Part shown: positions 1 to 64,000 of the stretch, one piece after another
Numbering within the stretch: the first letter of the stretch is position 1
Layout: the number at the start of each line of letters is the position of its first letter
Origin: Vitrella brassicaformis CCMP3155
Lineage: Eukaryota > Protista > Chromerida
DNA length: 64,000 nt
NCBI GenBank assembly: GCA_001179505.1
Contig: CDMY01000138.1
Location: forward strand, 120,244 to 184,243
Direction of reading: 5' to 3'
Notes under the pieces: model-generated
Told to the model about the DNA's origin: nothing
Database searches by the model: none
The model's input: the letters and a program-made list of their open reading frames with translations, nothing else
Made by a program: the position numbers and the translations under genes

Positions 1-77
1 AGCCGACACAAACAAACGTTGCTCACCTGTCTGTCTGTGTGTGCGTGTGTCTATGGCTTACATACGCATCTGCGTAG

Positions 78-1489
78 AGCCCTATCGACATCAGGAAGGA
101 CGAGGTGAAGAAGGGGGCGTCGGTGGTCAGCTTCTTTTACCCGCCACTGGAGGAGGAAATCACCATCTTCTGGTCAGCCTGCTGCCCTCTCGTTGTATAC
201 ACGAAAATGCACTTTGTGTGTCTGTGTGTGTGCACAGGAACGATATATTCGTGGACGGAGAGCTGAGGGATCCGGACGGCACAGAGGACTTTGGGTATCT
301 CCAGTACCAATCAAAGAAATTCGTCGCCGTGTCGTAAGCAAGCCAAGCCAGAACGCACACCTGCCTGCCTGCCTGCCTTCCTGCCTTGATTGTGCCCTGC
401 TCCTTGTCCAGCTTTCACTTCCACTCACGGTCGGAACACACGTTCGACGGCAAACAGTTCCCCCTGGAGATGCACATTGTGCACGTGCGAACCGACAATG
501 ATCAAACCCTGCGTGAGTGGCCCACAGAATGACTGCTTTACTGCCTTACTGCTGGTCTGTCTGTCTGTGTGTCGACTGACTGACAGCTGAGTTTGCGGTT
601 CTCGGTTTTCTGTTCGCGGAAGGCCCAAAGACGAATACGTTCCTTCGGTCTCTCGGTAAGCACATTCACGTGCGGCTGCGGAACGATTTTCATAGAATGT
701 GTGCACACGCGGGTGTCATTCGGTGCACATATATGCAGAAAACCCAGATGGCAGGCCCAGGATCCCTTCAGTCGATGCGCCAGACGTCATGTATACAGTC
801 GACGCAGACCTCTCCGAGCTCGGCCAGTTCGCAGCGGATTCCAAGATCTTCCACTACCCTGGTTCGCTCACAACGCCCCCCTGCACGCAGGCAAGCGACT
901 ATCACAGGGGAATTCGCCTCTTAATCGGTGGAGCTTGCGTCTTTCTTGCCCTGCTTGTCAGGCTGTGAATTGGTTTGTGGTTGCGGAGCCCTTGCTGGCA
1001 AAGGAAGAGCAGCTCGACTTGTGGGTGAATGCCAACCTCAACGGAAACAGCTTTAGACTCACGCAAAACCCCGAAGTCATCGACGGACAGGTGAACGATT
1101 CACAGGGCACGTTGAGGAACGGCTCGCATGTTGCGCTGTGCGGTGGTGTGCCTGTTCAGACGACGCAGAGGAACGAGCTGGTGGACAGGTTTGGGGTCCT
1201 GAAAATCAATGCCGACTTTGTGCCGTCGCTGTTACCGGTTGAGGCAGGAGTGGTCCCAGACAGTCCCGTGTTCCCTGACGAGATGCGAGATGCAGTCATG
1301 ATGGCATTAGCAAGAGCTGAGAAAAGGGCAAGCTTGTTCGGCCACTTGCAGACAGCAGAGAGAGAGCGACATGGCCCAGCAGAGGGAGAGAGCGACATGT
1401 GGCTCTCTGACATCCTCAATTCTCTGAAGGCAAAGCTGGATCAAAGACACACACAAGTGATGGGAGGGAGCCCGTACGGACTGAACTGA
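78..1489 (+). CDS. Alpha-class carbonic anhydrase, 5' partial, multi-exon, with a C-terminal extension
   Basis: Spliced exons give SPIDI (from 78), FHFHSRSEHTFDGKQFPLEMHIVH (zinc-binding His triad), EFAVLGFLF, FHYPGSLTTPPCTQ|AVNWFVV and NSFRLTQ. These are the standard alpha-CA motifs in order. Stop at 1487-1489. The start lies upstream of the window. Confidence 0.92.
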
Positions 1490-2727
1490 CACAGAGGGAG
1501 GGAGGGAGGCAGGGAGGGAGGGAGGGACGGACGGAGCGAGGGAGCGTGGTGTTTGCTGAGTGGGTGGGTGCCGGGGTAGCCGGCTAGTGGCCTGGCTGAG
1601 TGCGTTGGGTGCCGGGGTAGCCAGCATACATGGCTTGGCTTTCGTATGTTCACACGTTTGTGCCCTTTCATGCTGTGGTGCTTGCACGTGTTCCTGTTTC
1701 ATGCACGTAGCTAAGTGCATCCGTGGCTGCCGGAGTTTCTGTTCAGGCTGGGTCGATTCCGACTCTCGTCTTACATTCATACAGACATGCAGGCATACAA
1801 ACATATAAACGTGTATATTCATTCATACGCTGATCTGGCGCTGTTTTTTGGCAGCTGCCGAAGCAACCCTGCGTACGGTGCATGCATGGGGTGTGTGGTT
1901 TGTGTGGTTTGTGTGGTGAATCCCTTTGTTTTCCATTTTGTGGGTATCTCTGTACGACCTTTGCACTTTGCCTGCCAGATATCCATATTCCTTTGCTCTT
2001 GTGTGTCTCGTGTTGACACGTTCAGTGCGGGAGAGGTGTGGAAAGGGTGTGATTGGCGTGGCTGTGTCGGTCAGGGCTGCTGGGCTGGAGGGTGGTGTGT
2101 GTGGCGGACGCCTGTATTGGTGTGTACTTGTGGGGTGGATGGGATGGACCGCAAGCAAAGAGATCGATCGTAGTCCCGGATGATGTAGCCAGTGCCGGAT
2201 GATGTAGCCTCTGTCTCTTCCTCCTGATGTGCGACAGAGGGTGCTTCATCGTCAAACCAATTGGAGTTGCCTGAATTTTTGTCTTGCTAGTCTCTATGTG
2301 CATCTCTAAGGCCTCGAAAACGAGGCTTCGAGCAGCAAAAGCAGAGTTGGTTCCTGCCTGAAGTAGTGGCGGCAGGTGTACGCACCTTAAGGGTCACGTG
2401 TACGTCACCTGTAGGCTCGTCCAGCGTGTCCTGTGCTTTGTTCCGCGCTATATATAGGGCTTATGACAGTTGTTGGGCCCTATAGATATCAGCATGCACC
2501 CTTGACTATGCTGATGGAAGGAGCCTTGTGATGGAAGGTTTGTGTGTGTGCTTAAGGTCTACATGCACACAATGACTTGCGTATGATGTCTCCCATGACA
2601 CTACCTCAGTCGAAGCTGGTTGTTGGGTTATGTTGTTGTGTGTGTGTGTGAGTGTGTGTGTGAGTGAGTGTGTGTGTGTGTGGTGTTGTGGTGAAACGGC
2701 GTGTGTCTGCTTTTGCGTCCTACATCC

Positions 2728-5700
2728 GAGTTTGCTATGTGTCGTTTTTCTCAATATGCATGTCATCGAAAACATCCGCCCAAAAAGTCAGCTGTGGACA
2801 CACGTGTGTGGGTGAATGACTAACTCACTACTCAGCATACCTATCTGGTTGGCAGATGTAAGGTTGTCCTTTGATGGCATGCAATTTTGAGTGCGCGTGT
2901 GTCTCCCTCCGTATGGTCGGCTGCCTGGCTGGCTGAGTGTGTGTGGTCAGCAGTCATGTGACGATGTGTGGCGTGTGTCTACATAAAGGGGGGCAGCGAA
3001 GGGGACGCAAAGGCGCCCTTCTCTGCACGTCTTGTGCGCTTTGTGCGCGTTTCATACAGTTTCAAGTGAATGGACAGTCGAGCAGTATATGCCACACCAT
3101 GTGCCTCGCAGACAGAGACTCCAAGGGGGAAAGATGAAGAGACACCGATCGACAAGAAACGTGATTCCTCACTGTGTGGATGGATGAATGGATATCGCAA
3201 AATTGCTGGTGTTTGGCATCGACTTCCGCGCCCCTAAACGATTACGGGATGGTACAGCCGTCAGCTTCACGGCCAGCACTCACGATCACGCACACATCGC
3301 AAGGGAGGAAAACATAGGAGCAGACTCTTCATTGGCGACTGTGTCCGTACAAATGCATGGATGGGATAAGTGGCTGGCTGCATGAATGGACTAAGTCCTT
3401 CCCTCGTCAAAACTGCCGCAGACTACAACCACGTGTGCATTGACGTGTCTGCCTGTCCATCCATCCGTCCATATGTGTGAATGGTCTACATGAAAGCCTG
3501 TACAACCATTTGGCCATGAAATGTGTGAGCGTGTACAATGAAAAAGAGCGAAGAAGCCAAACGTATAATGAAACGCACGAAGGCAGCAGACAGTTCACGG
3601 CAGTGTTTAATGCCTCATGTGAGAGAGTGAGAGAGAGCGGGAGAGACGCGTAAGCAGGAAGGCAGGCAGGCTCTCTAGGTACTCAGTACATAAAAACACT
3701 CGCATCGCATTTAATGGCTTACAAAAGCATTCCATCTGGCTGGGCAAGATCAATACCGATTATAGATAGCCTCGTATTCACGCTCCTCAATCCCTAGTAG
3801 CTCATGACAGGGACAGACACACACACAAATTGCACTCACAGGTACGTACGAAGGTAGGAAGGCAGAGGCAGCACTCTTCAGCTGTCCCTCATGCGCTATC
3901 CCTTTGAAATGCCAAAAGGAGGCCTTGCAATGGGCCACATTAGATCGTGAACACTGGAAAAATGTAAAGCGGAGGCGCTATTTACCGCCTCCTGTCTGGC
4001 CCTGCGAATCGTGTCACAGCCGCCCGTGTGTCATCGCCGAGGACGAATGATCCCTCCAGCTTAACAACGTCGTCAGCCGCCTCAAACAGACTGAACCCTG
4101 GGCCATTCGTCTGCCGATATATTTGTACACATCGAGAGCATCACATAAGCAAGCACCATAGACAGATGCAAAGAGCGCTGTATGTATGTATGTATGCATG
4201 CAATCTTCGTCGACCGACTCGCCTACCAGTATTGTTGCCACTGCGTCCACAGTGCCCGCCCGCAACTCGTCGACGAGTTCAGTGATGGGAATCTCGACGA
4301 GTGTCACCTCCAGGCCCAGCTCCTGTGTGACCGCGACGAAGTCGTCGATAAAGAAACACCCGGGGCAGACGCCAACACTCTTGCTGCAGCCACAACAAAT
4401 CCAGCCAAGCGTTACTTACATATACAATGCGCCCTCACTCTCCCCACCCGTCTAGAGAAGAGGGGTCCTCCGTCACGTCAACTGTCGCCAATTCAGAGTC
4501 TTCCTCGACCCACACACCGACCTCGTTAACGAAGCTGCACACACATACACGGACCGACTTATTCAGTGAGCTGACCGACTCATTCAAAGAGCGTGTATAC
4601 TTGACGATGGCGCAGCTCGTATAATCTACCGACTGCGAACGTTCCTCAGTAACCTGATGAGAGAACAAGGCGACGAGCATCAAAGTCGTACGCTTCCACC
4701 CACTCTGACGTACAGAGAAGAAGGTAATGGCATCAACAGTCTCGTCATTCAAAGCCTCTCTAAACTGGAGGAAGAAATCTTCTGTGTTGTCAATAATCGT
4801 GTAATTGGCCTTGATGTCTACGCCATACTCCTAACGGCAAAACAAGCGAGGACCAGAGATGAGGCAACTTGGCCGATATACTTAAAGCGTCGTATGCTGC
4901 ATGTACCCTTGATAGCTCGGGCAGAATCAGCTCATTGACGGCAACATAGTAAGCACCTACACTCCCCGGCTCGGTGGGATCGCTAATGATTGACAGGCCA
5001 ATCTCGAGAATGCCTTCGTCCAGCACCTGCAAGACGCGGAGCCCTCGCATTGACTGACTGGTCCCGTTCTCCTGCCTACCTTCTCAAAGGTTCCCTCGGC
5101 GTCTTCTTTGGCAGGGTAGGAAGCTTCGCAGTCGGGGAAATCAAAGGAGGCCAAAGGGAAGGTAGCATTCAACACGGACAAATGCTCATCCGACTCGCGG
5201 ACCTGAAGCAGACAATGAAACATTTGCAATTGTTTCGGTTATGGATGTGGACCACCTACGTTCTTAATGGCAGTGCTGAGGGCTGCGTTAAGCTGGACGT
5301 CTCCATCGTCACCCGTCACGTAGGGGTTTGCTGGCTCCTTGATCCTCAGGAACTCCAGCAGGTCATCGAGGAGCTCCTCTAGGTCTGCCTTGCTGACCTC
5401 CAGCTGCTTCTCACCCAGCTCCTCGGGGGCGGCCGCCGCCAACCACAACGAAAGAAGGAGGCCGCCGAGGAGAGAGAATACCGAGGGAACCGAGGGGCGT
5501 GACATAAGGTTCCTGTTTGGAGTAGTTTCGGGGCCGCCCGTGTGCGAAGTGCCTCATGCGCCGTTGGGATGGCCAGATTTTCGATGCCAGCCAAATTGAC
5601 TGACGCTGAGCGCAGTGATGACGTCACGGTGACGATGCTGGACGAGAAGAAGATTCGTCGAAGGATAAAGGGATGGACAGATAGAAAGGTACCCAGACAG

Positions 5701-5834
5701 AGATACACAGACCAGCTCCTTTGTTCAGGGTGTGCAGATGCACTCTGCCACATTTTCGTTTCCCGCTTCTGAGTTTTCCCGCTTCTGAGTTTTGTAAAAG
5801 ACACAACAAATTAAAACGAGACAGAGGACACGAG
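2728..5834. repeat. Segmental duplication, copy A (direct repeat of 11957-15191)
   Basis: Colinear similarity seen by eye from gagtttgct(a/g)tgtgtcgtttttctcaat (~2728 vs ~11957) to gaggacacgag (5834 vs 15191), covering introns and flanking non-coding DNA. Confidence 0.88.
3982..5505 (-). CDS. Secreted extracellular solute-binding protein family 3 (PBPb/SBP_bac_3-like), about 340 aa, 8 exons
   Basis: Phase-consistent exons 5505-5260, 5202-5080, 5026-4907, 4830-4714, 4653-4601, 4534-4448, 4383-4227 and 4110-3982. Signal peptide MSRPSVPSVFSLLGGLLLSLWLAAAA. Type-2 periplasmic-binding motifs: GILEIGL, ALNDETVDAITFFSVTEERSQSVDYT, SLDGKSVGVCPG and ELRAGTVDAV. The 3' end is uncertain because a possible donor (gtaaat) overlaps the stop. 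Confidence 0.78.
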
Positions 5835-7364
5835 CTGAGTGAACTTGCCGACGACGACGAGAATCGCGACATCAGAGCTCCCGCCCGCCCCCCACCCTCA
5901 CATCCCTCACATCCATCACAACCGTCACCGGCCTCTCTACCGGCCAAGGGCGCCACTGGCAGGTGCCGTCACTCGAGAGGGTGCACATCAAGAGGCCGAG
6001 AAGCTGGGGCATTTCGGGAGGGTGGGTGGAGCAGGAAACGTTGGGGGGGCTGGTGGCGTCGTCGCGGTGCCTGAAGCAGCTTCAGGTGGAATGCACTGCT
6101 GAGGCTATGGCTGAGTCGCTGAGGTGCATCCCTGTGGCAGCTGCTGGCCAGCCGGGCCACCTGGTGCAACTCGAGGAGATCGGGACCCTCAGCGTGTTGA
6201 GTGCCAGCGCTGAGAGTTTAAAGCGCCTTCAGGTGTGCGACGAGTCACACAAGACACACAAGATCAGAGAGAGTGGGCGCGAGCTTGCTGCATGTGAGTT
6301 TTGTCTCTGTGCACGCCGTCCTTGTCGACCGTGGCTGCCGCTCCAGCAAGAGGCTCTGCGTCAAGTTCGAGGACTCCGACATCGACAGCAGCCTCTTCGC
6401 GCCCTGTCGACCATTGAGGCTTTCACCCGCACCGTGTGTGTGAGGCCTGACATCCCCGTCGACATCAACGTCAGCTGCTACTTCGACCTTGGCCTTCTGT
6501 GTGAGGTCCCCACCCGCCCCGCCCCCTCATTCTTCGTGCAGAAGCACATCCAGCAGCTGGCCGCCAGAGCCCTCAGGGCGTCCTTTAGCCTTCGTCCCCG
6601 CCATCTGCCCAGCCCTCTGGACACACCCAGCACCGCTGCCAGCGTTCTCGCGGAATGTGGTGATCACGGGGCCGCACGATTGGGGACCTGACGCTGATGC
6701 CGAGGAGCCCGACCCAGTTGTGCTGGACAGCATGCCCGAGAACGCATTCCCCGCCGCGTCGTCACTATTCCTTTATACCTGCAAGGGGCACGTGATTGCG
6801 CGCAGGCTGCTGACCAAGATGCCCGTCGTGAGGAGAATCCAGCTGTTTTGTAGACACAACTCGACAGAGGAGCAAACGGTGGGTGTGCTGCAGACGGTGG
6901 GCGGGGAGGGGCAGCTGGAGTATTTCGATGTCAGAACCCTGACGGGTGTGGGTGAGGGGGGGCTTGGGTGGGGGGACATAGCGGACAAGCTGCCGACCAT
7001 CTCAGCGCTGTTGATTATCGTACAAGGTGACCAAGTGACCAACAATTAATCGCCTCCATACCTGCCGACTGACCACTCTGATGTCGGCTGCCATCTGTCT
7101 GTGTGTGTGCAGTGCCTGAGGCTTTACGCGGTAGCGATGCCGCCGGCGAGTTCGGCATTGCCTGCGTCAAGTCGCTGCTCAAGATCCGAGGCATCAACCG
7201 ACTTCACTTCGGGCTGGACCAAGCTGGAGGATATAGTTTGAAGCGGCTGGTGGAGGAGCGGACTAATGGCGACACCAATCGATGGGCTTGAGGGGCGGTA
7301 TTGCATCGAGTGGGGCTGGGGGGAAGACTCGGATTTCCTCAATCTCGAACGGCTTGACGCCTAG
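5835..7364 (+). pseudogene. 5'-truncated, frameshifted paralogue of the 8040-10330 gene
   Basis: Matches the 3' two-thirds of 8040-10330 (RHWQVPSLERV, AIEAFTRTVC, PTRPAPSFFVQKHIQQLAA, AAGEFGIACVKSLLKI). It begins at the duplication edge (5835), has several frameshifts, and the acceptor reads gtgcac where the intact copy has gtgcag. Confidence 0.8.
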
Positions 7365-8039
7365 GAGACGACGACATAAGCGACACCTGGATAGCAGAGC
7401 ACCGGCCAGCGTGAGGGAGGGGGAGGTGGGAGCTGGCGGGCCGGCTGCTGACTTGTAGCTCATTCGTTTCGTTTCATTGTGGCCGCTGGCAGTATGTACC
7501 GGTCGCTGCTTTTCGCTTGAGAGACACTGCCCGCCAGCGGCTAGAGGCGCTGTGGGCTGAGGGTGGTCACGGTTTGTATACATGTGCGTCGGTCACGTTT
7601 GTGTGTGTTCTCTCCATGCATCCATCCATTCACTCATTCCACTATCGTTAGTTGGCTGCGTAATATACACTTCCTCACTGCTGGGTGATGGCGTTGCATT
7701 CTTGAGTGTTGGCTGGTGTGTGACGAGAGGGACAGGGAGGGACAAGGAGGGAGGGAGGGGAGATGCCCGCCTGCATGGACGCATATGGGTGAAATCAATC
7801 GCGTTGTCGTGTCGAAGCCACAGCGCTTTTTGCATGAGCATTTATACATGCGATGCATACTGGGCGTCCTCTTCTCTCTTCTCTGTCTGTCAGGTCGGCC
7901 GCCCGTGGGTGTGTTGGCGCGCGGCCACCTCACGAGGTGGGTGCCGCTTGAAACCCTCGCGTAACGCCATTCAAAATAAAAAGAGCTCCTTTGAGCCATC
8001 CAATCGGCAGACGACGTCTGTTTGGTGAACAAGTGAGCG

Positions 8040-10330
8040 ATGACTGAGTCGGCATCGAAGCGACAGACTCTGAGGCGGGCTGAGGGAGAGGATGACTCGG
8101 ATGACGGACACCAGGAGGCCGTAATGGACTCCGACGGCCAGCAGCAGCAGCAGCAGCAGGCCACGGCATCGCACACCACTCACAGCATAGATTTGGAGGC
8201 CTTCGCTCTTCGCTTCGGCCAAATCGTAAGATGCAGCCACCAAGACCACTGGCAAACACACACATCCTCATCGTTTCCTCTCTCTGTGTCTGTGTGGTGT
8301 GTGTTGACACTCAGCCGGTTGTCGTCGCCTACGTCTTTTCGTTCGTGTCACTTCATTTGGTGGCGGCGCTGCCCCAGCGGCTGTGGCGCCACGTCGGCTC
8401 CCAGATCACCCGGCTGGTCATGGACACCTACGACACGGCCGAGCGGCGCTTCTGGTGCGGCCTGTCATTCGCCGAAGCCTTCGAGTGGGGCCGGCGGCTC
8501 ACACCGCTCAACTCAATTGTCGTCAAGTATCCCTATGCCCTCCGCATCCCCAGTGAAACTCCTGGCCACCGCATCCCTCATCGGCGGGGGCGACACGATG
8601 ATGACCGCCACTCTCTGTCGCCGGTGAACAAGAAGATCTTCACGGCATTGGTGGAGGGCCACAGCGAGGGGCGGAGAGCCGCAGCGGCCACAGCAGCCGG
8701 GCAGCAGGCGCCAACCACCTTGGAGTCCATCGACATAAGCGAGGGCCAATCGGCCATAGTCGTCGACGAGGACGAGGGTCGCGACATAGGAGCTGGACAG
8801 CTGGCGACGGTCAACCCGCCCCTCAACCCGCCCCTCAACCCGCCCCTGACCCTCACATCGCGCAAGGGCATTACCACCAGCGGATATGGGCTCTCCTGTC
8901 CCGGCCGCGGGCGCCACTGGCAGCTGCCGTCGCTTGAGAGAGTCCAGGTGCGAGAAATGGTGGATTACGGTGAGGTGTTGGGGGACCTGGTGGCCACGTC
9001 ACGGCGCCTCAAGGAGCTGCAGGTGGAATGCACTGCCGCGAAGCTGGCTGGGTCGCTGCGGCGCATCCCCACGGCAGCGGCCGGCGGGCCGGGCCCGCTG
9101 TCACAGCTCGAGGACATCGGAACCCTCATCGTGAGAGCTGGCGCCGGGGGTCTGGAGGGCCTGCAGGTGAGCAGCGAACCACACAAGATAAACTAGATCA
9201 GACAGAGTGGGGGAAGGCTTGCTTGTGATGTGCGTGTCTGTGTGCAGAGGGTTCTTGTCGACCGTGGCTGCCGCTCCATCAAGAAGCTCAGCATCAAGTT
9301 CAAGGGCTCCGACATCGACAGCAGCATCTTCGAGACCCTCTCGGCCATCGAGACCTTCACCCGCACCGTCTGTGAGAGGCCTGACATCCCCGTTGACATC
9401 GACGAGGCCGACGAGCGCTTCGACCTCGACATCCTGTGTGAGGTCCCCACCCGCCCCGCCCCCTCATTCTTCGTGCAGAAGCACATCCAGCAGCTGGCCG
9501 CCAAAGCCCTCGAAGTGTTCTTCGACACCCTTCCCAACCACCTCACCGCCCCTCACGACACGCCCAGCCCCGCTGCCATCGTCCTCACATCATCCCTGAC
9601 ATTCCCCAAGGCGACGAGGGTGGAGGTGGTGGACCAGGATGATGATGATGATGATGATTGGGAGCCTGACGATGACGCCGAACAGCCCGACCCACTTGTG
9701 CTGGACAGCATGCCCCACAACGCATTCCCCGCCGCATGGGCGCTGACCGTCCACAGCCGCAAGGGGTACGCCATTGGCCGCAGGCTGGTGACCAAGATGC
9801 CAGCAGTCAAGAGCATTCTTCTCTTCGACCCGACAGAGGAGCAAGCAGTGGGGGTGCTGCAGGCGGTGGGCGGGAAGGGGCAGCTGGAGTATTTCGATGT
9901 CAGAACCACCCTGACGGGTGTGGGTGAGGGCGGGCTGACGTGGGGGGACATGGCGGATCAGCTGCCCACCATCAAAGAGCTGCGTGTTCGTGTAGAGGGT
10001 GAGCTGCAAGCAATCGCCTCAATCAGCTCTCCCTCCTGCCTACTTGTGTGTGCAGTGCCTGAGGATTTGGGTGATGGCGATGCCGCTGGCGAGTTCGGCA
10101 TTGCCTGCGTCAAGTCGCTGCTCAAGATCCAAGGCATCGAGGAGCTCATTTTGCAGCCGGGGCCCAACGAGGCCTTCAAGCGGCTGGTGGAGGAGCGGAC
10201 TGATGGCGACAGAATCGAGGGGCTGGAGGGGCGGTATGACATCAGCTGGACGGATGATGAGGAAGATGAGGAAGATGAGGAAGGTGCGCTCATTCTCATA
10301 CCACTCGACGCTGCCGGCCTGGCTGGATGA
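8040..10330 (+). CDS. Uncharacterised lineage-expanded family protein with a degenerate N-terminal F-box-like segment, 4 exons
   Basis: Exons 8040-8225, 8315-9166, 9248-9998 and 10056-10330 with GT-AG introns; the last intron is 57 nt, in frame and stop-free. IPVVVAYVFSFVSLHLVAALPQRLWRHVG resembles an F-box. Repeated LxxL-type segments (LPSLERV, LKELQV, LSQLEDIGTL) suggest LRR-like units. NPPL is repeated three times. Confidence 0.85.
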
Positions 10331-11250
10331 GTGTGCCGTTTTTGGGTGGGTGGGTGGGTGGGTGGGTGAGTGGGTGAATGGACTGACTCGCTGCCTCTAT
10401 CTCTCTGCGTGCCTGTGTGCGTGCCTGTGTGCGTGCCTGTGTGCCTGTGTGTGTGTGAGCTGCCTGGCGGGATGGCTGGATGTGTGCGTCTGTGCGCGGC
10501 TGGCTGGCTGGCTGGCTGGATGGATGGAGTGGGTGGGTGGGAGGAAGGGCACTCGCAGCCTCTCTTTATCTCACTGTATGCCTGTGTGTGTGGGGGGGGC
10601 AGTCATCCTGACTGGCGGGATGGATGAAGTGGGAAAGGTGGGAGGGTGGGGATGACAGGAGGCAATATGACACTATCTTGTCTGCATGGATGTGCCGTTT
10701 TTGAGTGACTGGGTGGGAGGACGGTGTATGTGCTGCCATGCGGCTGGCTGGATGGATGAGTCGGTTGGGTGGATGTCTCTCTGACTCACTGGTGGGGACA
10801 TGCAGTGGGGAGGGAAGGGTGTGCCTGTCGCAGAACAGCCCATACATACAAGGAGGCTATATGGCGAGGATGGTGTAGGTGGGTCGCGTCAAAGAGACGT
10901 GTGGCCGAGCAACAGAGTAAGGTGTAGGTGTAAACCGCAAAGGTACAGTGTACGTAGATAGGAATTCGCAAAGTGACTCTCTAGTGTTGTGTTATGGCTG
11001 CATGAGCTGGATGCGTGTACCGTTTTTGGTGGGTGGGTGAATGGACTGACTCGCTGCCTCTCTGCGTGCCTCTCTGTATGCCTGCGTGTGTGGGCTGCCT
11101 CCTGGGATGGATCGTTGCGAGTGCCGTTTTGGGGTGTGTGTGGGGGAAGGCACCATGCAGCTGCCGCACCCTCTCTTTATACCCGTGTTCGCGCGGCTGC
11201 CTGGCTGGCTGGATGGATGGATCCATGTGCCGTGTGTCCCATTGATTTAT
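10331..11250. repeat. Locally repeated non-coding units downstream of the F-box-like gene
   Basis: The block ccgtttttg...(gggt)n...gaatggactgactcgctgcctct occurs at ~10335 and ~11020. The shorter gtgccgttttt(g) also occurs at ~10692 and ~11121. Confidence 0.55.
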
Positions 11251-11956
11251 TTTCTTGAATGTCCTGCTATCGATCATATCGGCAAACCTATGGCGGGCCA
11301 GTGTTGGACAGACACGACGTCTCAGAACGGATTGTGTACGGCACCGAGAGATAGGTACGGTTTGGCTACCTTGCATGCGCGCGCTTCTCGACTGCCGGTG
11401 GTGTGTGTTGGGGTGCATTGCTGTCCGTCAGGTCAGCGCATCAATTAGCTGATGTCTAGAACGATGTGAGAGGCAGGGAGGGAGGGGGGGGGAGGGGTGC
11501 CACAATGGAGGGATGCTCTCATGCGTGGCTGACATGCATGGGGTGGGATACTGAAGCTGCATGGCTCGTGGATGAATGCGTGTGCTGGGCTTGTTGAGAC
11601 ACAAAGCATCGAAAGCTGAGGAACGTCTGTACGATCAGGTCACTAGCTGCCTGGCTGTCTGTCTGTCTGTCTGCCTGTCTGTGAGTGCCATTCATTCGGT
11701 CAAGCCATGCACCAGTCAGCCAACCAGCCAGCTGCTTGTTGACATGTGCAGGTAGGTCAAGTTTTCGCAGACAGAACGTCCCACCGCTTACATGCATTGC
11801 AAACTCTCCGTGTGGAGTGAGTGGTTGATCGACACACGGCCTATGTCAAGCAGTCCGTCCATCTGCATGAATGGCACCACCCCCCTCAGTCACCGACACG
11901 TATAGCCAGCCAGCCACCCAGCCAGGCCTCACGCTCACACACTAGCCGATGCTAGA

Positions 11957-14900
11957 GAGTTTGCTGTGTGTCGTTTTTCTCAATGTGCACGTCACCGAAT
12001 ATGGACGCCCTATGTCGTGGGCGAGCCGGGCTGCATTGCACATACCAATGTGTGGCAGACGTAATGCTGTTGTGTGATGGCATGCTGTTTGGAGTGCGCG
12101 TGTGTGTGTCTCCGTATGGTTGGCTGCCTGGCTGAGTGTGTGTCGGTCAGCGGTCATGTGACGATGTGTGGCGTGTGTCTACATAATGTTAAGGGAGGCA
12201 GCGACGCAAAAAGGACGCAAAGGCGCCCTTCTCTGCACGTCTTGTGCGCTTTGTGCGCGTTTCATACAGTTTCAAGTGAGCGGACAGTGGAGCAGTATGC
12301 GACACATCCTTTCCGATGGGACAGTAATGCATATCACTGGTGCCGCACCTCCATGTGCCTCGCATCACCATATGCAGGATTGACAGAGACTCCATGGGGG
12401 GGAAAGAAGAAGAGACACCGATCGACAAGTAGAATTGTTGGTGTTTGGCATTGACTTCCGCGCCCCTGTATTATTACGTGATGGTACAGCCTTCAGCTTC
12501 ACGGCCAGCACTCACGATCACGCACACATCGCAAGGGAGGGAAACACAGTAGCAGACTCATTCATTCGCGACTGAGTCCAAGCAAAGGCATGGGATAAGT
12601 CGCTGGCTGCATGAATGGACTAGGTCCTTCCGTCAAAACTGCAACAGACAACCACGTGTGGATTGACGTGTCTGCCTGTCCATCCATGTGTGTGAACGGT
12701 CCACATGAAAGCCTGTACAACCATTTGTCCATGAAATGCGTGAACGTGTACGAATTTCACCGAATGAAAGAGATCGAAGAAGCCCTTAGACCATGAGACT
12801 GGCACGTAGGTCAGGATAACATGTTCACGGCATTATTTAATGCCTCATGTGAGAAAGTGAGAGAGAGCGGGAGAGACGCGCAGGGGGTACAAATACCAAA
12901 TGTATGCATACGTACGCAGACCAGCTCAGACCACGTCATGTGTTTGGTCGTGTCTGGTGCGTGGCTAAGAATGTGCGAAAAACAGGCTCTCTAGGCTCAC
13001 AGGCTCGTGGAAAATTCATACTCAGTACATAAAAACACCCACATCCATTGGCTTACGAAAGCATTCCATCTGGGCAAAATAGATAGGTACCAATTATAGA
13101 CAGCCTCGTATTCACGCTCCTTAATCCCTAGTAGCTCATGACAGGAAGGAGAGGCACACACACACACACAAATTTCATACACAGGTACGTACGAAGGTAG
13201 GAAGGCAGAGGCAGCATTCTTCATCGAAGCGACACATTCATGTAGGGATCGCCCCCCCATAATTCTGCCTGCTGTCTGGCCCTGCGAATCGTGTCACAGC
13301 CGCCCTTGTGTCATCGCCGAGGACGAATGATCCCTCCAGCTTAACAACGTCGTCAGCCGCCTCAAACAGACTGAACCCTGGGCCATTCGTCTGCCGATTT
13401 ATTTGTACACAGCGAAAGCATCACATAAGCAGCGTAGACAAATGAATGCAAAGAGCGCTGTATCTATGTAATCTTCGTCGACCGACTCGCCCACCTACCA
13501 GGATTGTTGCCACTGCGTCCACGGGGCCATCCCGCAACTCGTCGACGAGTTCAGAGATGGGAATCTCGACCAGTGTAATGTCGAGTCCCTGGTAAAGGGG
13601 AGCGGGTAAAGGGGAGACAAGAAGGGCTGTCTGTCTGATGGGCGATTGTTACCAGCTCCTGCGTGACCGCGACGAAGTCGTCGATGAAAAAACACCCAGG
13701 GCACACGCCAATACTCTTGCTGCAGCCACAACGACACAATCCAGCCAAGCATTACATTGCGCCCTCACTCTCCCCACCCACCCGTCTAGAGAAGAGGGGT
13801 CCTCCGTCAGGTCAACTGTCACCAACTCAGAGTCTTCCTCTACGCACACACCGACCTCGTTAACGAAGCTGCACACACATACACGGACCGACTCTTTCAG
13901 TGAGCTGACCGACTCATTCAGTGAGCGTCCGTGTATACTTGACGATGGCGCAGCTCGTATAGTCTACCGACTGCGAACGTTCCTCAGTGACCTGATGAGA
14001 GAGAATAAGTCGACGAGAATAGGTCGACGATCATGTGCTTCTCTGACTGACGTACAGAGAAGAAGGTAATGGCATCAACAACCTCGTCATTCAAAGCCTC
14101 TCTAAACTGGAGGAAGAAATCTTCTGTGTTGTCAATGATCGTGTAGTTGGCCTTGATGTCTACGCCATACTCCTGACGGCAAAACAAGCGAGGACCACCA
14201 GAGATGAATGAGGTAACTTGGACGATATACTTAAAGCGTCGTATGCTGCATGTACCCTTGAAAGCTCGGGGAGAATCAGCTCATTGAGCAACATAGTAAG
14301 CACCTACACTCCCCGGCTCGGTGGGATCGCTAATGATTGACAGGCCAATCTCGAGAATGCCTTCGTCCAGCACCTGCAAGACGCGGAGCCCTCGCATTGA
14401 GTCGTTCTGTGCGGTCTCCTCCCTACCTTCTCAAAGGTGCCCTCGGCGTCTTCTTTGGCAGGGTAGGAAGCTTCGCAGTCGGGGAAATCAGAGGAGGCCA
14501 AAGGGAAGGTAGCATTCAACAGATCTAAATGATCGTTAGACTCACCGACCTGAAGCAGACAATGAGAAATGTGTTTCGGTTATGGATGTGGACCACCTAC
14601 GTACGTTCTTGATGGCAGTGCTGAGAGCTGCGTTAAGCTAGACGTCTCCATCGTCACCCGTCACGTAGGGGTTTGCTGGCTCCTTGATGCCCGTCAGGAA
14701 CTCCTTGATGCCCGTCAGGAGCTCCTCTAGGTCTGCCTTGCTGACCTCCAGCTGCTTCTCACCCGGCTCCCCGGGGGCAGCTGCCGCCAACCACAACGAA
14801 AGAAGGAGGGCGCCGAGGAGAGAAAATACTGAGGGGCGTGACATAGGGTTCCTGTCCAGAGCAGTTTCGAGTACCTCACGTTCTTGCGCTGCCGCATGCG

Positions 14901-15191
14901 CCGTTGGGATGGCCAGGTTTGCGATGCCAGCCAAATTGACTGAAGCTGAGCGCAGTGATGACATCACGGTGACGATGGTGGACGGGGGAGAAGAAGCGTC
15001 AAAGGATAAAGGGGTGGACAGATAGAGAGGTACCCAGACAGAGAGATACACAGACAGCTGTGCAGATGCACACTGCAACATTTTCTCTTCCCCGCTCCAT
15101 TTTCTTTTGCCTCTTGGTGTCTAGTTCCTGAGGATGTGGGTCTGAGTTTTGCGAAAGACACAACAAATTGAAACGCGATAGAGGACACGAG
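11957..15191. repeat. Segmental duplication, copy B (direct repeat of 2728-5834)
   Basis: Same colinear similarity as copy A. Copy B carries extra sequence at ~12880-12985 and a 64-nt intron at 13589-13652. Confidence 0.88.
13238..14844 (-). pseudogene. Pseudogene copy of the solute-binding protein family 3 gene
   Basis: ATG at 14844 and the same exons as 3982-5505. It has a CAG>TAG nonsense codon at 14638-14640 and a 2-nt deletion between 14287 and 14288 (the cg at 4939-4940 in copy A). It also has a 21-nt in-frame tandem duplication (LTGIKEF/LTGIKE) and one extra intron. Confidence 0.82.
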
Positions 15192-15582
15192 TCTTTGCAC
15201 GTCCAGACGTAGGAATAACGTGCGGAAGTCCCGGTGAGCAGGTCCACATTCACATCCAGTCGATGTGTTTCAGAATTGTTTGAGCCTGCTGGTGCACCAG
15301 GGATGGGTGTTTGAAGTGAGTGTAGGTCGTCAAGATAAGGGATTTCGTTCACGAAATACAAAGCTCCGTCCCTGTGTTTGTGTCCGTGTGCATGTACAAG
15401 TTCGTTTTCCTACTGCCCCCAACAAACGTCTATACTCTATACACGCAGCCTCACCAATGGGCCAGATGTTGCATGGTTTCGTCGAAGGTCCGTAAAACAC
15501 ACGGCCTCCTGCCAAGAACCGATCTGTTTAGCTGGCCATAAAGGGGCCCATGGAGACGGCGAAGCCAAGTACCCACACGCAT
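14999..15582 (-). CDS. Possible small two-exon gene or gene fragment of unknown function
   Basis: Exon ending at 15455 (...RTFDETMQHLAH) joins in phase across a GT-AG intron (15454-15372) to an exon starting at 15371 (WDGALYFVNEIPYLDDLHSLQT...). No family recognised. The 3' part runs into the duplicated block. Confidence 0.3.
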
Positions 15583-15806
15583 AAACACGGACAGGCAACA
15601 TGTATATGGTGTCGGCCAGGTGTCGGCGTTAACAGGAATGCAACGTCTCTCTGCTGCCTTGAGAGTGATTCACTAGCCAGAGAGTCATCTTCCATCTGAC
15701 TAATTCATTTTGTGAGCCTTGGAAGACCGAGTAGTTTTTTGTCCACCCCTATGTTTATTTCTTAATGCAGCGAAGAGTCCAGAAGGATTTATGTGCTCAA
15801 CAGTCT

Positions 15807-18758
15807 TCAGTTGTCAGGATCATCACTACCGCTTTGCTGCTGTCCTGGCGGCCTTTGCTGGTGGTGTCTGGCTTGATCCCGCCCCTGCCCTTTGTCCTCA
15901 GCTCCCAAGCCGTCAGCCTCATCTTCGAAACCAACTACATGCCTGCGCATAAGCGCTTGCTTGCCCTGCTTGCTGTCTGCACGGCTCTCTGACTTCGGCT
16001 GCTCACTAACATCACTCGCCCCCGATACAAGCGCATCGTCCATCTCCACGATAAAAAACCCTTCGTCATCGGAGCCCACACATAGACACGCAAAGCCAGG
16101 TGGGGCGGTTTCGTCCAAGTACTGCTGCACTTCGCTCTCGCTCGCAAAGGGTGGAGAGGGCTTGCTCGTGGTGCTAGAGGGCTGCCCGGTCAGTCTGTTG
16201 AGCTGCCGTTTGCTGTATTTGTCATCACCAGCAATTGTCTCGCCACGCAGGGCCGCACGGATGAGCTGACTGAGACTTTGGCCTAGTTGGTCGTCGATCA
16301 GGACCTGATTGTTGCCACTTGTGTCCGGCTGGGATGCTTGGATCGTTATCTGAACCGCGGGCTGATCGTCTCTGCGAGCGACAAAGAGGCAGGGCGAGAA
16401 GATGATGTGGGGACACGCCAAAGCCGACACAAAATGTCTTCCAACACACTGCAGTTTTGACTGCCTGGTATCCTGCCTTTGTGTGTGCAGGGTTGCGGTA
16501 GGTGCTGTCCTTCACTTACTGGTCTGTGTCTTCTTGACGATGGCCGTCTATAATTGACCGCTCTGTCTCGCCAGTGTCGTCGGGCGAGCCAGCGATGATG
16601 TCCTCAACGGCCGTCCGAATGAGCGAGAGCACCTTGCTCACGGCCGGCCGCTCATCAAATGAGGCGACAAGCTTGTAGTGTGTGACATACAGGTCGTCGT
16701 ACTGCACCCACAAATTGAACTTGCCTGGGTACTCCCTGAATGAACACACACGTATGCATAAGTTTCTTGCTGAGCACGTTGTGTTGTTCCTCCTGCGCAC
16801 CGACCTGAGAAGCATCGCTGTGATGGCCTCGTCGTCTGAGTGGCTACCTGAGAGATCTTCCTCCTCCACAATCACCACGCCCTTCAATTAACGTGTGCAT
16901 CATGCACCCACACACATACGCACGGGACAAGAGTAACGGGCAGGTGATCGGAGGATTCATCTTCGCCTTGCTCACTGACGTTGTCTTTGATGATCCTCCA
17001 TTGCGTGCTTTCCTCTACGTAGCCGCGGGATCTCCTGCTGGCGATGTAGTCGCCAATGTCATCCTTGCCCACATAGTACACTCGGAGCAACTCCATGTCA
17101 TACACCGACACGTAACTGTGGTTGGGATGCATGCAAGGAAGAGAGAAGAGATGTACCCTGCTGTTTATGCTGACTTACTCCTTGAATGTATCGGCTTGTG
17201 TGGCCATGGCTGGGTTGAAGACGATGATGGTGCGGTTCTCCGCTTGCTGGGTCCATCGGTGCACCTCGCTCTGAGTGTCGCCGTCCGCCTCCGGTGCCAC
17301 CAGCACAATCACACGGTCACTTGGCTCCACCTTCCCGGACCTGCACATGACACCAAAATATGCATACACTCGACACATGAGCAGCGGTGAGGGAGGGACG
17401 CTGTGTGTCAGTCACCTGAGTGTATCCATCGCGACTGCCTGTTCTCTGTCGAGCCCCATCGACTTTTTGGCCACGGAAAGCTGTGAGAATGAGTTGAACA
17501 CCTGAGCAATGAACAGTGCAGTCACGTGCGTACGTCCCTCCTCTTGTGTCGGATGGTGGATGTAAGCTGACCGCCTCACCAGCTTGACACGTTGGCTTTT
17601 GTGCTGATCGATGTTCTCCACGGCAGCTGCTGTCGGAAGGACTGCGAGCTCAACGAATTGGCTCAAGACTTCCATGCTCACTCCATTGCTGTTGGGCCCT
17701 ATCAATGGCTCTCTTAGGTCCACGCGCATCCTAAGAGAAAAACCACCCGTGGTTAACCACATGAGCGTGGCTGTGCTGTGGTCTGCATGGCTTACCTTGA
17801 GGCACCATGCAACAATGCCTCAAGCACGCTCGCGCCTGCGTCGTCTCCCGCATCACCGATGTCCTCGGGCAGCATAATAGTGGCACTTGTGCCGTTGACA
17901 CCAACGCCCTCAGCCGCGACACGGTTGGGATGGAGCCGCTCCGGGCCGTCGGTGTCGTCTTCCTCGTCCATCGACCTGGACCGTTCACGGAATCTACACA
18001 TCACACGAACAAGCAGAGACCACCCAGAGTCGAGGGCTGTGCATCCAGGTACACATGGCCGCATGTACGTTTGTACCTGTGTGTGGCCTTGACGTGGGGT
18101 AGAATAAGGTCAGCTGCCCTTTTGATTCTTTCCAACATGTCGGCCCTCGAATCGTCCCATTCGTCCTCATCTTCGTCGTCGTCCTCTTCGTCTTCTGAAG
18201 CCACACAGGCAATTTGGTGTTGAGTGACAGGTAGATAGGTGTGCAAGCTGAGTGGAACCAGAGGCGAAAGGGGCTCACCATCGTCCTCTTCCGACATCTC
18301 TTCTTCGACAGCCTCCAGACGGCTGTTCAACCGCTCGATACTGACACAAATACCAGTAACACACATTTAGAGACGCGCTCCCTCTGCCGAGCTCGTGGCT
18401 GGTCTGCTGCTTACAGCTCAAGGGCTTCGATGTTACTGGCCTCGAGCGCCCGGAGCCGCACTTCGAGCGCCCGCAGCCTGGCATTCTGGGCTGCGATGCT
18501 TTCCGCGTCGCTACCGGCCTTCCTCTCGCTGTCATCATCATCGGATCTAGCCTCCCCGTCAGATGCATCCATGGCCAACGCCGTCCCAGAGCGATGCCGG
18601 CGCCTCATGATTGGCACGTGCGACGAAGGGGAGCGTTGACGCTGCAAAGCACGGGACGGAATGAAGGCGTAGGCATAAGCTGACGACACAGACAGGGCTT
18701 GTGATAGATGCTCCATTGCCACGACCAGGGAGAGAAACAGCCAGATCTCGAAAATCAT
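15807..18758 (-). CDS. Predicted plastid-targeted DUF1995-domain (LPA3-like) protein, multi-exon
   Basis: Hydrophobic signal peptide MIFEIWLFLSLVVAM... then AYAYAFIP and an Arg/Ser-rich transit-like segment. Later exons give RMRVDLREP, VFNSFSQL, DRVIVLVAP, RTIIVFNPAM and FREYPGKFNLWVQYDDLYVTHYKLVASFDERP, which fits the DUF1995 C-terminal R-x-YPG...Y...F..RP pattern. An acidic tail ends at 15807. Confidence 0.8.
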
Positions 18759-18829
18759 CTACACTGCTGAATCGTCGCTGAATCGTCGCTGGGGGTTCAC
18801 GCGCTGGGGATCGGCTCATGGAAAGACGT

Positions 18830-21800
18830 GCCGCTAGGGTACACGCGAAACCTGGCCCGGCATGCGCTTGAAGTCATGAGAAAAGGTGCGGTCAGGATGT
18901 TTGCCGTGTGCGCTTGCGGCAGGGCCGCAGACACCGACGAGGTCACAACCTTTCTATCGCCACTGCCGAGTGACAGTTGCGTGATTGTTTGTCCTGTGCA
19001 GGCCTGCGAGGAGTGGGAAAGCGCATTTGCTGCTCTCAGTGCGCGTCTCGAAGAGCCAGGCGCTGGAGAAGGCAGGATGTATGCGGTCGCTCTGGCAGTA
19101 AGCCGAGAGACGCAAGCGACTAGTACTCGTTCCTTAAATGTCGCTGTTCCTGTCTCTGTCAACAGACATTGATGGGCGGCCATCGGTGCTCTCAAGGCCA
19201 GCAGGATGACACTGTCTGTGAGGAAAGTCTGACACGGATTGTGGCCATCGGTCAAACAAACAAAGAGGTGGGCTCGTAGACCAAAACTTATTCAATGTCA
19301 CTGTTCATGGCTGACCATGGCTGCGTGGACAGGCCATGAGCCAGCTGGACGCCTTACCGAATACCCTTCTGCGGCTACTGACAAGTAGAGGTCTCACCCC
19401 AAATGTCTGCATGGTGTGCATCCACCAGGCTGCGCTCAAGTAAGACGAACAAACAAAGATGGATGCCACCAGATCCTCTCTCTCCTTTTGTATGCCTGGT
19501 GGATCAGCTGCCTGTCGTCGGCAATCAGATGCTCAGACCCAACCTTGGTGCGTCACATAGCAATCTCACACACACTTGGCCTATCACACTCTTATCCTTG
19601 GATACCGTGGCCATGCAGATGGGCGGCGCGTTTGATGTGGTGAGACAGATCGCGAGTGCGACAAAAGAAGATGGCCATGCAGGCTATGCCCGGAGAGGGA
19701 CTCGAGTCAATCGGGCGCTCAACTTCTTCTTCGCCGCCTGCCATCAAGTCAGTGCCAATGGTGAAGGCGATTATCGCTGTCTTGCCATTTTTTGAGACTC
19801 TGCTCAGGCCTTGCCACTTGTGTGTACCGAGCTCCAGATTGAGACGGCCCGCAGACTCACGGAGCTGATATGTAGCGACGACGTCGATGGTCCGCTGAAA
19901 GGGGCTTGCGCCCGTCTGTTGGCGAACGTGATGATCCTTTGTCGGGAAGCTCCCAACAGCTTCATCGACAAAGAAGACGATATCCCGTACAACAAGGAGT
20001 TTCATATCCCCTTCCTCGACTTCATGCTGGAGGTAAGAGTGAATGTGTCTCATCTGCTGAAGCGCACTCTGACAGGCTGGTCTTTGGCTTGCAGGGCACG
20101 AGTGACAGCGGATTCTGTGATGCCGCGGCTTCCTTCTTTTGTGTATTTCGCAAACACGCTTGTCTCCAAATAAGCGCGTACACACACCTACAAAGGTTGA
20201 CTTCGCTCCTTTCATATCTTTTCCTTCTGTGTGTCAACTGGTCAAGGCGGGACGGTCGGCTCCGTCACTTCATGCGCTGGCTGAGTCACAGGTACGACGA
20301 CAGCCCGACATGAGTGTCCCACACATGCACACATGTCCGCCTGTGCTGTGTGTGACCATCAACCAGGCTCTGCCAGCTGTCCCGATCCGACGACAACGAG
20401 AAGCTCACCCATCTTGCAGCAATCGTGTCCGAGATTGTTAAGGCCCTCACGCATGCGCGGCCCGCAACGATCACGCCGCTTGATGCGCTGATGCTGACGG
20501 ACTCAACTTATCGATCGCTGTGGAGCCTATTTCGGTCTCTCGAGTATGGCACTGCTGCGGACTGCGACAGCTCAGCTGCGGAACAGTCTTCGCCCTCAAA
20601 GCTCTTATGGTCGTCGTTTGTCGAGATTCTGGGGGTCCTGCCGGAGAAAGGGAGGTACACAGAAGCATGTCGTGTCTTCATGCATTCGTTTTGAATTCTT
20701 TCATGTGGCGTGCAGGCCAGCCTATGTTGACTATAGCGGCGCATTCTTGCGGAGATTTGTCAATTGCTGTCGGTCTGGCTCATCACCGCCAAGAGGGGCC
20801 TTGTCCTTCATCGGCACGGTCCTCTCGTCAGTAACGGGTGATCCTGCCGACGACTTTGTCAATGCCCTTATCGCGTGGATCCCCTTAGCGCAAAACGCGG
20901 AGCTTTCTGAGGTGACAAAAAGCAGGAAAACCACTGTCGGCCGCTGCGCAGAAATGATGTGCCGCCATTTGTCAGGTTGTCTGGGTGATTGTTCGACGAT
21001 TGGAGGCGTCACTCACGTCAAGCGAATGCAAGCTCTTTGAGGCTCTCACCTCAGCACTCTCGACGACAATCACCAGCACGGACGCCGAGCCCCTTCGCCT
21101 TCTGATTGATTTCGCCATCGGAGGCCCTCCAGAAGTAGAAAACAAAAAAGACGGGATCTCAGTTCCAGCGCCAGATGCAGCGAAAGGCGATAATGAATGG
21201 GCATCCAGCGAGATGCTGAAGCGCTTGATGAAATGCTTCACGCCTAGGAAACAAGCAATAGGAGACCCCAACATCGTCACGTCTGGTGTCATGAACCTGA
21301 TCCTCACGTCTCACCGTCTACGGCCGGCTCATCTCACGGAGCTGTTTGCCGACGGAGCGCTGTCCGAGCAGCTTGGGACTCAACTGGCGGAAGCAATGAA
21401 GGCGAAGGACAGGAAGCAAATGGAGACCTGCTGCCAAGTCGTCCATTCCATGCTTGACTGCCTGCAGAAGGAGGGCTGGCAGCCGGCCGTGGGCTCGCCA
21501 GCGTCTGAAGCAATCTTGTGTCTTTCTTTGGAGTTTTCCGTCGGTGCGATTGAGCATCAGGGGGACAAGCGGACTATCACGTCGTGCCTCAGGGCTTTGT
21601 GGAGAGCGGTGCAGCTGCCGGGCAGCGCTGAGGAGGACCTCATGGAAAGTATCATGGAGAAGAACATCGAGTCCTCACAACAGCCCAAGAGGGACACTGC
21701 CACTCGTGACGTCTTGAGAGCGTCACTGCAGCAGCTATCCTCTCATCCAATGGCAGAGACACGTGCCCTCGCTCTCTGTGTCGAGGTGGCATTTTTCCGC

Positions 21801-23545
21801 GCTCTCTACCTCTCGGGTGAAATCGGCATCTCACTGGCGAGAAGGGCGGCTGCGATGATGAACTCGGTCTGCTTACTCACCCGTATTGCTGGCCTGTCTC
21901 TCGTCGAGCGCTGGGTGACATCGATCGATCCAGCGAAGCCGACTTCCGCCATGCCGATGAGCAACTGCATCAGTCATGCCGTGATCAGGCTGCGGGCAGA
22001 CTCACACCCAGCTATCGCGCACATGGCTGTAAAGGTGTCTGCCCTCCTGCAGGAGATCGGAGATTTGAAAATGCGGATGGCTTTGCTGCATGCCGCCGAC
22101 GAACGGTCAGAGGAGCTGCTCTCAGGGGTCCATGACCAGATTTGCAGCATCTCTATGTCCAAGCCAGATGACAGCTTTATCGCCTCGCCTCTTGCGGCGC
22201 TGCTAGAAGGACTTTCGAAAAAAAGCAACGACGATGCCATTCATCGGCAAAATGCGCCATCTGTGTCTCGTGATGCTGGATTGGGCCCCTGTGGTGTTCC
22301 CTCCCTCCTGTTGGAGGCCTTGGTGCCATGTGTGGAGAGCCATGCACAAACCCCACTCACACTGGAGGAGATGTTCCCGTCACACCCTTTGGATGAGTAC
22401 GAGGAGAGTGCCAGTGACGACAGCGAAGAGGAAGACGAGCCAGCCATTCGCCAATTCGACAATGATGTCTGTCAGAGTGGCGTCATTTTAGAGCAGGGCG
22501 GCGAGTTGTCAGGTGGTGTGTGTGTCGACGAGGAGGCGATGAGTGATGGCGAGGTCGACGAGGAGCCCTTCGATGAAGAAGCGATGATCGACGAGGAAGA
22601 GTTGGGGATCGAGGAAGTTGGGTGGGATCCAGACTGGGACTGGACCGAGGACATCAATGGCGTCACCATCATCGACAAGGTCCGATGTCGGTCAGCTATG
22701 ACAGGAGCACTGCATATGTCAATTCATTTCTGCAGACCGATGGCACATGGTACATCACCTCCAATCACAAGATGCGGCCACTGCATGGCAAGCATCGGCA
22801 CCACCTGGTGACGCCACATGGCCGCCATTCGCGCATGCTGTCTCCTCGCCTTGTCCCGACCATTTCTGCGACCCAAGCGGCTGCGTCCCTCCAGCGGAAG
22901 AGGTCACCAACGCGAGCCTCAAGCCCTGGCAACCCACAGCGCGGCGAGCTTTTTCGCGGCGCAATAGCAAACAAGGTGCCCAGTTGAGAACAAGAGGGCG
23001 TTGCTCTTACCCTGTCTATGCATATATGCGCTTCTTTTGCTGTTGCTCTTTGCATCTCTTCTCATCAGCTGAGCGAGATGAGACCCCACAGTGCTCCCAT
23101 GAAGGCAACAGTGAGAGGTCGAGACAAGGATCGGCCATCAGCTGGCGCGTCTCTTCAGGTGCAGCACCGCCGCCTCCACTCTTTTCCAACCGGCTACATG
23201 ACACTGAGACCCAGCAGTGGGGCAACAGGCAGGCGGCCTAGAGCCATCGACACCGACGCAACGGGGGAGGCGCCTCAGAGGGGCAGTCACAGCACAGGGC
23301 CGTACTCGCCCGTGGGCCGAGACAAGGGGGTCAGACCCTTGTCTGGGAGACTTCATGCTCGGAGGTCTATCCAGCTTGAGCATGTGCAGCAGCTGGAGGT
23401 CGACGCTAACAGCATCGCTACAATAAAGGACCCGCAGGCCTCGGAGACATCGAGAGAGGCACCATATGATGGCGAGACTCATCATGCCGAAGAGAAGAAA
23501 ATCAACGAGAAGAGAAAGGTGCACCGGTGTCTATCGCATTCATGA
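18830..23545 (+). CDS. Large multi-exon uncharacterised protein: predicted helical-repeat-like body, acidic block and low-complexity C-terminus
   Basis: Protein-like Leu/Ala-rich exons at ~19500-19600, 19830-20030, 20420-20650, 20715-20910 and 21040-22680 (608-aa ORF), followed by exons at ~22737-22977 and 23070-23520. The start codon and 5' exons are not resolved. It may continue into 23728-24887. Confidence 0.68.
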
Positions 23546-23727
23546 CAATCGATGAATGTTGAGACATGCAGAGAGACACGCCGTAACTGGAGAGAGCTCT
23601 GACTGGAGAAGAAAAGAGAAGATGAAAAAGTGAAATAATCTACTCAAATATTTAAAAATCTTATACCGATCTTGTAAATCCGTGTCTTCCCTCCCAATTC
23701 CCTCCCTTCCGCTTTCCATGAATGCAG

Positions 23728-24887
23728 CACACGGCCGCCAACAGGCCTGGTCTTCTCCCGGCCATGGACGCGCCAGATCATCACAGTGGTGCCCCCACTC
23801 AGCAAACCACCCCCTGCAGCACGGCCACAGACAACCCCCACTGTCCGCGAGACAATAGAAGAGGAAGAGAAGCCACCAGAGCTGGAATCTCCAGATGCAC
23901 CCGCTGCAGTAACCACACCATCAGCGCGTGTTGTGACCTGGCAGCAGCAGCAGGAGGAAAAGCCGGCGCCACCCATTTTGCGGTCGGCATCGTCACTGGA
24001 GTTCTTCGATGAGCGAGGTCGGCCGAAGCACGGACTCCTCGAAGGTCTGGAGGAGGCAGCCACTTCCAAAGAGACCACCAGCCGCCCTGGCAGCAGTTTG
24101 AACGACATGGTGGAGCACCTGCACCAGCGGCTCGCTGACGTCTCTGAGCTGACACCACCGAGACGCTCGTACAGTATGCGGGAGCTGGAGAGAATCCTGG
24201 GGCCGAAGGGCACTCGAAGCCGCGTGGCCATCAAGAACCAGCCATATGAAGTAAGAAAATCAGCCCTAACCAGCCGCCCACGTACGTCTCCTCCCATACC
24301 TCTGTCTGTGTTCCATCACTTCAGCAAGAGCTGCGTGCCTATGTGCGTGCGGACATGCATATCACTCGGGAGAGGATGAGGGGGGGTTACTTGCCAGGGG
24401 AAAAGCCGCTGGCCGAGCTGTCGAGTGACGACGGCAGGCCTGCCACTGCAGCAACAGCCAGGCGCAGCACAGTGGAAGGCGGCGCAAAAAGCGCCGGTCG
24501 CCGAGCGGCTCCCCGATGTCTGCAAGGCTGCGGGCGCACCAGGAGGAACAGACCGCCAGGACACAGACGGTGAGAGAGGGAGACATGTGGAGAGAATACA
24601 TGTGTTGTGTGGTTGTCGTGTTGTGTATGGTGTGCAGCGTCGTGCGTTTGATCACCTGCACAGTCGTGGCGCCATCGGCGCACAGGACGTCTCAGAGACC
24701 ATCAGGGCCGTAAACAAGTGAGATGAAGACAGACGGCAAACATTTGTGTGTCTCTATTCGTATTTGTGACACGCGTGCGCGCGCGCGCGCGTGTGTGTGC
24801 AGGAGACTATTGGCGACTTGTGGCGAGGCTATGGACTTTGTGAACCGGCGCAAAGAGGGCATGTCTGTCAACGAAGCGGTCAAGTGA
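23728..24887 (+). CDS. Pro/Glu-rich low-complexity coding exons, possibly the 3' end of the preceding gene
   Basis: Acceptor atgcag ends at 23727, then an open exon (PPLSKPPPAARPQTTPTVRETIEEEEKPPELE...NQPYE|gtaag). Further phase-compatible exons give ...RGAIGAQDVSETIRAVNK|RLLATCGEAMDFVNRRKEGMSVNEAVK* with TGA at 24885-24887. No in-frame ATG found. Confidence 0.55.
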
Positions 24888-25197
24888 ACACAGAGATTCA
24901 GGAACCAGACCAATAGGCCGCTAGACAAACGCAGACAAACGCCCTGGCGGGCTCACAACAAATAGATGCACCAAAACGCATGCATGTGTTGCGGCTTTTT
25001 GTTGGAGGGGTTTTCTGTGGGTCCTCTTTCACTTCCTCATTCATGTAGCGTTATTGTTGGTTGGTGACGAATGTCCCTTCCTCACCTCATCATGCACACA
25101 AAATCATTCCAGCCACTCACTTGAGAAATTGCACATCTCGAGAATCGCCTAACTTACCGATAGCACGCTAACATACCAGAAACTTTATGTCACTCAC

Positions 25198-27589
25198 CTA
25201 CAGGGGGTCTCCTATATCTAGTACGGTCCAGTGGTTGGGGCAGAAGTCTTGTGTCGCCCCAATTCGTTCGTATCTGCTTTCGCCCACAGCACTCAAGAAA
25301 AAAAGCACAAAGTATGGCCCTCCACGTAACATGCATATGCCGCCGGCGGTTGCCAGTCCGACCAAGTGCATTCTGATAACACCGGGCTCCGCCATGCTTC
25401 TAATGAGAGGCAAATTGACGGGCCGGACCAGCCAGATAAACTGCACGCCCTCGAAGACCACCTCGATAAACACCATGATCAGCAGACCGGCCACTCGTCC
25501 AAGCAGCTGCGGAACCGATGGAGACAGCACTTGGTCGAGAGTGATGATGCATAGGTTTGTGAGAATAAGCACCGTAAGTTCCACCAACCCGTAAGCGTGC
25601 ACCTGCTGCATTCATTGTCCATCGGCGGAAATCAGTCAGAACAGGGGGGAGACGTGGGATTTGAAGGTATGAAGACAATTCACTTGCTCCTCCCTTACGT
25701 CGCTGAGCCTCCTGAGGAATATTAGGTGAAGCTTGAACTGGACAACTCGTGTGGGGACATCGAGAAACGAGCTCAAGGACCTCAGCAATTGGCGGCTGAA
25801 GAGAGTGCTGGCACCTGTGCGACTCCCTGTGTAGCTCATTACAGTAGTGGACAGTCGGCTGAGCGGTTTGGCCGACGGCTGCTTGGTGACGTTCGGTCTT
25901 TCTGTGTTGTGGGGGCCTTCGCCAGTAACGGTATTGGGCGTCTCGTTTGAGTGCTGATGCTGAATCTCTCTGCATGCTTTGCATGAGGACAGACACCGCA
26001 CCAATGCTCTCTTTGCCGCACCGCTAATAACCATTACTGCAGGTAGAGATAGACAAACATGGACAAAAAGTATGAATCCGCCAATGGTCGCGTATACGTC
26101 TCATATGTGCATACTTGTACTAACCATATGGGACAGCCAAGTCGGTCAACAAGTCGAATGACGCCAGAATAAGCGAAGTCAAAATCTGAGAGAACTCATG
26201 GACACCGAGATCAGAAAAAAGTGACCGAAGCGTGCGGTTTGCATGCATCTTTTAGCTGAGAGGACACATGCTCCATCTTGGCCTGCATCATCCTTGGGTA
26301 GAAAACGAAAGCTACCGCCAGAAACGAGATCAGGACCCCTGATTGCAGCGCAGGACCGTCGCGCAATGAGCGGACCAGCGCCATCACTACAAGACGAACA
26401 AATCGAAGGCATAGGATGAGGCTACGATGAGACTATGCTACCTTACGGAGTGCAAGAAGAGGGGAAATGGTGAGCAACCAGGTCATGATCACAATTTTTC
26501 TTAATAATTCCGCGACCTCTCGCTATGTCTCGAACAAGAGGGAAGAAGAAGGATCGCGCCGAAAATGAAAAGGTCACTAGCAGGAAAAATACGAGCCCCA
26601 TCTGGATGACATAAAGACGTTTTCTTACAACTGTCCTCGATGTCAGAGCCACTTGGCGGAAGACGCTGCAGGGAGCACACAAGAGAGTGTGAGCTGCCAT
26701 TTGAAAGTGTCCTTCATTTCTTCCCTTTCTTACATCACTGGCAGGACAATCCCTACGTACTCATAGAAACAACCTGCGATTATGATCCGGTAAGGTCGCA
26801 AGGCCTCCACGTTGAAGAACACCGCCCCCGCACCGACGTGTAGGATGAATAGAAGAGCGAAGAAAGGCCATGTTGTCTTCAAGCGATAGAGGGCCTCACG
26901 AAAGCTGCCTTCAGCCGCAAACAGCATCGTAGCGATGATGCATAGGGCAACAACAATGCGGCGAGATACATCAAGCACAATCCACGGTCCTTTACATGCC
27001 CAGAAATACCCGACCCAAACCAAAGCCCAGAGAAACGCGATAGTTGCCGCAGCGGCCACTTGAAAGACGAGTACCTTTGCCGTCCGCCTCACTGTCTTCC
27101 GAAAGGGCTCCAGGGTGAACACAGCACCAACAAAAACGTCCCTTTCATAGCGGAAGTGAGTCTCAAACTCCTGAAAGGAGGCTGCAGGTCCCGCACAGAG
27201 TCGAAACTCAGCCACCATGGCCGACAACTCGCGCTCCTCGCTCCGCAATGGTTTTCCATCTTCTTCTCCGACCTCATTGTCCCCGGCCCCCCTCTCTGAA
27301 CAGGTCTCCACAGCAGCAGTTGCGCCCGTGCTCTCGTCGCCGAGCTTCGTGAGGGGTTGCCGCTGTCCCCGTGAGGAATCGGGCTGCGGGGCGGTGTGTT
27401 CAATATCTACGATGACTTCATCGATGGTGGATTCACAGACCGCCTCCATTGGACTGTCGTTGCTTCGCTGTCGTCCAAAGTGTCAAACTTTGTTCGTGGG
27501 GGCACGGTGGGGGCCGTCGGTGGGGGCACGGTGGAAATGAAGCCAAGGCACACCATGTATGTGTGGTGGGGTGGTGTACATACGTTCAT
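25198..27589 (-). CDS. Multi-pass membrane protein of unknown family (paralogue of 40539-43416)
   Basis: Hydrophobic exons at 27449-26760, 26690-26520 and 25600-25200 with a hydrophilic Ser/Thr-rich loop exon at ~25980-25700. The start is either MN|intron at 27589 or the ATG at 27449. The 3' end is uncertain. Confidence 0.75.
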
Positions 27590-28638
27590 GGCCGAGAGCC
27601 TCGTGTCTCAATGAAAAGTAAGTAGTCAGTGTGCCTGGCTGCGACGGTGGACAGATGCCCGGCCCGCTCACTGTGAGCAGACCTCTCTGTCAATTCGTTA
27701 TCTCTGTATTCGTCCGCGACTATGTGCGTGTTGTACGCAACAAGAAAAAAGAGCCGCACACACACACGCAGCGAGAGACACATACACACATCCAACGAAA
27801 GAGAAACCGAAAGACAAACGGGGAGAGGTAGGTTGTCAGACTTGTCTATCTAGCAAGAACTAGAAAATAGGCAGAGAGCCGGAGAAAAGGAGACAGAAGG
27901 AGGAAGGAAAGTTTGCCGCAAGGCTCTGAAGACACACAGCAGACAGGCAGTCGTAAATCCATCCATGACCGACAAAACAGGCAGCGAGATCTTGACCTTC
28001 ACCTTCAACAATCAACGGGGCCGAGAAGAGTGACACGCACACACACAAGGTCGGGGATAGAGAGGGAGATAATGGCTGTATTGGCTGGTGCAAACGAACA
28101 CTCAGCTCCACACGGCAGGCAGGGGCATTGCAGCCAGGGCAGAGATCGGAAAAGAAGCAAGGCAGCGCCATTAGTTTGAATCGGCCAGTAATTCGGGTAT
28201 ATGGAAATGCACAGATAGCCCTAGCAGACACGGAAGAAGACCCCAACGCACGTGCATGCGATAGTCTGTCGTGGACAAGACAAGGCAGCCATGAGGCGCA
28301 TCCATGGGTAGAGAGATCACCAAGCAATTGCCGAGAAAATAGGCATGCCAAGAAAATAGACTGGTCAAGCCAGAGACTCAGCAGAGAGGGAAGGATGCAG
28401 AGGGGAGGGGGCACACGTAAGAGATGCAATGCACCCGTACGTGTGTAGCAAGACACGATTGGCGAAGAAGACAGAGCCTTAGGACGAGGAAGAATCTCCC
28501 ACCCGCCGGCCATTCAAAGCAAGAACCAAGCATTCAGCCGGCCAGCCAGCCAAGCGACACGTCACATATGAATGCACCACACCAGCCAACCAGGCAGGAA
28601 GGCACGCATTGTGCCGTCCGGCAATATCGTCTGCTCAG

Positions 28639-29173
28639 TACGGAGTCAGAGTGCGGGAGGAGCGGCACGCCCGGGACAAGGAGGACAAAGACGAGCCGAA
28701 GTTCACCGGAGTCACCGAGTCACAGTAAAGAAGGTCGCCCGTCAATGCAAGACATAACGTGTCTCTCCCTGTGGTCGAGTGTACAAAAGGAACAATCAGG
28801 CCAGGAGTGGGTCTCGATCGAGAAGGCACCGATCGCCAGTGAGGCCACGAGACTCGGTGACCACACGACGGTGAGCCCATCCAACACCCATCAAGGCTGA
28901 CGCACATTGGCTGAGTGTTCGGTTTGACTGGCTCGGGATGTGGGCCGGTGGGTCAGGAAGACTTTCGACTACGGGGGAAACAGTGCCAGCGACCGCGTGT
29001 ATGTCAACAACAAGAAAGGGTGGACGTTTGACGGAGTGTACAAAAAGATCAAAGAGAGGGGTGAGCGCATAGTGCAAGTGAGCATCAAACGGTTGCACTG
29101 TGCGTGTGCATGTGTCCCAGGGTGGCTCTTCCCCGAGAATGGCTCGGCGCAGAAGAAGCTGGCCTCTCTGTAG
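28639..29173 (+). CDS. 3' exons of a small unidentified gene
   Basis: Four exons join in phase across GT-AG introns: YGVRVREERHARDKEDKDEPKFTGVTES-Q-PGVGLDREGTDR-Q-KTFDYGGNSASDRVYVNNKKGWTFDGVYKKIKER-G-WLFPENGSAQKKLASL*. No start exon found. Confidence 0.55.
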
Positions 29174-29299
29174 CGCTGTGTTTGACGGATAGATACTTGG
29201 ACATGCGCAGTGAAAATTCAACACAACTGAAACCATGCCGTTCTGATTTGTGTGGAAAACATTTTGAACTTGCGCTGTGTCAGAAAGGTGCATGATTCA

Positions 29300-32200
29300 T
29301 CGCCTATAGGAGCTCTATGCGTGGCTGCATCCATCATGCATGCACGCATCCATCGTGTCATGCGTCTCTTAGGGAAAAAGCAAGCGACTCTCTTCGGTCA
29401 TCAGCCACCAGCCAGCCAACCACACACGCCCCCACATAAGTCTGTCTGTGTCTCGTCCGTGCACCACAACAAAGGGAAAAGAGCAACAAACGGATGAGGA
29501 AGGAGGAATGATACATGGGAGGGTAGAGAGTGGCAGGAGCTGTGAGCAAGCGGACAACTTGTGGGTGCTGAAAAGCACACCGCCCGCTGCTGTGTCTTTC
29601 TTGGCTCTCGTCTCTCTCCCTTCGTCACTTCCCTCCCTCTGAGGCATTGATGCTGTCTGTCTGTCTGTCTGTCTGTGTCGGTCCCTTGTTTTCTTTGTGA
29701 GACCTGCGATGACGTACACTGCTCATTCGTTCGTCCCCGTCACTGATTGCCTATGGCTTGCTTGCTTAGCTCACTGGCTGTCATCCTTGCTTTGAGGATC
29801 CGTCACAGCATCTCTTTCCATCCCTCCATCCCTCCCTCGCTCCAATCAGTGGTGGTGAAACTTGCCAATATACAGACATTCACACGCTCACGATCATGCG
29901 CCCGCATCATCCATCCATCCATCCATCCATTTCACGCAGCCACACCTCTCTCTCCGTTTTGGTGAGCACAGGCAGGCAGCCAGGCAGCCAGACAGCAGTG
30001 TGGGCAGGCGAGCAGGTGGGCAAACAAGGCAGGCATACAGACAGACAGACGGGCCTTCTTTGGCCCTAACTCACGGTAGCTCACGTGACGCACGAGAAAA
30101 AATCGCTCGTGTGACCGTCTGTCTGCCCGCCTGCCCGGATGTCGCGTCGTCCATTGTGCGTGCAAAAGCCTATCCATCCATCCATTCGTCCATCTGGCTG
30201 ATGAATCGTCAGTCAATCCGTCAAAACCCGCACCACACACAGCTGGCTGGGAGGGTACAAACACCACAACACACACAGGCACTCACACAGGGGAAGTACA
30301 CCGCGCACCGACCCATTGACCTCCCCACCAAGAGCAATCGGATGAAAAGCACCACAGGCCGGCACTCAGGCACACGAAAGAGAAAACGAGAGCGGAGCAG
30401 AGGAAAGCAAGGTGAGAGCGTGAGTGTGCGGGCGTGTGAGCAGCAAGACAGACAGACAGACAGATCGGGTGGTCGTGCTCCCGAGATCCCTCAGAGCAGC
30501 CTACATATGTGGAGGGTGCGTGGGCGTTTCAGAGTGAGCTCAAGCGACGGCAAAGCAACAGCAGGAGACGACACCGGGACAGAAAAGAGAAAGAAATGTG
30601 ACGGTACGATGCTATGCATGGAGATACATACATGCGTACATGCATGGAAAGAGAGGAAAGAAATGAAATCAGAGATGTGTATCCTGAGTGAGACAGAGCT
30701 CCTCAGCACGTCATATTCACCCCTCTCCCTCCCTCCCTGCCAGGTCAGGCCGGCATTGCTACTGCAGCAACGAAAAACGAATCGGCACGCATGTGGACCT
30801 GCTATGTCGTGCATCCATTCATGGGCCCGTGCATCGCCCGCCTTGCCGCGATGGCCTGTCTCTCTGTCTGTCTGCACGTCTGTATGTGTGTGTGAGAAAG
30901 TCTTCAGCCAGGAAAACGGCACCGCCGGACTGTCTGGCGTTGCGATAGATACATATCCATACATACAGATGTACACACGTACAAACATACAGGACATGTG
31001 TATACATACACAGATGATACATACTCGAAAAACGACTAGAGCCGACATGCGCACCCAGCGCAGCCAAGCTGCACCAGCCGATCGGCTGAAATGGCTCGCT
31101 CATGCCTGTTTCCTCGTGTGACAGACAGACAAGGCCACTGTCTCTCTGTAGCCTCCTTGCAGCGGCACGCGAGCACGGTTATGAAACTTCCTTCTTTGAC
31201 CGCGTCTCGCTCTGCCTGTCTGTCTGTGTGCTGTCCCTGCGTATGTCTTCACAGTGCAAAATACGATAGAATCAATACGTACGCCCTCCCTGGTCACAAT
31301 ACGATAGTCACATCCGTGAGTGCCTTCCCCCTCCCCACCCAGGCCCAAAGAAGCGCACGCACGCAAGGGACGTGCGTGTCAGAGCGAGTCGCATCATCTC
31401 TGGTAGGTAGCACGGCCGTACGAGCGAGGAGTAAGTGAGAGGAAGAGAGAAAGAAGTATACAGGGAGAGGGATGGTATGGATGTGTGTGGAATAGATTGA
31501 TTGATTGGTGGATTTACGATAGGCAGCATACAAGCAAGAGGGGAAAGGAAGGGAGGGAGGGAGGGGGGATTGGTGGATTGGCTGGTCAAATACGATAGCA
31601 GAGAGGCAGTGTAAGTATATGTACACATACATACATACACACATACATACATACACGTTGATGGATCACCCCAATGCATCAAAAACGAATCGGGTGCGTA
31701 CGCCAACGCAGCCACGCCCGCGACACACCATTGCACAATGACGGCTCACTGACCAACCGAGCCGTCGTCCGTCAAGCCATGTCATCGAGTGCCTGCCTAT
31801 GCACGCCTTCACGAATTCCGAGCAGCAACAGAAAAGACGGAGGGAAAAGGCCCGCCTGGTGTGCGTGTGTGTCGTGTGCACTCACGAACCAACCACTCAG
31901 CAAAACGAGAGACAAGGCAACCGAGACAGAGCGAGGCATGCAGACACTCGTGTGTGCTTGCGTGGCGCAGTGGTCGTCCAGTCGATGAAGGAGTGAATTC
32001 GGAGCAAGAGCAATCAAGCAATCAAGCAACCAAGCAATCAAGCAAGCAAGAAAGCAGGCAGGCAGGCGGCACGCACAGCCGGAGGGCAGTCATTGCCGCC
32101 TCAATCGATTGGTTTGTCCGTTTGTCTCGATCGGTCTGTCGGTCGGTCGGTCGGTCGATCGGTCGAATTACGGCCGCACAGGCAGCAAAGATGCTAATTA

Positions 32201-33250
32201 TTGGCTCTCACTAAGCCGCCTTTCGATAGAGCACCCACCCTCTCACCAATCCACCAACCCACCCACCCACACCAACAGTGATCACTAGGCATCCATCAGA
32301 CAGACAGACAGAACGGCCGACGTATTTCTCTCGCGCCGTCCTGTGAGCGATATCGACTTTGCTTCCTAAGCAGAACAATCAAGCAGAGAGGGGATGGGAG
32401 GGGACGGAGGCACTCCACACACACACACACACACACATACACACACCACAGACAGGCGGACGAAGGGCGGGAGGGAGCAAACAAAGGGGAGGATCGGGCG
32501 TACGTACCGATGGAAGGATGAGTAATCCAGCCAGACAATCAGACAGCCAGTGAGCGAGTCAGACAGTGCACGATGGATAGATACGACCATACAGGCGGTT
32601 TAAATATCGCGGGGAGTCCGCTCTCCTTCCCTCCATCCTTCCATCCATCCAGCCACGCCCACACACGTCACCGTGTCATAATGATATCACGTCACATGCA
32701 CACAGCAGCAGCAATGTCCGTTGAAAATTAGCGGACCCATCCGCTGTGTTGCTTCCGCCCACCAGCCCAACCACCCAGCAACCCTTGCTTCCTTCCCTCC
32801 CCCAACACTCACGTCCCCCGGTCTGCTCACCCACACCCACACCCACACCCACACCACACACGTGCAACATCCTCGCCACGCCTTGCCTTGCCTTGCCTGC
32901 CTTTTCCCCCTCAGCCAAAAAGAACCCTCACTCACGCCAGCCCCGTATCGATGTGCAGCAATCCATCCACCGATACATCCATCGATCCATCTGTGAGCCC
33001 GCCCGGCCCATATGGGCAAAATTGGGCGCCCTCCCTTCCTCCGTAGGTCCATCTATCCATCCATTCACGCAGGCATTCAGCGGTCGGGCGGTCGGCCTCG
33101 TCAAGACCCGCCCTGGCGTCAGCGTCATGAAGAATGTGGTGTGTGTGATGTGATGTGGCATGGTGTGTGTGTGTGTGTACATAAACAGAAGATGACTAGC
33201 AGTGAGCGAGAGTACGATACGGGTAGCCAGCCAGGCAGGCAGTAAAGGTC
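29300..33250. other. Long microsatellite-rich non-coding stretch
   Basis: Dense (CTGT)n, (CCAT)n, (CA)n, (AAGC)n and (GGTC)n tracts. The ORFs here translate as repeat-derived text and no phase-consistent exons were found. Confidence 0.6.
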
Positions 33251-33857
33251 TCTTCTAGTGAGTGAGATGGGTAGTGAGTGTATCAAATGCCGAGTCCGTG
33301 TCGGTCGGTATGGCTCGCTTCGTTCCTTGCTCTACGATACAGACAGCTTGCTTGCTGGCGCCTGTCTTGTCTTTCTGTCTGTCTGAGTCTCCCCTTTGTC
33401 TCGCGTGCGCCCTCCCCCTCCCCGACGCCCATGGAATGCAACGCAGGCAGCCAGTCTGTCTGTCTGTCTGTACACTCACTCACACGTCATCCATACATCC
33501 ATCCACGACACGACGAACAAGCCCACCCCGCCCAGACGTGGCCCCAGCCCATGCAGTCCACTGCTACGCTTTTAGCCGTTGTCTGTCGACTCTGTCTCTC
33601 TGTCTCTGTCTCTGTCTCTCTTTCTCCCTGCCCGACCGAACGACCGACCGACCGTACTCACGCTCACGCACTCACCACAATGCCCCCCCGACAGCCAGCC
33701 AGCCAGCCAGCCATCCGTACCTACTCAGTCAGACTTACTTACGTTTTACACGACGTTCTGTACACCCACGGCACACCGCACACAGCCACAGCGAATGCCC
33801 CCCCCCAGCCAAGCCTACCCACACCACTTCTATCTATTTCCCCATCTGTCTGTCAAG

Positions 33858-36800
33858 CTACGTCCGGAATGCGGCTGCGATTTTGGCCCACTTGTCGTCT
33901 GCCGCCCCTCTGTCGTTGCTCCAGGGCGGCTGGGTCGTGTCGCCCTGCCCCGTGGTGCTCTCACAGAGACTCTGGCGGCTGTCGTGCGGGCTGTCGCTCT
34001 GGTTGCCCTGGCTCGAGGGGCTCGTGTGGTGCGGGTGGCTCGTGTGCGCCGTCTGGGCGTGGGAAGCGGCCCCGCCGCCCACACCGACCCCGCCTACCGA
34101 TGGAAAGGAAGGCGAGTATGGCGACGAGTGGTTGGACTGGGGGTGCGGGTGGGCGGCGCCCATGAGCGTCTCTATAGGGGTGAAGAAGAGGGACCGAGCG
34201 TGGACCGGAGAGGCGTCCCCGACGCTGCTGCCGGTGGCGGTGAGGTCGTGTGGGTGTGGGGAGGAGGACCCGCCCACGCTCGTGTTGTGCAGGCTGGGCG
34301 CGTCGCAACCGTTGGAGTGAACGTCCTCACGGTCAGACGGCGAGTGAGACGAACCTGACGACGGTGCTGACCAATATCACACACAAAACAGAAAGGACTC
34401 AATCCGGCCACCTGCCACTTCCGTCTCTCTCTCTCCCCCTCTCCCTCGCGTACCTCTGAGTGCCTCGAGGGGCTGCGGCGGGACACTCATGTGTGGCATC
34501 ATCTGGCAGGCGTATCGGTCCCCCTCCCTGTCCTGCATGCCCACCGCCGTCCGCCACTGCTCCCTCTGTGAGTGGTGCATGTACCCGCCACTCGCCCCGC
34601 CCCCTCCAGCGGCCGTCGCCGACGAGCTCCCACTCTCCGACTGCCCAAAGGCATCCGGCGACCCCGTTGCGATCGAATGCGTGTCGACCTCGCTCGTACC
34701 GCCCTTGCAACTTGGCTGGTGCTGGTGAGGTAGGCCCCCTGTCTGGGCGGTGACCACTGTCTTGGTGGCCGTGGTGGGGTTGGCCGAGTTGTTGGCGGTT
34801 GTGTTGGTGTTGTTGGTGTCCAAAAGTGTGTGAGGGAGGTGGTATCCGTAGTTGTGGGGGTAGGGGGCCATGGCAGCGGGGTCGAAGAGAGAGGGGGAGG
34901 GGTAGCCCAGCGGGAAGGGCTGCAGGGGGTCTGCCGGCGACGGAGGGGCCGGGGCGGTGTTGGGGTGCTGCTGCTGCTGATAGTGCTGATAGGGCTGGTG
35001 GTGGGGGTGGTGAGGGTGATATTCGAGACCTGTCAAGACGCCAAAACAAAAGACATAGAGACAATTGACTTGACGCATGCATCTGTCAATGATTGGATGC
35101 ACGAGTGCCGCACCAGTGTCGGTCACCTGCTATTCTGTTGCGGCTGTCGACGCTCGATAGCAGCTTCTCCGCCTCGCCAGGAGGGTGCGTGCCTGCATCA
35201 ACACAGCAGCAAACCAAACGACCCACATACACAAGTCATTCAAATCCACAGAAGCTCATTCCCGTCCACCCTCCCGACCCACCGGCCTCCACAGGCACAG
35301 ATGTCGGCGTGTCGTCCACAGCCGCATCCCTCTCCCTCTCCCTGCCTTCGTCCACACTCCGCGACCCCCCACCCCCACCGCCGCCCCCACCGCCGCCCCC
35401 ACTCCCACCATACCTCGGCCGTCTCAGCTCATGCGAAGTGCCGGGAGGCGTGTCGCGACTGCTCGACTTGCGGCTCCGGGTGCCACTGCCACTGCCGCCC
35501 GTGTTGCTGCCGCTGCCTCCCTTCGAGTGCGGCGACCCACTGCTCGCGCCGCCACCCTGGACGCCGATCGACACCATGTGAAGACGCTGGGAGAGGTCCT
35601 CCTGGGGCACCTGGTGGGTGTGGGAATGGTCTGGGGGAGGCGGCTGTGGTGGTGGTGGTGCCCCTTGCTGTGGTGGGGGCGTGGGTGCGGGTGGCTGGGC
35701 GTTGTGTTGTGAGGCCTGCATGAGTGCGGCCCGGTTGAGCCAGGGCAGGACGGCAGAGAGGGGGACGGAGATGTCGTTGGCGTTGGGGTAGTTGCTCTGG
35801 TTGTTGCCGTTGTTGACGACGTTCATCATGCCCGCCTGCTGCAGGTGGTAGTGCAGCTGCTGCTGAATGGCCACGCTGAAGTCCATCTCGCCATCGTCCA
35901 CACCCACGCCCATGCCCCCCATGTTGCCCATGCCGCCCATACCAACACCTCCAGCCATCCCCGGCACATCCCCCGGCGCATAGGCGTCGTGCGCACCGAA
36001 ACCTGGTGGCGGACCCACCACCCCACCGCTGCTGCTGGGCGGCGATGGCACTCTCGGAAGGCACTGCTGGTCCACACCGCCCCCAGCACTGCCGTTGCCC
36101 CCTCCCAGCAGCGCCGTCAGGGTGGAAAAATTGGGGAGTGACATGGGCGCCTGAGAGTGGGGGTGGCCTCCGGCGTGGTGGCCCCCCATGCCGGTCACAA
36201 TCAGGTGGGCCGCCAACGCCGCGGCGGCCGCAGCCGCGCTGACCGAGGACGAGTGGGGGTGGGGCGGAGACGTCTGCACGTCGCATGGGTTGGGGGCTGG
36301 CGTGGCGGGGGGCGTGCCCACGGGCTCGGGGGGCGCCCCCTGGCTCATGTGGGTGGTGGAGACGGGCATGGACGGCGTGATGGGGTGCGGGGGATGGATC
36401 TGCACTGGTGGGGGGCGATGCAGCGGGCGGTAGCGTGACCGCTGCTGCGGCACTGACGGACTGGCGCCGCTGTTGTTGTTGTTGGCCGGGCGGCTGCCGT
36501 TGCCCATCTGCTGCGGGCCGTTCCTCTGTCGGTTCATGGGCATCTGAGGTGGAGGGGGCTGGTGGACTTTTCCCACCTCCTGCTGGTCCCCAGGTGGCGG
36601 CACTCCGACCCCACGCAACACCCCCGAGCCACCGTTGCCATTCCTCACGGCCATCTCCTCTTCCTCAGCCCTCTGGTGAGCCTGTGCAGGCATGGGCACC
36701 GACTCACCGCCGCCGTGCTCCAGACCGGTGCCGTACTTGTGCCTGCTGTTGCTGATGGTGTGCTGCCTGGATGCCGTGGTGGTGCTGCTGCTTGACCGGC

Positions 36801-37689
36801 TGACGGGGGAGGGGGGCGAGTCGTACTGGCTGCTGTTGGACCTCTGCGGCTGCGGCTGTTGCTGTTGCTGTGAGCCGAAGAAGCCGTTGAGTGGTGCGGA
36901 CGGGGGCGGGGTGCAGGGAGGGTTGTATGTGACGCCCGTGGCGTCGCGGAGCTCCTCTTGCGAGTGGGCGAAGGGGCAGAAGTACCGACGACACGAAGGG
37001 TGGGCCAGGCAGAACTTCATCTTGTAGGCTGACAGACAGACAGACAGACAGAGAGAGAGAGACGGACACATGTGAACAGGTGTTAGTGTTAGTGTCAATC
37101 GTGTCAAAGTGTGAGTGTCATGTTGTGTTGTGTTATGTGTTGCTTACTGAGAGGGTGGTAGAGCTGCTCCTCTTTGCTGTGGGCGTATTTGCATCTGCGT
37201 CTGTGGGTGCAGTTGTTGATGAGGCTCATCTTCTCGCCCTTCTTGACGAACGATATGTTCGGACACAACTCAGGCCTGCACCACAAGACAAACAAACAGA
37301 GAAAGCCATCAAGCAATCAACCAATTAATTAACCAATCGACGACCGATGGATGGATGGATGGCCGCACCCCCACACGTGTGTTGTAGTTGGGCCCTTTGG
37401 CTCACCAGTAGGGTATCTCCATGGGGTTCCTTCTCTGCCACGCCAGACAGTGGCTGTGTGGACACCTGCACGGCACACACCAGAAACAAACACCACATGA
37501 ACAAAAGCACATAATGCTTGCATCCCTCCCTCCCCTCCCTCCCTCCCCTTAACAGACTCACCTGTCCATGCGGTCGCACTTGCCATACTTCTGAATCTGG
37601 TCGCATATGCGTGTGCGAAAGCGGGCCATGTCCTCATCGTGCAGGTACTTGTGCGTGGCAGACGACGAAGTCCCACCCACATCAGTCAT
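33858..37689 (-). CDS. Unkempt-like tandem CCCH zinc-finger RNA-binding protein with a long low-complexity C-terminus
   Basis: ATG at 37689. Spliced N-terminus [42 protein letters not shown]|[21 protein letters not shown]|PELCPNI...[23 protein letters not shown]|[27 protein letters not shown] contains three CCCH fingers. P/Q/G/H/N-rich exons follow. The stop at 33858 may instead be a splice donor. Confidence 0.9.
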
Positions 37690-39523
37690 CCTCGCTCACC
37701 CACGGACTCACGCACGCACCCACGCAGACCAACAGACGGGCTGACGAACCGGGAGAGAGAGGGAGAGAAAAGAGGGGATGGAGAGAGGGAAAGATGGGCG
37801 ATTGACAACGTCGGTCGGTCGGTCAGTCGATGGGTCGGTGGGGCGTTGCTGGGGCTCGTGGGTGGGTGCTCGGTGAGGCTGGTTGGTTGGCTGGTTGGTT
37901 GGTTGGTCGGTTGGTTCGATGAATAGTAACGATCGAGGCTGTTGTCGAGCAGACGCAGACGGCTGTTGTCGGTCGACAGCTTAGGCCGTCCGCTCCGCCG
38001 GGACAGACAGATAGACAGACAGGCGCGTTACCCTGGTCACTCAGTGGGTCACTTCTCAGTGGAAACCGTGGCCCCCCATCCCATCCTCATGCCGCTCCAT
38101 GGGTCAGGCAGCACCAACCCAGCCAGCCGACAGCCGATAATAGGATGAGATACACCGAAGGAAGCACCACACCAGTCGGGCTGCCCCCCTCAGGACTAGT
38201 ACTCAACAGCCACGCTGCTGCCCGTCGCTTTGCTGCCACCAGGGAAGACCACCACAGCTCAGCTCAGCTCCTTGGTGCGTACGTGCGTGGCGGCCAGAGT
38301 GCTGTGCGGTCTTGTTGCTACGATGGACTCACTCACTCACTCAGTGACACTCACTCACTCACTCAGAGTGCTCTTCAGTGCACACTCAGCCACTTGTGGG
38401 GGGGGCTGGCGGGAGAGGGGGGAGAAGAAGGGAAGAAAAGAAAAAGCTCCTCGTACGCGAGCTCGCAAAAAGCCGTTTGTACTCCAACGGCATGTGTGAC
38501 TTCTTGCCTTGCCCCCTCCTGCTTGGCCACCAACCGAAGGGCAATCTCTACTGCTGCCGAAGGGCAATCTCAACCCGAGCCGAATCTGACTAGCCGCATG
38601 TCGGCAATGGGCACCGCAAGGTGCCCGGAGTGCCGCACAGCCTTCCCTGCGTCCCTCGCTCCACCATTGACCCCATCTCATCGAGGGTGACGACTATGCT
38701 GACGGGTTCCAGTAGGCGCTCTTCGGTGAGGGCATTGTCTGGTTAGCCGCTTGAGACCCTACCGGTCTTCGCGCCCTATGTTGACGAGAGTTGCCCGCGG
38801 TGCATATGTGGGATGTCTAACAAGCCGCCGCCGATGGCACACAGCCGAAGAAGACCCCTCATCCATGGCTTTCTTTGACTGTCTTTTTTGGCTGTCTTCA
38901 TGCAGCGGGCGGCTGTGCTGTGTGCCGCTCGCGGACTACACGCACGTCAACGTGTGTCTGCCTGCCTGCCTGCCTGCCTGCAGTCCTGGCTGAGACGTCT
39001 GACCAATAGGGACCCCTGTGTGTCGTTGCAGTGACTGGCTCTGTTCACTCATCTAACCCATATACGTGTCCATCGAGGTGACATGAACCAACAGGAAAAA
39101 TCAGGAGCCCACGATGGAAAGGGTTGACAGTCAGTGATTTCCATGCCGCCGCGTCACCAGCTTGACTCACCCACAGATATACTAGCCATTGCACACAGGC
39201 AGCGTCCCCCTAAGAGTACAACGTGGCGCAACGCAGCATCGGTCACATCAGTGACGGAGATGGCACATATAGATGGACAGAGTCGCCAGCGGCACACACA
39301 GCAGCTGCTATCGACACACAAAAAGAAAAGCCGGAGAGATCTCCCAGCCGGCTGTAGTTCGGACATGCACACACCATCTCTACTCGTTCTTGGCGGAGAG
39401 GGCCCTGCAAACACAGACACGGCAGGCGAGGCGAGCGACGGCCTTTTTCCCTTGCTGCTCCACAAAGCTGTCTCTTGCTTACCTATCGTGCGTGAGGGCA
39501 TCGCCTGGGCTAGCTTAGCGTAC

Positions 39524-40448
39524 TCACCGGTCATCCATATTCGAATAGCGCCCCCTGTCGCTGGCATCACACGCCAGCAGCGGGGTTGGCGGTCTGACCC
39601 CGCATCGATACGAGATGAATGACGTCACGAAGGCTGACACCCCGTAGAGCACCTGAGCAGGAAGAAAAAACAAACCAGGTAGATGGTGGTGGGTGTGTGA
39701 GGTGAGCTGTGGTGTGCCGTGGTATGGCATTGGCTACCGGTCCCCACAGTGTGTCCCCCACCGCTACCCATATCGACCACCTGATTTGAGTCGGCCAGAC
39801 ATACAGACGGATCAACCAAAGACATTGTGTCCCGCATGCTTACTTGGCTAGCAGTGCGCACACTGTCCATGCGTAGACACCGTAGACGACCAGCTGAATA
39901 GACGAACGCACACATACCCATCCTCGACGTCCATGGGGCGTCGACGTGCGCTCTCCCTGCTCCGTGCTGCTTACGCCGAAAAGTGCCGCAAAGAGAGTCT
40001 CTCTAAACGGCCGCAACTGATCTTTCGGCGTGACGACCTGGAGATGAAACCGACAAAACCAACAGGTAGACGAAAAGGATGCGCAGATCTAGTTGACACC
40101 GACAGTACCGTCACGCCCAGGGTGATAAACAAGTATGCGAGAAGCCCGGGGAGGGGCCGCACACCCATGCTCGCTCCTGCATGACCCGACATACACAGGT
40201 GAGTCGCGTACGTTGCTTTCCATCGCCCTGCTCTGCCCTGATCTGACCTTGAACCGCGTGAACCATTGGTTGGTATTGCGGCAGCACAAAGAGATTGATC
40301 CACGCGACGTCGAGGAGTGTTGTAACGACCGCAGCGATGAGGAACGTGAGGCAGTAATACCTGAGTCCGTTTTTGGCGCACATCTGACGGTACTCAGCCT
40401 ACATGTATGTGTATGTGCGTACTTGACGGTGGCAACAGAATCAGCCAT
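39524..40448 (-). CDS. DUF2177-like small integral membrane protein, 6 exons
   Basis: Phase-consistent splice: MADSVATVK|YYCLTFLIAAVVTTLLDVAWINLFVLPQYQPMVHAVQ|GASMGVRPLPGLLAYLFITLGVT|VVTPKDQLRPFRETLFAALFG|LVVYGVYAWTVCALLAK|WSIWVAVGDTLWGP|VLYGVSAFVTSFISY. The first junction shown is inferred from a short leader exon, so the exon count may be 7. It matches the DUF2177 pattern LD..W...Y / P..L.Y / ALFGLV.YG.Y..T / W....D..WG. Confidence 0.75.
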
Positions 40449-40538
40449 TTGAACTTCCTTCCCACCATTCGTCCCGTTACACGTGCCACACCGACCCTAA
40501 ATACATCTGGGGTGGGGGCATGAATTGGAAAGGCAGGC

Positions 40539-43416
40539 ATGATGCAGCCTTTGAGTTGTCCTCTCTCGCCGGAGCGTGGAACCACGACGATTTTTCGATC
40601 AGCTGGCGACGCCACGGAGCCATGGGGAGAAGAGGGCGACGATATCGGTCAACAGCAAACAACGGATGCTCTGGGCGACAAAGAGGAGAATGGCACCGAG
40701 GAAGATGAGGATCTAGCTGATGAGTGCATCCTGAGAACGGCAGAGCCGGCCCATGAGCGCATCGCGCCCTATCGCTCCATGCTGTCCGCATCACACACGA
40801 CGGGAATCGCCGTGGACGACCAAAATAAGCAGGGCGACCGGACAGAAGGCGACGAAGAGCCCGTCCTGGATGACATTCATCGCTTGGAGGAGAAAGCGAT
40901 AGCTGCCTCGGTGGCTAAGTACGTAAGGGGCTCATTTTAAGCGAACATTTGTGTACGTGAGATTTGTCTGACTGCAGGTTCAGAGAGGCTGCAGGATACG
41001 AAGCTAACTTCGAAGAATTTTGCACGACCCTCAAGTACAAGACCGTCCGTGATCCCGATGGCAGCACAAGAGAGGTGGCAGTCGGCACCTATTTCAATGC
41101 GGAACCTCTGTGGTCGACCATGCGGCGGATCGGCAAGATGATGCTGTGGCAGCTCGCGGCCGCTTTGTGTGTGTCTACTGTAGTCATCAGCATGCTACTC
41201 ATATTTTGGTTCAGCTGCGAGTCTAGGATGCTGGGCCCTGCCGTCGATGTCATTCGTTTGCTGGTGTTTTCTTATGGATGTATTCTTGCAGCGGGGCTTG
41301 CGGTTACAGGAGCCAATTTTCGCCGCAACATGTCTCTTCTCAGAAAGTCCTGGCTGATATTGGCGATAGTGGCGGCGTTACATATGTTAGATGCTGTCGT
41401 GCTTCATCTTCAGTGGCGCCCTACTCTAAAGGCATTTGTTCTTGGCGCTGTGTTGATGGTGCACCACTTACTTATTCCCTGGACGTATCCAGGGAGGAAG
41501 TAAATTATCGGCGGTATAAACATAGTGGTCGCCATAATGTCGAACTTGGCATTTTGTGTTGAGGGACAGATGTGTGTATGCGTGAACGGCATCTGTCGAG
41601 TCCAACCAACATACACCGTCAGTCCAACCATTCATTCATTCAGCTCGTGAAAGTACCGCGTCGCCAAGTTATTAAGCTTTGTGAAGATACGCGCTTATGT
41701 GTTGAAGGTGGGAACGGCGGTGCTCCTCAGCCAAATTGTGTTTGGAAAGTTCTCAGTGAGTTACTTCCTGCCTCGTGGCGCGATGGCTCCAGACGACTAC
41801 GCTAAGGTAGGTGAGTACCAGTAAGCATGAGATGGAGCGCTTCACTTGTACATACTGATCCATGTGTATGTGTATTGTGTATGTTCTTTTCTTTTTCATG
41901 CTAGGCTCAGATTGCTTTGCAGAGTGTCGTATTTGGATGGCCTGTCATCTCTCTGGCAAACAAGATCGTCAGATCGCTACGCGTACGGATTCGACTGTGG
42001 ATCGTTGTTTGCTGAACACAATTTGCCTATGTCTACCGTTCAGGAGGGCCCGCCGACATGCAATGGTCTTGTGATCATGTGGATTGCGGTACCTTACCTA
42101 CTCACACCGAGGCTCATCCAGGTACGGCACCGCATTGTAAGACAGGCAGAGATGCGGTTGTGGTTGTGTGACAGGCCGAGATGATCAGCTTGAGCAGCAA
42201 ACTCCTCTCCTCGGTTGCCATTGCATTGTAAGCTGCACTCTGTTCAAACAGAAAACTGACTCGCCTCTGTATATCTCTCTCGTTCATGCTTTTCTTCTAT
42301 CAGCTTTGATCTCATTACTGACATACTTCTTCCGTAGGGTAGGTCTTCAGGCAGCACACACACGGGAATCGATCCAGCTATCGTTTTACATTCGCTGCCA
42401 TCGTGTGCTGCACACGCAGGGACATTGATATACCTCGCCGTCTGGAGATTTTTCAAGTCGGGTCGATGCACTAGAGACACAGGCGTAGTAGCGGACACAT
42501 GGAAGGCAGCGACCAATCACGGGCACGGCAAGGCGGCTTCCAGCAAGGAAAAGGGCAATGATCCTTTGACACGTCAAAGCGCAACAATCAAGACAAGAGT
42601 GCCCTCCATGCGCGCAACTCTGGGCAGATCGGTCTCTTTTCTCACTCAAGCGGCCAACATGCAGTCAGCATTCGCCTCATTAGAGGTCAGCCCCCGATAC
42701 ATGCGCCTTCTTTCGGACCAAGCTCGTCTGTAAGAGACACATGAAATCGATCCACTGTTATCAGGTTTGCTTCTTATGTTTGATCCGCTTCTGTGCTGAT
42801 GTGCAGGTGGTCGATGGCAGAGATTGCGACCTTGATCTTCACCAACTTGATGGTCTTGGTCATCAACCAGATATGGCACAAAGACGCATCTCTTGCCAGC
42901 CTCTTCACGAGCATCGCCGGCCTGGTCGTGCTGCTCGTGGTTGAGGGCGCGTTTGAGACCATTCATGTGCTCTGGATGGTTCGAATCCATAACCTGCCGC
43001 TGTTGTGCTCAGAGGACGAGCCAGGTGTCGTCAAGGCCTCAATCCTCACCTGTCTCCTCGAATTTGTCATCGTGTGAGTTCTAATCGATCCAGAAATGCA
43101 CATCGCGCCTTCGGCCTTGACTTGTCTGTATTTGTTTGTCTCTGAGCTGCGTGCAGGACGAGCGGATTTGCTGTGCTCGTCAAATTTTTCATGCTGCACG
43201 CAGTCGACCCAGACAAGCACGCGGACGCTTCTTTTGTCGATGTGTGCCTCTACTTTCAGCCCTACTTCATGTTCCCAGCATTTATGCACTTCGGAGAGCA
43301 TTCAATAGATAGCACAGCCGGTGCACGGCATGGATGGGTGTTTTGTTTTGACTGCTTTGTTTTGGTTTGTTTTGTCTGCTTTGTCTGTTTGTCATGTATG
43401 TGTGACAGTGAGTTGA
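40539..43416 (+). CDS. Multi-pass membrane protein of unknown family (paralogue of 25198-27589)
   Basis: ATG at 40539, acidic N-terminus, then hydrophobic exons at 40980-41480, 41690-41810, 42810-43075 and 43157-43320. EIATLIFTNLMVLVINQ...AGLVVLLVVEGAFETIHVLWMVRIHNLPL aligns with ELTVLILTNLCIITLDQ...AGLLIMVFIEVVFEGVQFIWLVRPVNLPL in the minus-strand gene. The end is approximate. Confidence 0.75.
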
Positions 43417-44371
43417 GAAGACCGAGCCATGGTCAGGGACATGTCGATTTCTCATATCAATCCATATTGCTTTCACTTCACATTTTGGTCGTTTCTGTCT
43501 CGCCTGGGAAGAGCCGCTTAAGCCATCTAGCACTTTCTGTGAGACCGATGTAGACGCATGAGTGTGCGTGGAACAAGTACATGGTCATCAAGGTCGACTA
43601 ACCTGGAGAGAAACGGGAAATGCTGTCTGTCCCTGATCACTCTTAATTTCTAATCGTGAGTGAGGTGAAAAGCTCGTCGTGCCATGTGCTGGCATACAGA
43701 GAACATGGTGCAATTGACACTAGCGCGTCGGTGCCACACAAACATGCAAGCAAGCAGGCAGGCAAGCGCACATGCATGCAGCCGCGCACACACACACACA
43801 CACACACACGACAGCCGTCCAGCCCATTAGCTATCGCTATCCACACGTACATTAACGAACCAACATGAATGATGTCTCGCCAGACAGGGGATCGGAATCA
43901 CCAACACCCACATACCGACCCACCCACCCATGCACCCATTCATCGGGTAACCACACTAGAACTGGAGGCTAGCTGTGACGAAATGAAAACTCCGTCAATT
44001 GCCATTTCCTGCGTGGTTTCCTGCGTGTTTCTGCTGTCATTCTGAGACATCAGACAACTCAATGGCTCTCCCCGTCGGCTTGACCGCCGGCGCCCAGTGA
44101 GCGTTTGACAGGCAAACCGGATATTCACAATGATCAGCAGCGCGAGGCAAGTAGAATCACCGCAGGATAGTGGTATATGACAAGGCTATCCTTGGCTACA
44201 CCTGGGATTCGGACAAATGTCTGGTGCGGACGAGTGTGACCATGGAGAATATGGCTGCCATGGGTGCGTACAATTGCACTTGAACCTCAAATGTCTCGGC
44301 AATCCGTCGCAGCCACTCATGTGGCCGGCTGCATGCAGCGACTCCTCTGCACATACCGCCCATGTATCGAT

Positions 44372-46636
44372 CTACTTGGGCAAATTGCCTTCGGTTAGCG
44401 GGTGGTAGGACGGCAGAGCTGTGATGGCCGTGATCTTGGGCTCCTTGTCAATCTACATATCGCCACACACGGACGGATGACAGACAAAGTCTTCTCGTCC
44501 GTCCGTGTGTCTACCTGTCTGTATACCTACCTTGTAGACGCCCCATTTCTGTTTCTGTCGCCTTCTGCGCAGACGGTGGGCGCGGCGCCGCTGCTCATCC
44601 TGCATCCGAAAAACAAGACGAGACACGAATGAACAGAGAGAAAGTGACAGGGCACTGTGGCTGACTTACGAGCGAGTAGATGAGGGCGCGTCGATTCATC
44701 TCAGCCTTGATCAGCCTGCCAATGGAATGCAGGCCCAAGACACACGAGAACAAAGGCAGGCGCAAAGGAATGAAACGCCCCTTTTGCATGTGTCGTATCC
44801 CCATATGATCCGTCATCCATCCATCCACAGACATGACATGCGTCCATGTCTGTGTGCGTACCGGTTTCGCTTTCGTCTGAACTGGGGGTAAGGGCCGCCC
44901 CATATGTAAGGGGGCAGACCTGCTCACACACGATAAAGAAAGTGAGCAGCACGTGCGCCTGTGTCTGACTGGCTGAATGGGTGGGTGGGTGAGTGGGGAA
45001 CTGACTGACTGACTGACTGACCAGCCTCGACCCTCTGGTGCATGTATCTGCGCTTGATGTTGGACAGACGGCGACGGATCTTCGGCTCCACCGAGCGGAT
45101 ACCTGGCCAGTCGACCCGCCACGCACATATGCTCGGTTGTGTGACACCTCCATTGGCTGTTCCGATGCACGGGCCTGAGTCGCCCCAGCCACCCACCTGG
45201 TTTGTGTACGCCCTGCTTCATGGTGAACTTGCCACGAACGTTGTACTGCCACTTGTACCTGCACCAAACGTGTGCATCCGTCCATTTGCTCCACGCATTC
45301 CTTCAAGACAACACCCCCGGCTGTCTGACCTGTAGTCTCTTGTGAGCGGCTCCTTTTGCGCTGTCTGTGGGTTGGGGATGGCCTTGAGCACCCGCACATC
45401 GAGGAGCCGAGGGCTGTAGCGAGGAACCAGCTGCTCCACACNNNNNNNNNNNNNNNNNNNNNNNNNNNNNNNNNNNNNNNNNNNNNNNNNNNNNNNNNNN
45501 NNNNNNNNNNNNNNNNNNNNNNNNNNNNNNNNNNNNNNNNNNNNNNNNNNNNNNNNNNNNNNNNNNNNNNNNNNNNNNNNNNNNNNNNNNNNNNNNNNNN
45601 NNNNNNNNNNNNNNNNNNNNNNNNNNNNNNNNNNNNNNNNNNNNNNNNNNNNNNNNNNNNNNNNNNNNNNNNNNNNNNNNNNNNNNNNNNNNNNNNNNNN
45701 NNNNNNNNNNNNNNNNNNNNNNNNNNNNNNNNNNNNNNNNNGCCTTGATCAGCCTGCCAATGGAATGCAGGCCCAAGACACACGAGAACAAAGGCAGGCG
45801 CAAAGGAATGAAACGCCCCTTTTGCATGTGTCGTATCCCCATATGATCCGTCATCCATCCATCCACAGACATGACATGCGTCCATGTCTGTGTGCGTACC
45901 GGTTTCGCTTTCGTCTGAACTGGGGGTAAGGGCCGCCCCATATGTAAGGGGGCAGACCTGCTCACACACGATAAAGAAAGTGAGCAGCACGTGCGCCTGT
46001 GTCTGTCTGGCTGAATGGGTGGGTGGGTGAGTGGGGAACTGACTGACTGACTGACTGACCAGCCTCGACCCTCTGGTGCATGTATCTGCGCTTGATGTTG
46101 GACAGACGGCGACGGATCTTCGGCTCCACCGAGCGGATACCTGGCCAGTCGACCCGCCACGCACATATGCTCGGTTGTGTGACACCTCCATTGGCTGTTC
46201 CGATGCACGGGCCTGAGTCGCCCCAGCCACCCACCTGGTTTGTGTACGCCCTGCTTCATGGTGAACTTGCCACGAACGTTGTACTGCCACTTGTACCTGC
46301 ACCAAACGTGTGCATCCGTCCATTTGCTCCACGCATTCCTTCAAGACAACACCCCCGGCTGTCTGACCTGTAGTCTCTTGTGAGCGGCTCCTTTTGCGCT
46401 GTCTGTGGGTTGGGGATGGCCTTGAGCACCCGCACGTCGAGGAGCCGAGGGCTGTAGCGAGGGACCAGCTGCTCCACACCCATTCCCTCATAGACGTTCT
46501 TCAGGGTAAAGGAAGAGTCCGAACGCTTCAGCCGAACCTCCACGCAATAGCCTGCATGCATATATGCATCCATCCATTCAGTCAGTCTGTCGGGACCTGC
46601 CTGCATACGTTGGAAAACAGCGAAGGTCTGCTGTGT
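44372..46636 (-). pseudogene. 5'-truncated, intron-containing duplicate(s) of the mitochondrial bL19 gene
   Basis: Contains the exons from TQQTFAVFQ to the stop (44372). Similarity to the full gene ends abruptly at 46636. Segments 44704-45441 and 45742-46479 are near-identical (offset 1038) on either side of an N gap, so this is a tandem copy or an assembly overlap. Confidence 0.78.
45442..45741. other. Scaffold gap (300 N)
   Basis: Run of N; the flanks overlap each other in sequence. Confidence 0.99.
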
Positions 46637-47270
46637 AAACCAGTGTGTGTGTGGGCGGCTCACGGGGTCAGGTGAGGACAGGAAATTTTCTCATTGACGG
46701 TATCTTGGTCCATAGTAAGCCCGTACCCCAGACTAGTCTAAGTTTGTGTCTATCAGGTCTCTGTGGGCCTGCAGACACTCGACAAGGGTAACTCTACAGT
46801 CAGAAACGTGAAAATCCCGCCAGCGTCGGTGCTGTGTGTGTGAGGGTGCTGCTGACCTCTCCTTTGGCACCTGTGTAGCCCATGAGCTGATGCACTCGAC
46901 CCATGTACTGGATGGACCGGGCAACATCCACAGAGCCAAACACGGGCCTGCGGAGATGGACAAAAATGGGAGAGGGAGGGGTCAGAGAGAAGTTCCGCAG
47001 AGGCCAATTGGTCGGCGCATAGCAAAGCCGTCATCGAGAGCAATCCTCTGGCACCCGAATGAGCCTCGGGGTCTTGGCGCAACACGCCATCTCGACCTGC
47101 ACACACGGACAGACACAGACACAGAGAGAGATGTCAGCTTACTTGTCCTTCTGGCTGCTCCTGACTGCGTGTATGGCCTTCCTGTGAGCCTCTCTGCGGA
47201 GATCTGTCGCGATTCCTGCGCGTGCCTTTCTCCCCAGCACTTCTAAGCTCGCAGGGTTTGGCACCCCACA

Positions 47271-47298
47271 CCCTAAACCCTAATTATGCGTAGGGTTT
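47271..47298. promoter_or_regulatory. Inverted pair of telo-box-like motifs (AAACCCTA ... TAGGGTTT)
   Basis: ccctAAACCCTA at 47271-47282 and TAGGGTTT at 47291-47298, with an 8-nt spacer. A further AGGGTTT lies at ~47253. Confidence 0.45.
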
Positions 47299-47597
47299 GC
47301 GAATTTCGTGAATGCGCGTGTGCAGGAGTGCGCAGCAGACAGGCAGGCACCTTGCCACACACGGATGTGCGCAGGGGTGGGCTGTGTGTGCAGAGAGGGA
47401 GGGAGGGGGCGTGCACTGGGCATGCCCCTCTCTCTCTCTCTGTGTGTGTGTGTGTGTTTCCGTAGGGCAATGCCCAGACAACTTCTGCCGTGCCGGCCAA
47501 CGCACGGGCAGGCAGATACGAAACACACACCACCTGAACGATAACCCTACTTACAAGCTCTAATTCCTACACACGAAATGTCATCCATCCATCCATC

Positions 47598-47742
47598 CGA
47601 GTGGATGCCATCACACGCAGAAGCAATAAACCACCGCCACTGACAATCGATACACAGCGCCAGCAGCACGCCAAACTGGCTGAAGGCGTAGGGCAGTTCC
47701 AGTATGCCCGCGCCGATAAAGGAAGGCGATGAAAGCATTCAG
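47598..47742 (-). pseudogene. Isolated frameshifted exon of an amino-acid transporter (Aa_trans/AAAP family)
   Basis: After the acceptor gtgcag: LNAFIA, a 4-nt insertion, FIGAGILELPYAFSQFGVLLA, a further frameshift, then SIVSGGGLLLLRVMAS. This matches the AAAP TM1-2 motif N...+.IG.G+L.LPYAF...G. No other exons of such a gene are nearby. Confidence 0.55.
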
Positions 47743-47890
47743 CTGCACGTCACGCCACGCACCCACACAGACAGACAGACAGACAGATAGACAGACAGAT
47801 GGGGGAGGTCAGACAGACGTGTGTGCGTGTGTGGGGGGGGACCAGACAGCGACCCCTCTGCAAGTACCTACCGCCCATGTATCTATCGAT

Positions 47891-49731
47891 CTACTTGGGC
47901 AAGTTGCCTTCGGTTAGCGGGTGGTAGGACGGCAGAGCTGTGATGGCCGTGATCTTGGGCTCCTTGTCAATCTACATATCGCCACACACGGACGGATGAC
48001 AGACAAAGTCTTCTCGTCCGTCCTTGTGTCTATCTGTCTGTATACCTACCATGTAGACGCCCCATTTCTGTTTCTGTCGCCTTCTGCGCAGACGGTGGGC
48101 GCGGCGCCGCTGCTCATCCTGCATCCGAAAAACAAGACGAGACACGAATGAACAGAGAGAAAGTGACAGGGCACTGTGGCTGACTTACGAGCGAGTAGAT
48201 GAGGGCGCGTCGATACATCTCGGCCTTGATCAGCCTGCCNNNNNNNNNNNNNNNNNNNNNNNNNNNNNNNNNNNNNNNNNNNNNNNNNNNNNNNNNNNNN
48301 NNNNNNNNNNNNNNNNNNNNNNNNNNNNNNNNNNNNNNNNNNNNNNNNNNNNNNNNNNNNNNNNNNNNNNNNNNNNNNNNNNNNNNNNNNNNNNNNNNNN
48401 NNNNNNNNNNNNNNNNNNNNNNNNNNNNNNNNNNNNNNNNNNNNNNNNNNNNNNNNNNNNNNNNNNNNNNNNNNNNNNNNNNNNNNNNNNNNNNNNNNNN
48501 NNNNNNNNNNNNNNNNNNNNNNNNNNNNNNNNNNNNNNNGACTGACTGACTGACTGACCAGCCTCGACCCTCTGGTGCATGTATCTGCGCTTGATGTTGG
48601 ACAGACGGCGACGGATCTTCGGCTCCACCGAGCGGATACCTGGCCAGTCGACCCGCCACGCACATATGCTCGGTTGTGTGACACCTCCATTGGCTGTTCC
48701 GATGCACGGGCCTGAGTCGCCCCAGCCACCCACCTGGTTTGTGTACGCCCTGCTTCATGGTGAACTTGCCACGAACGTTGTACTGCCACTTGTACCTGCA
48801 CCAAACGTGTTAGTGCATCCGTCCACTTGCTCCACGCATGCATTCAAGACAACACCCCCGGCTGTCTGACCTGTAGTCTCTTGTGAGCGGCTCCTTTTGC
48901 GCTGTCTGTGGGTTGGGGATGGCCTTGAGCACCCGCACATCGAGGAGCCGAGGGCTGTAGCGAGGAACCAGCTGCTCCACACCCACTCCCTCATAGACGT
49001 TCTTCAGGGTAAAGGAAGAGTCCGAACGCTTCAGCCGAACCTCCACGCAATAGCCTGCATCCATCCATCCATCCATCCAGTCAGTCAGTCTGTCGGGAGG
49101 CCTGTCGTTCACCGGTGGCCTGCCTGCATACCTTGGAAAACAGCGAAGGTCTGCTGTGTCCTCGACAGCTCGTAGCGCACCTCCACCAAGTCGCCCGGAT
49201 TGATGCGAGGCATCTCACACGACACACATCACACACCACACACAAACGTCCACGTGTGCCCGCATCATTCATACGCCTTCGCTTTCCATCCCTATATGAG
49301 CCCGTCTGCCTACTTGTCTGTCTGTCTGTCTGTCTGTGCTTGCCTACCGAGAAGGTCCTGAGTCGCCGAAGTCTGGCGACCTCTGCCATCTGCAGGTGGT
49401 GCATCAGCTGGAAGCACTCCCGATTGGTGATTGGCGTGCCCATCTGGTCCAAAGGCGGCCAGGTGCCTGCAGTGATGGGATTGTCCACCGTGTACTTCTT
49501 GAACGGGGCTGTCGACTGGTGCAGACGCTGACGCAGTCCACGGTACGTCACCTACTTCCATGGGGCAGCACACATCGACCCGATGACGAATGCGGGTGGC
49601 TTGTGTGACCCGTTTGCCTCAGTCACCTTGATGCCTGCTCGGGCCCGGGCTTCGAGCGCTGTGCAGTGGGCACTTGTCGGCCGCCCCAACGGGCCATCAC
49701 GTAGGGCACTCCAAAGCTGCCGCGCATTCAT
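47891..49731 (-). CDS. MRPL19: Mitochondrial-type ribosomal protein bL19 (full-length copy; one exon falls in the gap)
   Basis: MNARQLWSALRDGPLGR... presequence-like N-terminus. The core MPRINPGDLVEVRYELSRTQQTFAVFQ|GYCVEVRLKRSDSSFTLKNVYEGVGVEQLVPRYSPRLLDVRVLK matches bL19 (PGD.V.V...F.G...S.FT++...G.GVE...P..SP). Stop at 47891. The exon LPPYIWGGPYPQFRRKRNR is inferred from the partial duplicate. Confidence 0.9.
48240..48539. other. Scaffold gap (300 N)
   Basis: Run of N inside the bL19 gene; the equivalent interval in the duplicate is about 280 nt. Confidence 0.99.
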
Positions 49732-50060
49732 TGGCTGGCCTCACGACGCCTGCACAGTCCACACAAGCACCTACAGAACGGTTGAGCCGCAGACCAGGCA
49801 GATCATGCCTCGAGTGAGCTTCTCACCTGCTGATCTGCAGCCGCGCAGCTGCTGATGAGTTCCTTGCCCTCTAGCGGTGGGTGAAGAAGCCTCCCTCGTG
49901 GACCTGCACGCGCTGCTAGAGCCACACCATCCCGTGCGAGCTTGCAGGAGAAAGAGCGACCGATCTTGAGCGACCTTCCAGTTCGACGAGTTATCATGCG
50001 AGAAACATGGTCATCCATCGTGCATCGCCATGAGATCGTGAAAAAACCCTCTGTTCTTCG

Positions 50061-51981
50061 ATGAATGGTTCATCGGTATCGAGCAGTGGTGAGCCGTCCA
50101 AGATCCAACCTGAGGAGGACGGCAGCGCAGCCAATGGAGTGGAAATCGAGAAAAGTGCGGTCGGACTGCCCCCTTCAGTCACGACCGGAGAGCGGCTGCT
50201 CGGAGTCAGCCACACACACACACACGCGTACAGACACACAGGCACACCCGCAGATCAAACCAATCAACGATGCTCTCTCTCTATGTCTGTCTGCGTGTGT
50301 GGAATCTCTAGGAGGACGCACTCAAGTGGATGTTCGTTTTGCTGCGGGCGAGTTTGCTCGTGCCGTATGGTCGGGCGGAGAGGGTCGCTTCGGGCTTCGC
50401 CTGCCTCGTCTGCTGGTACTTGGCGATCATCGATGCCCTTTTTCTGGAGGACACTGAGGACTTTTTCACCGACACCAAGGGCCGTGGCATCCTGTTGAGT
50501 GCCACAACACTTTGGTTTCTTATGTGCGGCGGCATTCGGCTGTGGATGCTGGTCTCAGTGTCGAGGGAGCGGCTGGCCATGGTGTTCGCCTGTCTGGTCA
50601 AGGGCAGCTATTGGACACTGGCCCTGGGGGACCAGAGCAAAGATGTGGCCGAATCGTTTTCCCGGCGGGTCAAGGTGTGGTCGGTGGTGTGCTTCGCCGC
50701 CGCCCTGACTTCGTGGCTGTTGCTGGTGTTTGGCTACATTATTGGCGCACAGACACGTCGGGTCTTCAACTTTCCGTGGGCCGACTGGTTCATCGAGGAA
50801 GAAAGCCCAGGTACGGACGATCACATCCTCAACGGACGACAATCTGATCAATCTGCCCGCGGCCTCGTTCCGTCACGTTGCTTTGCAGGCATTCACTGGT
50901 TCGGGCTCGTGACGGCGATTCTGAGCATCTTTCCGTGCTTTGTGTGGATTGTGCCGCTGCTGCCCTACTCACTGGCCATCAACCTGCTCCACGAGCGATT
51001 TAGGGCGTTTTGCCAATCACTCGACGACTCCATCCGGCCGTTGGAGCGGCAGAAGACGCGGCCAGGGGAGCCGAGCAGCTATGCCGAGGCCGCCGCGGGC
51101 AAGAAGCCCTCGGTGAGGCAGCTCACGCTGGCGCACCGCCAGCTGTGTCAGGGAGTCATGATGGTGGACCGCACCTTTCGCGCTTTCGTCGCCATATCGT
51201 TCACAATCAACACGGCTTTGTCGATCCTGGTCGTCTACAGGATTGTCTTCTTTGGTGGGTGGAATATATTTGGCAAGGACAAGGCAGGCATACAAACAGA
51301 CAGACAGGCGTCGCCACTCATGAGTTGTGGCATGTGTGTGTGTGAAAGGCTACACCGCGTCGAGTGCTGAGGCGGGGGCGTTTGTCTTCTGGTGTGTCGG
51401 TCTCGCCATCCAGGTAGGTCGGTCGGTCGGTCGGCACGCAAGCGCATGTCTGTATTATGTATGCCAGTCACTGTGTGGTGTGAATGACAGTTCTTCGTGT
51501 GTTACAAGTCGGCCAAGTTGTTTTCCTGGTAGGCCGATTGACGGATTGGCTGACTGAATATGCTTGTCTACGGCCTCCATCCCCACACAGGCACGAGCAC
51601 CTGCGGCTCCGCTGCCACCAGGTGCAGGTCGGCCTGCCCTACCACGCATCAAGCACACCCACGTCGCTCGCCTCACAAATGACGAGATGCCACTCCGTCG
51701 CCGACGATCTGACATCCGCGGGGGGGCCAGGAGGCGACAGTAGCACCAGCAGCAGGCGGGCAGTGACGCAGGAGGCCCTCTATGCGCGGCAGGAGCGGCT
51801 TGAGCTGGAGTTGGAGCATCTGCGGTTTTCGCACCAGGTGGAGAGCTTCACCCCTGGCATCACCGTGGGTGGGGCCGTGACGATGAACTGGCGGGTGCTG
51901 GGCGTGGCGGCGTCGGTGACCGCCTCGGTGTTTGTCTTCCTTTATGAGACGCGGAAGAACAACAGAGGAGAAGGGGAGTGA
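50061..51981 (+). CDS. Gustatory-receptor-like (GRL)/DUF3537-like 7-transmembrane ion-channel superfamily candidate
   Basis: Spliced product has about 7 hydrophobic helices. TM4 ends YSLAINLLHERFRAFCQSL, followed by LTLAHRQLCQGVMMVDRTFRAFVAISFTINTALSILVVY (TM5) and AFVFWCVGLAIQ|FFVCYKSAKLFSW (TM6, joined via a small exon). A long loop precedes FSHQVESFTPGITVGGAVTMNWRVLGVAASVTASVFVFLYE (split TM7 with GITV). Confidence 0.78.
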
Positions 51982-53652
51982 GTGAGTGCGTGACGCTTTT
52001 CTACCTGCGTGCCTTGCTCGTCCACTGGCCGCGCCTGTGTGCTTTGCCTGCCTGCCTGCCTGCCTGCCTGCCTACCAGCTTTGCCCGCACAGGGGAGGTG
52101 GACGAATGTACTGTAGGCGTAGCTGTGGGTGTTCCTGTTCGCTCGCTGTGTGGGTGTGGGTGTGGGCAGAGCGGTGCGTTTATCGTGTCTTGGTGCGATC
52201 GCGGTGGCGGTGTCCTGAAGTGGCGTTTATCCCGTGTATTTGCGGGGTGGAGTGGAGTGGAGTGAGTGTATGACAATGCGATGATCAGACACAAGTGGTG
52301 AGCAAGTGTGGTGGATGAGACCACGACCCTTCATCAAGTGCCAGACAAGCGTCAGACAGACAGACGTGCATCCTGTCCTGCATCCATCCGTGCATTCCTC
52401 CTCGAGTCACCCACCCATCATGCCATCCACCCGCTCTACACGTCCCTGAGACTGACCGCTCGACGTTGCGTGCGCATGGAGCTTATTGCGCATGGGCTTA
52501 TGCAACACACCGACAAAAAGTGCCGAAGAACTAGTTACCGAGAAGAACTAGTTACCGAGAAAGCACCTTACGCTCATTTCTCTGTCACTTGGCAGATTTG
52601 AGCCAAGAGACAGTTCATCCATCCATCCACCAATCCACGACCGACGCACATCTGGACGCTTTGCCACGATGCTCGCCCCCTTTTACTGTAGAGAACTCTG
52701 CCCTTGGGGTCACTTCTCTGGAGTAGTTGCCGAGACAGCGTGCCACAACCTGATAGACACACAGACAAAGCCCACAGTCACAGTCCGTTTCTTTCTGCTT
52801 GTGTGCCGTGGGAGAGCCTTTCTCGTCTGTCGATCTCTCTCCTCACAGCCCTCGGTATGTGCTCGTAGCTACTCGCCCGCGGACCCCTACACTCCATCAA
52901 ACATCCGCTGCTTTCTACGCTCTCTCTCTCCCCTGCCCTACTTGTGGCTTTGTGTGGTGTGCACCCACCCCGTTGAGGAGATAACGTTTTTTGACGGAAG
53001 TCGTGTACTATACGCGTATGTTGTGGGGAAGTTAGTGAAGTGTCTGCTCACCGAGAATGACGGCTTGTGGTCGGCACCGGGTACCCCGTCGCCGGCCCTG
53101 CCCATGCGAAACACATGTACATACGATCTTGATGTGAACACCTGCATGCGCACACAGCGACCGAGTGATGCAGTGGGCCCATGAGCGTTGCGCTTTTCCC
53201 GGCTGGCAGTGCTGCAGCATGGCCCATGTTGCTCGGCCGAAGCTGCAAGAAGCAAGAGAGAAACACACACACAGAGATGGAAGTGCCGTGGCGGGTGGAT
53301 CTCTGTTCTGCTCGGCTACAGCGACGACGTGTCGTCACGTCACACGGTTACATGTACTGCAAATGCAGACAGTCAGACACGTAGTCAGACACACACGCGC
53401 TGTGCCCGTACTGCCTAACTGTCTGCATGCATCTTCAATCGCTCACCGATACAGGTGTCCTCCGCACTCCACCTCTCCAGCTGACGCATTCCTTGACCTC
53501 CACGGACCGTCCAATCCATCGCCGTAGCCACGCGCTCGGACAGCTGCCACGGTCACGGGTACTGGTACTGCTGGATCTCACTAGTACTGCTCGAGATCGA
53601 TGAACCGTTCACTGATGCCATCAGTTCAAGTTTCCAGTGGAAGTGCTAGTAA

Positions 53653-53676
53653 GGTCTAGGGTTTCGGTTTGGGTTT
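53653..53676. promoter_or_regulatory. Telo-box-like motif upstream of RPL13A
   Basis: TAGGGTTT (reverse complement AAACCCTA) at 53657-53664, followed by cGGTTTGGGTTT, about 75 nt before the ATG at 53738. Confidence 0.55.
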
Positions 53677-53737
53677 GGGGAAGACGGGTTTCTTGCCCTA
53701 AGCGATCCAAGCTCGCACACTTGGGAGAACCGTCGCA

Positions 53738-54951
53738 ATGTTCAAGGAGGTAAGGAAGCCAAGATCTGGACAGGCCACAGCGCCCTCAGCTCAAACAGAC
53801 CACAAACCGCCCACACACACACTTGCGTCTGTGCCTCTCTGCCCTGCCTGCCTGTGCGGCGGGTGTTGCGCGTGTTGTGTGTGCTGGTGATCAGCGCGTG
53901 GTGGTTGACTGCCGCGGGCACATGCTCGGGCGGTTGGCGTCGGTGGTGGCCAAGGAACTCCTCAACGGACAACACGTGGTGAGTCGCCACGCTTGAACCA
54001 CCAAGCAACGGAGCGCAAGCACGAAGGCCGGGAGAGGGTCTGGCTGACGAGTGTGTATGGTGTCGGTATCAGGTGGCCGTGCGGTGCGAGGACATCAACA
54101 TCTCAGGATCTCTCTACCGCAACCAACGTAGGCACCGCACCGCGCACATCCCCGTCGGAGAAAACGGCAGGGCGACAATCCGTCTGTCCATCCCTGTCTG
54201 TCTGTCTATCTGGGTGTCTGTGTGCGTCTGTGTGGCTGTCTGTCTGTCAGTGAAGTACCACGAGTTTCTGCGGAAGACGATGAACTCCAACCCCTGTCGC
54301 GGCCACAAGCACTTCCGCGGTCCCGCCAAGATCTTCTGGCGCACCGTCAGGGGCATGCTCCCGCACAAGACGGCACGCGGACAGGCAGCCCTGGACAGAC
54401 TCAAGGTCTTCGAAGGTCAGTCACCCAAGCAGCAACCAACCAGTCACACCAAACCAGCCAGTTCAGGGGAGGGAGCATTTGAGAGATGGCTTTGTGATTG
54501 TGTGTTGACTGAACATGTTGTGTGGTAGGCATGCCGACTCCGTACGACAAGCAGAAGAAGATGGTGGTTCCAGCGGCGCTCAAGGTGCTGCGGCTCAAGA
54601 ACGGACGCAAACACTGCAGACTCGGAGACCTCTCTGGAAAGGTACGTGATTGAACAAGGCGGCGACGGACTGCGGAAGAGGCAGGGAGGGAGGGAGGGCT
54701 CACCCACGGAGAAGCAGCAGTCAGTCCGTCCTTTGAGTGTTGTCCGTCGTGTCCCTCCCTACACACAGGTTGGCTGGAACTACGACGAGTTGGTGCAGAA
54801 GCTGGAGGCGAGGCGGAAGACCCGCGCGGGGGCCTTCTTCGAGAAGAGGAAGGCCCTCACCACACTCAGACACAAGGCCGAGGCCGCCGACGTGCCCCCA
54901 GCGCTCGACCAGGCCGAGCGAGATCTGCTCGAGTCGACCGGATTCCTTTAA
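53738..54951 (+). CDS. RPL13A: 60S ribosomal protein uL13 (L13a), multi-exon
   Basis: MFKE|[28 protein letters not shown]|[18 protein letters not shown]|..[55 protein letters not shown]|[37 protein letters not shown]|VGWNY...ESTGFL*. Confidence 0.97.
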
Positions 54952-55391
54952 ACAAACACGCTGGCGCTGCCTTGCGGAGTGCGAGGGCTGTGTGTGCGCG
55001 TGGTTTGTGTGGGTGGTGGTGGTGGTGGTGGTTGATGGTTTGGCCACCCATCATCCATCGGTGGGCAGACGGACGGATGGGTGGATGGGCGTGTGACGAA
55101 CAACACTCTGGTTGTGGTGTGCGTGGGTGAGTTACGTTAATGTTGTTTGGTCGGTCTTGACGCACATCACACACATCGACGGGTACGCGTGGATGGCATC
55201 CCATGGCATGAATGGTTCGGTTAAACGCCTTGGATCCTGCGCGGGCAGACAGGCATGCATCAGGCAGTCACACCAACACCACACACCAACCACACCGTAC
55301 ACCGTCACAGGTAGACACGCTCGTGCGTGGATGCAGGTGTGTCCAGTCCTCAGAGCTGGCTCAGCTAACCCACCCCCACGGCCTCCCTCGC

Positions 55392-58300
55392 TCACGCGTC
55401 CTTGCCCCCGGAGGCGGCCCCCTCACCGGACAAACTCTGAAGCCAATCACCCCAACCACCGCATATGCCCACGCACTTACCGTGAGACAAAGCATGTGGT
55501 TCGTTGAGGCTGTATTCATGTGATTTAGTGACCTGCGGGTTGGATGTGCGTCCGGCGGTTTGCTGTGTGGCAGCGGCGCCTGTGGGTGTGGGGGGCATCT
55601 TGCCTGAAGAACTACCGCTACCGCCCTGCTGACCTGCACACAACGGACGGAGGACATTACAGCAAAGCAAAGCCAGACCACACCCACGCACAGAGAGACA
55701 GACTGACAGACTGACTGACAATGCACATGTATCTGATTATCATGTCCCTCTCTCGTGCGTCATCACTGGGTCAGACAGACCTCTGTCGAGCAGCGTCTTG
55801 AAAAAGTTGGCCAGCTGCGCGTTGTCCTGCTGCTGCTGCACAACGCAACACAGCACAGCGTATAGATGACAGCGTGAGAGCGTCCGTCCATCCATCCAGC
55901 GAGCCATACCCCAGGTGCAGGTGCCCCGTTGCCGCCCGACATCGGCGTCACGCGACGGTCACCGCCACCTCCCGCCCCACCCACAGCGTCCGCCCTCGTC
56001 GTCGTGCGATCCTAATAAACACACACACAGAGAGACAGGGACAGACAGGCATTGCTTGTTGCATTGCGCGTCTGTCTCAGCGGAGCCAGCGAGTGATCGC
56101 TGGCTGGGCTTCCTGCAGCACGTGTGTACCCTGGTTTTGCTTTCGTGTTTGATGTTGAGTGACTTGCCGCCGGGGCCCGATGCGTGCAAGGCGTGCTGCA
56201 ATGAATGCAGTGAGTGCATCCCACCCACACAAACACGCCACGCCGTCCTCTGACTCACGCACCACCGACAGAAATCAACTGCATACCTGCGCTTTTGCCA
56301 GGAATGCGGCCATGGATTCGATCTCGACATAGGGCTCCGAGTCACGGGCCTGCAGGCGCAACATAGACGCACACGGAGTCACTCACTCACGGGCTGACAG
56401 GCGCCCAATTTTGCGGCGGGCTGTGCGTTGGTTGTTGGCGACTTTGAGCTTGGATGTGGGTTTCTGGATGATGGTCTCAAAGGGCCTCTGGTGGATGGGT
56501 CGACACCAACCACAAACAGGGAGAGACATGTAGTGATGCATATATACGTGTCATGTGTCATGATGTGTGTACTCAGATGTCTGTACGCACCTCCAGCCCC
56601 TGCGCTACGGTCTTGGCGGCAAACTCCCTGCACACACGCACACACACACAGACAGACAGACAGACACACAGACACAGACAGAGGGAAACGGACAGTGATC
56701 TGCGTGTGTTGGGGCGGCGCCGTGTGTTGGTGGTTTGCCAGCTGACGTACGTGATGTGTTTCTTGCTGTCGAATCCTGTGGGTATCATCAACGCATCCTT
56801 GGACACCGTGTCAGCGTGGTGCCTACACCCACAGACGGACAGACAGAAAGACAGACAGACAGACAGATGCATATATATATAGAGAGAGGGTTTCATTGAT
56901 GCGTGGCTGGTTGGCTGGCAGGTTTACTTGAATGGGAAGTCGTATAGTCTGTGCGTGAGGTAGCGGTACAACTCGTCTACGTTCTTGGCACTGACCAAAC
57001 AATGCTCCATCCATCCACCCACCCATTGTCTCTCTCTCTCTCTCTCTCTCTCTTTGTGCGACCCGTACTTGCGTGGGTCTTTGGTGGAGGTGTAGAACAG
57101 CGCCGCACCATCTGCCAAACCAAGAAAGGCAACACAACACAACACAACACAACACAGCACACCAAGCACAGAGACGTCAGGCTCTTCGCACACGTGGGTG
57201 GTGCGGTTGTGTGTGTGTTGTGTTTGAGAGACGCTTGGCTTACAGGGCAGCGCCGCGTCGCGCACATGGGCCTGGATGATGTCCAAATGACCCTGCACAC
57301 ATCACATCGATGCATCACACGACACATCGGCAAAATCCACAATCGGACGTACGTGTCACACGTGCACGTCTGTGTGTGTGTGTGTGTGTGTGGCTGTGCG
57401 AACCTGTGTGGCGCGGTCCTCGAGGGCCGTGTAGTTCTCAGACTATAGGTATTATGTGTGTGACAATACACAGCCATCCATCCATCCATCCATTTGTGTG
57501 CCTTCGGGAACTGGCTTGTTCTTGGTCGAGGGCGGGTACCTGGCAGACGACGACTATGACGGGTATCCCGATGTTGAACGTCAGCATGCCCTCACCCAAC
57601 AACGACTCGCCCTGCACATTAACACACACACACACACGCGTATCTGAACCGGACGACCAACCGGGCAAATTCAGCAGCAGGTGTGCTCACTTCCTTGAGC
57701 GAAACCTCGTCCACGTTGATCGTCCGCCTGCAGACGGGGAGGGGAGATGGGAAATAGCGGGCGGATGTCTGTCGTGGGTGGTGGGCGGTTTACTTTCGCG
57801 TGAATCCCATTTGATCGTGCTGCTCGTCCTTGTGGCCCTTGAGGTGCTCCTGGTACGACTGAATGTACGCTGCCACTGCAATTAACCCACATACGAAAGT
57901 AAATATGTATATTAGCCCCACCCACCCAGACCGGTGTGTGTACGTGCGTGTGTTTGTACGTTTCTGTCTGAGTTCGTCTTGTTCCTTGAGCGGGAGCTGG
58001 TTGAGTATGTGGGCGACGTCCCCCTGCACCACCTCACTCCACGCCCGCATGTCCTCCACCATCGTCCACGGCTGCACACACAGACAGACAGACAGACAGA
58101 CAAAGTGGTCGCCACATCTGTGCTGTGCTCCCAGCCGTACCTCCTTCATGTCTAGGCATATGAGGACGGCCATGGCCTTGAGGTCCTCGGGCGTCACGCG
58201 GCTCTGAATCATCGACCTACACACACAAACAAACAGTTCAACCGTGCAGCCAAGGCAGACGTACCACTCCTCTCTCTGTCCGTATGCATGCGTCAGTCGG

Positions 58301-59026
58301 TCCCACCCCACCCACCTGAAGTGGCTGTCCTCCAGGATCCACACGTTGGCGCGGGCCAACACATCTGATGCACAGGTGCACACACATACAAACACAAAAC
58401 GCACATTCGTCCACAAACACACACGTGTCCATCCATCCATCCATCCATCCATCCATCCGTTCGTTCGTTCGTTCGTTCGTTTTGTGCACCGCTGACCGAC
58501 CGGTGAACTCGGGGTCCTCGAGGTTGCGCACATTGAGGTAGGCGAAATCCAACGCACACACGCCGGGGTCAACCTGCAGCCATAGACCCAAACACACGAA
58601 CGGATGGAGAATGGTGCATACGTCAACACACTGTGCCGCCGATGGATCTTCTCTTCACCCACCCACCCACCACCCACCAGGTTATCTCCCGAGGAAGGGT
58701 CGTCGGGGTTGCCGATCTTCTGCAGGGCCCGCAGCAGACTACGCTTGCCCACTCCATGGCGACCTGCACGGATGGATGGATGGATCCATTTGTTTGTCGT
58801 GGTGGCCACCCAACACACATCCAATCCATCCAAGAACAGAATCCATCCATCCATCCACCCATATATATCTTTCCTTCCGTTTTTCCCGCCGGTGCGTACG
58901 GTACATGTACCTACCGAGCATGAGTATGGTGGAGTTCTTCTCCTGCGAGGACCTGGAGCCGTCCGCGAGGATGCTCTGCCACAGGGACTGTTTCTTGCCC
59001 AACGAATCCCGCCGATGCGTCGCCAT
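55392..59026 (-). CDS. DYNC1LI: Cytoplasmic dynein light intermediate chain, many exons
   Basis: MATHRRDSLGKKQSLWQSILADG...STILMLG|RHGVGKRSLL (degenerate P-loop), then CALDFAYLNVR, RANVWILED, AVLICLDMKE|PWTM, NIGIPVIVVVC, YGAALFYTS, YRYLTHRLYDFPF, DALMIPTGFDSKKHI and the C-terminal LANFFKTLL helix. The last exon is approximate. Confidence 0.9.
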
Positions 59027-59087
59027 CGCTCACACAAACCACCGATGGATGGCAGATACACACACCGACAACGATGAGCGATAGGTG

Positions 59088-61560
59088 ATGGGCACCGAAA
59101 ATGCTCAACAACTCGCTCTACAAGGCGAGATCCATCACGGCCAGAATGAACCAACTATTGCGAGCTATTGCGAGCTGTTTTATCCCACGCTGCGTGGAAG
59201 AAGTTGCAGTCTGTCCACGGACGCATCTTCTATGGAGGTGCGCTACCAGGCCTCATCCAGACAGCACTCGCGACCAAAACAGTCTTCCTCCTTCTCATCT
59301 ACCATCCTTCCCCATGCCTGTGCTCTGTATGCTTTGTCTGTCAGGTGCGTGCCTCCCCCTCTCCCGCTGCCGCCGCCACTGCCGCTGCTTCTGTTGCGTC
59401 ATCGGTTTCTGCCGCAAATGCCGCGGCGGCTGCATCTGCCTCTGCATCGAGGTCAGCCGCTGCTGGGTCGGCTGTCCACTTGTCCCTTGAGGAGAGGGTC
59501 AACTGGGAGGAGTGGAAGGGCGAGGACCCCTTCTGGCTGCACGCACTCTGCGGCAGCATCGCGGGCTGCACCGAGCACATAGCCATGTTCCCCATCGACA
59601 CCCTCAAGACCAGGGTGCAGGCCTTGCAGGAGGGCAGCGGCATCACGCTCTCACAGGCATTCAGGAGCATACTCACCGAACGAGGATGGAAAGGACTCTT
59701 CAGGTCTGTCGAGGGATGGGGTGCCTGACCTGTCTGTCTGTTGTTTCCTAACGTTTCTGTCTGCCCGTGTCTGTCTGTGTCTGTGTTAGGGGTCTTGGTG
59801 CGGTGACGAGCGGATGCATCCCCGCCCATGCGTCGCTGTTTTGCGTGTACGAGGTGATGAAGGACCGGCTGGGCATCCACCACGAGGGCCATTTCCCCGT
59901 GCGGGCGATGCTGTGCGGCGCCACCGCCACCTTCAGCCACGACTTCATCATGACCCCCATGGACGTCGTCAAACAGCGAATGCAGCTCGGCTGCTACAGG
60001 TGTGTGTGTGTGTGTGTATGTGTGCACTGCACGTAATTTATTAATTGTACCCATCCATCCAACGCACCAGGTGGAATATGCGACGGGCGTCCGTCCTCTC
60101 TGGTGTTGCAGGTCGATGGTGGACTGTTTCGTGACGGTGGTGCGCAGCGAGGGCATCGCGAGTTTCTTCCGCTCGGTGCCCACGACGGTGCTGATGAACA
60201 TTCCTTATGGGGCCATGTTTGTGGCCGTCAACGAGTCGATGAAGGAGGCACTGGGGCTGTCCAGCTCGGCCGTTCCACACGCAGCCTCACACACACACGT
60301 GGCCGGGCACCACGTGCACCAGCACCACTTTGACAGCGACCACCATCACCACCATCACAGGCACCATGACCACCAGCGCCACCCTCAGCACAGACACGAC
60401 CACTCCGCAGCAGCATCAGCCTCTCCGCCCCCGCAGGCCCCCCCCGCCCCCTCTCCTGCGGACGCCACAAGCGCAGCGCAGACCGCCTATGCCCTGCCCC
60501 TCTACTTCCTTGCTGCTGGTACGTATACGCATTAGGCAGGCTTCCATGTCTTGGTTGCTGTGGGCGATGGATGCCAAGAAAGGCACGGCACGGCACGGCA
60601 CGGTGTGCGCACCTGTATACAGGTTTGAGCGGTGGGTTTGCGTCGGCGATAACGACCCCTTTGGACGTCATCAAGACCAGGCTGCAGACGCAAGACTGGC
60701 ANNNNNNNNNNNNNNNNNNNNNNNNNNNNNNNNNNNNNNNNNNNNNNNNNNNNNNNNNNNNNNNNNNNNNNNNNNNNNNNNNNNNNNNNNNNNNNNNNNN
60801 NNNNNNNNNNNNNNNNNNNNNNNNNNNNNNNNNNNNNNNNNNNNNNNNNNNNNNNNNNNNNNNNNNNNNNNNNNNNNNNNNNNNNNNNNNNNNNNNNNNN
60901 NNNNNNNNNNNNNNNNNNNNNNNNNNNNNNNNNNNNNNNNNNNNNNNNNNNNNNNNNNNNNNNNNNNNNNNNNNNNNNNNNNNNNNNNNNNNNNNNNNNN
61001 NAGACAGACAAGAGAGGCCTACGTCTCACCTTTTGTGTATGTTTGCGTTGTCTCCTTTGATTTGATCGATTCAGTCGTGTGAATGCAGTGCGACCGGCGA
61101 GCAGGCCATCAATGTGGCGGCAACGGATGCCGCCACCGTCACTCTGAAATACCAGGTGGGTCGGTGGGGGGGGGGCGAGGGCGACAAGGCCACAACATAA
61201 CACCACCGAATGAGTCGAGAAAGTGTCACAGCCACACTTGCGTGTCGGTCTCTATTGTGCCTCATCAGGACTTCCTGTCGACGAGCCGCACCATATGGGT
61301 TGAGGAGGGGCTCCACGGCTTCTGCAGGGTGACCACTCGCAGCGTGCCCAATGCATCAACATCTGACGTGACGTGGCACATCTCTCTCTGCCTGTCTGTC
61401 TGTCTGTCTGTCTGTGTGATGCATGTCATGTCAGGGCATGTTGCTGCGGTCCCTGCAGGGTGCGCCGTCGGCGGCCCTCTGCTGGGGCACATACGAAGCA
61501 CTCAAGTTCGTGCTCGGATCGCTCTTCCAGCGGGGACAGACAGACAACTTGATCACATGA
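59088..61560 (+). CDS. Mitochondrial carrier, mitoferrin (MRS3/MRS4-like) type; one part lies in the gap
   Basis: Three carrier signatures: FPIDTLKTRVQ, TPMDVVKQRMQ and TPLDVIKTRLQ. Mitoferrin-like residues: GSIAGCTEHIAMFP, GCIPAHASLFCVYE, ATFSHDFIMTP, MNIPYGAMFVAVNE, and ALCWGTYEALK. The start is either 59088 or 59232. Confidence 0.92.
60702..61001. other. Scaffold gap (300 N)
   Basis: Run of N within the carrier gene. Confidence 0.99.
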
Positions 61561-62685
61561 GGGCGGGCGGGCGGGCTGGGGGGGCAATACGTAGTGTGTG
61601 TCGTGTGTGGTGGTCAGCTGACGGCGCCACTCTTTTGAGCGAGTCAGCCGGTCAGTTTGTGGGTGGGTGAGCGCAGACAATGGATGGTCCGTCCGGACGG
61701 TACGGGCAGTCGTCAGTCAGTCAGCATCGCGTGTGAGCTTTCGGGATCGAGCTAAGCTCACTGCCAGGTGCGTGCCTTTCCATCCATCCAGCCAGCCAGC
61801 CATCCAGCCATCGATGTCTGCTGTACACGCGAGAGCCCCCTCGTGCATTCAGTGTGTGCATGGCCGCAGTCGAGTTTTTCACCTCCTGTGTGGCATGGCC
61901 GTTGGCTGCATGCGGCTCTCTCTCTCTCTTGGAATAGATAGACATTGACTGCTTGGATATGGTACCTCGACTGACCCGATCGATGAACGTGTTTTGGCCT
62001 TTTTGAAGGCTTGGAGCGATCAAGCCTTGCTGGCTGCATGTGGGCCGAGGGTGTCTGTCTGTCTGTCTGTGCCTGCACGAACGAGACATGACTCGCCTGC
62101 GTGAGTGTGCCGATCTGTAAAAACACAAATACCCTTCTTCGATGGTCTGTCCGCTCATCGAGACAGCGTGACACTAGGTTCAGCCACAAAGTGTCCGCTC
62201 ATCAATGGGCCGGTTGAAATGTCTTGGCCTGCGGCTTTGCAGCCCCCGTGGACGATGGAAACATATCCTGGTCTGTGCGTGCCATGACGGCGAGGCACTC
62301 ATTGGCTGATTGATAGGCTGATTGATTGATAGGTTGGATGTCAGGTGCACACATGGTGTGGGTGCTGTTTCTCAGGCTGACCAGACTGTGTGCCCACAAA
62401 TAGCCTCTTCTTATGCTGCTTATGCATATGTGTCGGGGGGGCTGCTGTGTCGGTACTCGGGGGAGACACAAATAATCGGCTGACCAACCATGAAATTACA
62501 CTGCGAGAGTGCACCCCGCACGTTGTCCGTCCATTTTCATTCTTCTTTCTGGATCAGATCACAGCATGTATGTCTCTGTCTGTGTCTGTCTGTGCCTCAA
62601 CTCAGGACTCCAGCGAAAAGGGATGTGCCTCCGTCCCTCTCTCCTTTCTCACGAATGACAGACATGCGGCCTTTCTCTGGTCTGT

Positions 62686-63619
62686 TCACTTCGGAACCCA
62701 CTCAAGGGGCTTCTCAGTGTTAAGCTCCTGCGTGAATGTGTCGTGTGCCTTCCCGCCCCCAGGATAGGAGTACGATCCAGGCTGCTTCTCGGCCTCGTCC
62801 AGTGCGGCGAGGAGCTCGTCTGCCGTCGAGTCGGACTTGAAGCGGACGTTGCCCGTCTCCCTGGCCTTGGCGATGTGTCTGTCGATGTCGAAGTCTCCCT
62901 TTTCCTCCTCGGCCTCCTCCTGCTCTCCCTCTTGCTCCTCACGCTCCTCTATCATCACCGCTTCGCAACAAGCGTTGCACATGCATACGGAGGCAGCGGT
63001 GGTCGCGGGAGGGCTGCCTGCTTCCCGCTTCTTCCCCCAAGCTGCCTCCATCCCTCTACCTACCAATTGTTGAAGAGTTGGTTCACTTGGGAGACCGGGG
63101 GTGACTTCATGATGGTGAACTCGCGATTCCCACGGGATGTGCATGGAATCTGCTGGTTCATCGGATCGTCACCCTGCAGCAGCTGCATCGCGTGAGCTGC
63201 TGAGGCTTTCACACCAGCTTCTGTGGGCGTCTGGCGCGTCACGCACTCCTGGCCAGATGGACACGGTCCTCCCTGTTTAGACAGTGTACACGCTGCACAA
63301 GGAGTGAAGCCCCAAGCCAAAGATGCATGGGACAATGTCGGCCGCAAAGGGTGTCTCAATGCAGTGTCTCCCTGTTTTACGCGCTGTACCTGCCGCATCG
63401 GATGCGCACTGGAAGACGACGCCATGCGCAGCGCCGCTCGCCAAGGTCTGGTCATGATTGTGATGATGAGCGGTGTTCCTGACGAAGAAGCTACGCATCT
63501 CAACAGCTGCTCCAGCCCCTGCGTGACACATCGCACAACAATGCATGGTGGGAAGCCAAGCTGGATGAGCGCGTACCGTGCCAGAGAAAGGCAGTGACGA
63601 CAGCAACCACAAGCATCAT
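62686..63619 (-). CDS. Putative secretory-pathway protein with a Cys-rich segment and an acidic stretch; 3' end unresolved
   Basis: ATG at 63619, MMLVVAVVTAFLWH|GAGAAVEMRSFF (signal-peptide-like). Later exons: ACTLSKQGGPCPSGQECVTRQ...IPCTSRGN and CMCNACCEAVMIEEREEQEGEQEEAEEEKGDFDIDRHIAKARETGNVRFK. One splice phase could not be reconciled. Confidence 0.5.
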
Positions 63620-63914
63620 GAACTCAGGATGGCGGAGCGCACCCCCAAAGCCAACTTGAAGATGGAGACGCCCCCAACCGGCCCCCTGGGGCCCTGTGCC
63701 CAGCCGAATTCGAAATCTTCCCACTGCACGAATTCGTTGCCTTGTTGGTCGGTCGCTTTACCCCCTTTTGGGCGTTCATGCCGTCGTTATCCACCCCCTG
63801 TACCACGCGCACAAAGCGCCATCCAACTGTACCAAAGGTCGCAGGAGACGATCTTTGGCCAAGTTGGCAGCCGCTCGTAGCTCGCAACCCCTCTGTCAGA
63901 AGTGCAAGTCGGTC

Positions 63915-63935
63915 CAGGGTTTAGGGTCTAGGGTT
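63915..63935. promoter_or_regulatory. Three degenerate TTTAGGG-type units (telo-box-like)
   Basis: cAGGGTTT AGGGTCT AGGGTT, about 300 nt upstream of the minus-strand ATG at 63619. It shares the exact 11-mer ggtctagggtt with 53653-53663. Confidence 0.45.
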
Positions 63936-64000
63936 CATAGACCGACGATCCACTGATCTGTGAGACAGGACGGCTGTTGAGTCTTTGTCCGTTCCATGAG

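What the first reader, a model, noticed from the sequence alone, without database searches (positions are those of the whole stretch)
3982..5505. Stand-alone secreted bacterial-type solute-binding protein (family 3) with a CPGC motif
Seen: an 8-exon minus-strand gene that the ORF track does not reveal, with a signal peptide, VTEERSQSVDY, LDGKSVGVCPGC and LRAGTVDAV, and no transmembrane segment after the domain. Established: these are type-2 periplasmic-binding (SBP_bac_3/iGluR ligand-binding) motifs, normally partnered with ABC permeases in bacteria or fused to channels in eukaryotes. Inference: a free extracellular amino-acid or ligand scavenger or sensor, possibly of horizontal origin. CPGC sits where V.xGT-type lobe-2 residues usually lie and could act as a redox or metal switch.
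Basis: partly seen in the sequence, partly recalled or inferred. Interest (0 to 1): 0.7.

Follow-up and report, generated by a model that had tools for sequence, protein, structure and literature searches.

The report
Secreted solute-binding-type protein gene in Vitrella
This is an intact, intron-rich gene of the alga Vitrella brassicaformis for a soluble secreted protein with a bacterial-type "flytrap" ligand-binding fold; it is real but already in public annotation, and is one of at least six Vitrella copies.

Summary
An 8-exon, all GT-AG, minus-strand gene (5505..3982) encodes 343 aa. This is letter for letter the public protein CEL93118.1 / UniProt A0A0G4EC91 of Vitrella brassicaformis, which is already auto-named "Solute-binding protein family 3".

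- **Fold:** It has a signal peptide, a roughly 90-aa helical N-terminal extension, and one divergent family-3 (PBP type 2) domain. Pfam gives 30.7 bits against a cut-off of 26.4, and the predicted structure matches amino-acid-binding proteins.
- **No membrane part:** There is no transmembrane segment. Transcript contigs show the last intron spliced as modelled, and the last exon plus at least 741 nt of 3'UTR colinear with the genome. No membrane exons follow.
- **Family:** It belongs to a family of at least six copies found only in Vitrella (dN/dS 0.23-0.30). A decaying tandem copy lies 9 kb away. Earlier notes of this scan flagged similar genes on other DNA of this genome.
- **Binding site:** The carboxylate-clamp Arg (TxxR) and a C-x-[G/N]-C motif at the lobe-2 ligand loop are invariant. 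The Asp that holds the alpha-amino group in classical binders is Ile or Leu.
- **Closest solved structure:** Plasmodium PfVFT1 is the top match for this protein, but that rank was not reproduced with a paralogue, and no sequence link was found.

Ligand, partner, a redox role and horizontal origin remain untested. The finding is ordinary to moderately interesting.

The parts
3982..5505 (-). Gene A: 8-exon CDS of the 343-aa secreted SBP-type protein (CEL93118.1 / A0A0G4EC91)
   Evidence: The model equals public protein P0006. All introns are GT..AG.
5428..5505 (-). Signal peptide coding part (aa 1-26, in exon 1)
   Evidence: This is the only hydrophobic stretch (mean Kyte-Doolittle 1.9 over 19 aa), followed by AAAA then PEE. 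All paralogues have the same layout.
5080..5427 (-). N-terminal helical extension (aa 27-123; rest of exon 1, intron 1, exon 2), carrying conserved Cys107
   Evidence: helices 39-55, 67-83, 87-96; pLDDT 60-90 from aa 61. Conserved in paralogues. No Pfam family.
4621..4653 (-). Lobe-1 ligand motif VTEERSQSVDY (aa 203-213). Thr204 and Arg207 are invariant in the family.
   Evidence: Aligns to the TxxR motif of AncQR and CjaA. Invariant columns. Model confidence is low here (pLDDT below 50 for aa 200-214).
4356..4367 (-). CPGC (aa 255-258) at the strand-to-helix turn of lobe 2
   Evidence: Aligns to 'QLGS' of AncQR GVQLGS. Cys255 and Cys258 are invariant in the paralogues. Strand 251-254 and helix 261-270 flank it in the model.
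4239..4265 (-). LRAGTVDAV (aa 289-297), lobe-2 strand motif. The following Ile300 replaces the alpha-ammonium-binding Asp of classical binders.
   Evidence: alignment (VDAVATI against VDAVVTD). Paralogues have Ile or Leu at this position.
3241..3981 (-). 3' untranslated region (minimum extent), colinear with the last exon
   Evidence: Transcript contigs L007 (969-1839) and L008 (951-1765) match window 4111-3241 and 4111-3297 at 99.8-100% without gaps. Intron 7 is removed exactly as modelled.
13258..14844 (-). Tandem paralogue B, about 85% identical in DNA and decaying. It has an in-frame TAG at 14640-14638, a 2-nt deletion after 14288, and an extra 64-nt intron at 13652-13589. It is annotated publicly as two genes (108 aa and 201 aa).
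   Evidence: B-type 3' sequence with the 64-nt intron removed occurs in transcript-derived proteins P0016 and P0018.

Best explanation
**What it is.** Gene A is an intact nuclear gene of Vitrella brassicaformis, and at least its 3' part is transcribed. It makes a soluble, very acidic protein of about 35 kDa that enters the secretory pathway through a cleavable signal peptide. The mature protein is a helical N-terminal extension followed by one bilobed 'Venus flytrap' domain of the bacterial family-3 (class F, PBP type 2) solute-binding kind. The usual C-terminal helices are missing. It is one of at least six paralogues found only in Vitrella, and these are kept under purifying selection.

**Most likely mechanism (inferred).** The cleft between the lobes binds a small carboxylate-bearing molecule. 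Binding would use the retained lobe-1 Thr/Ser-x-x-Arg clamp and the N-terminal turn of the lobe-2 helix. In this family that turn carries a conserved C-x-G-C, which in the oxidising secretory pathway is probably a small disulfide loop that shapes the site. The alpha-ammonium-binding Asp is absent, so the ligand is probably not a standard alpha-amino acid.

Eukaryotes lack SBP-dependent ABC importers, and no such genes flank any copy. The loaded protein therefore most likely acts as a soluble receptor or retention protein at the cell surface or in a lumen, and hands ligand or signal to an unidentified membrane partner.

**Shown:** gene structure, identity, fold class, absence of a membrane segment, the 3' end, the family and the selection on it.

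**Inferred:** secretion, ligand class, the disulfide and the partner.
For: - **Gene model:** it equals the public protein.
- **Domain and sequence links:** Pfam SBP_bac_3 scores above the gathering cut-off. The family profile hits the cysteine-binding protein CjaA 1xt8 (E 1.9e-4) and AncQR 4zv1 (E 0.015).
- **Structure:** AF2 model, pLDDT 70, pTM 0.59. Foldseek gives 279 PDB hits at E <= 1e-3, and the 50 shown are mostly amino-acid-binding proteins or sensors built from them. VIA Z is 11-14.7 over aa 113-334. Atlas structure hits are all SBP_bac_3 clusters.
- **Topology:** one N-terminal hydrophobic segment only, and D+E 68 against K+R 20 in the mature protein.
- **3' end:** colinear in transcript contigs.
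- **Family:** paralogues P0019, P0013, P0014 and P0007. Spliced transcripts exist for P0014 and C. dN/dS is 0.23-0.30.
- **Conserved residues:** Thr204, Arg207, Cys216, Cys255 and Cys258 are invariant.
- **Context:** no ABC-transporter or channel genes within 10 kb of any of five loci.
Against: - No ligand, localisation or partner was tested.
- The TEER segment is modelled with low confidence (pLDDT below 50 for aa 200-214), and the alignment behind the model has only 6 sequences.
- Expression of exons 1-6 of copy A specifically was not shown. The transcript contigs carrying A's 3' end are assembler chimeras with paralogue C. Two exact-match scans for A's 5' splice junctions found nothing.
- Loss of the alpha-ammonium Asp and of the C-terminal helices could mean that ligand binding has been lost or changed altogether.
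Confidence: 0.6

Rival explanations
1. The Vitrella family is the chromerid counterpart (true homologue) of Plasmodium falciparum PfVFT1. PfVFT1 is a signal-peptide-bearing, anchorless flytrap protein of about 35 kDa and unknown function. On this reading the design would date back to the common ancestor of chromerids and apicomplexans.
For: 5jkq (PfVFT1) is the best match for the model of this protein among 48,161 PDB representatives: Z 14.7, rmsd 5.2, 239 residues aligned. It is the only match that covers the N-terminal helices as well as the flytrap (model 55-333 against chain 22-295), and it has the highest Foldseek TM-scores. The architecture is the same: signal peptide, about 300 aa, no anchor (PMC13199436). 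Vitrella is a close free-living relative of apicomplexans (PMC4501334).
Against: Identity in the structural alignment is only 11-14%. The family profile does not find 5jkq in the PDB even at E <= 10, while it does find bacterial CjaA and AncQR. With the model of paralogue P0014, PfVFT1 drops to rank 7 (Z 10.8), within 1 Z of bacterial binders. PfVFT1 is reported only from P. falciparum, P. reichenowi and P. gaboni (PMC13199436), so vertical descent would require many losses.
Confidence: 0.18
2. The flytrap has been re-used for something other than reversible ligand capture. It could be an enzyme (as cyclohexadienyl dehydratase evolved from family-3 binders), or a structural or adhesive wall or matrix protein.
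For: The alpha-ammonium Asp is lost and the C-terminal helices are missing. The protein is extremely acidic. The family is multi-copy and lineage-specific. Cyclohexadienyl-dehydratase-type structures are among the fold matches (5t0w; 8cq4 and 5wjp).
Against: The carboxylate-clamp Thr/Arg and the lobe-2 loop are invariant under purifying selection, as expected for a retained binding site. No catalytic signature was tested or seen.
Confidence: 0.12
3. The CxGC pair is a redox- or metal-responsive switch that gates ligand binding.
For: Cys255 and Cys258 are invariant in the paralogues. They sit at a strand-to-helix turn, the local context typical of redox-active CxxC motifs (secondary structure; the generalisation is from my own knowledge). 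The position is exactly that of the ligand-contacting loop.
Against: No thioredoxin fold is present. In the secretory pathway the pair may simply be a structural disulfide, or each Cys may pair with Cys107 or Cys216. No experiment was done.
Confidence: 0.08
4. It is the ligand-binding part of a longer receptor or channel gene whose membrane exons lie downstream.
For: Other Vitrella genes noted by this scan fuse solute-binding domains to membrane bodies (unchecked notes).
Against: Transcript contigs run from exon 8 through the TAA and at least 741 nt further without any splice. The downstream 2.5 kb has only short, low-complexity ORFs. The next annotated gene is a convergent alpha-carbonic anhydrase. 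Paralogues P0014 and C end at the equivalent place in full transcripts.
Confidence: 0.02

Closest known systems
Bacterial class F / family 3 amino-acid-binding proteins (Pfam PF00497; e.g. Peb1A 2v25, CjaA 1xt8, ArgBP, LAO/HisJ, AncQR 4zv1)
   Same: Signal peptide and a bilobed PBP type-2 fold. The lobe-1 TxxR carboxylate clamp and the lobe-2 'GKxVGV-xxG-x' loop and 'G-x-VDAV' strand are recognisable by sequence and by structure (Z 11-13.6).
   Different: It is eukaryotic, with 7 introns and no ABC permease or ATPase partner nearby. It has a roughly 90-aa helical N-terminal extension and lacks the C-terminal helices. The alpha-ammonium Asp is replaced by Ile or Leu. CxGC stands in place of the x-x-G-[ST] ligand loop. 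The sequence is very divergent (about 15-20% identity).
PfVFT1 (PF3D7_0606800, PDB 5jkq), Plasmodium falciparum Venus flytrap protein
   Same: [quoted passage not shown] It is the best and longest structural match to this protein's model (Z 14.7, 239 residues aligned).
   Different: No detectable sequence similarity. The top rank was not reproduced with a paralogue model. PfVFT1 is restricted to Laverania (PMC13199436). Homology is unproven.
PBPb homologues of photosynthetic chromalveolates and Euglena (Nosenko & Bhattacharya 2007, PMC2064935)
   Same: These are stand-alone bacterial-type periplasmic-binding-protein homologues in algae. They are not predicted to be plastid proteins, and they were interpreted as bacterial gene transfer followed by spread among eukaryotes.
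   Different: I could not fetch those sequences. None appeared among the relatives of this protein, so the Vitrella family may be a separate or much-diverged lineage.
Ionotropic glutamate receptor / plant GLR ligand-binding domains
   Same: Same PBP type-2 fold (GLR3.2, GLR3.4 and GluR0 at Z 10.3-11.1).
   Different: There is no channel segment between or after the lobes, and no Lig_chan or Lig_chan-Glu_bd Pfam hit. They score below the bacterial binders.

Membership tests
SBP_bac_3 (PF00497), class F solute-binding proteins | Whole-protein score above Pfam's gathering cut-off | tested here: met
   30.7 bits against 26.4, E 2.9e-7, two stretches. Paralogues score 27.4-30.6 bits.
SBP_bac_3 (PF00497), class F solute-binding proteins | Bilobed PBP type-2 fold | tested here: met
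   AF2 model. Foldseek prob 1.00 to many family-3 structures. VIA Z up to 13.6 for bacterial members over aa 113-334. This rests on a predicted model, not a solved structure.
SBP_bac_3 (PF00497), class F solute-binding proteins | Lobe-1 Ser/Thr-x-x-Arg clamp for the ligand's carboxylate (Arg77 of LAO/HisJ; numbering from my own knowledge) | tested here: met
   Thr204 and Arg207 align to the TEER / TPQR motifs of AncQR and CjaA. They are invariant in the family.
SBP_bac_3 (PF00497), class F solute-binding proteins | Lobe-2 Asp that binds the alpha-ammonium group of amino-acid ligands (Asp161 of LAO/HisJ) | tested here: not met
   VDAVATI aligns to VDAVVTD, so Ile300 stands at the Asp position. 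Paralogues have Ile or Leu. This feature defines the amino-acid-binding subgroup, not the Pfam family.
SBP_bac_3 (PF00497), class F solute-binding proteins | Works with an ABC importer (or other cognate membrane partner) encoded nearby | tested here: not met
   No ABC, channel or kinase genes lie within 10 kb of gene A or of four paralogues. Gene clustering is not expected in a eukaryote, so this is weak evidence.
Ionotropic glutamate receptor ligand-binding domain | Channel-forming membrane segments joined to the flytrap, with Lig_chan Pfam domains | tested here: not met
   No hydrophobic segment after aa 26. No Lig_chan hits. The transcript ends without further exons.
PfVFT1-type apicomplexan flytrap proteins | Sequence homology to PF3D7_0606800 | tested here: inconclusive
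   The family profile does not reach 5jkq at E <= 10. A profile-profile test could not be run because no reference to the PfVFT1 sequence was available.
PfVFT1-type apicomplexan flytrap proteins | Closest structural neighbour, including the N-terminal extension | tested here: inconclusive
   Rank 1 for this protein (Z 14.7 against 13.6 for the next). Rank 7 (Z 10.8, tied with others) for paralogue P0014, though still the longest alignment at 221 residues.
Thioredoxin-like redox CxxC proteins | Thioredoxin fold with CxxC at the N-terminus of a helix | tested here: not met
   The fold is PBP type 2. Only the local strand-CxxC-helix context resembles it.

The most novel reading that the evidence does not exclude
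The Vitrella family and Plasmodium PfVFT1 descend from one secreted flytrap protein with an N-terminal helical extension, already present in the free-living ancestor of chromerids and apicomplexans. If so, Vitrella would offer a tractable, non-parasitic system with several paralogues in which to find the ligand and partner of PfVFT1, an orphan malaria blood-stage antigen of unknown function.
Probability: 0.18. Interest if true: 0.6.

Novelty: new member of a known kind. Interest (0 to 1): 0.3.

Why it matters
Free bacterial-type binding proteins in eukaryotes pose a simple question: what do they hand their ligand to, when eukaryotes lack the bacterial importers? Vitrella has at least six conserved secreted copies with an altered binding site, in which the carboxylate clamp is kept, the amino clamp is lost and a CxGC loop is gained. 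This makes a small, testable case of how that fold is re-used. The structural resemblance to PfVFT1 is a lead worth one proper profile-profile test, because PfVFT1's function is unknown. Otherwise the gene is an ordinary, already annotated member of a very large superfamily.

Tried and rejected
1. **Exon-by-exon family scans** (Pfam, NCBIfam). Only exon 7 gave a sub-threshold SBP_bac_3 hit. The weak Phasin and RAP-1 hits of exon 1 are chance.
2. **Exhaustive HMMER search with exon 7 alone**. It found only Vitrella proteins plus three spurious repeat proteins (abalone VERL, an Enterococcus Ig-like protein and an ENA repeat protein). A 52-aa query is too short to reach bacterial relatives.
3. 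**Word-index searches with the full protein and the family profile**. No relative was found outside Vitrella. The method needs shared 5-mers and scored at most 8000 candidates, so distant kin are not excluded.
5. **Two exact-match scans of metagenome contigs** for A-specific spliced junctions (exon 1/2 and exon 4/5). Both gave 0 hits. It is unknown whether that collection holds the Vitrella transcriptomes, so this says nothing.
6. **MMETSP 'complete' transcript P0012** (71% identical). I first took it for an orthologue or a gene-conversion product. It is a chimeric assembly of paralogue C's 5' part and A's 3' part, joined in a 60-nt identical stretch.
7. **Recent bacterial transfer.** Rejected because of the introns, the host-like GC3 (0.67), the multi-copy family and the absence of a close bacterial hit.
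8. **Plastid targeting.** Rejected because the region after the signal peptide is acidic and not transit-peptide-like (inference).
9. **Disulfide geometry.** It could not be measured because model coordinates are not exposed.
10. **Papers.** No paper mentions the accession numbers. Parker et al. 2017 (PMC5563136) is not held.

**Note on method.** The joined spliced model was never typed or sent to a search tool. Exons were searched by reference. All full-length searches used the database protein P0006, which a tool returned and which equals the model. Joining was done only inside scripts, to check frame and identity and to compute dN/dS.
Full report
**Observation.**
Reading the minus strand of 3500-6200 and assembling the exons in a script gives eight exons: 5505-5260, 5202-5080, 5026-4907, 4830-4714, 4653-4601, 4534-4448, 4383-4227 and 4110-3982. 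The seven introns are GT..AG and measure 57, 53, 76, 60, 66, 64 and 116 nt. The frame is open for 343 codons to TAA at 3984-3982. ATG 5505 is the first start codon after an in-frame stop.

The only hydrophobic segment is aa 5-26, ending in AAAA followed by PEE. The mature part is very acidic (68 D+E against 20 K+R). It has four Cys (107, 216, 255, 258) and two N-x-S/T sequons.

**Identity of the gene and organism.**
Only exon 7 gave a family hit (SBP_bac_3, E 6e-4, below cut-off).

An exhaustive HMMER search with exon 7 followed by a cluster look-up returned P0006. This is CEL93118.1 / UniProt A0A0G4EC91 of Vitrella brassicaformis CCMP3155, named by UniProt [quoted passage not shown]. It is identical to my model. 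The public annotation of contig CDMY01000138.1 carries the same 343-aa gene. From here on I used P0006. The joined model itself was never sent to a search.

The earlier scan note that this genome is Vitrella is therefore confirmed. No paper in the library mentions the accession numbers. The chromerid genome paper does not discuss solute-binding proteins.

**Fold and family.**
- **Pfam:** the whole protein passes Pfam's cut-off for SBP_bac_3 (30.7 against 26.4 bits).
- **PDB by sequence:** a profile of the Vitrella family hits the cysteine-binding protein CjaA (1xt8, E 1.9e-4) and the reconstructed Gln/Arg binder AncQR (4zv1, E 0.015).
- **Predicted structure:** an AlphaFold2 model (6-sequence alignment, pLDDT 70, pTM 0.59) shows a helical extension at aa 39-96 and then alternating strands and helices in two lobes.
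- **Structure searches:** Foldseek finds 279 PDB chains at E <= 1e-3, and the top ranks are amino-acid-binding proteins. VIA-align gives Z 11-13.6 for them over aa 113-334, both in the second-look mode and against all 48,161 PDB representatives. ESM Atlas searches give only SBP_bac_3 clusters.
- **Receptor domains:** plant GLR and GluR0 ligand-binding domains score lower (Z 10.3-11.1), and there is no Lig_chan Pfam hit.

The PBP type-2 fold is therefore supported, and the protein is nearer to bacterial binders than to receptor domains.

**Is it really stand-alone?**
- No transmembrane-like segment follows the signal peptide.
- The 2.5 kb downstream on the minus strand holds only short ORFs in low-complexity DNA.
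- The next annotated gene is a convergent alpha-carbonic anhydrase.
- Two transcript contigs from JGI samples 3300017297 and 3300017148 (L007, L008) match window 4376-4227 and then 4111-3241 / 4111-3297 at 99.8-100%. Intron 7 is removed exactly as modelled, and the last exon runs through the stop codon and at least 741 nt further without a splice.

These contigs are assembler chimeras. Their first roughly 760 coding nt come from paralogue C, joined to A in a 60-nt stretch where the two are identical. C's own 3' end is in L009. The genomic C locus has an N gap there.

So transcription and 3' processing of A are shown. Expression of A's exons 1-6 specifically is not shown.

**The family.**
Relatives were found only in Vitrella:
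- A (this gene).
- B, a tandem copy at 14844-13258 inside a direct segmental duplication (2836-5834 matching 12041-15191, about 85% identical).
- C (P0019; genome annotation P0015 is truncated by the gap).
- P0013, P0014 and P0007, on four other contigs.

Intronless transcript contigs exist for P0014 (L003) and C (L009-L012).

B is decaying. It has an in-frame TAG at 14640-14638, a 2-nt deletion after 14288, and an extra 64-nt GT..AG intron at 13652-13589. B-type 3' sequence with that intron removed nevertheless appears in transcript-derived proteins.

Pairwise dN/dS among A, C and P0014 is 0.23-0.30, although dS is near saturation for the most distant pairs. No ABC-transporter, channel or kinase genes flank any copy.

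**Binding site.**
In the HMMER alignments to AncQR and CjaA:
- FFSVTEER aligns with the lobe-1 'iT-x-x-R' motif. Thr204 and Arg207 are invariant in the family. From established knowledge of LAO/HisJ, this Arg (Arg77) clamps the ligand's alpha-carboxylate.
- GKSVGVCPGC aligns with GKKVGVQLGS. The paralogues have CPGC, CGGC, CDNC and CDGC, so both Cys are invariant.
- VDAVATI aligns with VDAVVTD. The Asp that binds the alpha-ammonium group in classical amino-acid binders is Ile300 here, and Ile or Leu in all paralogues.

I infer a retained anion/carboxylate site but not a canonical alpha-amino-acid site.

Cys216 is invariant, and Cys107 is conserved wherever exon 2 is present. The possible disulfide pairings are therefore 255-258 with 107-216, or crosswise. 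I could not measure distances, and the TEER segment has pLDDT below 50.

**PfVFT1.**
The single best structural match to the model of A is 5jkq, P. falciparum PfVFT1 (Z 14.7, rmsd 5.2, 239 aligned residues, model 55-333 against chain 22-295). It is the only match that also covers the N-terminal helices.

PfVFT1 is a signal-peptide protein of about 35 kDa without an anchor. Its function is unknown, and it is reported only from Laverania (PMC13199436; PMC3245289 lists it as P. falciparum-specific). The parallel is attractive because chromerids are the free-living relatives of apicomplexans.

Three things count against a specific link. Identity is 11-14%. The family profile does not detect 5jkq at E <= 10. 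With a model of paralogue P0014 (pLDDT 67), PfVFT1 falls to rank 7 (Z 10.8), tied with bacterial binders, although it is still the longest alignment. I rate true homology at about 0.18.

**Origin.**
Stand-alone PBPb homologues in photosynthetic chromalveolates and Euglena were described in 2007 and interpreted as gene transfer (PMC2064935). SBP_bac_3 genes transferred into anaerobic fungi are also reported (PMC11291939).

For this family, any transfer would be old and no donor can be named. It has seven introns, host-like composition (GC3 0.67) and at least six diverged copies, and no bacterial relative is closer than profile E about 1e-4.

**Verdict.**
The stand-alone secretory family-3 flytrap and the placement of CPGC are right. 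The scavenger or sensor role, the redox switch and the horizontal origin are untested.

The gene is already in public annotation with the same model and domain name. Other notes of this scan flag similar genes elsewhere in the genome. It is a new, uncharacterised member of a known kind, with one moderately interesting lead (PfVFT1).

Noticed in passing
window 13258-14844 (minus strand): Tandem paralogue B of the gene. It has an in-frame TAG (14640-14638) and a 2-nt deletion (after 14288). It is annotated publicly as two separate genes (108 aa and 201 aa), yet B-type 3' sequence is present in transcript assemblies. It is likely a transcribed pseudogene, unless these are assembly errors.
   Followed up: partly
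window 13589-13652: A 64-nt GT..AG intron is present in copy B's exon 7 and absent at the same site in copy A (4316/4317). Transcript-derived proteins P0016 and P0018 read straight across it, so it is spliced. This is a recent intron gain or loss between 85%-identical copies, and is the subject of scan note s1-252842.
   Followed up: partly
window 5884-7307 and 8839-10243 (plus strand): Two paralogous plus-strand genes (73% identical in DNA; annotated as 391 aa and 687 aa) lie between the two SBP copies. They have no Pfam family. The first starts only about 80 nt from the ATG of gene A, head to head.
   Followed up: partly
window 1-1489 (plus strand): Convergent neighbour is an alpha-carbonic anhydrase. 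The FHYPGSLTTPPC motif lies in ORF 699-968. Pfam Carb_anhydrase hits that piece at E 3e-4, and the annotated 377-aa gene carries PF00194.
   Followed up: partly
L005 4707-5006 (CDMY01000492.1): An assembly gap (300 N) lies inside exon 7 of paralogue C. It truncates the public protein CEM17627.1 to 244 aa. Transcript contigs L009-L012 give the full 337-aa product.
   Followed up: yes
L007, L008 and MMETSP proteins P0012, P0016, P0017, P0018: Transcriptome assemblies contain every combination of paralogue C's 5' half with A-type or B-type exon 7 and exon 8. These are assembler chimeras through a shared 60-nt stretch. Such 'complete' ORFs in public protein sets are not real genes.
   Followed up: yes

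What the first reader, a model, noticed from the sequence alone, without database searches (positions are those of the whole stretch)
50061..51981. Protist member of the insect odorant/gustatory receptor (7TM ion channel) superfamily
Seen: the spliced protein has about 7 helices with L..RF...cq.L after TM4, H..L...V...D..F before TM5, a small exon completing TM6, a long loop, and a split TM7 containing GITV. Established: this layout characterises GRL proteins, and GITV before TM7b is typical of plant DUF3537 relatives; GRLs have been reported in unicellular eukaryotes, including chromerids as I recall. Inference: a candidate ligand-gated chemosensory channel. The insect TYxxxxxQF pore motif is poorly matched (ASVFVFLYE), so gating or selectivity may differ.
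Basis: partly seen in the sequence, partly recalled or inferred. Interest (0 to 1): 0.75.

Follow-up and report, generated by a model that had tools for sequence, protein, structure and literature searches.

The report
Known Vitrella gustatory-receptor-like gene VbraGRL2
This six-exon gene encodes, letter for letter, VbraGRL2 of the alga Vitrella brassicaformis, a protist relative of insect taste and smell receptor channels published in 2020 and structurally compared with Orco in 2023.

Summary
Window 50061-51981 (+) carries a six-exon gene, and its five GT..AG introns are all spliced out in contigs of three public runs, including the intron between the TM6 and TM7 exons. The product is identical to CEL93132.1 / A0A0G4ECU2 (500 aa).

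My own tests agree:
- A VbraGRL1/2 profile search of 1.84 billion proteins found only three proteins outside the pair. Two of them pass Pfam 7tm_7.
- hhalign to a rotifer gustatory receptor gave 88% probability.
- The ESM Atlas neighbours are GUR, GR and OR clusters.
- The topology fits a cytosolic N-terminus and long inner loops.

Weak points:
- The protein alone hits no Pfam model, neither 7tm_7 nor DUF3537.
- The TM7 motif matches at most 2 of 4 positions.
- Channel function is inferred only.

Two other GRL-like first-stage notes exist in this genome and were not checked here.

The parts
49948..50060 (+). Apparent 5' UTR. It holds short upstream ORFs, including ATG 49996 to TGA 50062-50064, which overlaps the main ATG as ATGA.
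   Evidence: Spliced contigs start at 49948 (X6), 49960/49961 (L001, X1) and 49987 (X7). The uORFs were read from the sequence. Contigs cannot fix a true 5' end.
50061..50204 (+). Exon 1, residues 1-48 (acidic, serine-rich N-terminus).
   Evidence: 100% tblastn match to P0003 1-48. The junction 50204>50312 is seen in X1, X6, X7 and L001.
50205..50311 (+). Intron 1, 107 nt, GT..AG, with a CA-rich repeat.
50312..50810 (+). Exon 2, residues 49-215 (G215 codon split). It covers TM1-TM3 and the start of the second outer loop.
50811..50888 (+). Intron 2, 78 nt, in frame and without a stop. The raw ORF 50330-51370 therefore reads through it.
   Evidence: P0001 and P0003 lack these 26 codons.
50889..51254 (+). 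Exon 3, residues 215-337. It covers TM4, the inner loop 2 with the LLHERFRAFCQSL and AHRQLCQGVMMVDRTF motifs, and TM5.
   Evidence: This is the region that aligns to a rotifer GR in hhalign.
51255..51348 (+). Intron 3, 94 nt.
51349..51413 (+). Exon 4, 65 nt, residues 337-358 (TM6).
51414..51490 (+). Intron 4, 77 nt, phase 0, with a (GGTC)n repeat. It is the only intron shared in position with the paralogue VbraGRL1.
51491..51528 (+). Exon 5, 38 nt, residues 359-371 (end of TM6 and its exit).
51529..51590 (+). Intron 5, 62 nt. It is spliced in X1, X6 and X7 but retained in the transcript contig L001, where it gives a TAG directly after W371.
51591..51981 (+). Exon 6, residues 371-500 plus the stop. 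It covers the long inner loop 3, helix 7a, PGITVGG, TM7b (..ASVFVFLYE) and a 10-residue C-terminus.
   Evidence: 100% match to P0003 372-500. 39% identical to VbraGRL1 over this part, rising to near identity across TM7.
51982..53357 (+). Apparent long 3' UTR of about 1.3 kb, with (TGCC)7 at 52045-52073.
   Evidence: L001 runs without a break from 51488 to 53295. X6 and X7 contigs cover 52083-53357. A contig does not prove a single transcript.

Best explanation
This is the Vitrella brassicaformis gene for VbraGRL2 (CEL93132.1, UniProt A0A0G4ECU2, 500 aa). [quoted passage not shown]

Shown here:
- The gene is transcribed and fully spliced.
- The protein has seven hydrophobic helices.
- Long, K/R-rich loops lie on the N-terminal side and short loops on the other side.
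- The predicted fold is that of insect GR/OR subunits.

Inferred from solved insect receptors (Orco, MhOR5, BmGr9, Gr43a):
- The N-terminus is cytosolic.
- Four subunits assemble around a central pore lined by TM7b, with the conserved TM4-TM5 cytosolic extensions and helix 7a forming the anchor domain. The assembly may be a homotetramer or may include the 45%-identical paralogue VbraGRL1.
- A stimulus bound in the extracellular half of the helix bundle opens a cation path.

The stimulus is unknown. The divergent TM7 motif suggests different gate chemistry.
For: Identity:
- The exons translate exactly to P0003.
- P0003 carries accessions CEL93132.1 and A0A0G4ECU2.

Expression and splicing:
- All five introns are removed in contigs of X1, X6 and X7.

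Sequence:
- Paralogue VbraGRL1 scores 31.2 bits on Pfam 7tm_7, above the 26.6 cut-off.
- A VbraGRL1/2 profile run against 1.84 billion proteins finds only three proteins outside the pair: P0005, P0006 and P0007.
- P0006 is a Proales similis protein with 7tm_7 at 51.5 bits and Trehalose_recp at 40.1 bits. P0007 scores 26.9 bits on 7tm_7.
- hhalign of the profile to P0006 gives 88% probability, E 2.9e-6, over 177 columns spanning TM3-TM5.

Fold:
- The 14 best Foldseek rows are the same family.
- The ESM Atlas model's neighbours are GUR-4, GR64a-like and Or2-like clusters, with TM 0.59-0.65 by query and 0.74-0.79 by hit.

Topology:
- 15 K+R lie near helices on the N-terminal side against 7 on the other side.
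- Loops total 274 aa on the N-terminal side against 54 aa on the other.
Against: - The protein alone hits neither 7tm_7 nor DUF3537 nor any other relevant Pfam model at E<=10.
- It hits no PDB sequence, alone or as a profile.
- Foldseek E-values are weak (0.007-0.13) and TM-scores are below 0.5.
- The AF2 model is only moderate, and its 5-row alignment included one animal GR and one GR fragment, so it is not fully independent of the family.
- The TM7 motif (T/S)Yhhhhh(Q/K/E)(F/L/M) matches at most 2 of 4 positions (S483, E490), and fewer in the MAFFT register.
- No protist GRL has been shown to conduct ions. None of the papers I read reports a function.
Confidence: 0.9

Rival explanations
1. 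It has the 7TMIC fold but is not a chemically gated channel. VbraGRL2 might sense light or another physical cue, as proposed for the nematode GR relative LITE-1, or it might serve a non-sensory membrane role.
For: - The TM7 motif, which holds part of the gate and subunit interface in Orco, is poorly kept.
- No ligand or function is known for any protist GRL.
- Nearest Atlas neighbours include nematode GUR clusters.
- That Vitrella is photosynthetic is stated in PMC7746228.
Against: - All solved family members that top the fold search are ligand-gated cation channels.
- The conserved blocks between VbraGRL1 and VbraGRL2 lie in TM4-TM5 and TM7, the parts that build the pore and anchor in insect receptors.
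Confidence: 0.3
2. It is an unrelated, lineage-specific seven-helix membrane protein that resembles OR/GR proteins only by convergence or by the generic packing of long helices.
For: - It has no Pfam or PDB sequence hit of its own.
- Only five proteins in 1.84 billion reach E<=0.001.
Against: - The few significant sequence hits outside the pair are GR-family proteins and nothing else.
- hhalign gives 88% over TM3-TM5.
- The paralogue passes Pfam's curated cut-off.
- 19 GR/OR structures rank first, with a gap of about 4 Z units to GPCRs and syntaxin.
- An independent language-model search gives the same family.
Confidence: 0.06
3. The main product lacks TM7. Intron 5 is commonly retained, giving the 371-aa protein P0001 that ends after TM6, so the full-length receptor is a minor form.
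For: The MMETSP-type transcript contig L001 retains intron 5 and was called as a 371-aa ORF.
Against: - Three other runs hold contigs with intron 5 removed.
- The TM7 exon is the best conserved part between the paralogues.
- Contigs cannot give isoform ratios.
Confidence: 0.1

Closest known systems
VbraGRL2 (CEL93132.1 / A0A0G4ECU2), Vitrella brassicaformis; Benton, Dessimoz & Moi 2020, Benton & Himmel 2023
   Same: It is identical in sequence to the product of the six window exons. It has been published as a candidate GRL with an AlphaFold comparison to Orco.
   Different: Nothing differs in the protein.
VbraGRL1 (CEL... CEM13019.1 / A0A0G4FIT4), paralogue in the same genome
   Same: - It is 45% identical over the full length and has the same helix layout.
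- It has near-identical blocks WIVPLLPYSLA..LLHERFR, AHRQLCQ.V..VDR.FR.FVA and PG.TVGGAV..NW..G.AASV.ASVFVFLYETRK.
- It shares the phase-0 intron inside TM6.
   Different: - VbraGRL1 passes Pfam 7tm_7 (31.2 bits) while VbraGRL2 does not.
- The VbraGRL1 gene has one intron and the window gene has five.
Insect gustatory receptors with solved structures (Bombyx mori Gr9, Drosophila Gr43a and Gr64a)
   Same: - They share seven helices, long inner loops, a split TM7 and a similar length.
   Different: - Identity is only 10-13%.
- The TM7 motif TYhhhhhQF is mostly lost.
- Inner loop 3 is much longer (about 100 aa).
- No ligand, tetramer or current has been shown.
Insect odorant receptors and Orco (6C70, 7LIC, AgamOR28, AaegOR10)
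   Different: They rank slightly below GRs. There is no 7tm_6 Pfam hit, and ORs are insect-specific.
Plant DUF3537 proteins (PF12056)
   Same: They belong to the same proposed superfamily. The Atlas structural neighbour cluster gives TM 0.44 by query and 0.62 by hit over residues 147-496.
   Different: - Neither Vitrella protein hits PF12056 at E<=10.
- The structural match is weaker than to animal GR/OR clusters.
- Benton 2020 places VbraGRL1/2 nearer to animal GRLs.

Membership tests
7TMIC superfamily (insect OR/GR, animal GRL, protist GRL) | Detectable sequence homology to known GR/GRL proteins and to no other family (criterion i of Benton 2020) | tested here: met
   - The VbraGRL1/2 profile against 1.84 billion proteins gives, outside the pair, only P0006 (E 1.4e-4; 7tm_7 51.5 bits, Trehalose_recp 40.1 bits), P0007 (E 1.9e-4; 7tm_7 26.9 bits) and an unnamed fragment, P0005.
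- hhalign to P0006 gives 88% probability, E 2.9e-6.
- The paralogue passes the 7tm_7 cut-off.
- The signal is weak but exclusive.
7TMIC superfamily (insect OR/GR, animal GRL, protist GRL) | Supporting, not defining: a Pfam 7tm_7 / 7tm_6 / Trehalose_recp hit by this protein on its own | tested here: not met
   There is no such hit at E<=10 for P0003 or for the exon pieces. Many accepted members, such as the divergent ORs and GRLs described in PMC7746228 and PMC9998090, also escape these models.
7TMIC superfamily (insect OR/GR, animal GRL, protist GRL) | Length of about 350-500 aa with seven transmembrane helices | tested here: met
   - The protein is 500 aa.
- Hydrophobic segments lie at about 72-94, 109-131, 168-193, 216-246, 312-336, 345-366 and 469-490.
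- The AF2 helices agree.
7TMIC superfamily (insect OR/GR, animal GRL, protist GRL) | Intracellular N-terminus (inverse of GPCR topology) | tested here: inconclusive
   The positive-inside count favours N-in: 15 K+R against 7 within 15 residues of helices. This is a crude rule, and no TMHMM, TOPCONS or experiment was available here.
7TMIC superfamily (insect OR/GR, animal GRL, protist GRL) | Intracellular loops longer than extracellular loops | tested here: met
   With N-in topology the inner segments total 274 aa and the outer 54 aa.
7TMIC superfamily (insect OR/GR, animal GRL, protist GRL) | TM7 motif (T/S)Yhhhhh(Q/K/E)(F/L/M), described as diagnostic but not definitive | tested here: inconclusive
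   The sequence is ..TASVFVFLYETRK (481-493). The register S483..E490 gives 2 of 4 positions. MAFFT's register against the rotifer TYFFVAFQF gives none. Benton 2020 reports two conserved positions for most Vitrella GRLs.
7TMIC superfamily (insect OR/GR, animal GRL, protist GRL) | Tertiary fold of an OR/GR subunit | tested here: met
   - The top 14 Foldseek rows are the same family but with weak E-values.
- The Atlas model gives TM 0.65/0.79 to a GUR-4 cluster.
- Caveat: the model is of moderate quality (pLDDT 60.6).
7TMIC superfamily (insect OR/GR, animal GRL, protist GRL) | [quoted passage not shown] | not tested
   No animal gene structures were fetched. Here intron 4 (phase 0, inside TM6) is shared with VbraGRL1, and intron 5 (phase 2) lies about 100 codons before TM7. 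Benton 2020 found intron positions not conserved between kingdoms.
7TMIC superfamily (insect OR/GR, animal GRL, protist GRL) | Tetrameric, stimulus-gated cation channel | not testable with these tools
   This needs expression, electrophysiology or cryo-EM.
Plant DUF3537 (PF12056) | Match to the PF12056 model | tested here: not met
   There is no hit at E<=10 for P0003, P0002 or the exon pieces. I do not file it under DUF3537.

The most novel reading that the evidence does not exclude
VbraGRL1/2 are an almost orphan pair. Their only significant sequence relatives among 1.84 billion proteins are animal gustatory-receptor family members and one unplaced fragment. An ancient transfer of a GR-like gene between an animal lineage and this alga's lineage is therefore not excluded. 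Benton & Himmel 2023 already raised this as a possibility. Separately, retention of intron 5 might be a regulated switch that yields a TM7-less, pore-less product.
Probability: 0.08. Interest if true: 0.5.

Novelty: already known. Interest (0 to 1): 0.12.

Why it matters
Protist GRLs are the basis for the claim that the insect chemoreceptor channel superfamily dates back to early eukaryotes. This gene is one of the six published Vitrella members, so re-finding it adds no new member. It does show that the first-stage reading from raw sequence can recognise this very divergent family. What would matter is still undone: nobody has shown what any protist GRL senses or whether it conducts ions. The full transcript-supported gene model given here, which leads to the published CDS, could serve for such an expression experiment.

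Tried and rejected
- **Pfam on each exon piece and on the exon 2-3 read-through:** no hits at E<=10.
- **Pfam on the full protein P0003:** only noise, DUF4129 and Bd2520-like_N, both below their cut-offs.
- **PDB sequence searches with P0003, P0002 and the two-row profile:** nothing relevant.
- **Word-indexed protein search, twice:** only the paralogue and the protein's own truncated form.
- **AF2 with the two-row alignment:** unusable at pLDDT 44. I ran no fold search on it.
- **The ORF upstream of P0005 in L005:** tested as a possible N-terminal half of a further relative, and no similarity was found. P0005 stays an unplaced C-terminal fragment.
- **Neighbouring ORFs:** the only clear hit is a ribosomal L13 piece downstream. 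Nothing links them to this gene.
- The database record P0003, shown exon by exon to equal the window's product, was used instead.
- **Third word-indexed search:** not spent on collecting animal GRs for a deeper alignment, because the protein was already identified.

Full report
**Observation.**
The region 50061-51981 (+) holds a eukaryotic gene of six exons: 50061-50204, 50312-50810, 50889-51254, 51349-51413, 51491-51528 and 51591-51981. All five introns are GT..AG and the coding length is 1503 nt. Intron 2 is 78 nt, in frame and free of stops, so the raw ORF 50330-51370 reads through it.

**Transcript support.**
- A public transcript contig (L001, JGI sample 3300017148) is 100% identical to the window and lacks introns 1-4 exactly at these borders.
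- It keeps intron 5, which puts a TAG directly after W371. This explains the 371-aa database protein P0001.
- I laid Logan contigs of four runs on 49900-53400. Three runs (X1, X6, X7) join all five junctions, including 51528>51591.
- One X6 contig spans 49948-52035 fully spliced. X8 behaves like genomic DNA.

**Identity.**
- The word-indexed protein search with the exon 2-3 read-through returned P0001 and a 41%-identical Vitrella brassicaformis protein, P0002.
- The 90% cluster of P0001 also holds P0003 (500 aa), with accessions CEL93132.1 and UniRef100_A0A0G4ECU2. P0002 is CEM13019.1 / A0A0G4FIT4.
- P0003 equals the window's exons piece by piece, with 100% over exon 1 and exon 6 and the expected junctions elsewhere.
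- Table 1 of Benton, Dessimoz & Moi 2020 (PMC7746228) lists CEL93132.1 as VbraGRL2 and CEM13019.1 as VbraGRL1, two of six candidate GRLs of this chromerid.
- The gene, its family assignment and a fold test are thus already published.

**Sequence tests made here.**
- VbraGRL2 alone hits no relevant Pfam model at E<=10, neither as exon pieces nor as the full protein. It hits no PDB sequence either.
- Its paralogue VbraGRL1 passes Pfam 7tm_7, at 31.2 bits against a cut-off of 26.6.
- A profile of the two paralogues (A1), read against 1.84 billion representative proteins, found only five proteins at E<=0.001.
- Two of the five are the pair itself. The other three are P0005, an unnamed 181-aa fragment (E 2.4e-6); P0006, a Proales similis (rotifer) protein (E 1.4e-4); and P0007, a 126-aa metagenomic fragment (E 1.9e-4).
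- P0006 scores 51.5 bits on 7tm_7 and 40.1 on Trehalose_recp. P0007 scores 26.9 bits on 7tm_7.
- hhalign of A1 against P0006 gives 88% probability and E 2.9e-6 over 177 columns from TM3 to TM5. It places AHRQLCQGVMMVDRTFRAFVA against WHLKLTQAVRTIDKCYQHFVA.

**Fold tests made here.**
- AF2 with the two-row alignment failed, at pLDDT 44.
- With five rows (A2) the model reached pLDDT 60.6 and pTM 0.55, with helices at 70-84.
- The 14 best Foldseek rows against the PDB are all insect OR/GR cryo-EM structures, but with weak scores: E 0.007-0.13 and TM 0.31-0.49.
- That is 19 GR/OR entries in a row. The next rows drop to 7.7 (a GPCR) and 7.6 (syntaxin).
- Independently, the ESM Atlas holds this sequence (pTM 0.69).
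  - Its neighbours by language-model features (0.96) are GUR/GR clusters with PF08395.
  - Its neighbours by structure are a nematode GUR-4 cluster (TM 0.65/0.79), GR64a-like and Or2-like clusters.
  - A plant DUF3537 cluster is weaker, at 0.44/0.62.

**Topology.**
- With seven helices at about 72-94, 109-131, 168-193, 216-246, 312-336, 345-366 and 469-490, the segments on the N-terminal side total 274 aa and those on the other side 54 aa.
- K+R within 15 residues of a helix number 15 on the N-terminal side and 7 on the other.
- This fits a cytosolic N-terminus and the long-inner-loop rule of the family, but it is a crude test.

**TM7 motif.**
- The family motif is (T/S)Yhhhhh(Q/K/E)(F/L/M). 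VbraGRL2 has ..TASVFVFLYETRK.
- A one-residue shift gives S483 and E490, 2 of 4. The same shift gives the fragment P0005 S, Q and L.
- Benton 2020 reports two conserved positions for most Vitrella GRLs.

**Mechanism.**
- Shown: a transcribed, spliced gene for a seven-helix protein with an OR/GR-like predicted fold.
- Inferred from the solved insect receptors that top the fold search: a tetramer with a central pore lined by TM7b, an anchor domain built from the cytosolic extensions of TM4-TM5 and helix 7a, and gating by a stimulus bound in the outer half of the bundle.
- The blocks that are nearly identical between VbraGRL1 and VbraGRL2 lie in TM4 and its exit, in the pre-TM5 helix and in TM7. 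This fits that picture.
- The stimulus is unknown, and none of the papers I read reports a function for any protist GRL.

**Small additions beyond the papers.**
- VbraGRL1's gene has a single intron, after Q373. That is the same place and phase as intron 4 of the window gene (after Q358). Introns 1, 2, 3 and 5 have no counterpart.
- The 5' leader covered by the spliced contigs holds short upstream ORFs. One ends in a TGA that overlaps the main ATG.
- The apparent 3' UTR runs about 1.3 kb.

The database record P0003 served as the spliced protein after the exon-by-exon check.

**Verdict.**
The novelty class is 'already known', so interest is low.

Noticed in passing
window 49996-50064 (also 50007-50033 and 50030-50041): There are short upstream ORFs in the 5' leader covered by spliced contigs. 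The 22-codon uORF from ATG 49996 ends with TGA 50062-50064, which overlaps the main start ATG 50061-50063 (ATGA). This layout is compatible with termination-reinitiation or translational repression.
   Followed up: partly
window 51529-51590; L001:1173-1300: One transcript assembly (JGI 3300017148) retains the 62-nt intron 5, which truncates the protein after TM6 (P0001, 371 aa). Three other runs hold the spliced form. Isoform ratios cannot be read from contigs.
   Followed up: partly
L002:3001-4682 (CDMY01000441.1) versus window 50061-51981: The paralogue VbraGRL1 has one intron, at the position and phase of the window gene's intron 4. The window gene has four more. This is intron gain or loss between paralogues that are 45% identical.
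   Followed up: partly
L005:1297-1842, L006:587-1132 (Logan SRR31189379, SRR31189370): P0005 is a 181-aa ORF from an unidentified organism and the closest relative of VbraGRL1/2 outside Vitrella (E 2.4e-6). Its PGMTAI..INWRFL..SSAFLLINQLQK resembles the TM7 region. The ORF just upstream shows no similarity, so the rest of the gene is not placed.
   Followed up: partly
window 54073-54528 (+): An ORF piece matches Pfam Ribosomal_L13 (37.7 bits). It is probably an exon of the downstream neighbour gene.
   Followed up: no
window 44701-46491 (-): A long ORF of 596 aa has only borderline Pfam hits: Cys_rich_CPCC at 25.2 bits against a 24.5 cut-off, and DUF6811 below its cut-off. It is the upstream neighbour and its nature is unknown.
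   Followed up: no
window 51413-51434, 52045-52073, 52148-52166, 52616-52637: Tetranucleotide and hexanucleotide repeats, (GGTC)n, (TGCC)7, (GTGTGG)3 and (CATC)n, sit in intron 4 and the 3' UTR. Logan contigs break or branch at these places, giving many loose ends, which suggests the same repeats are dispersed through the genome.
   Followed up: no
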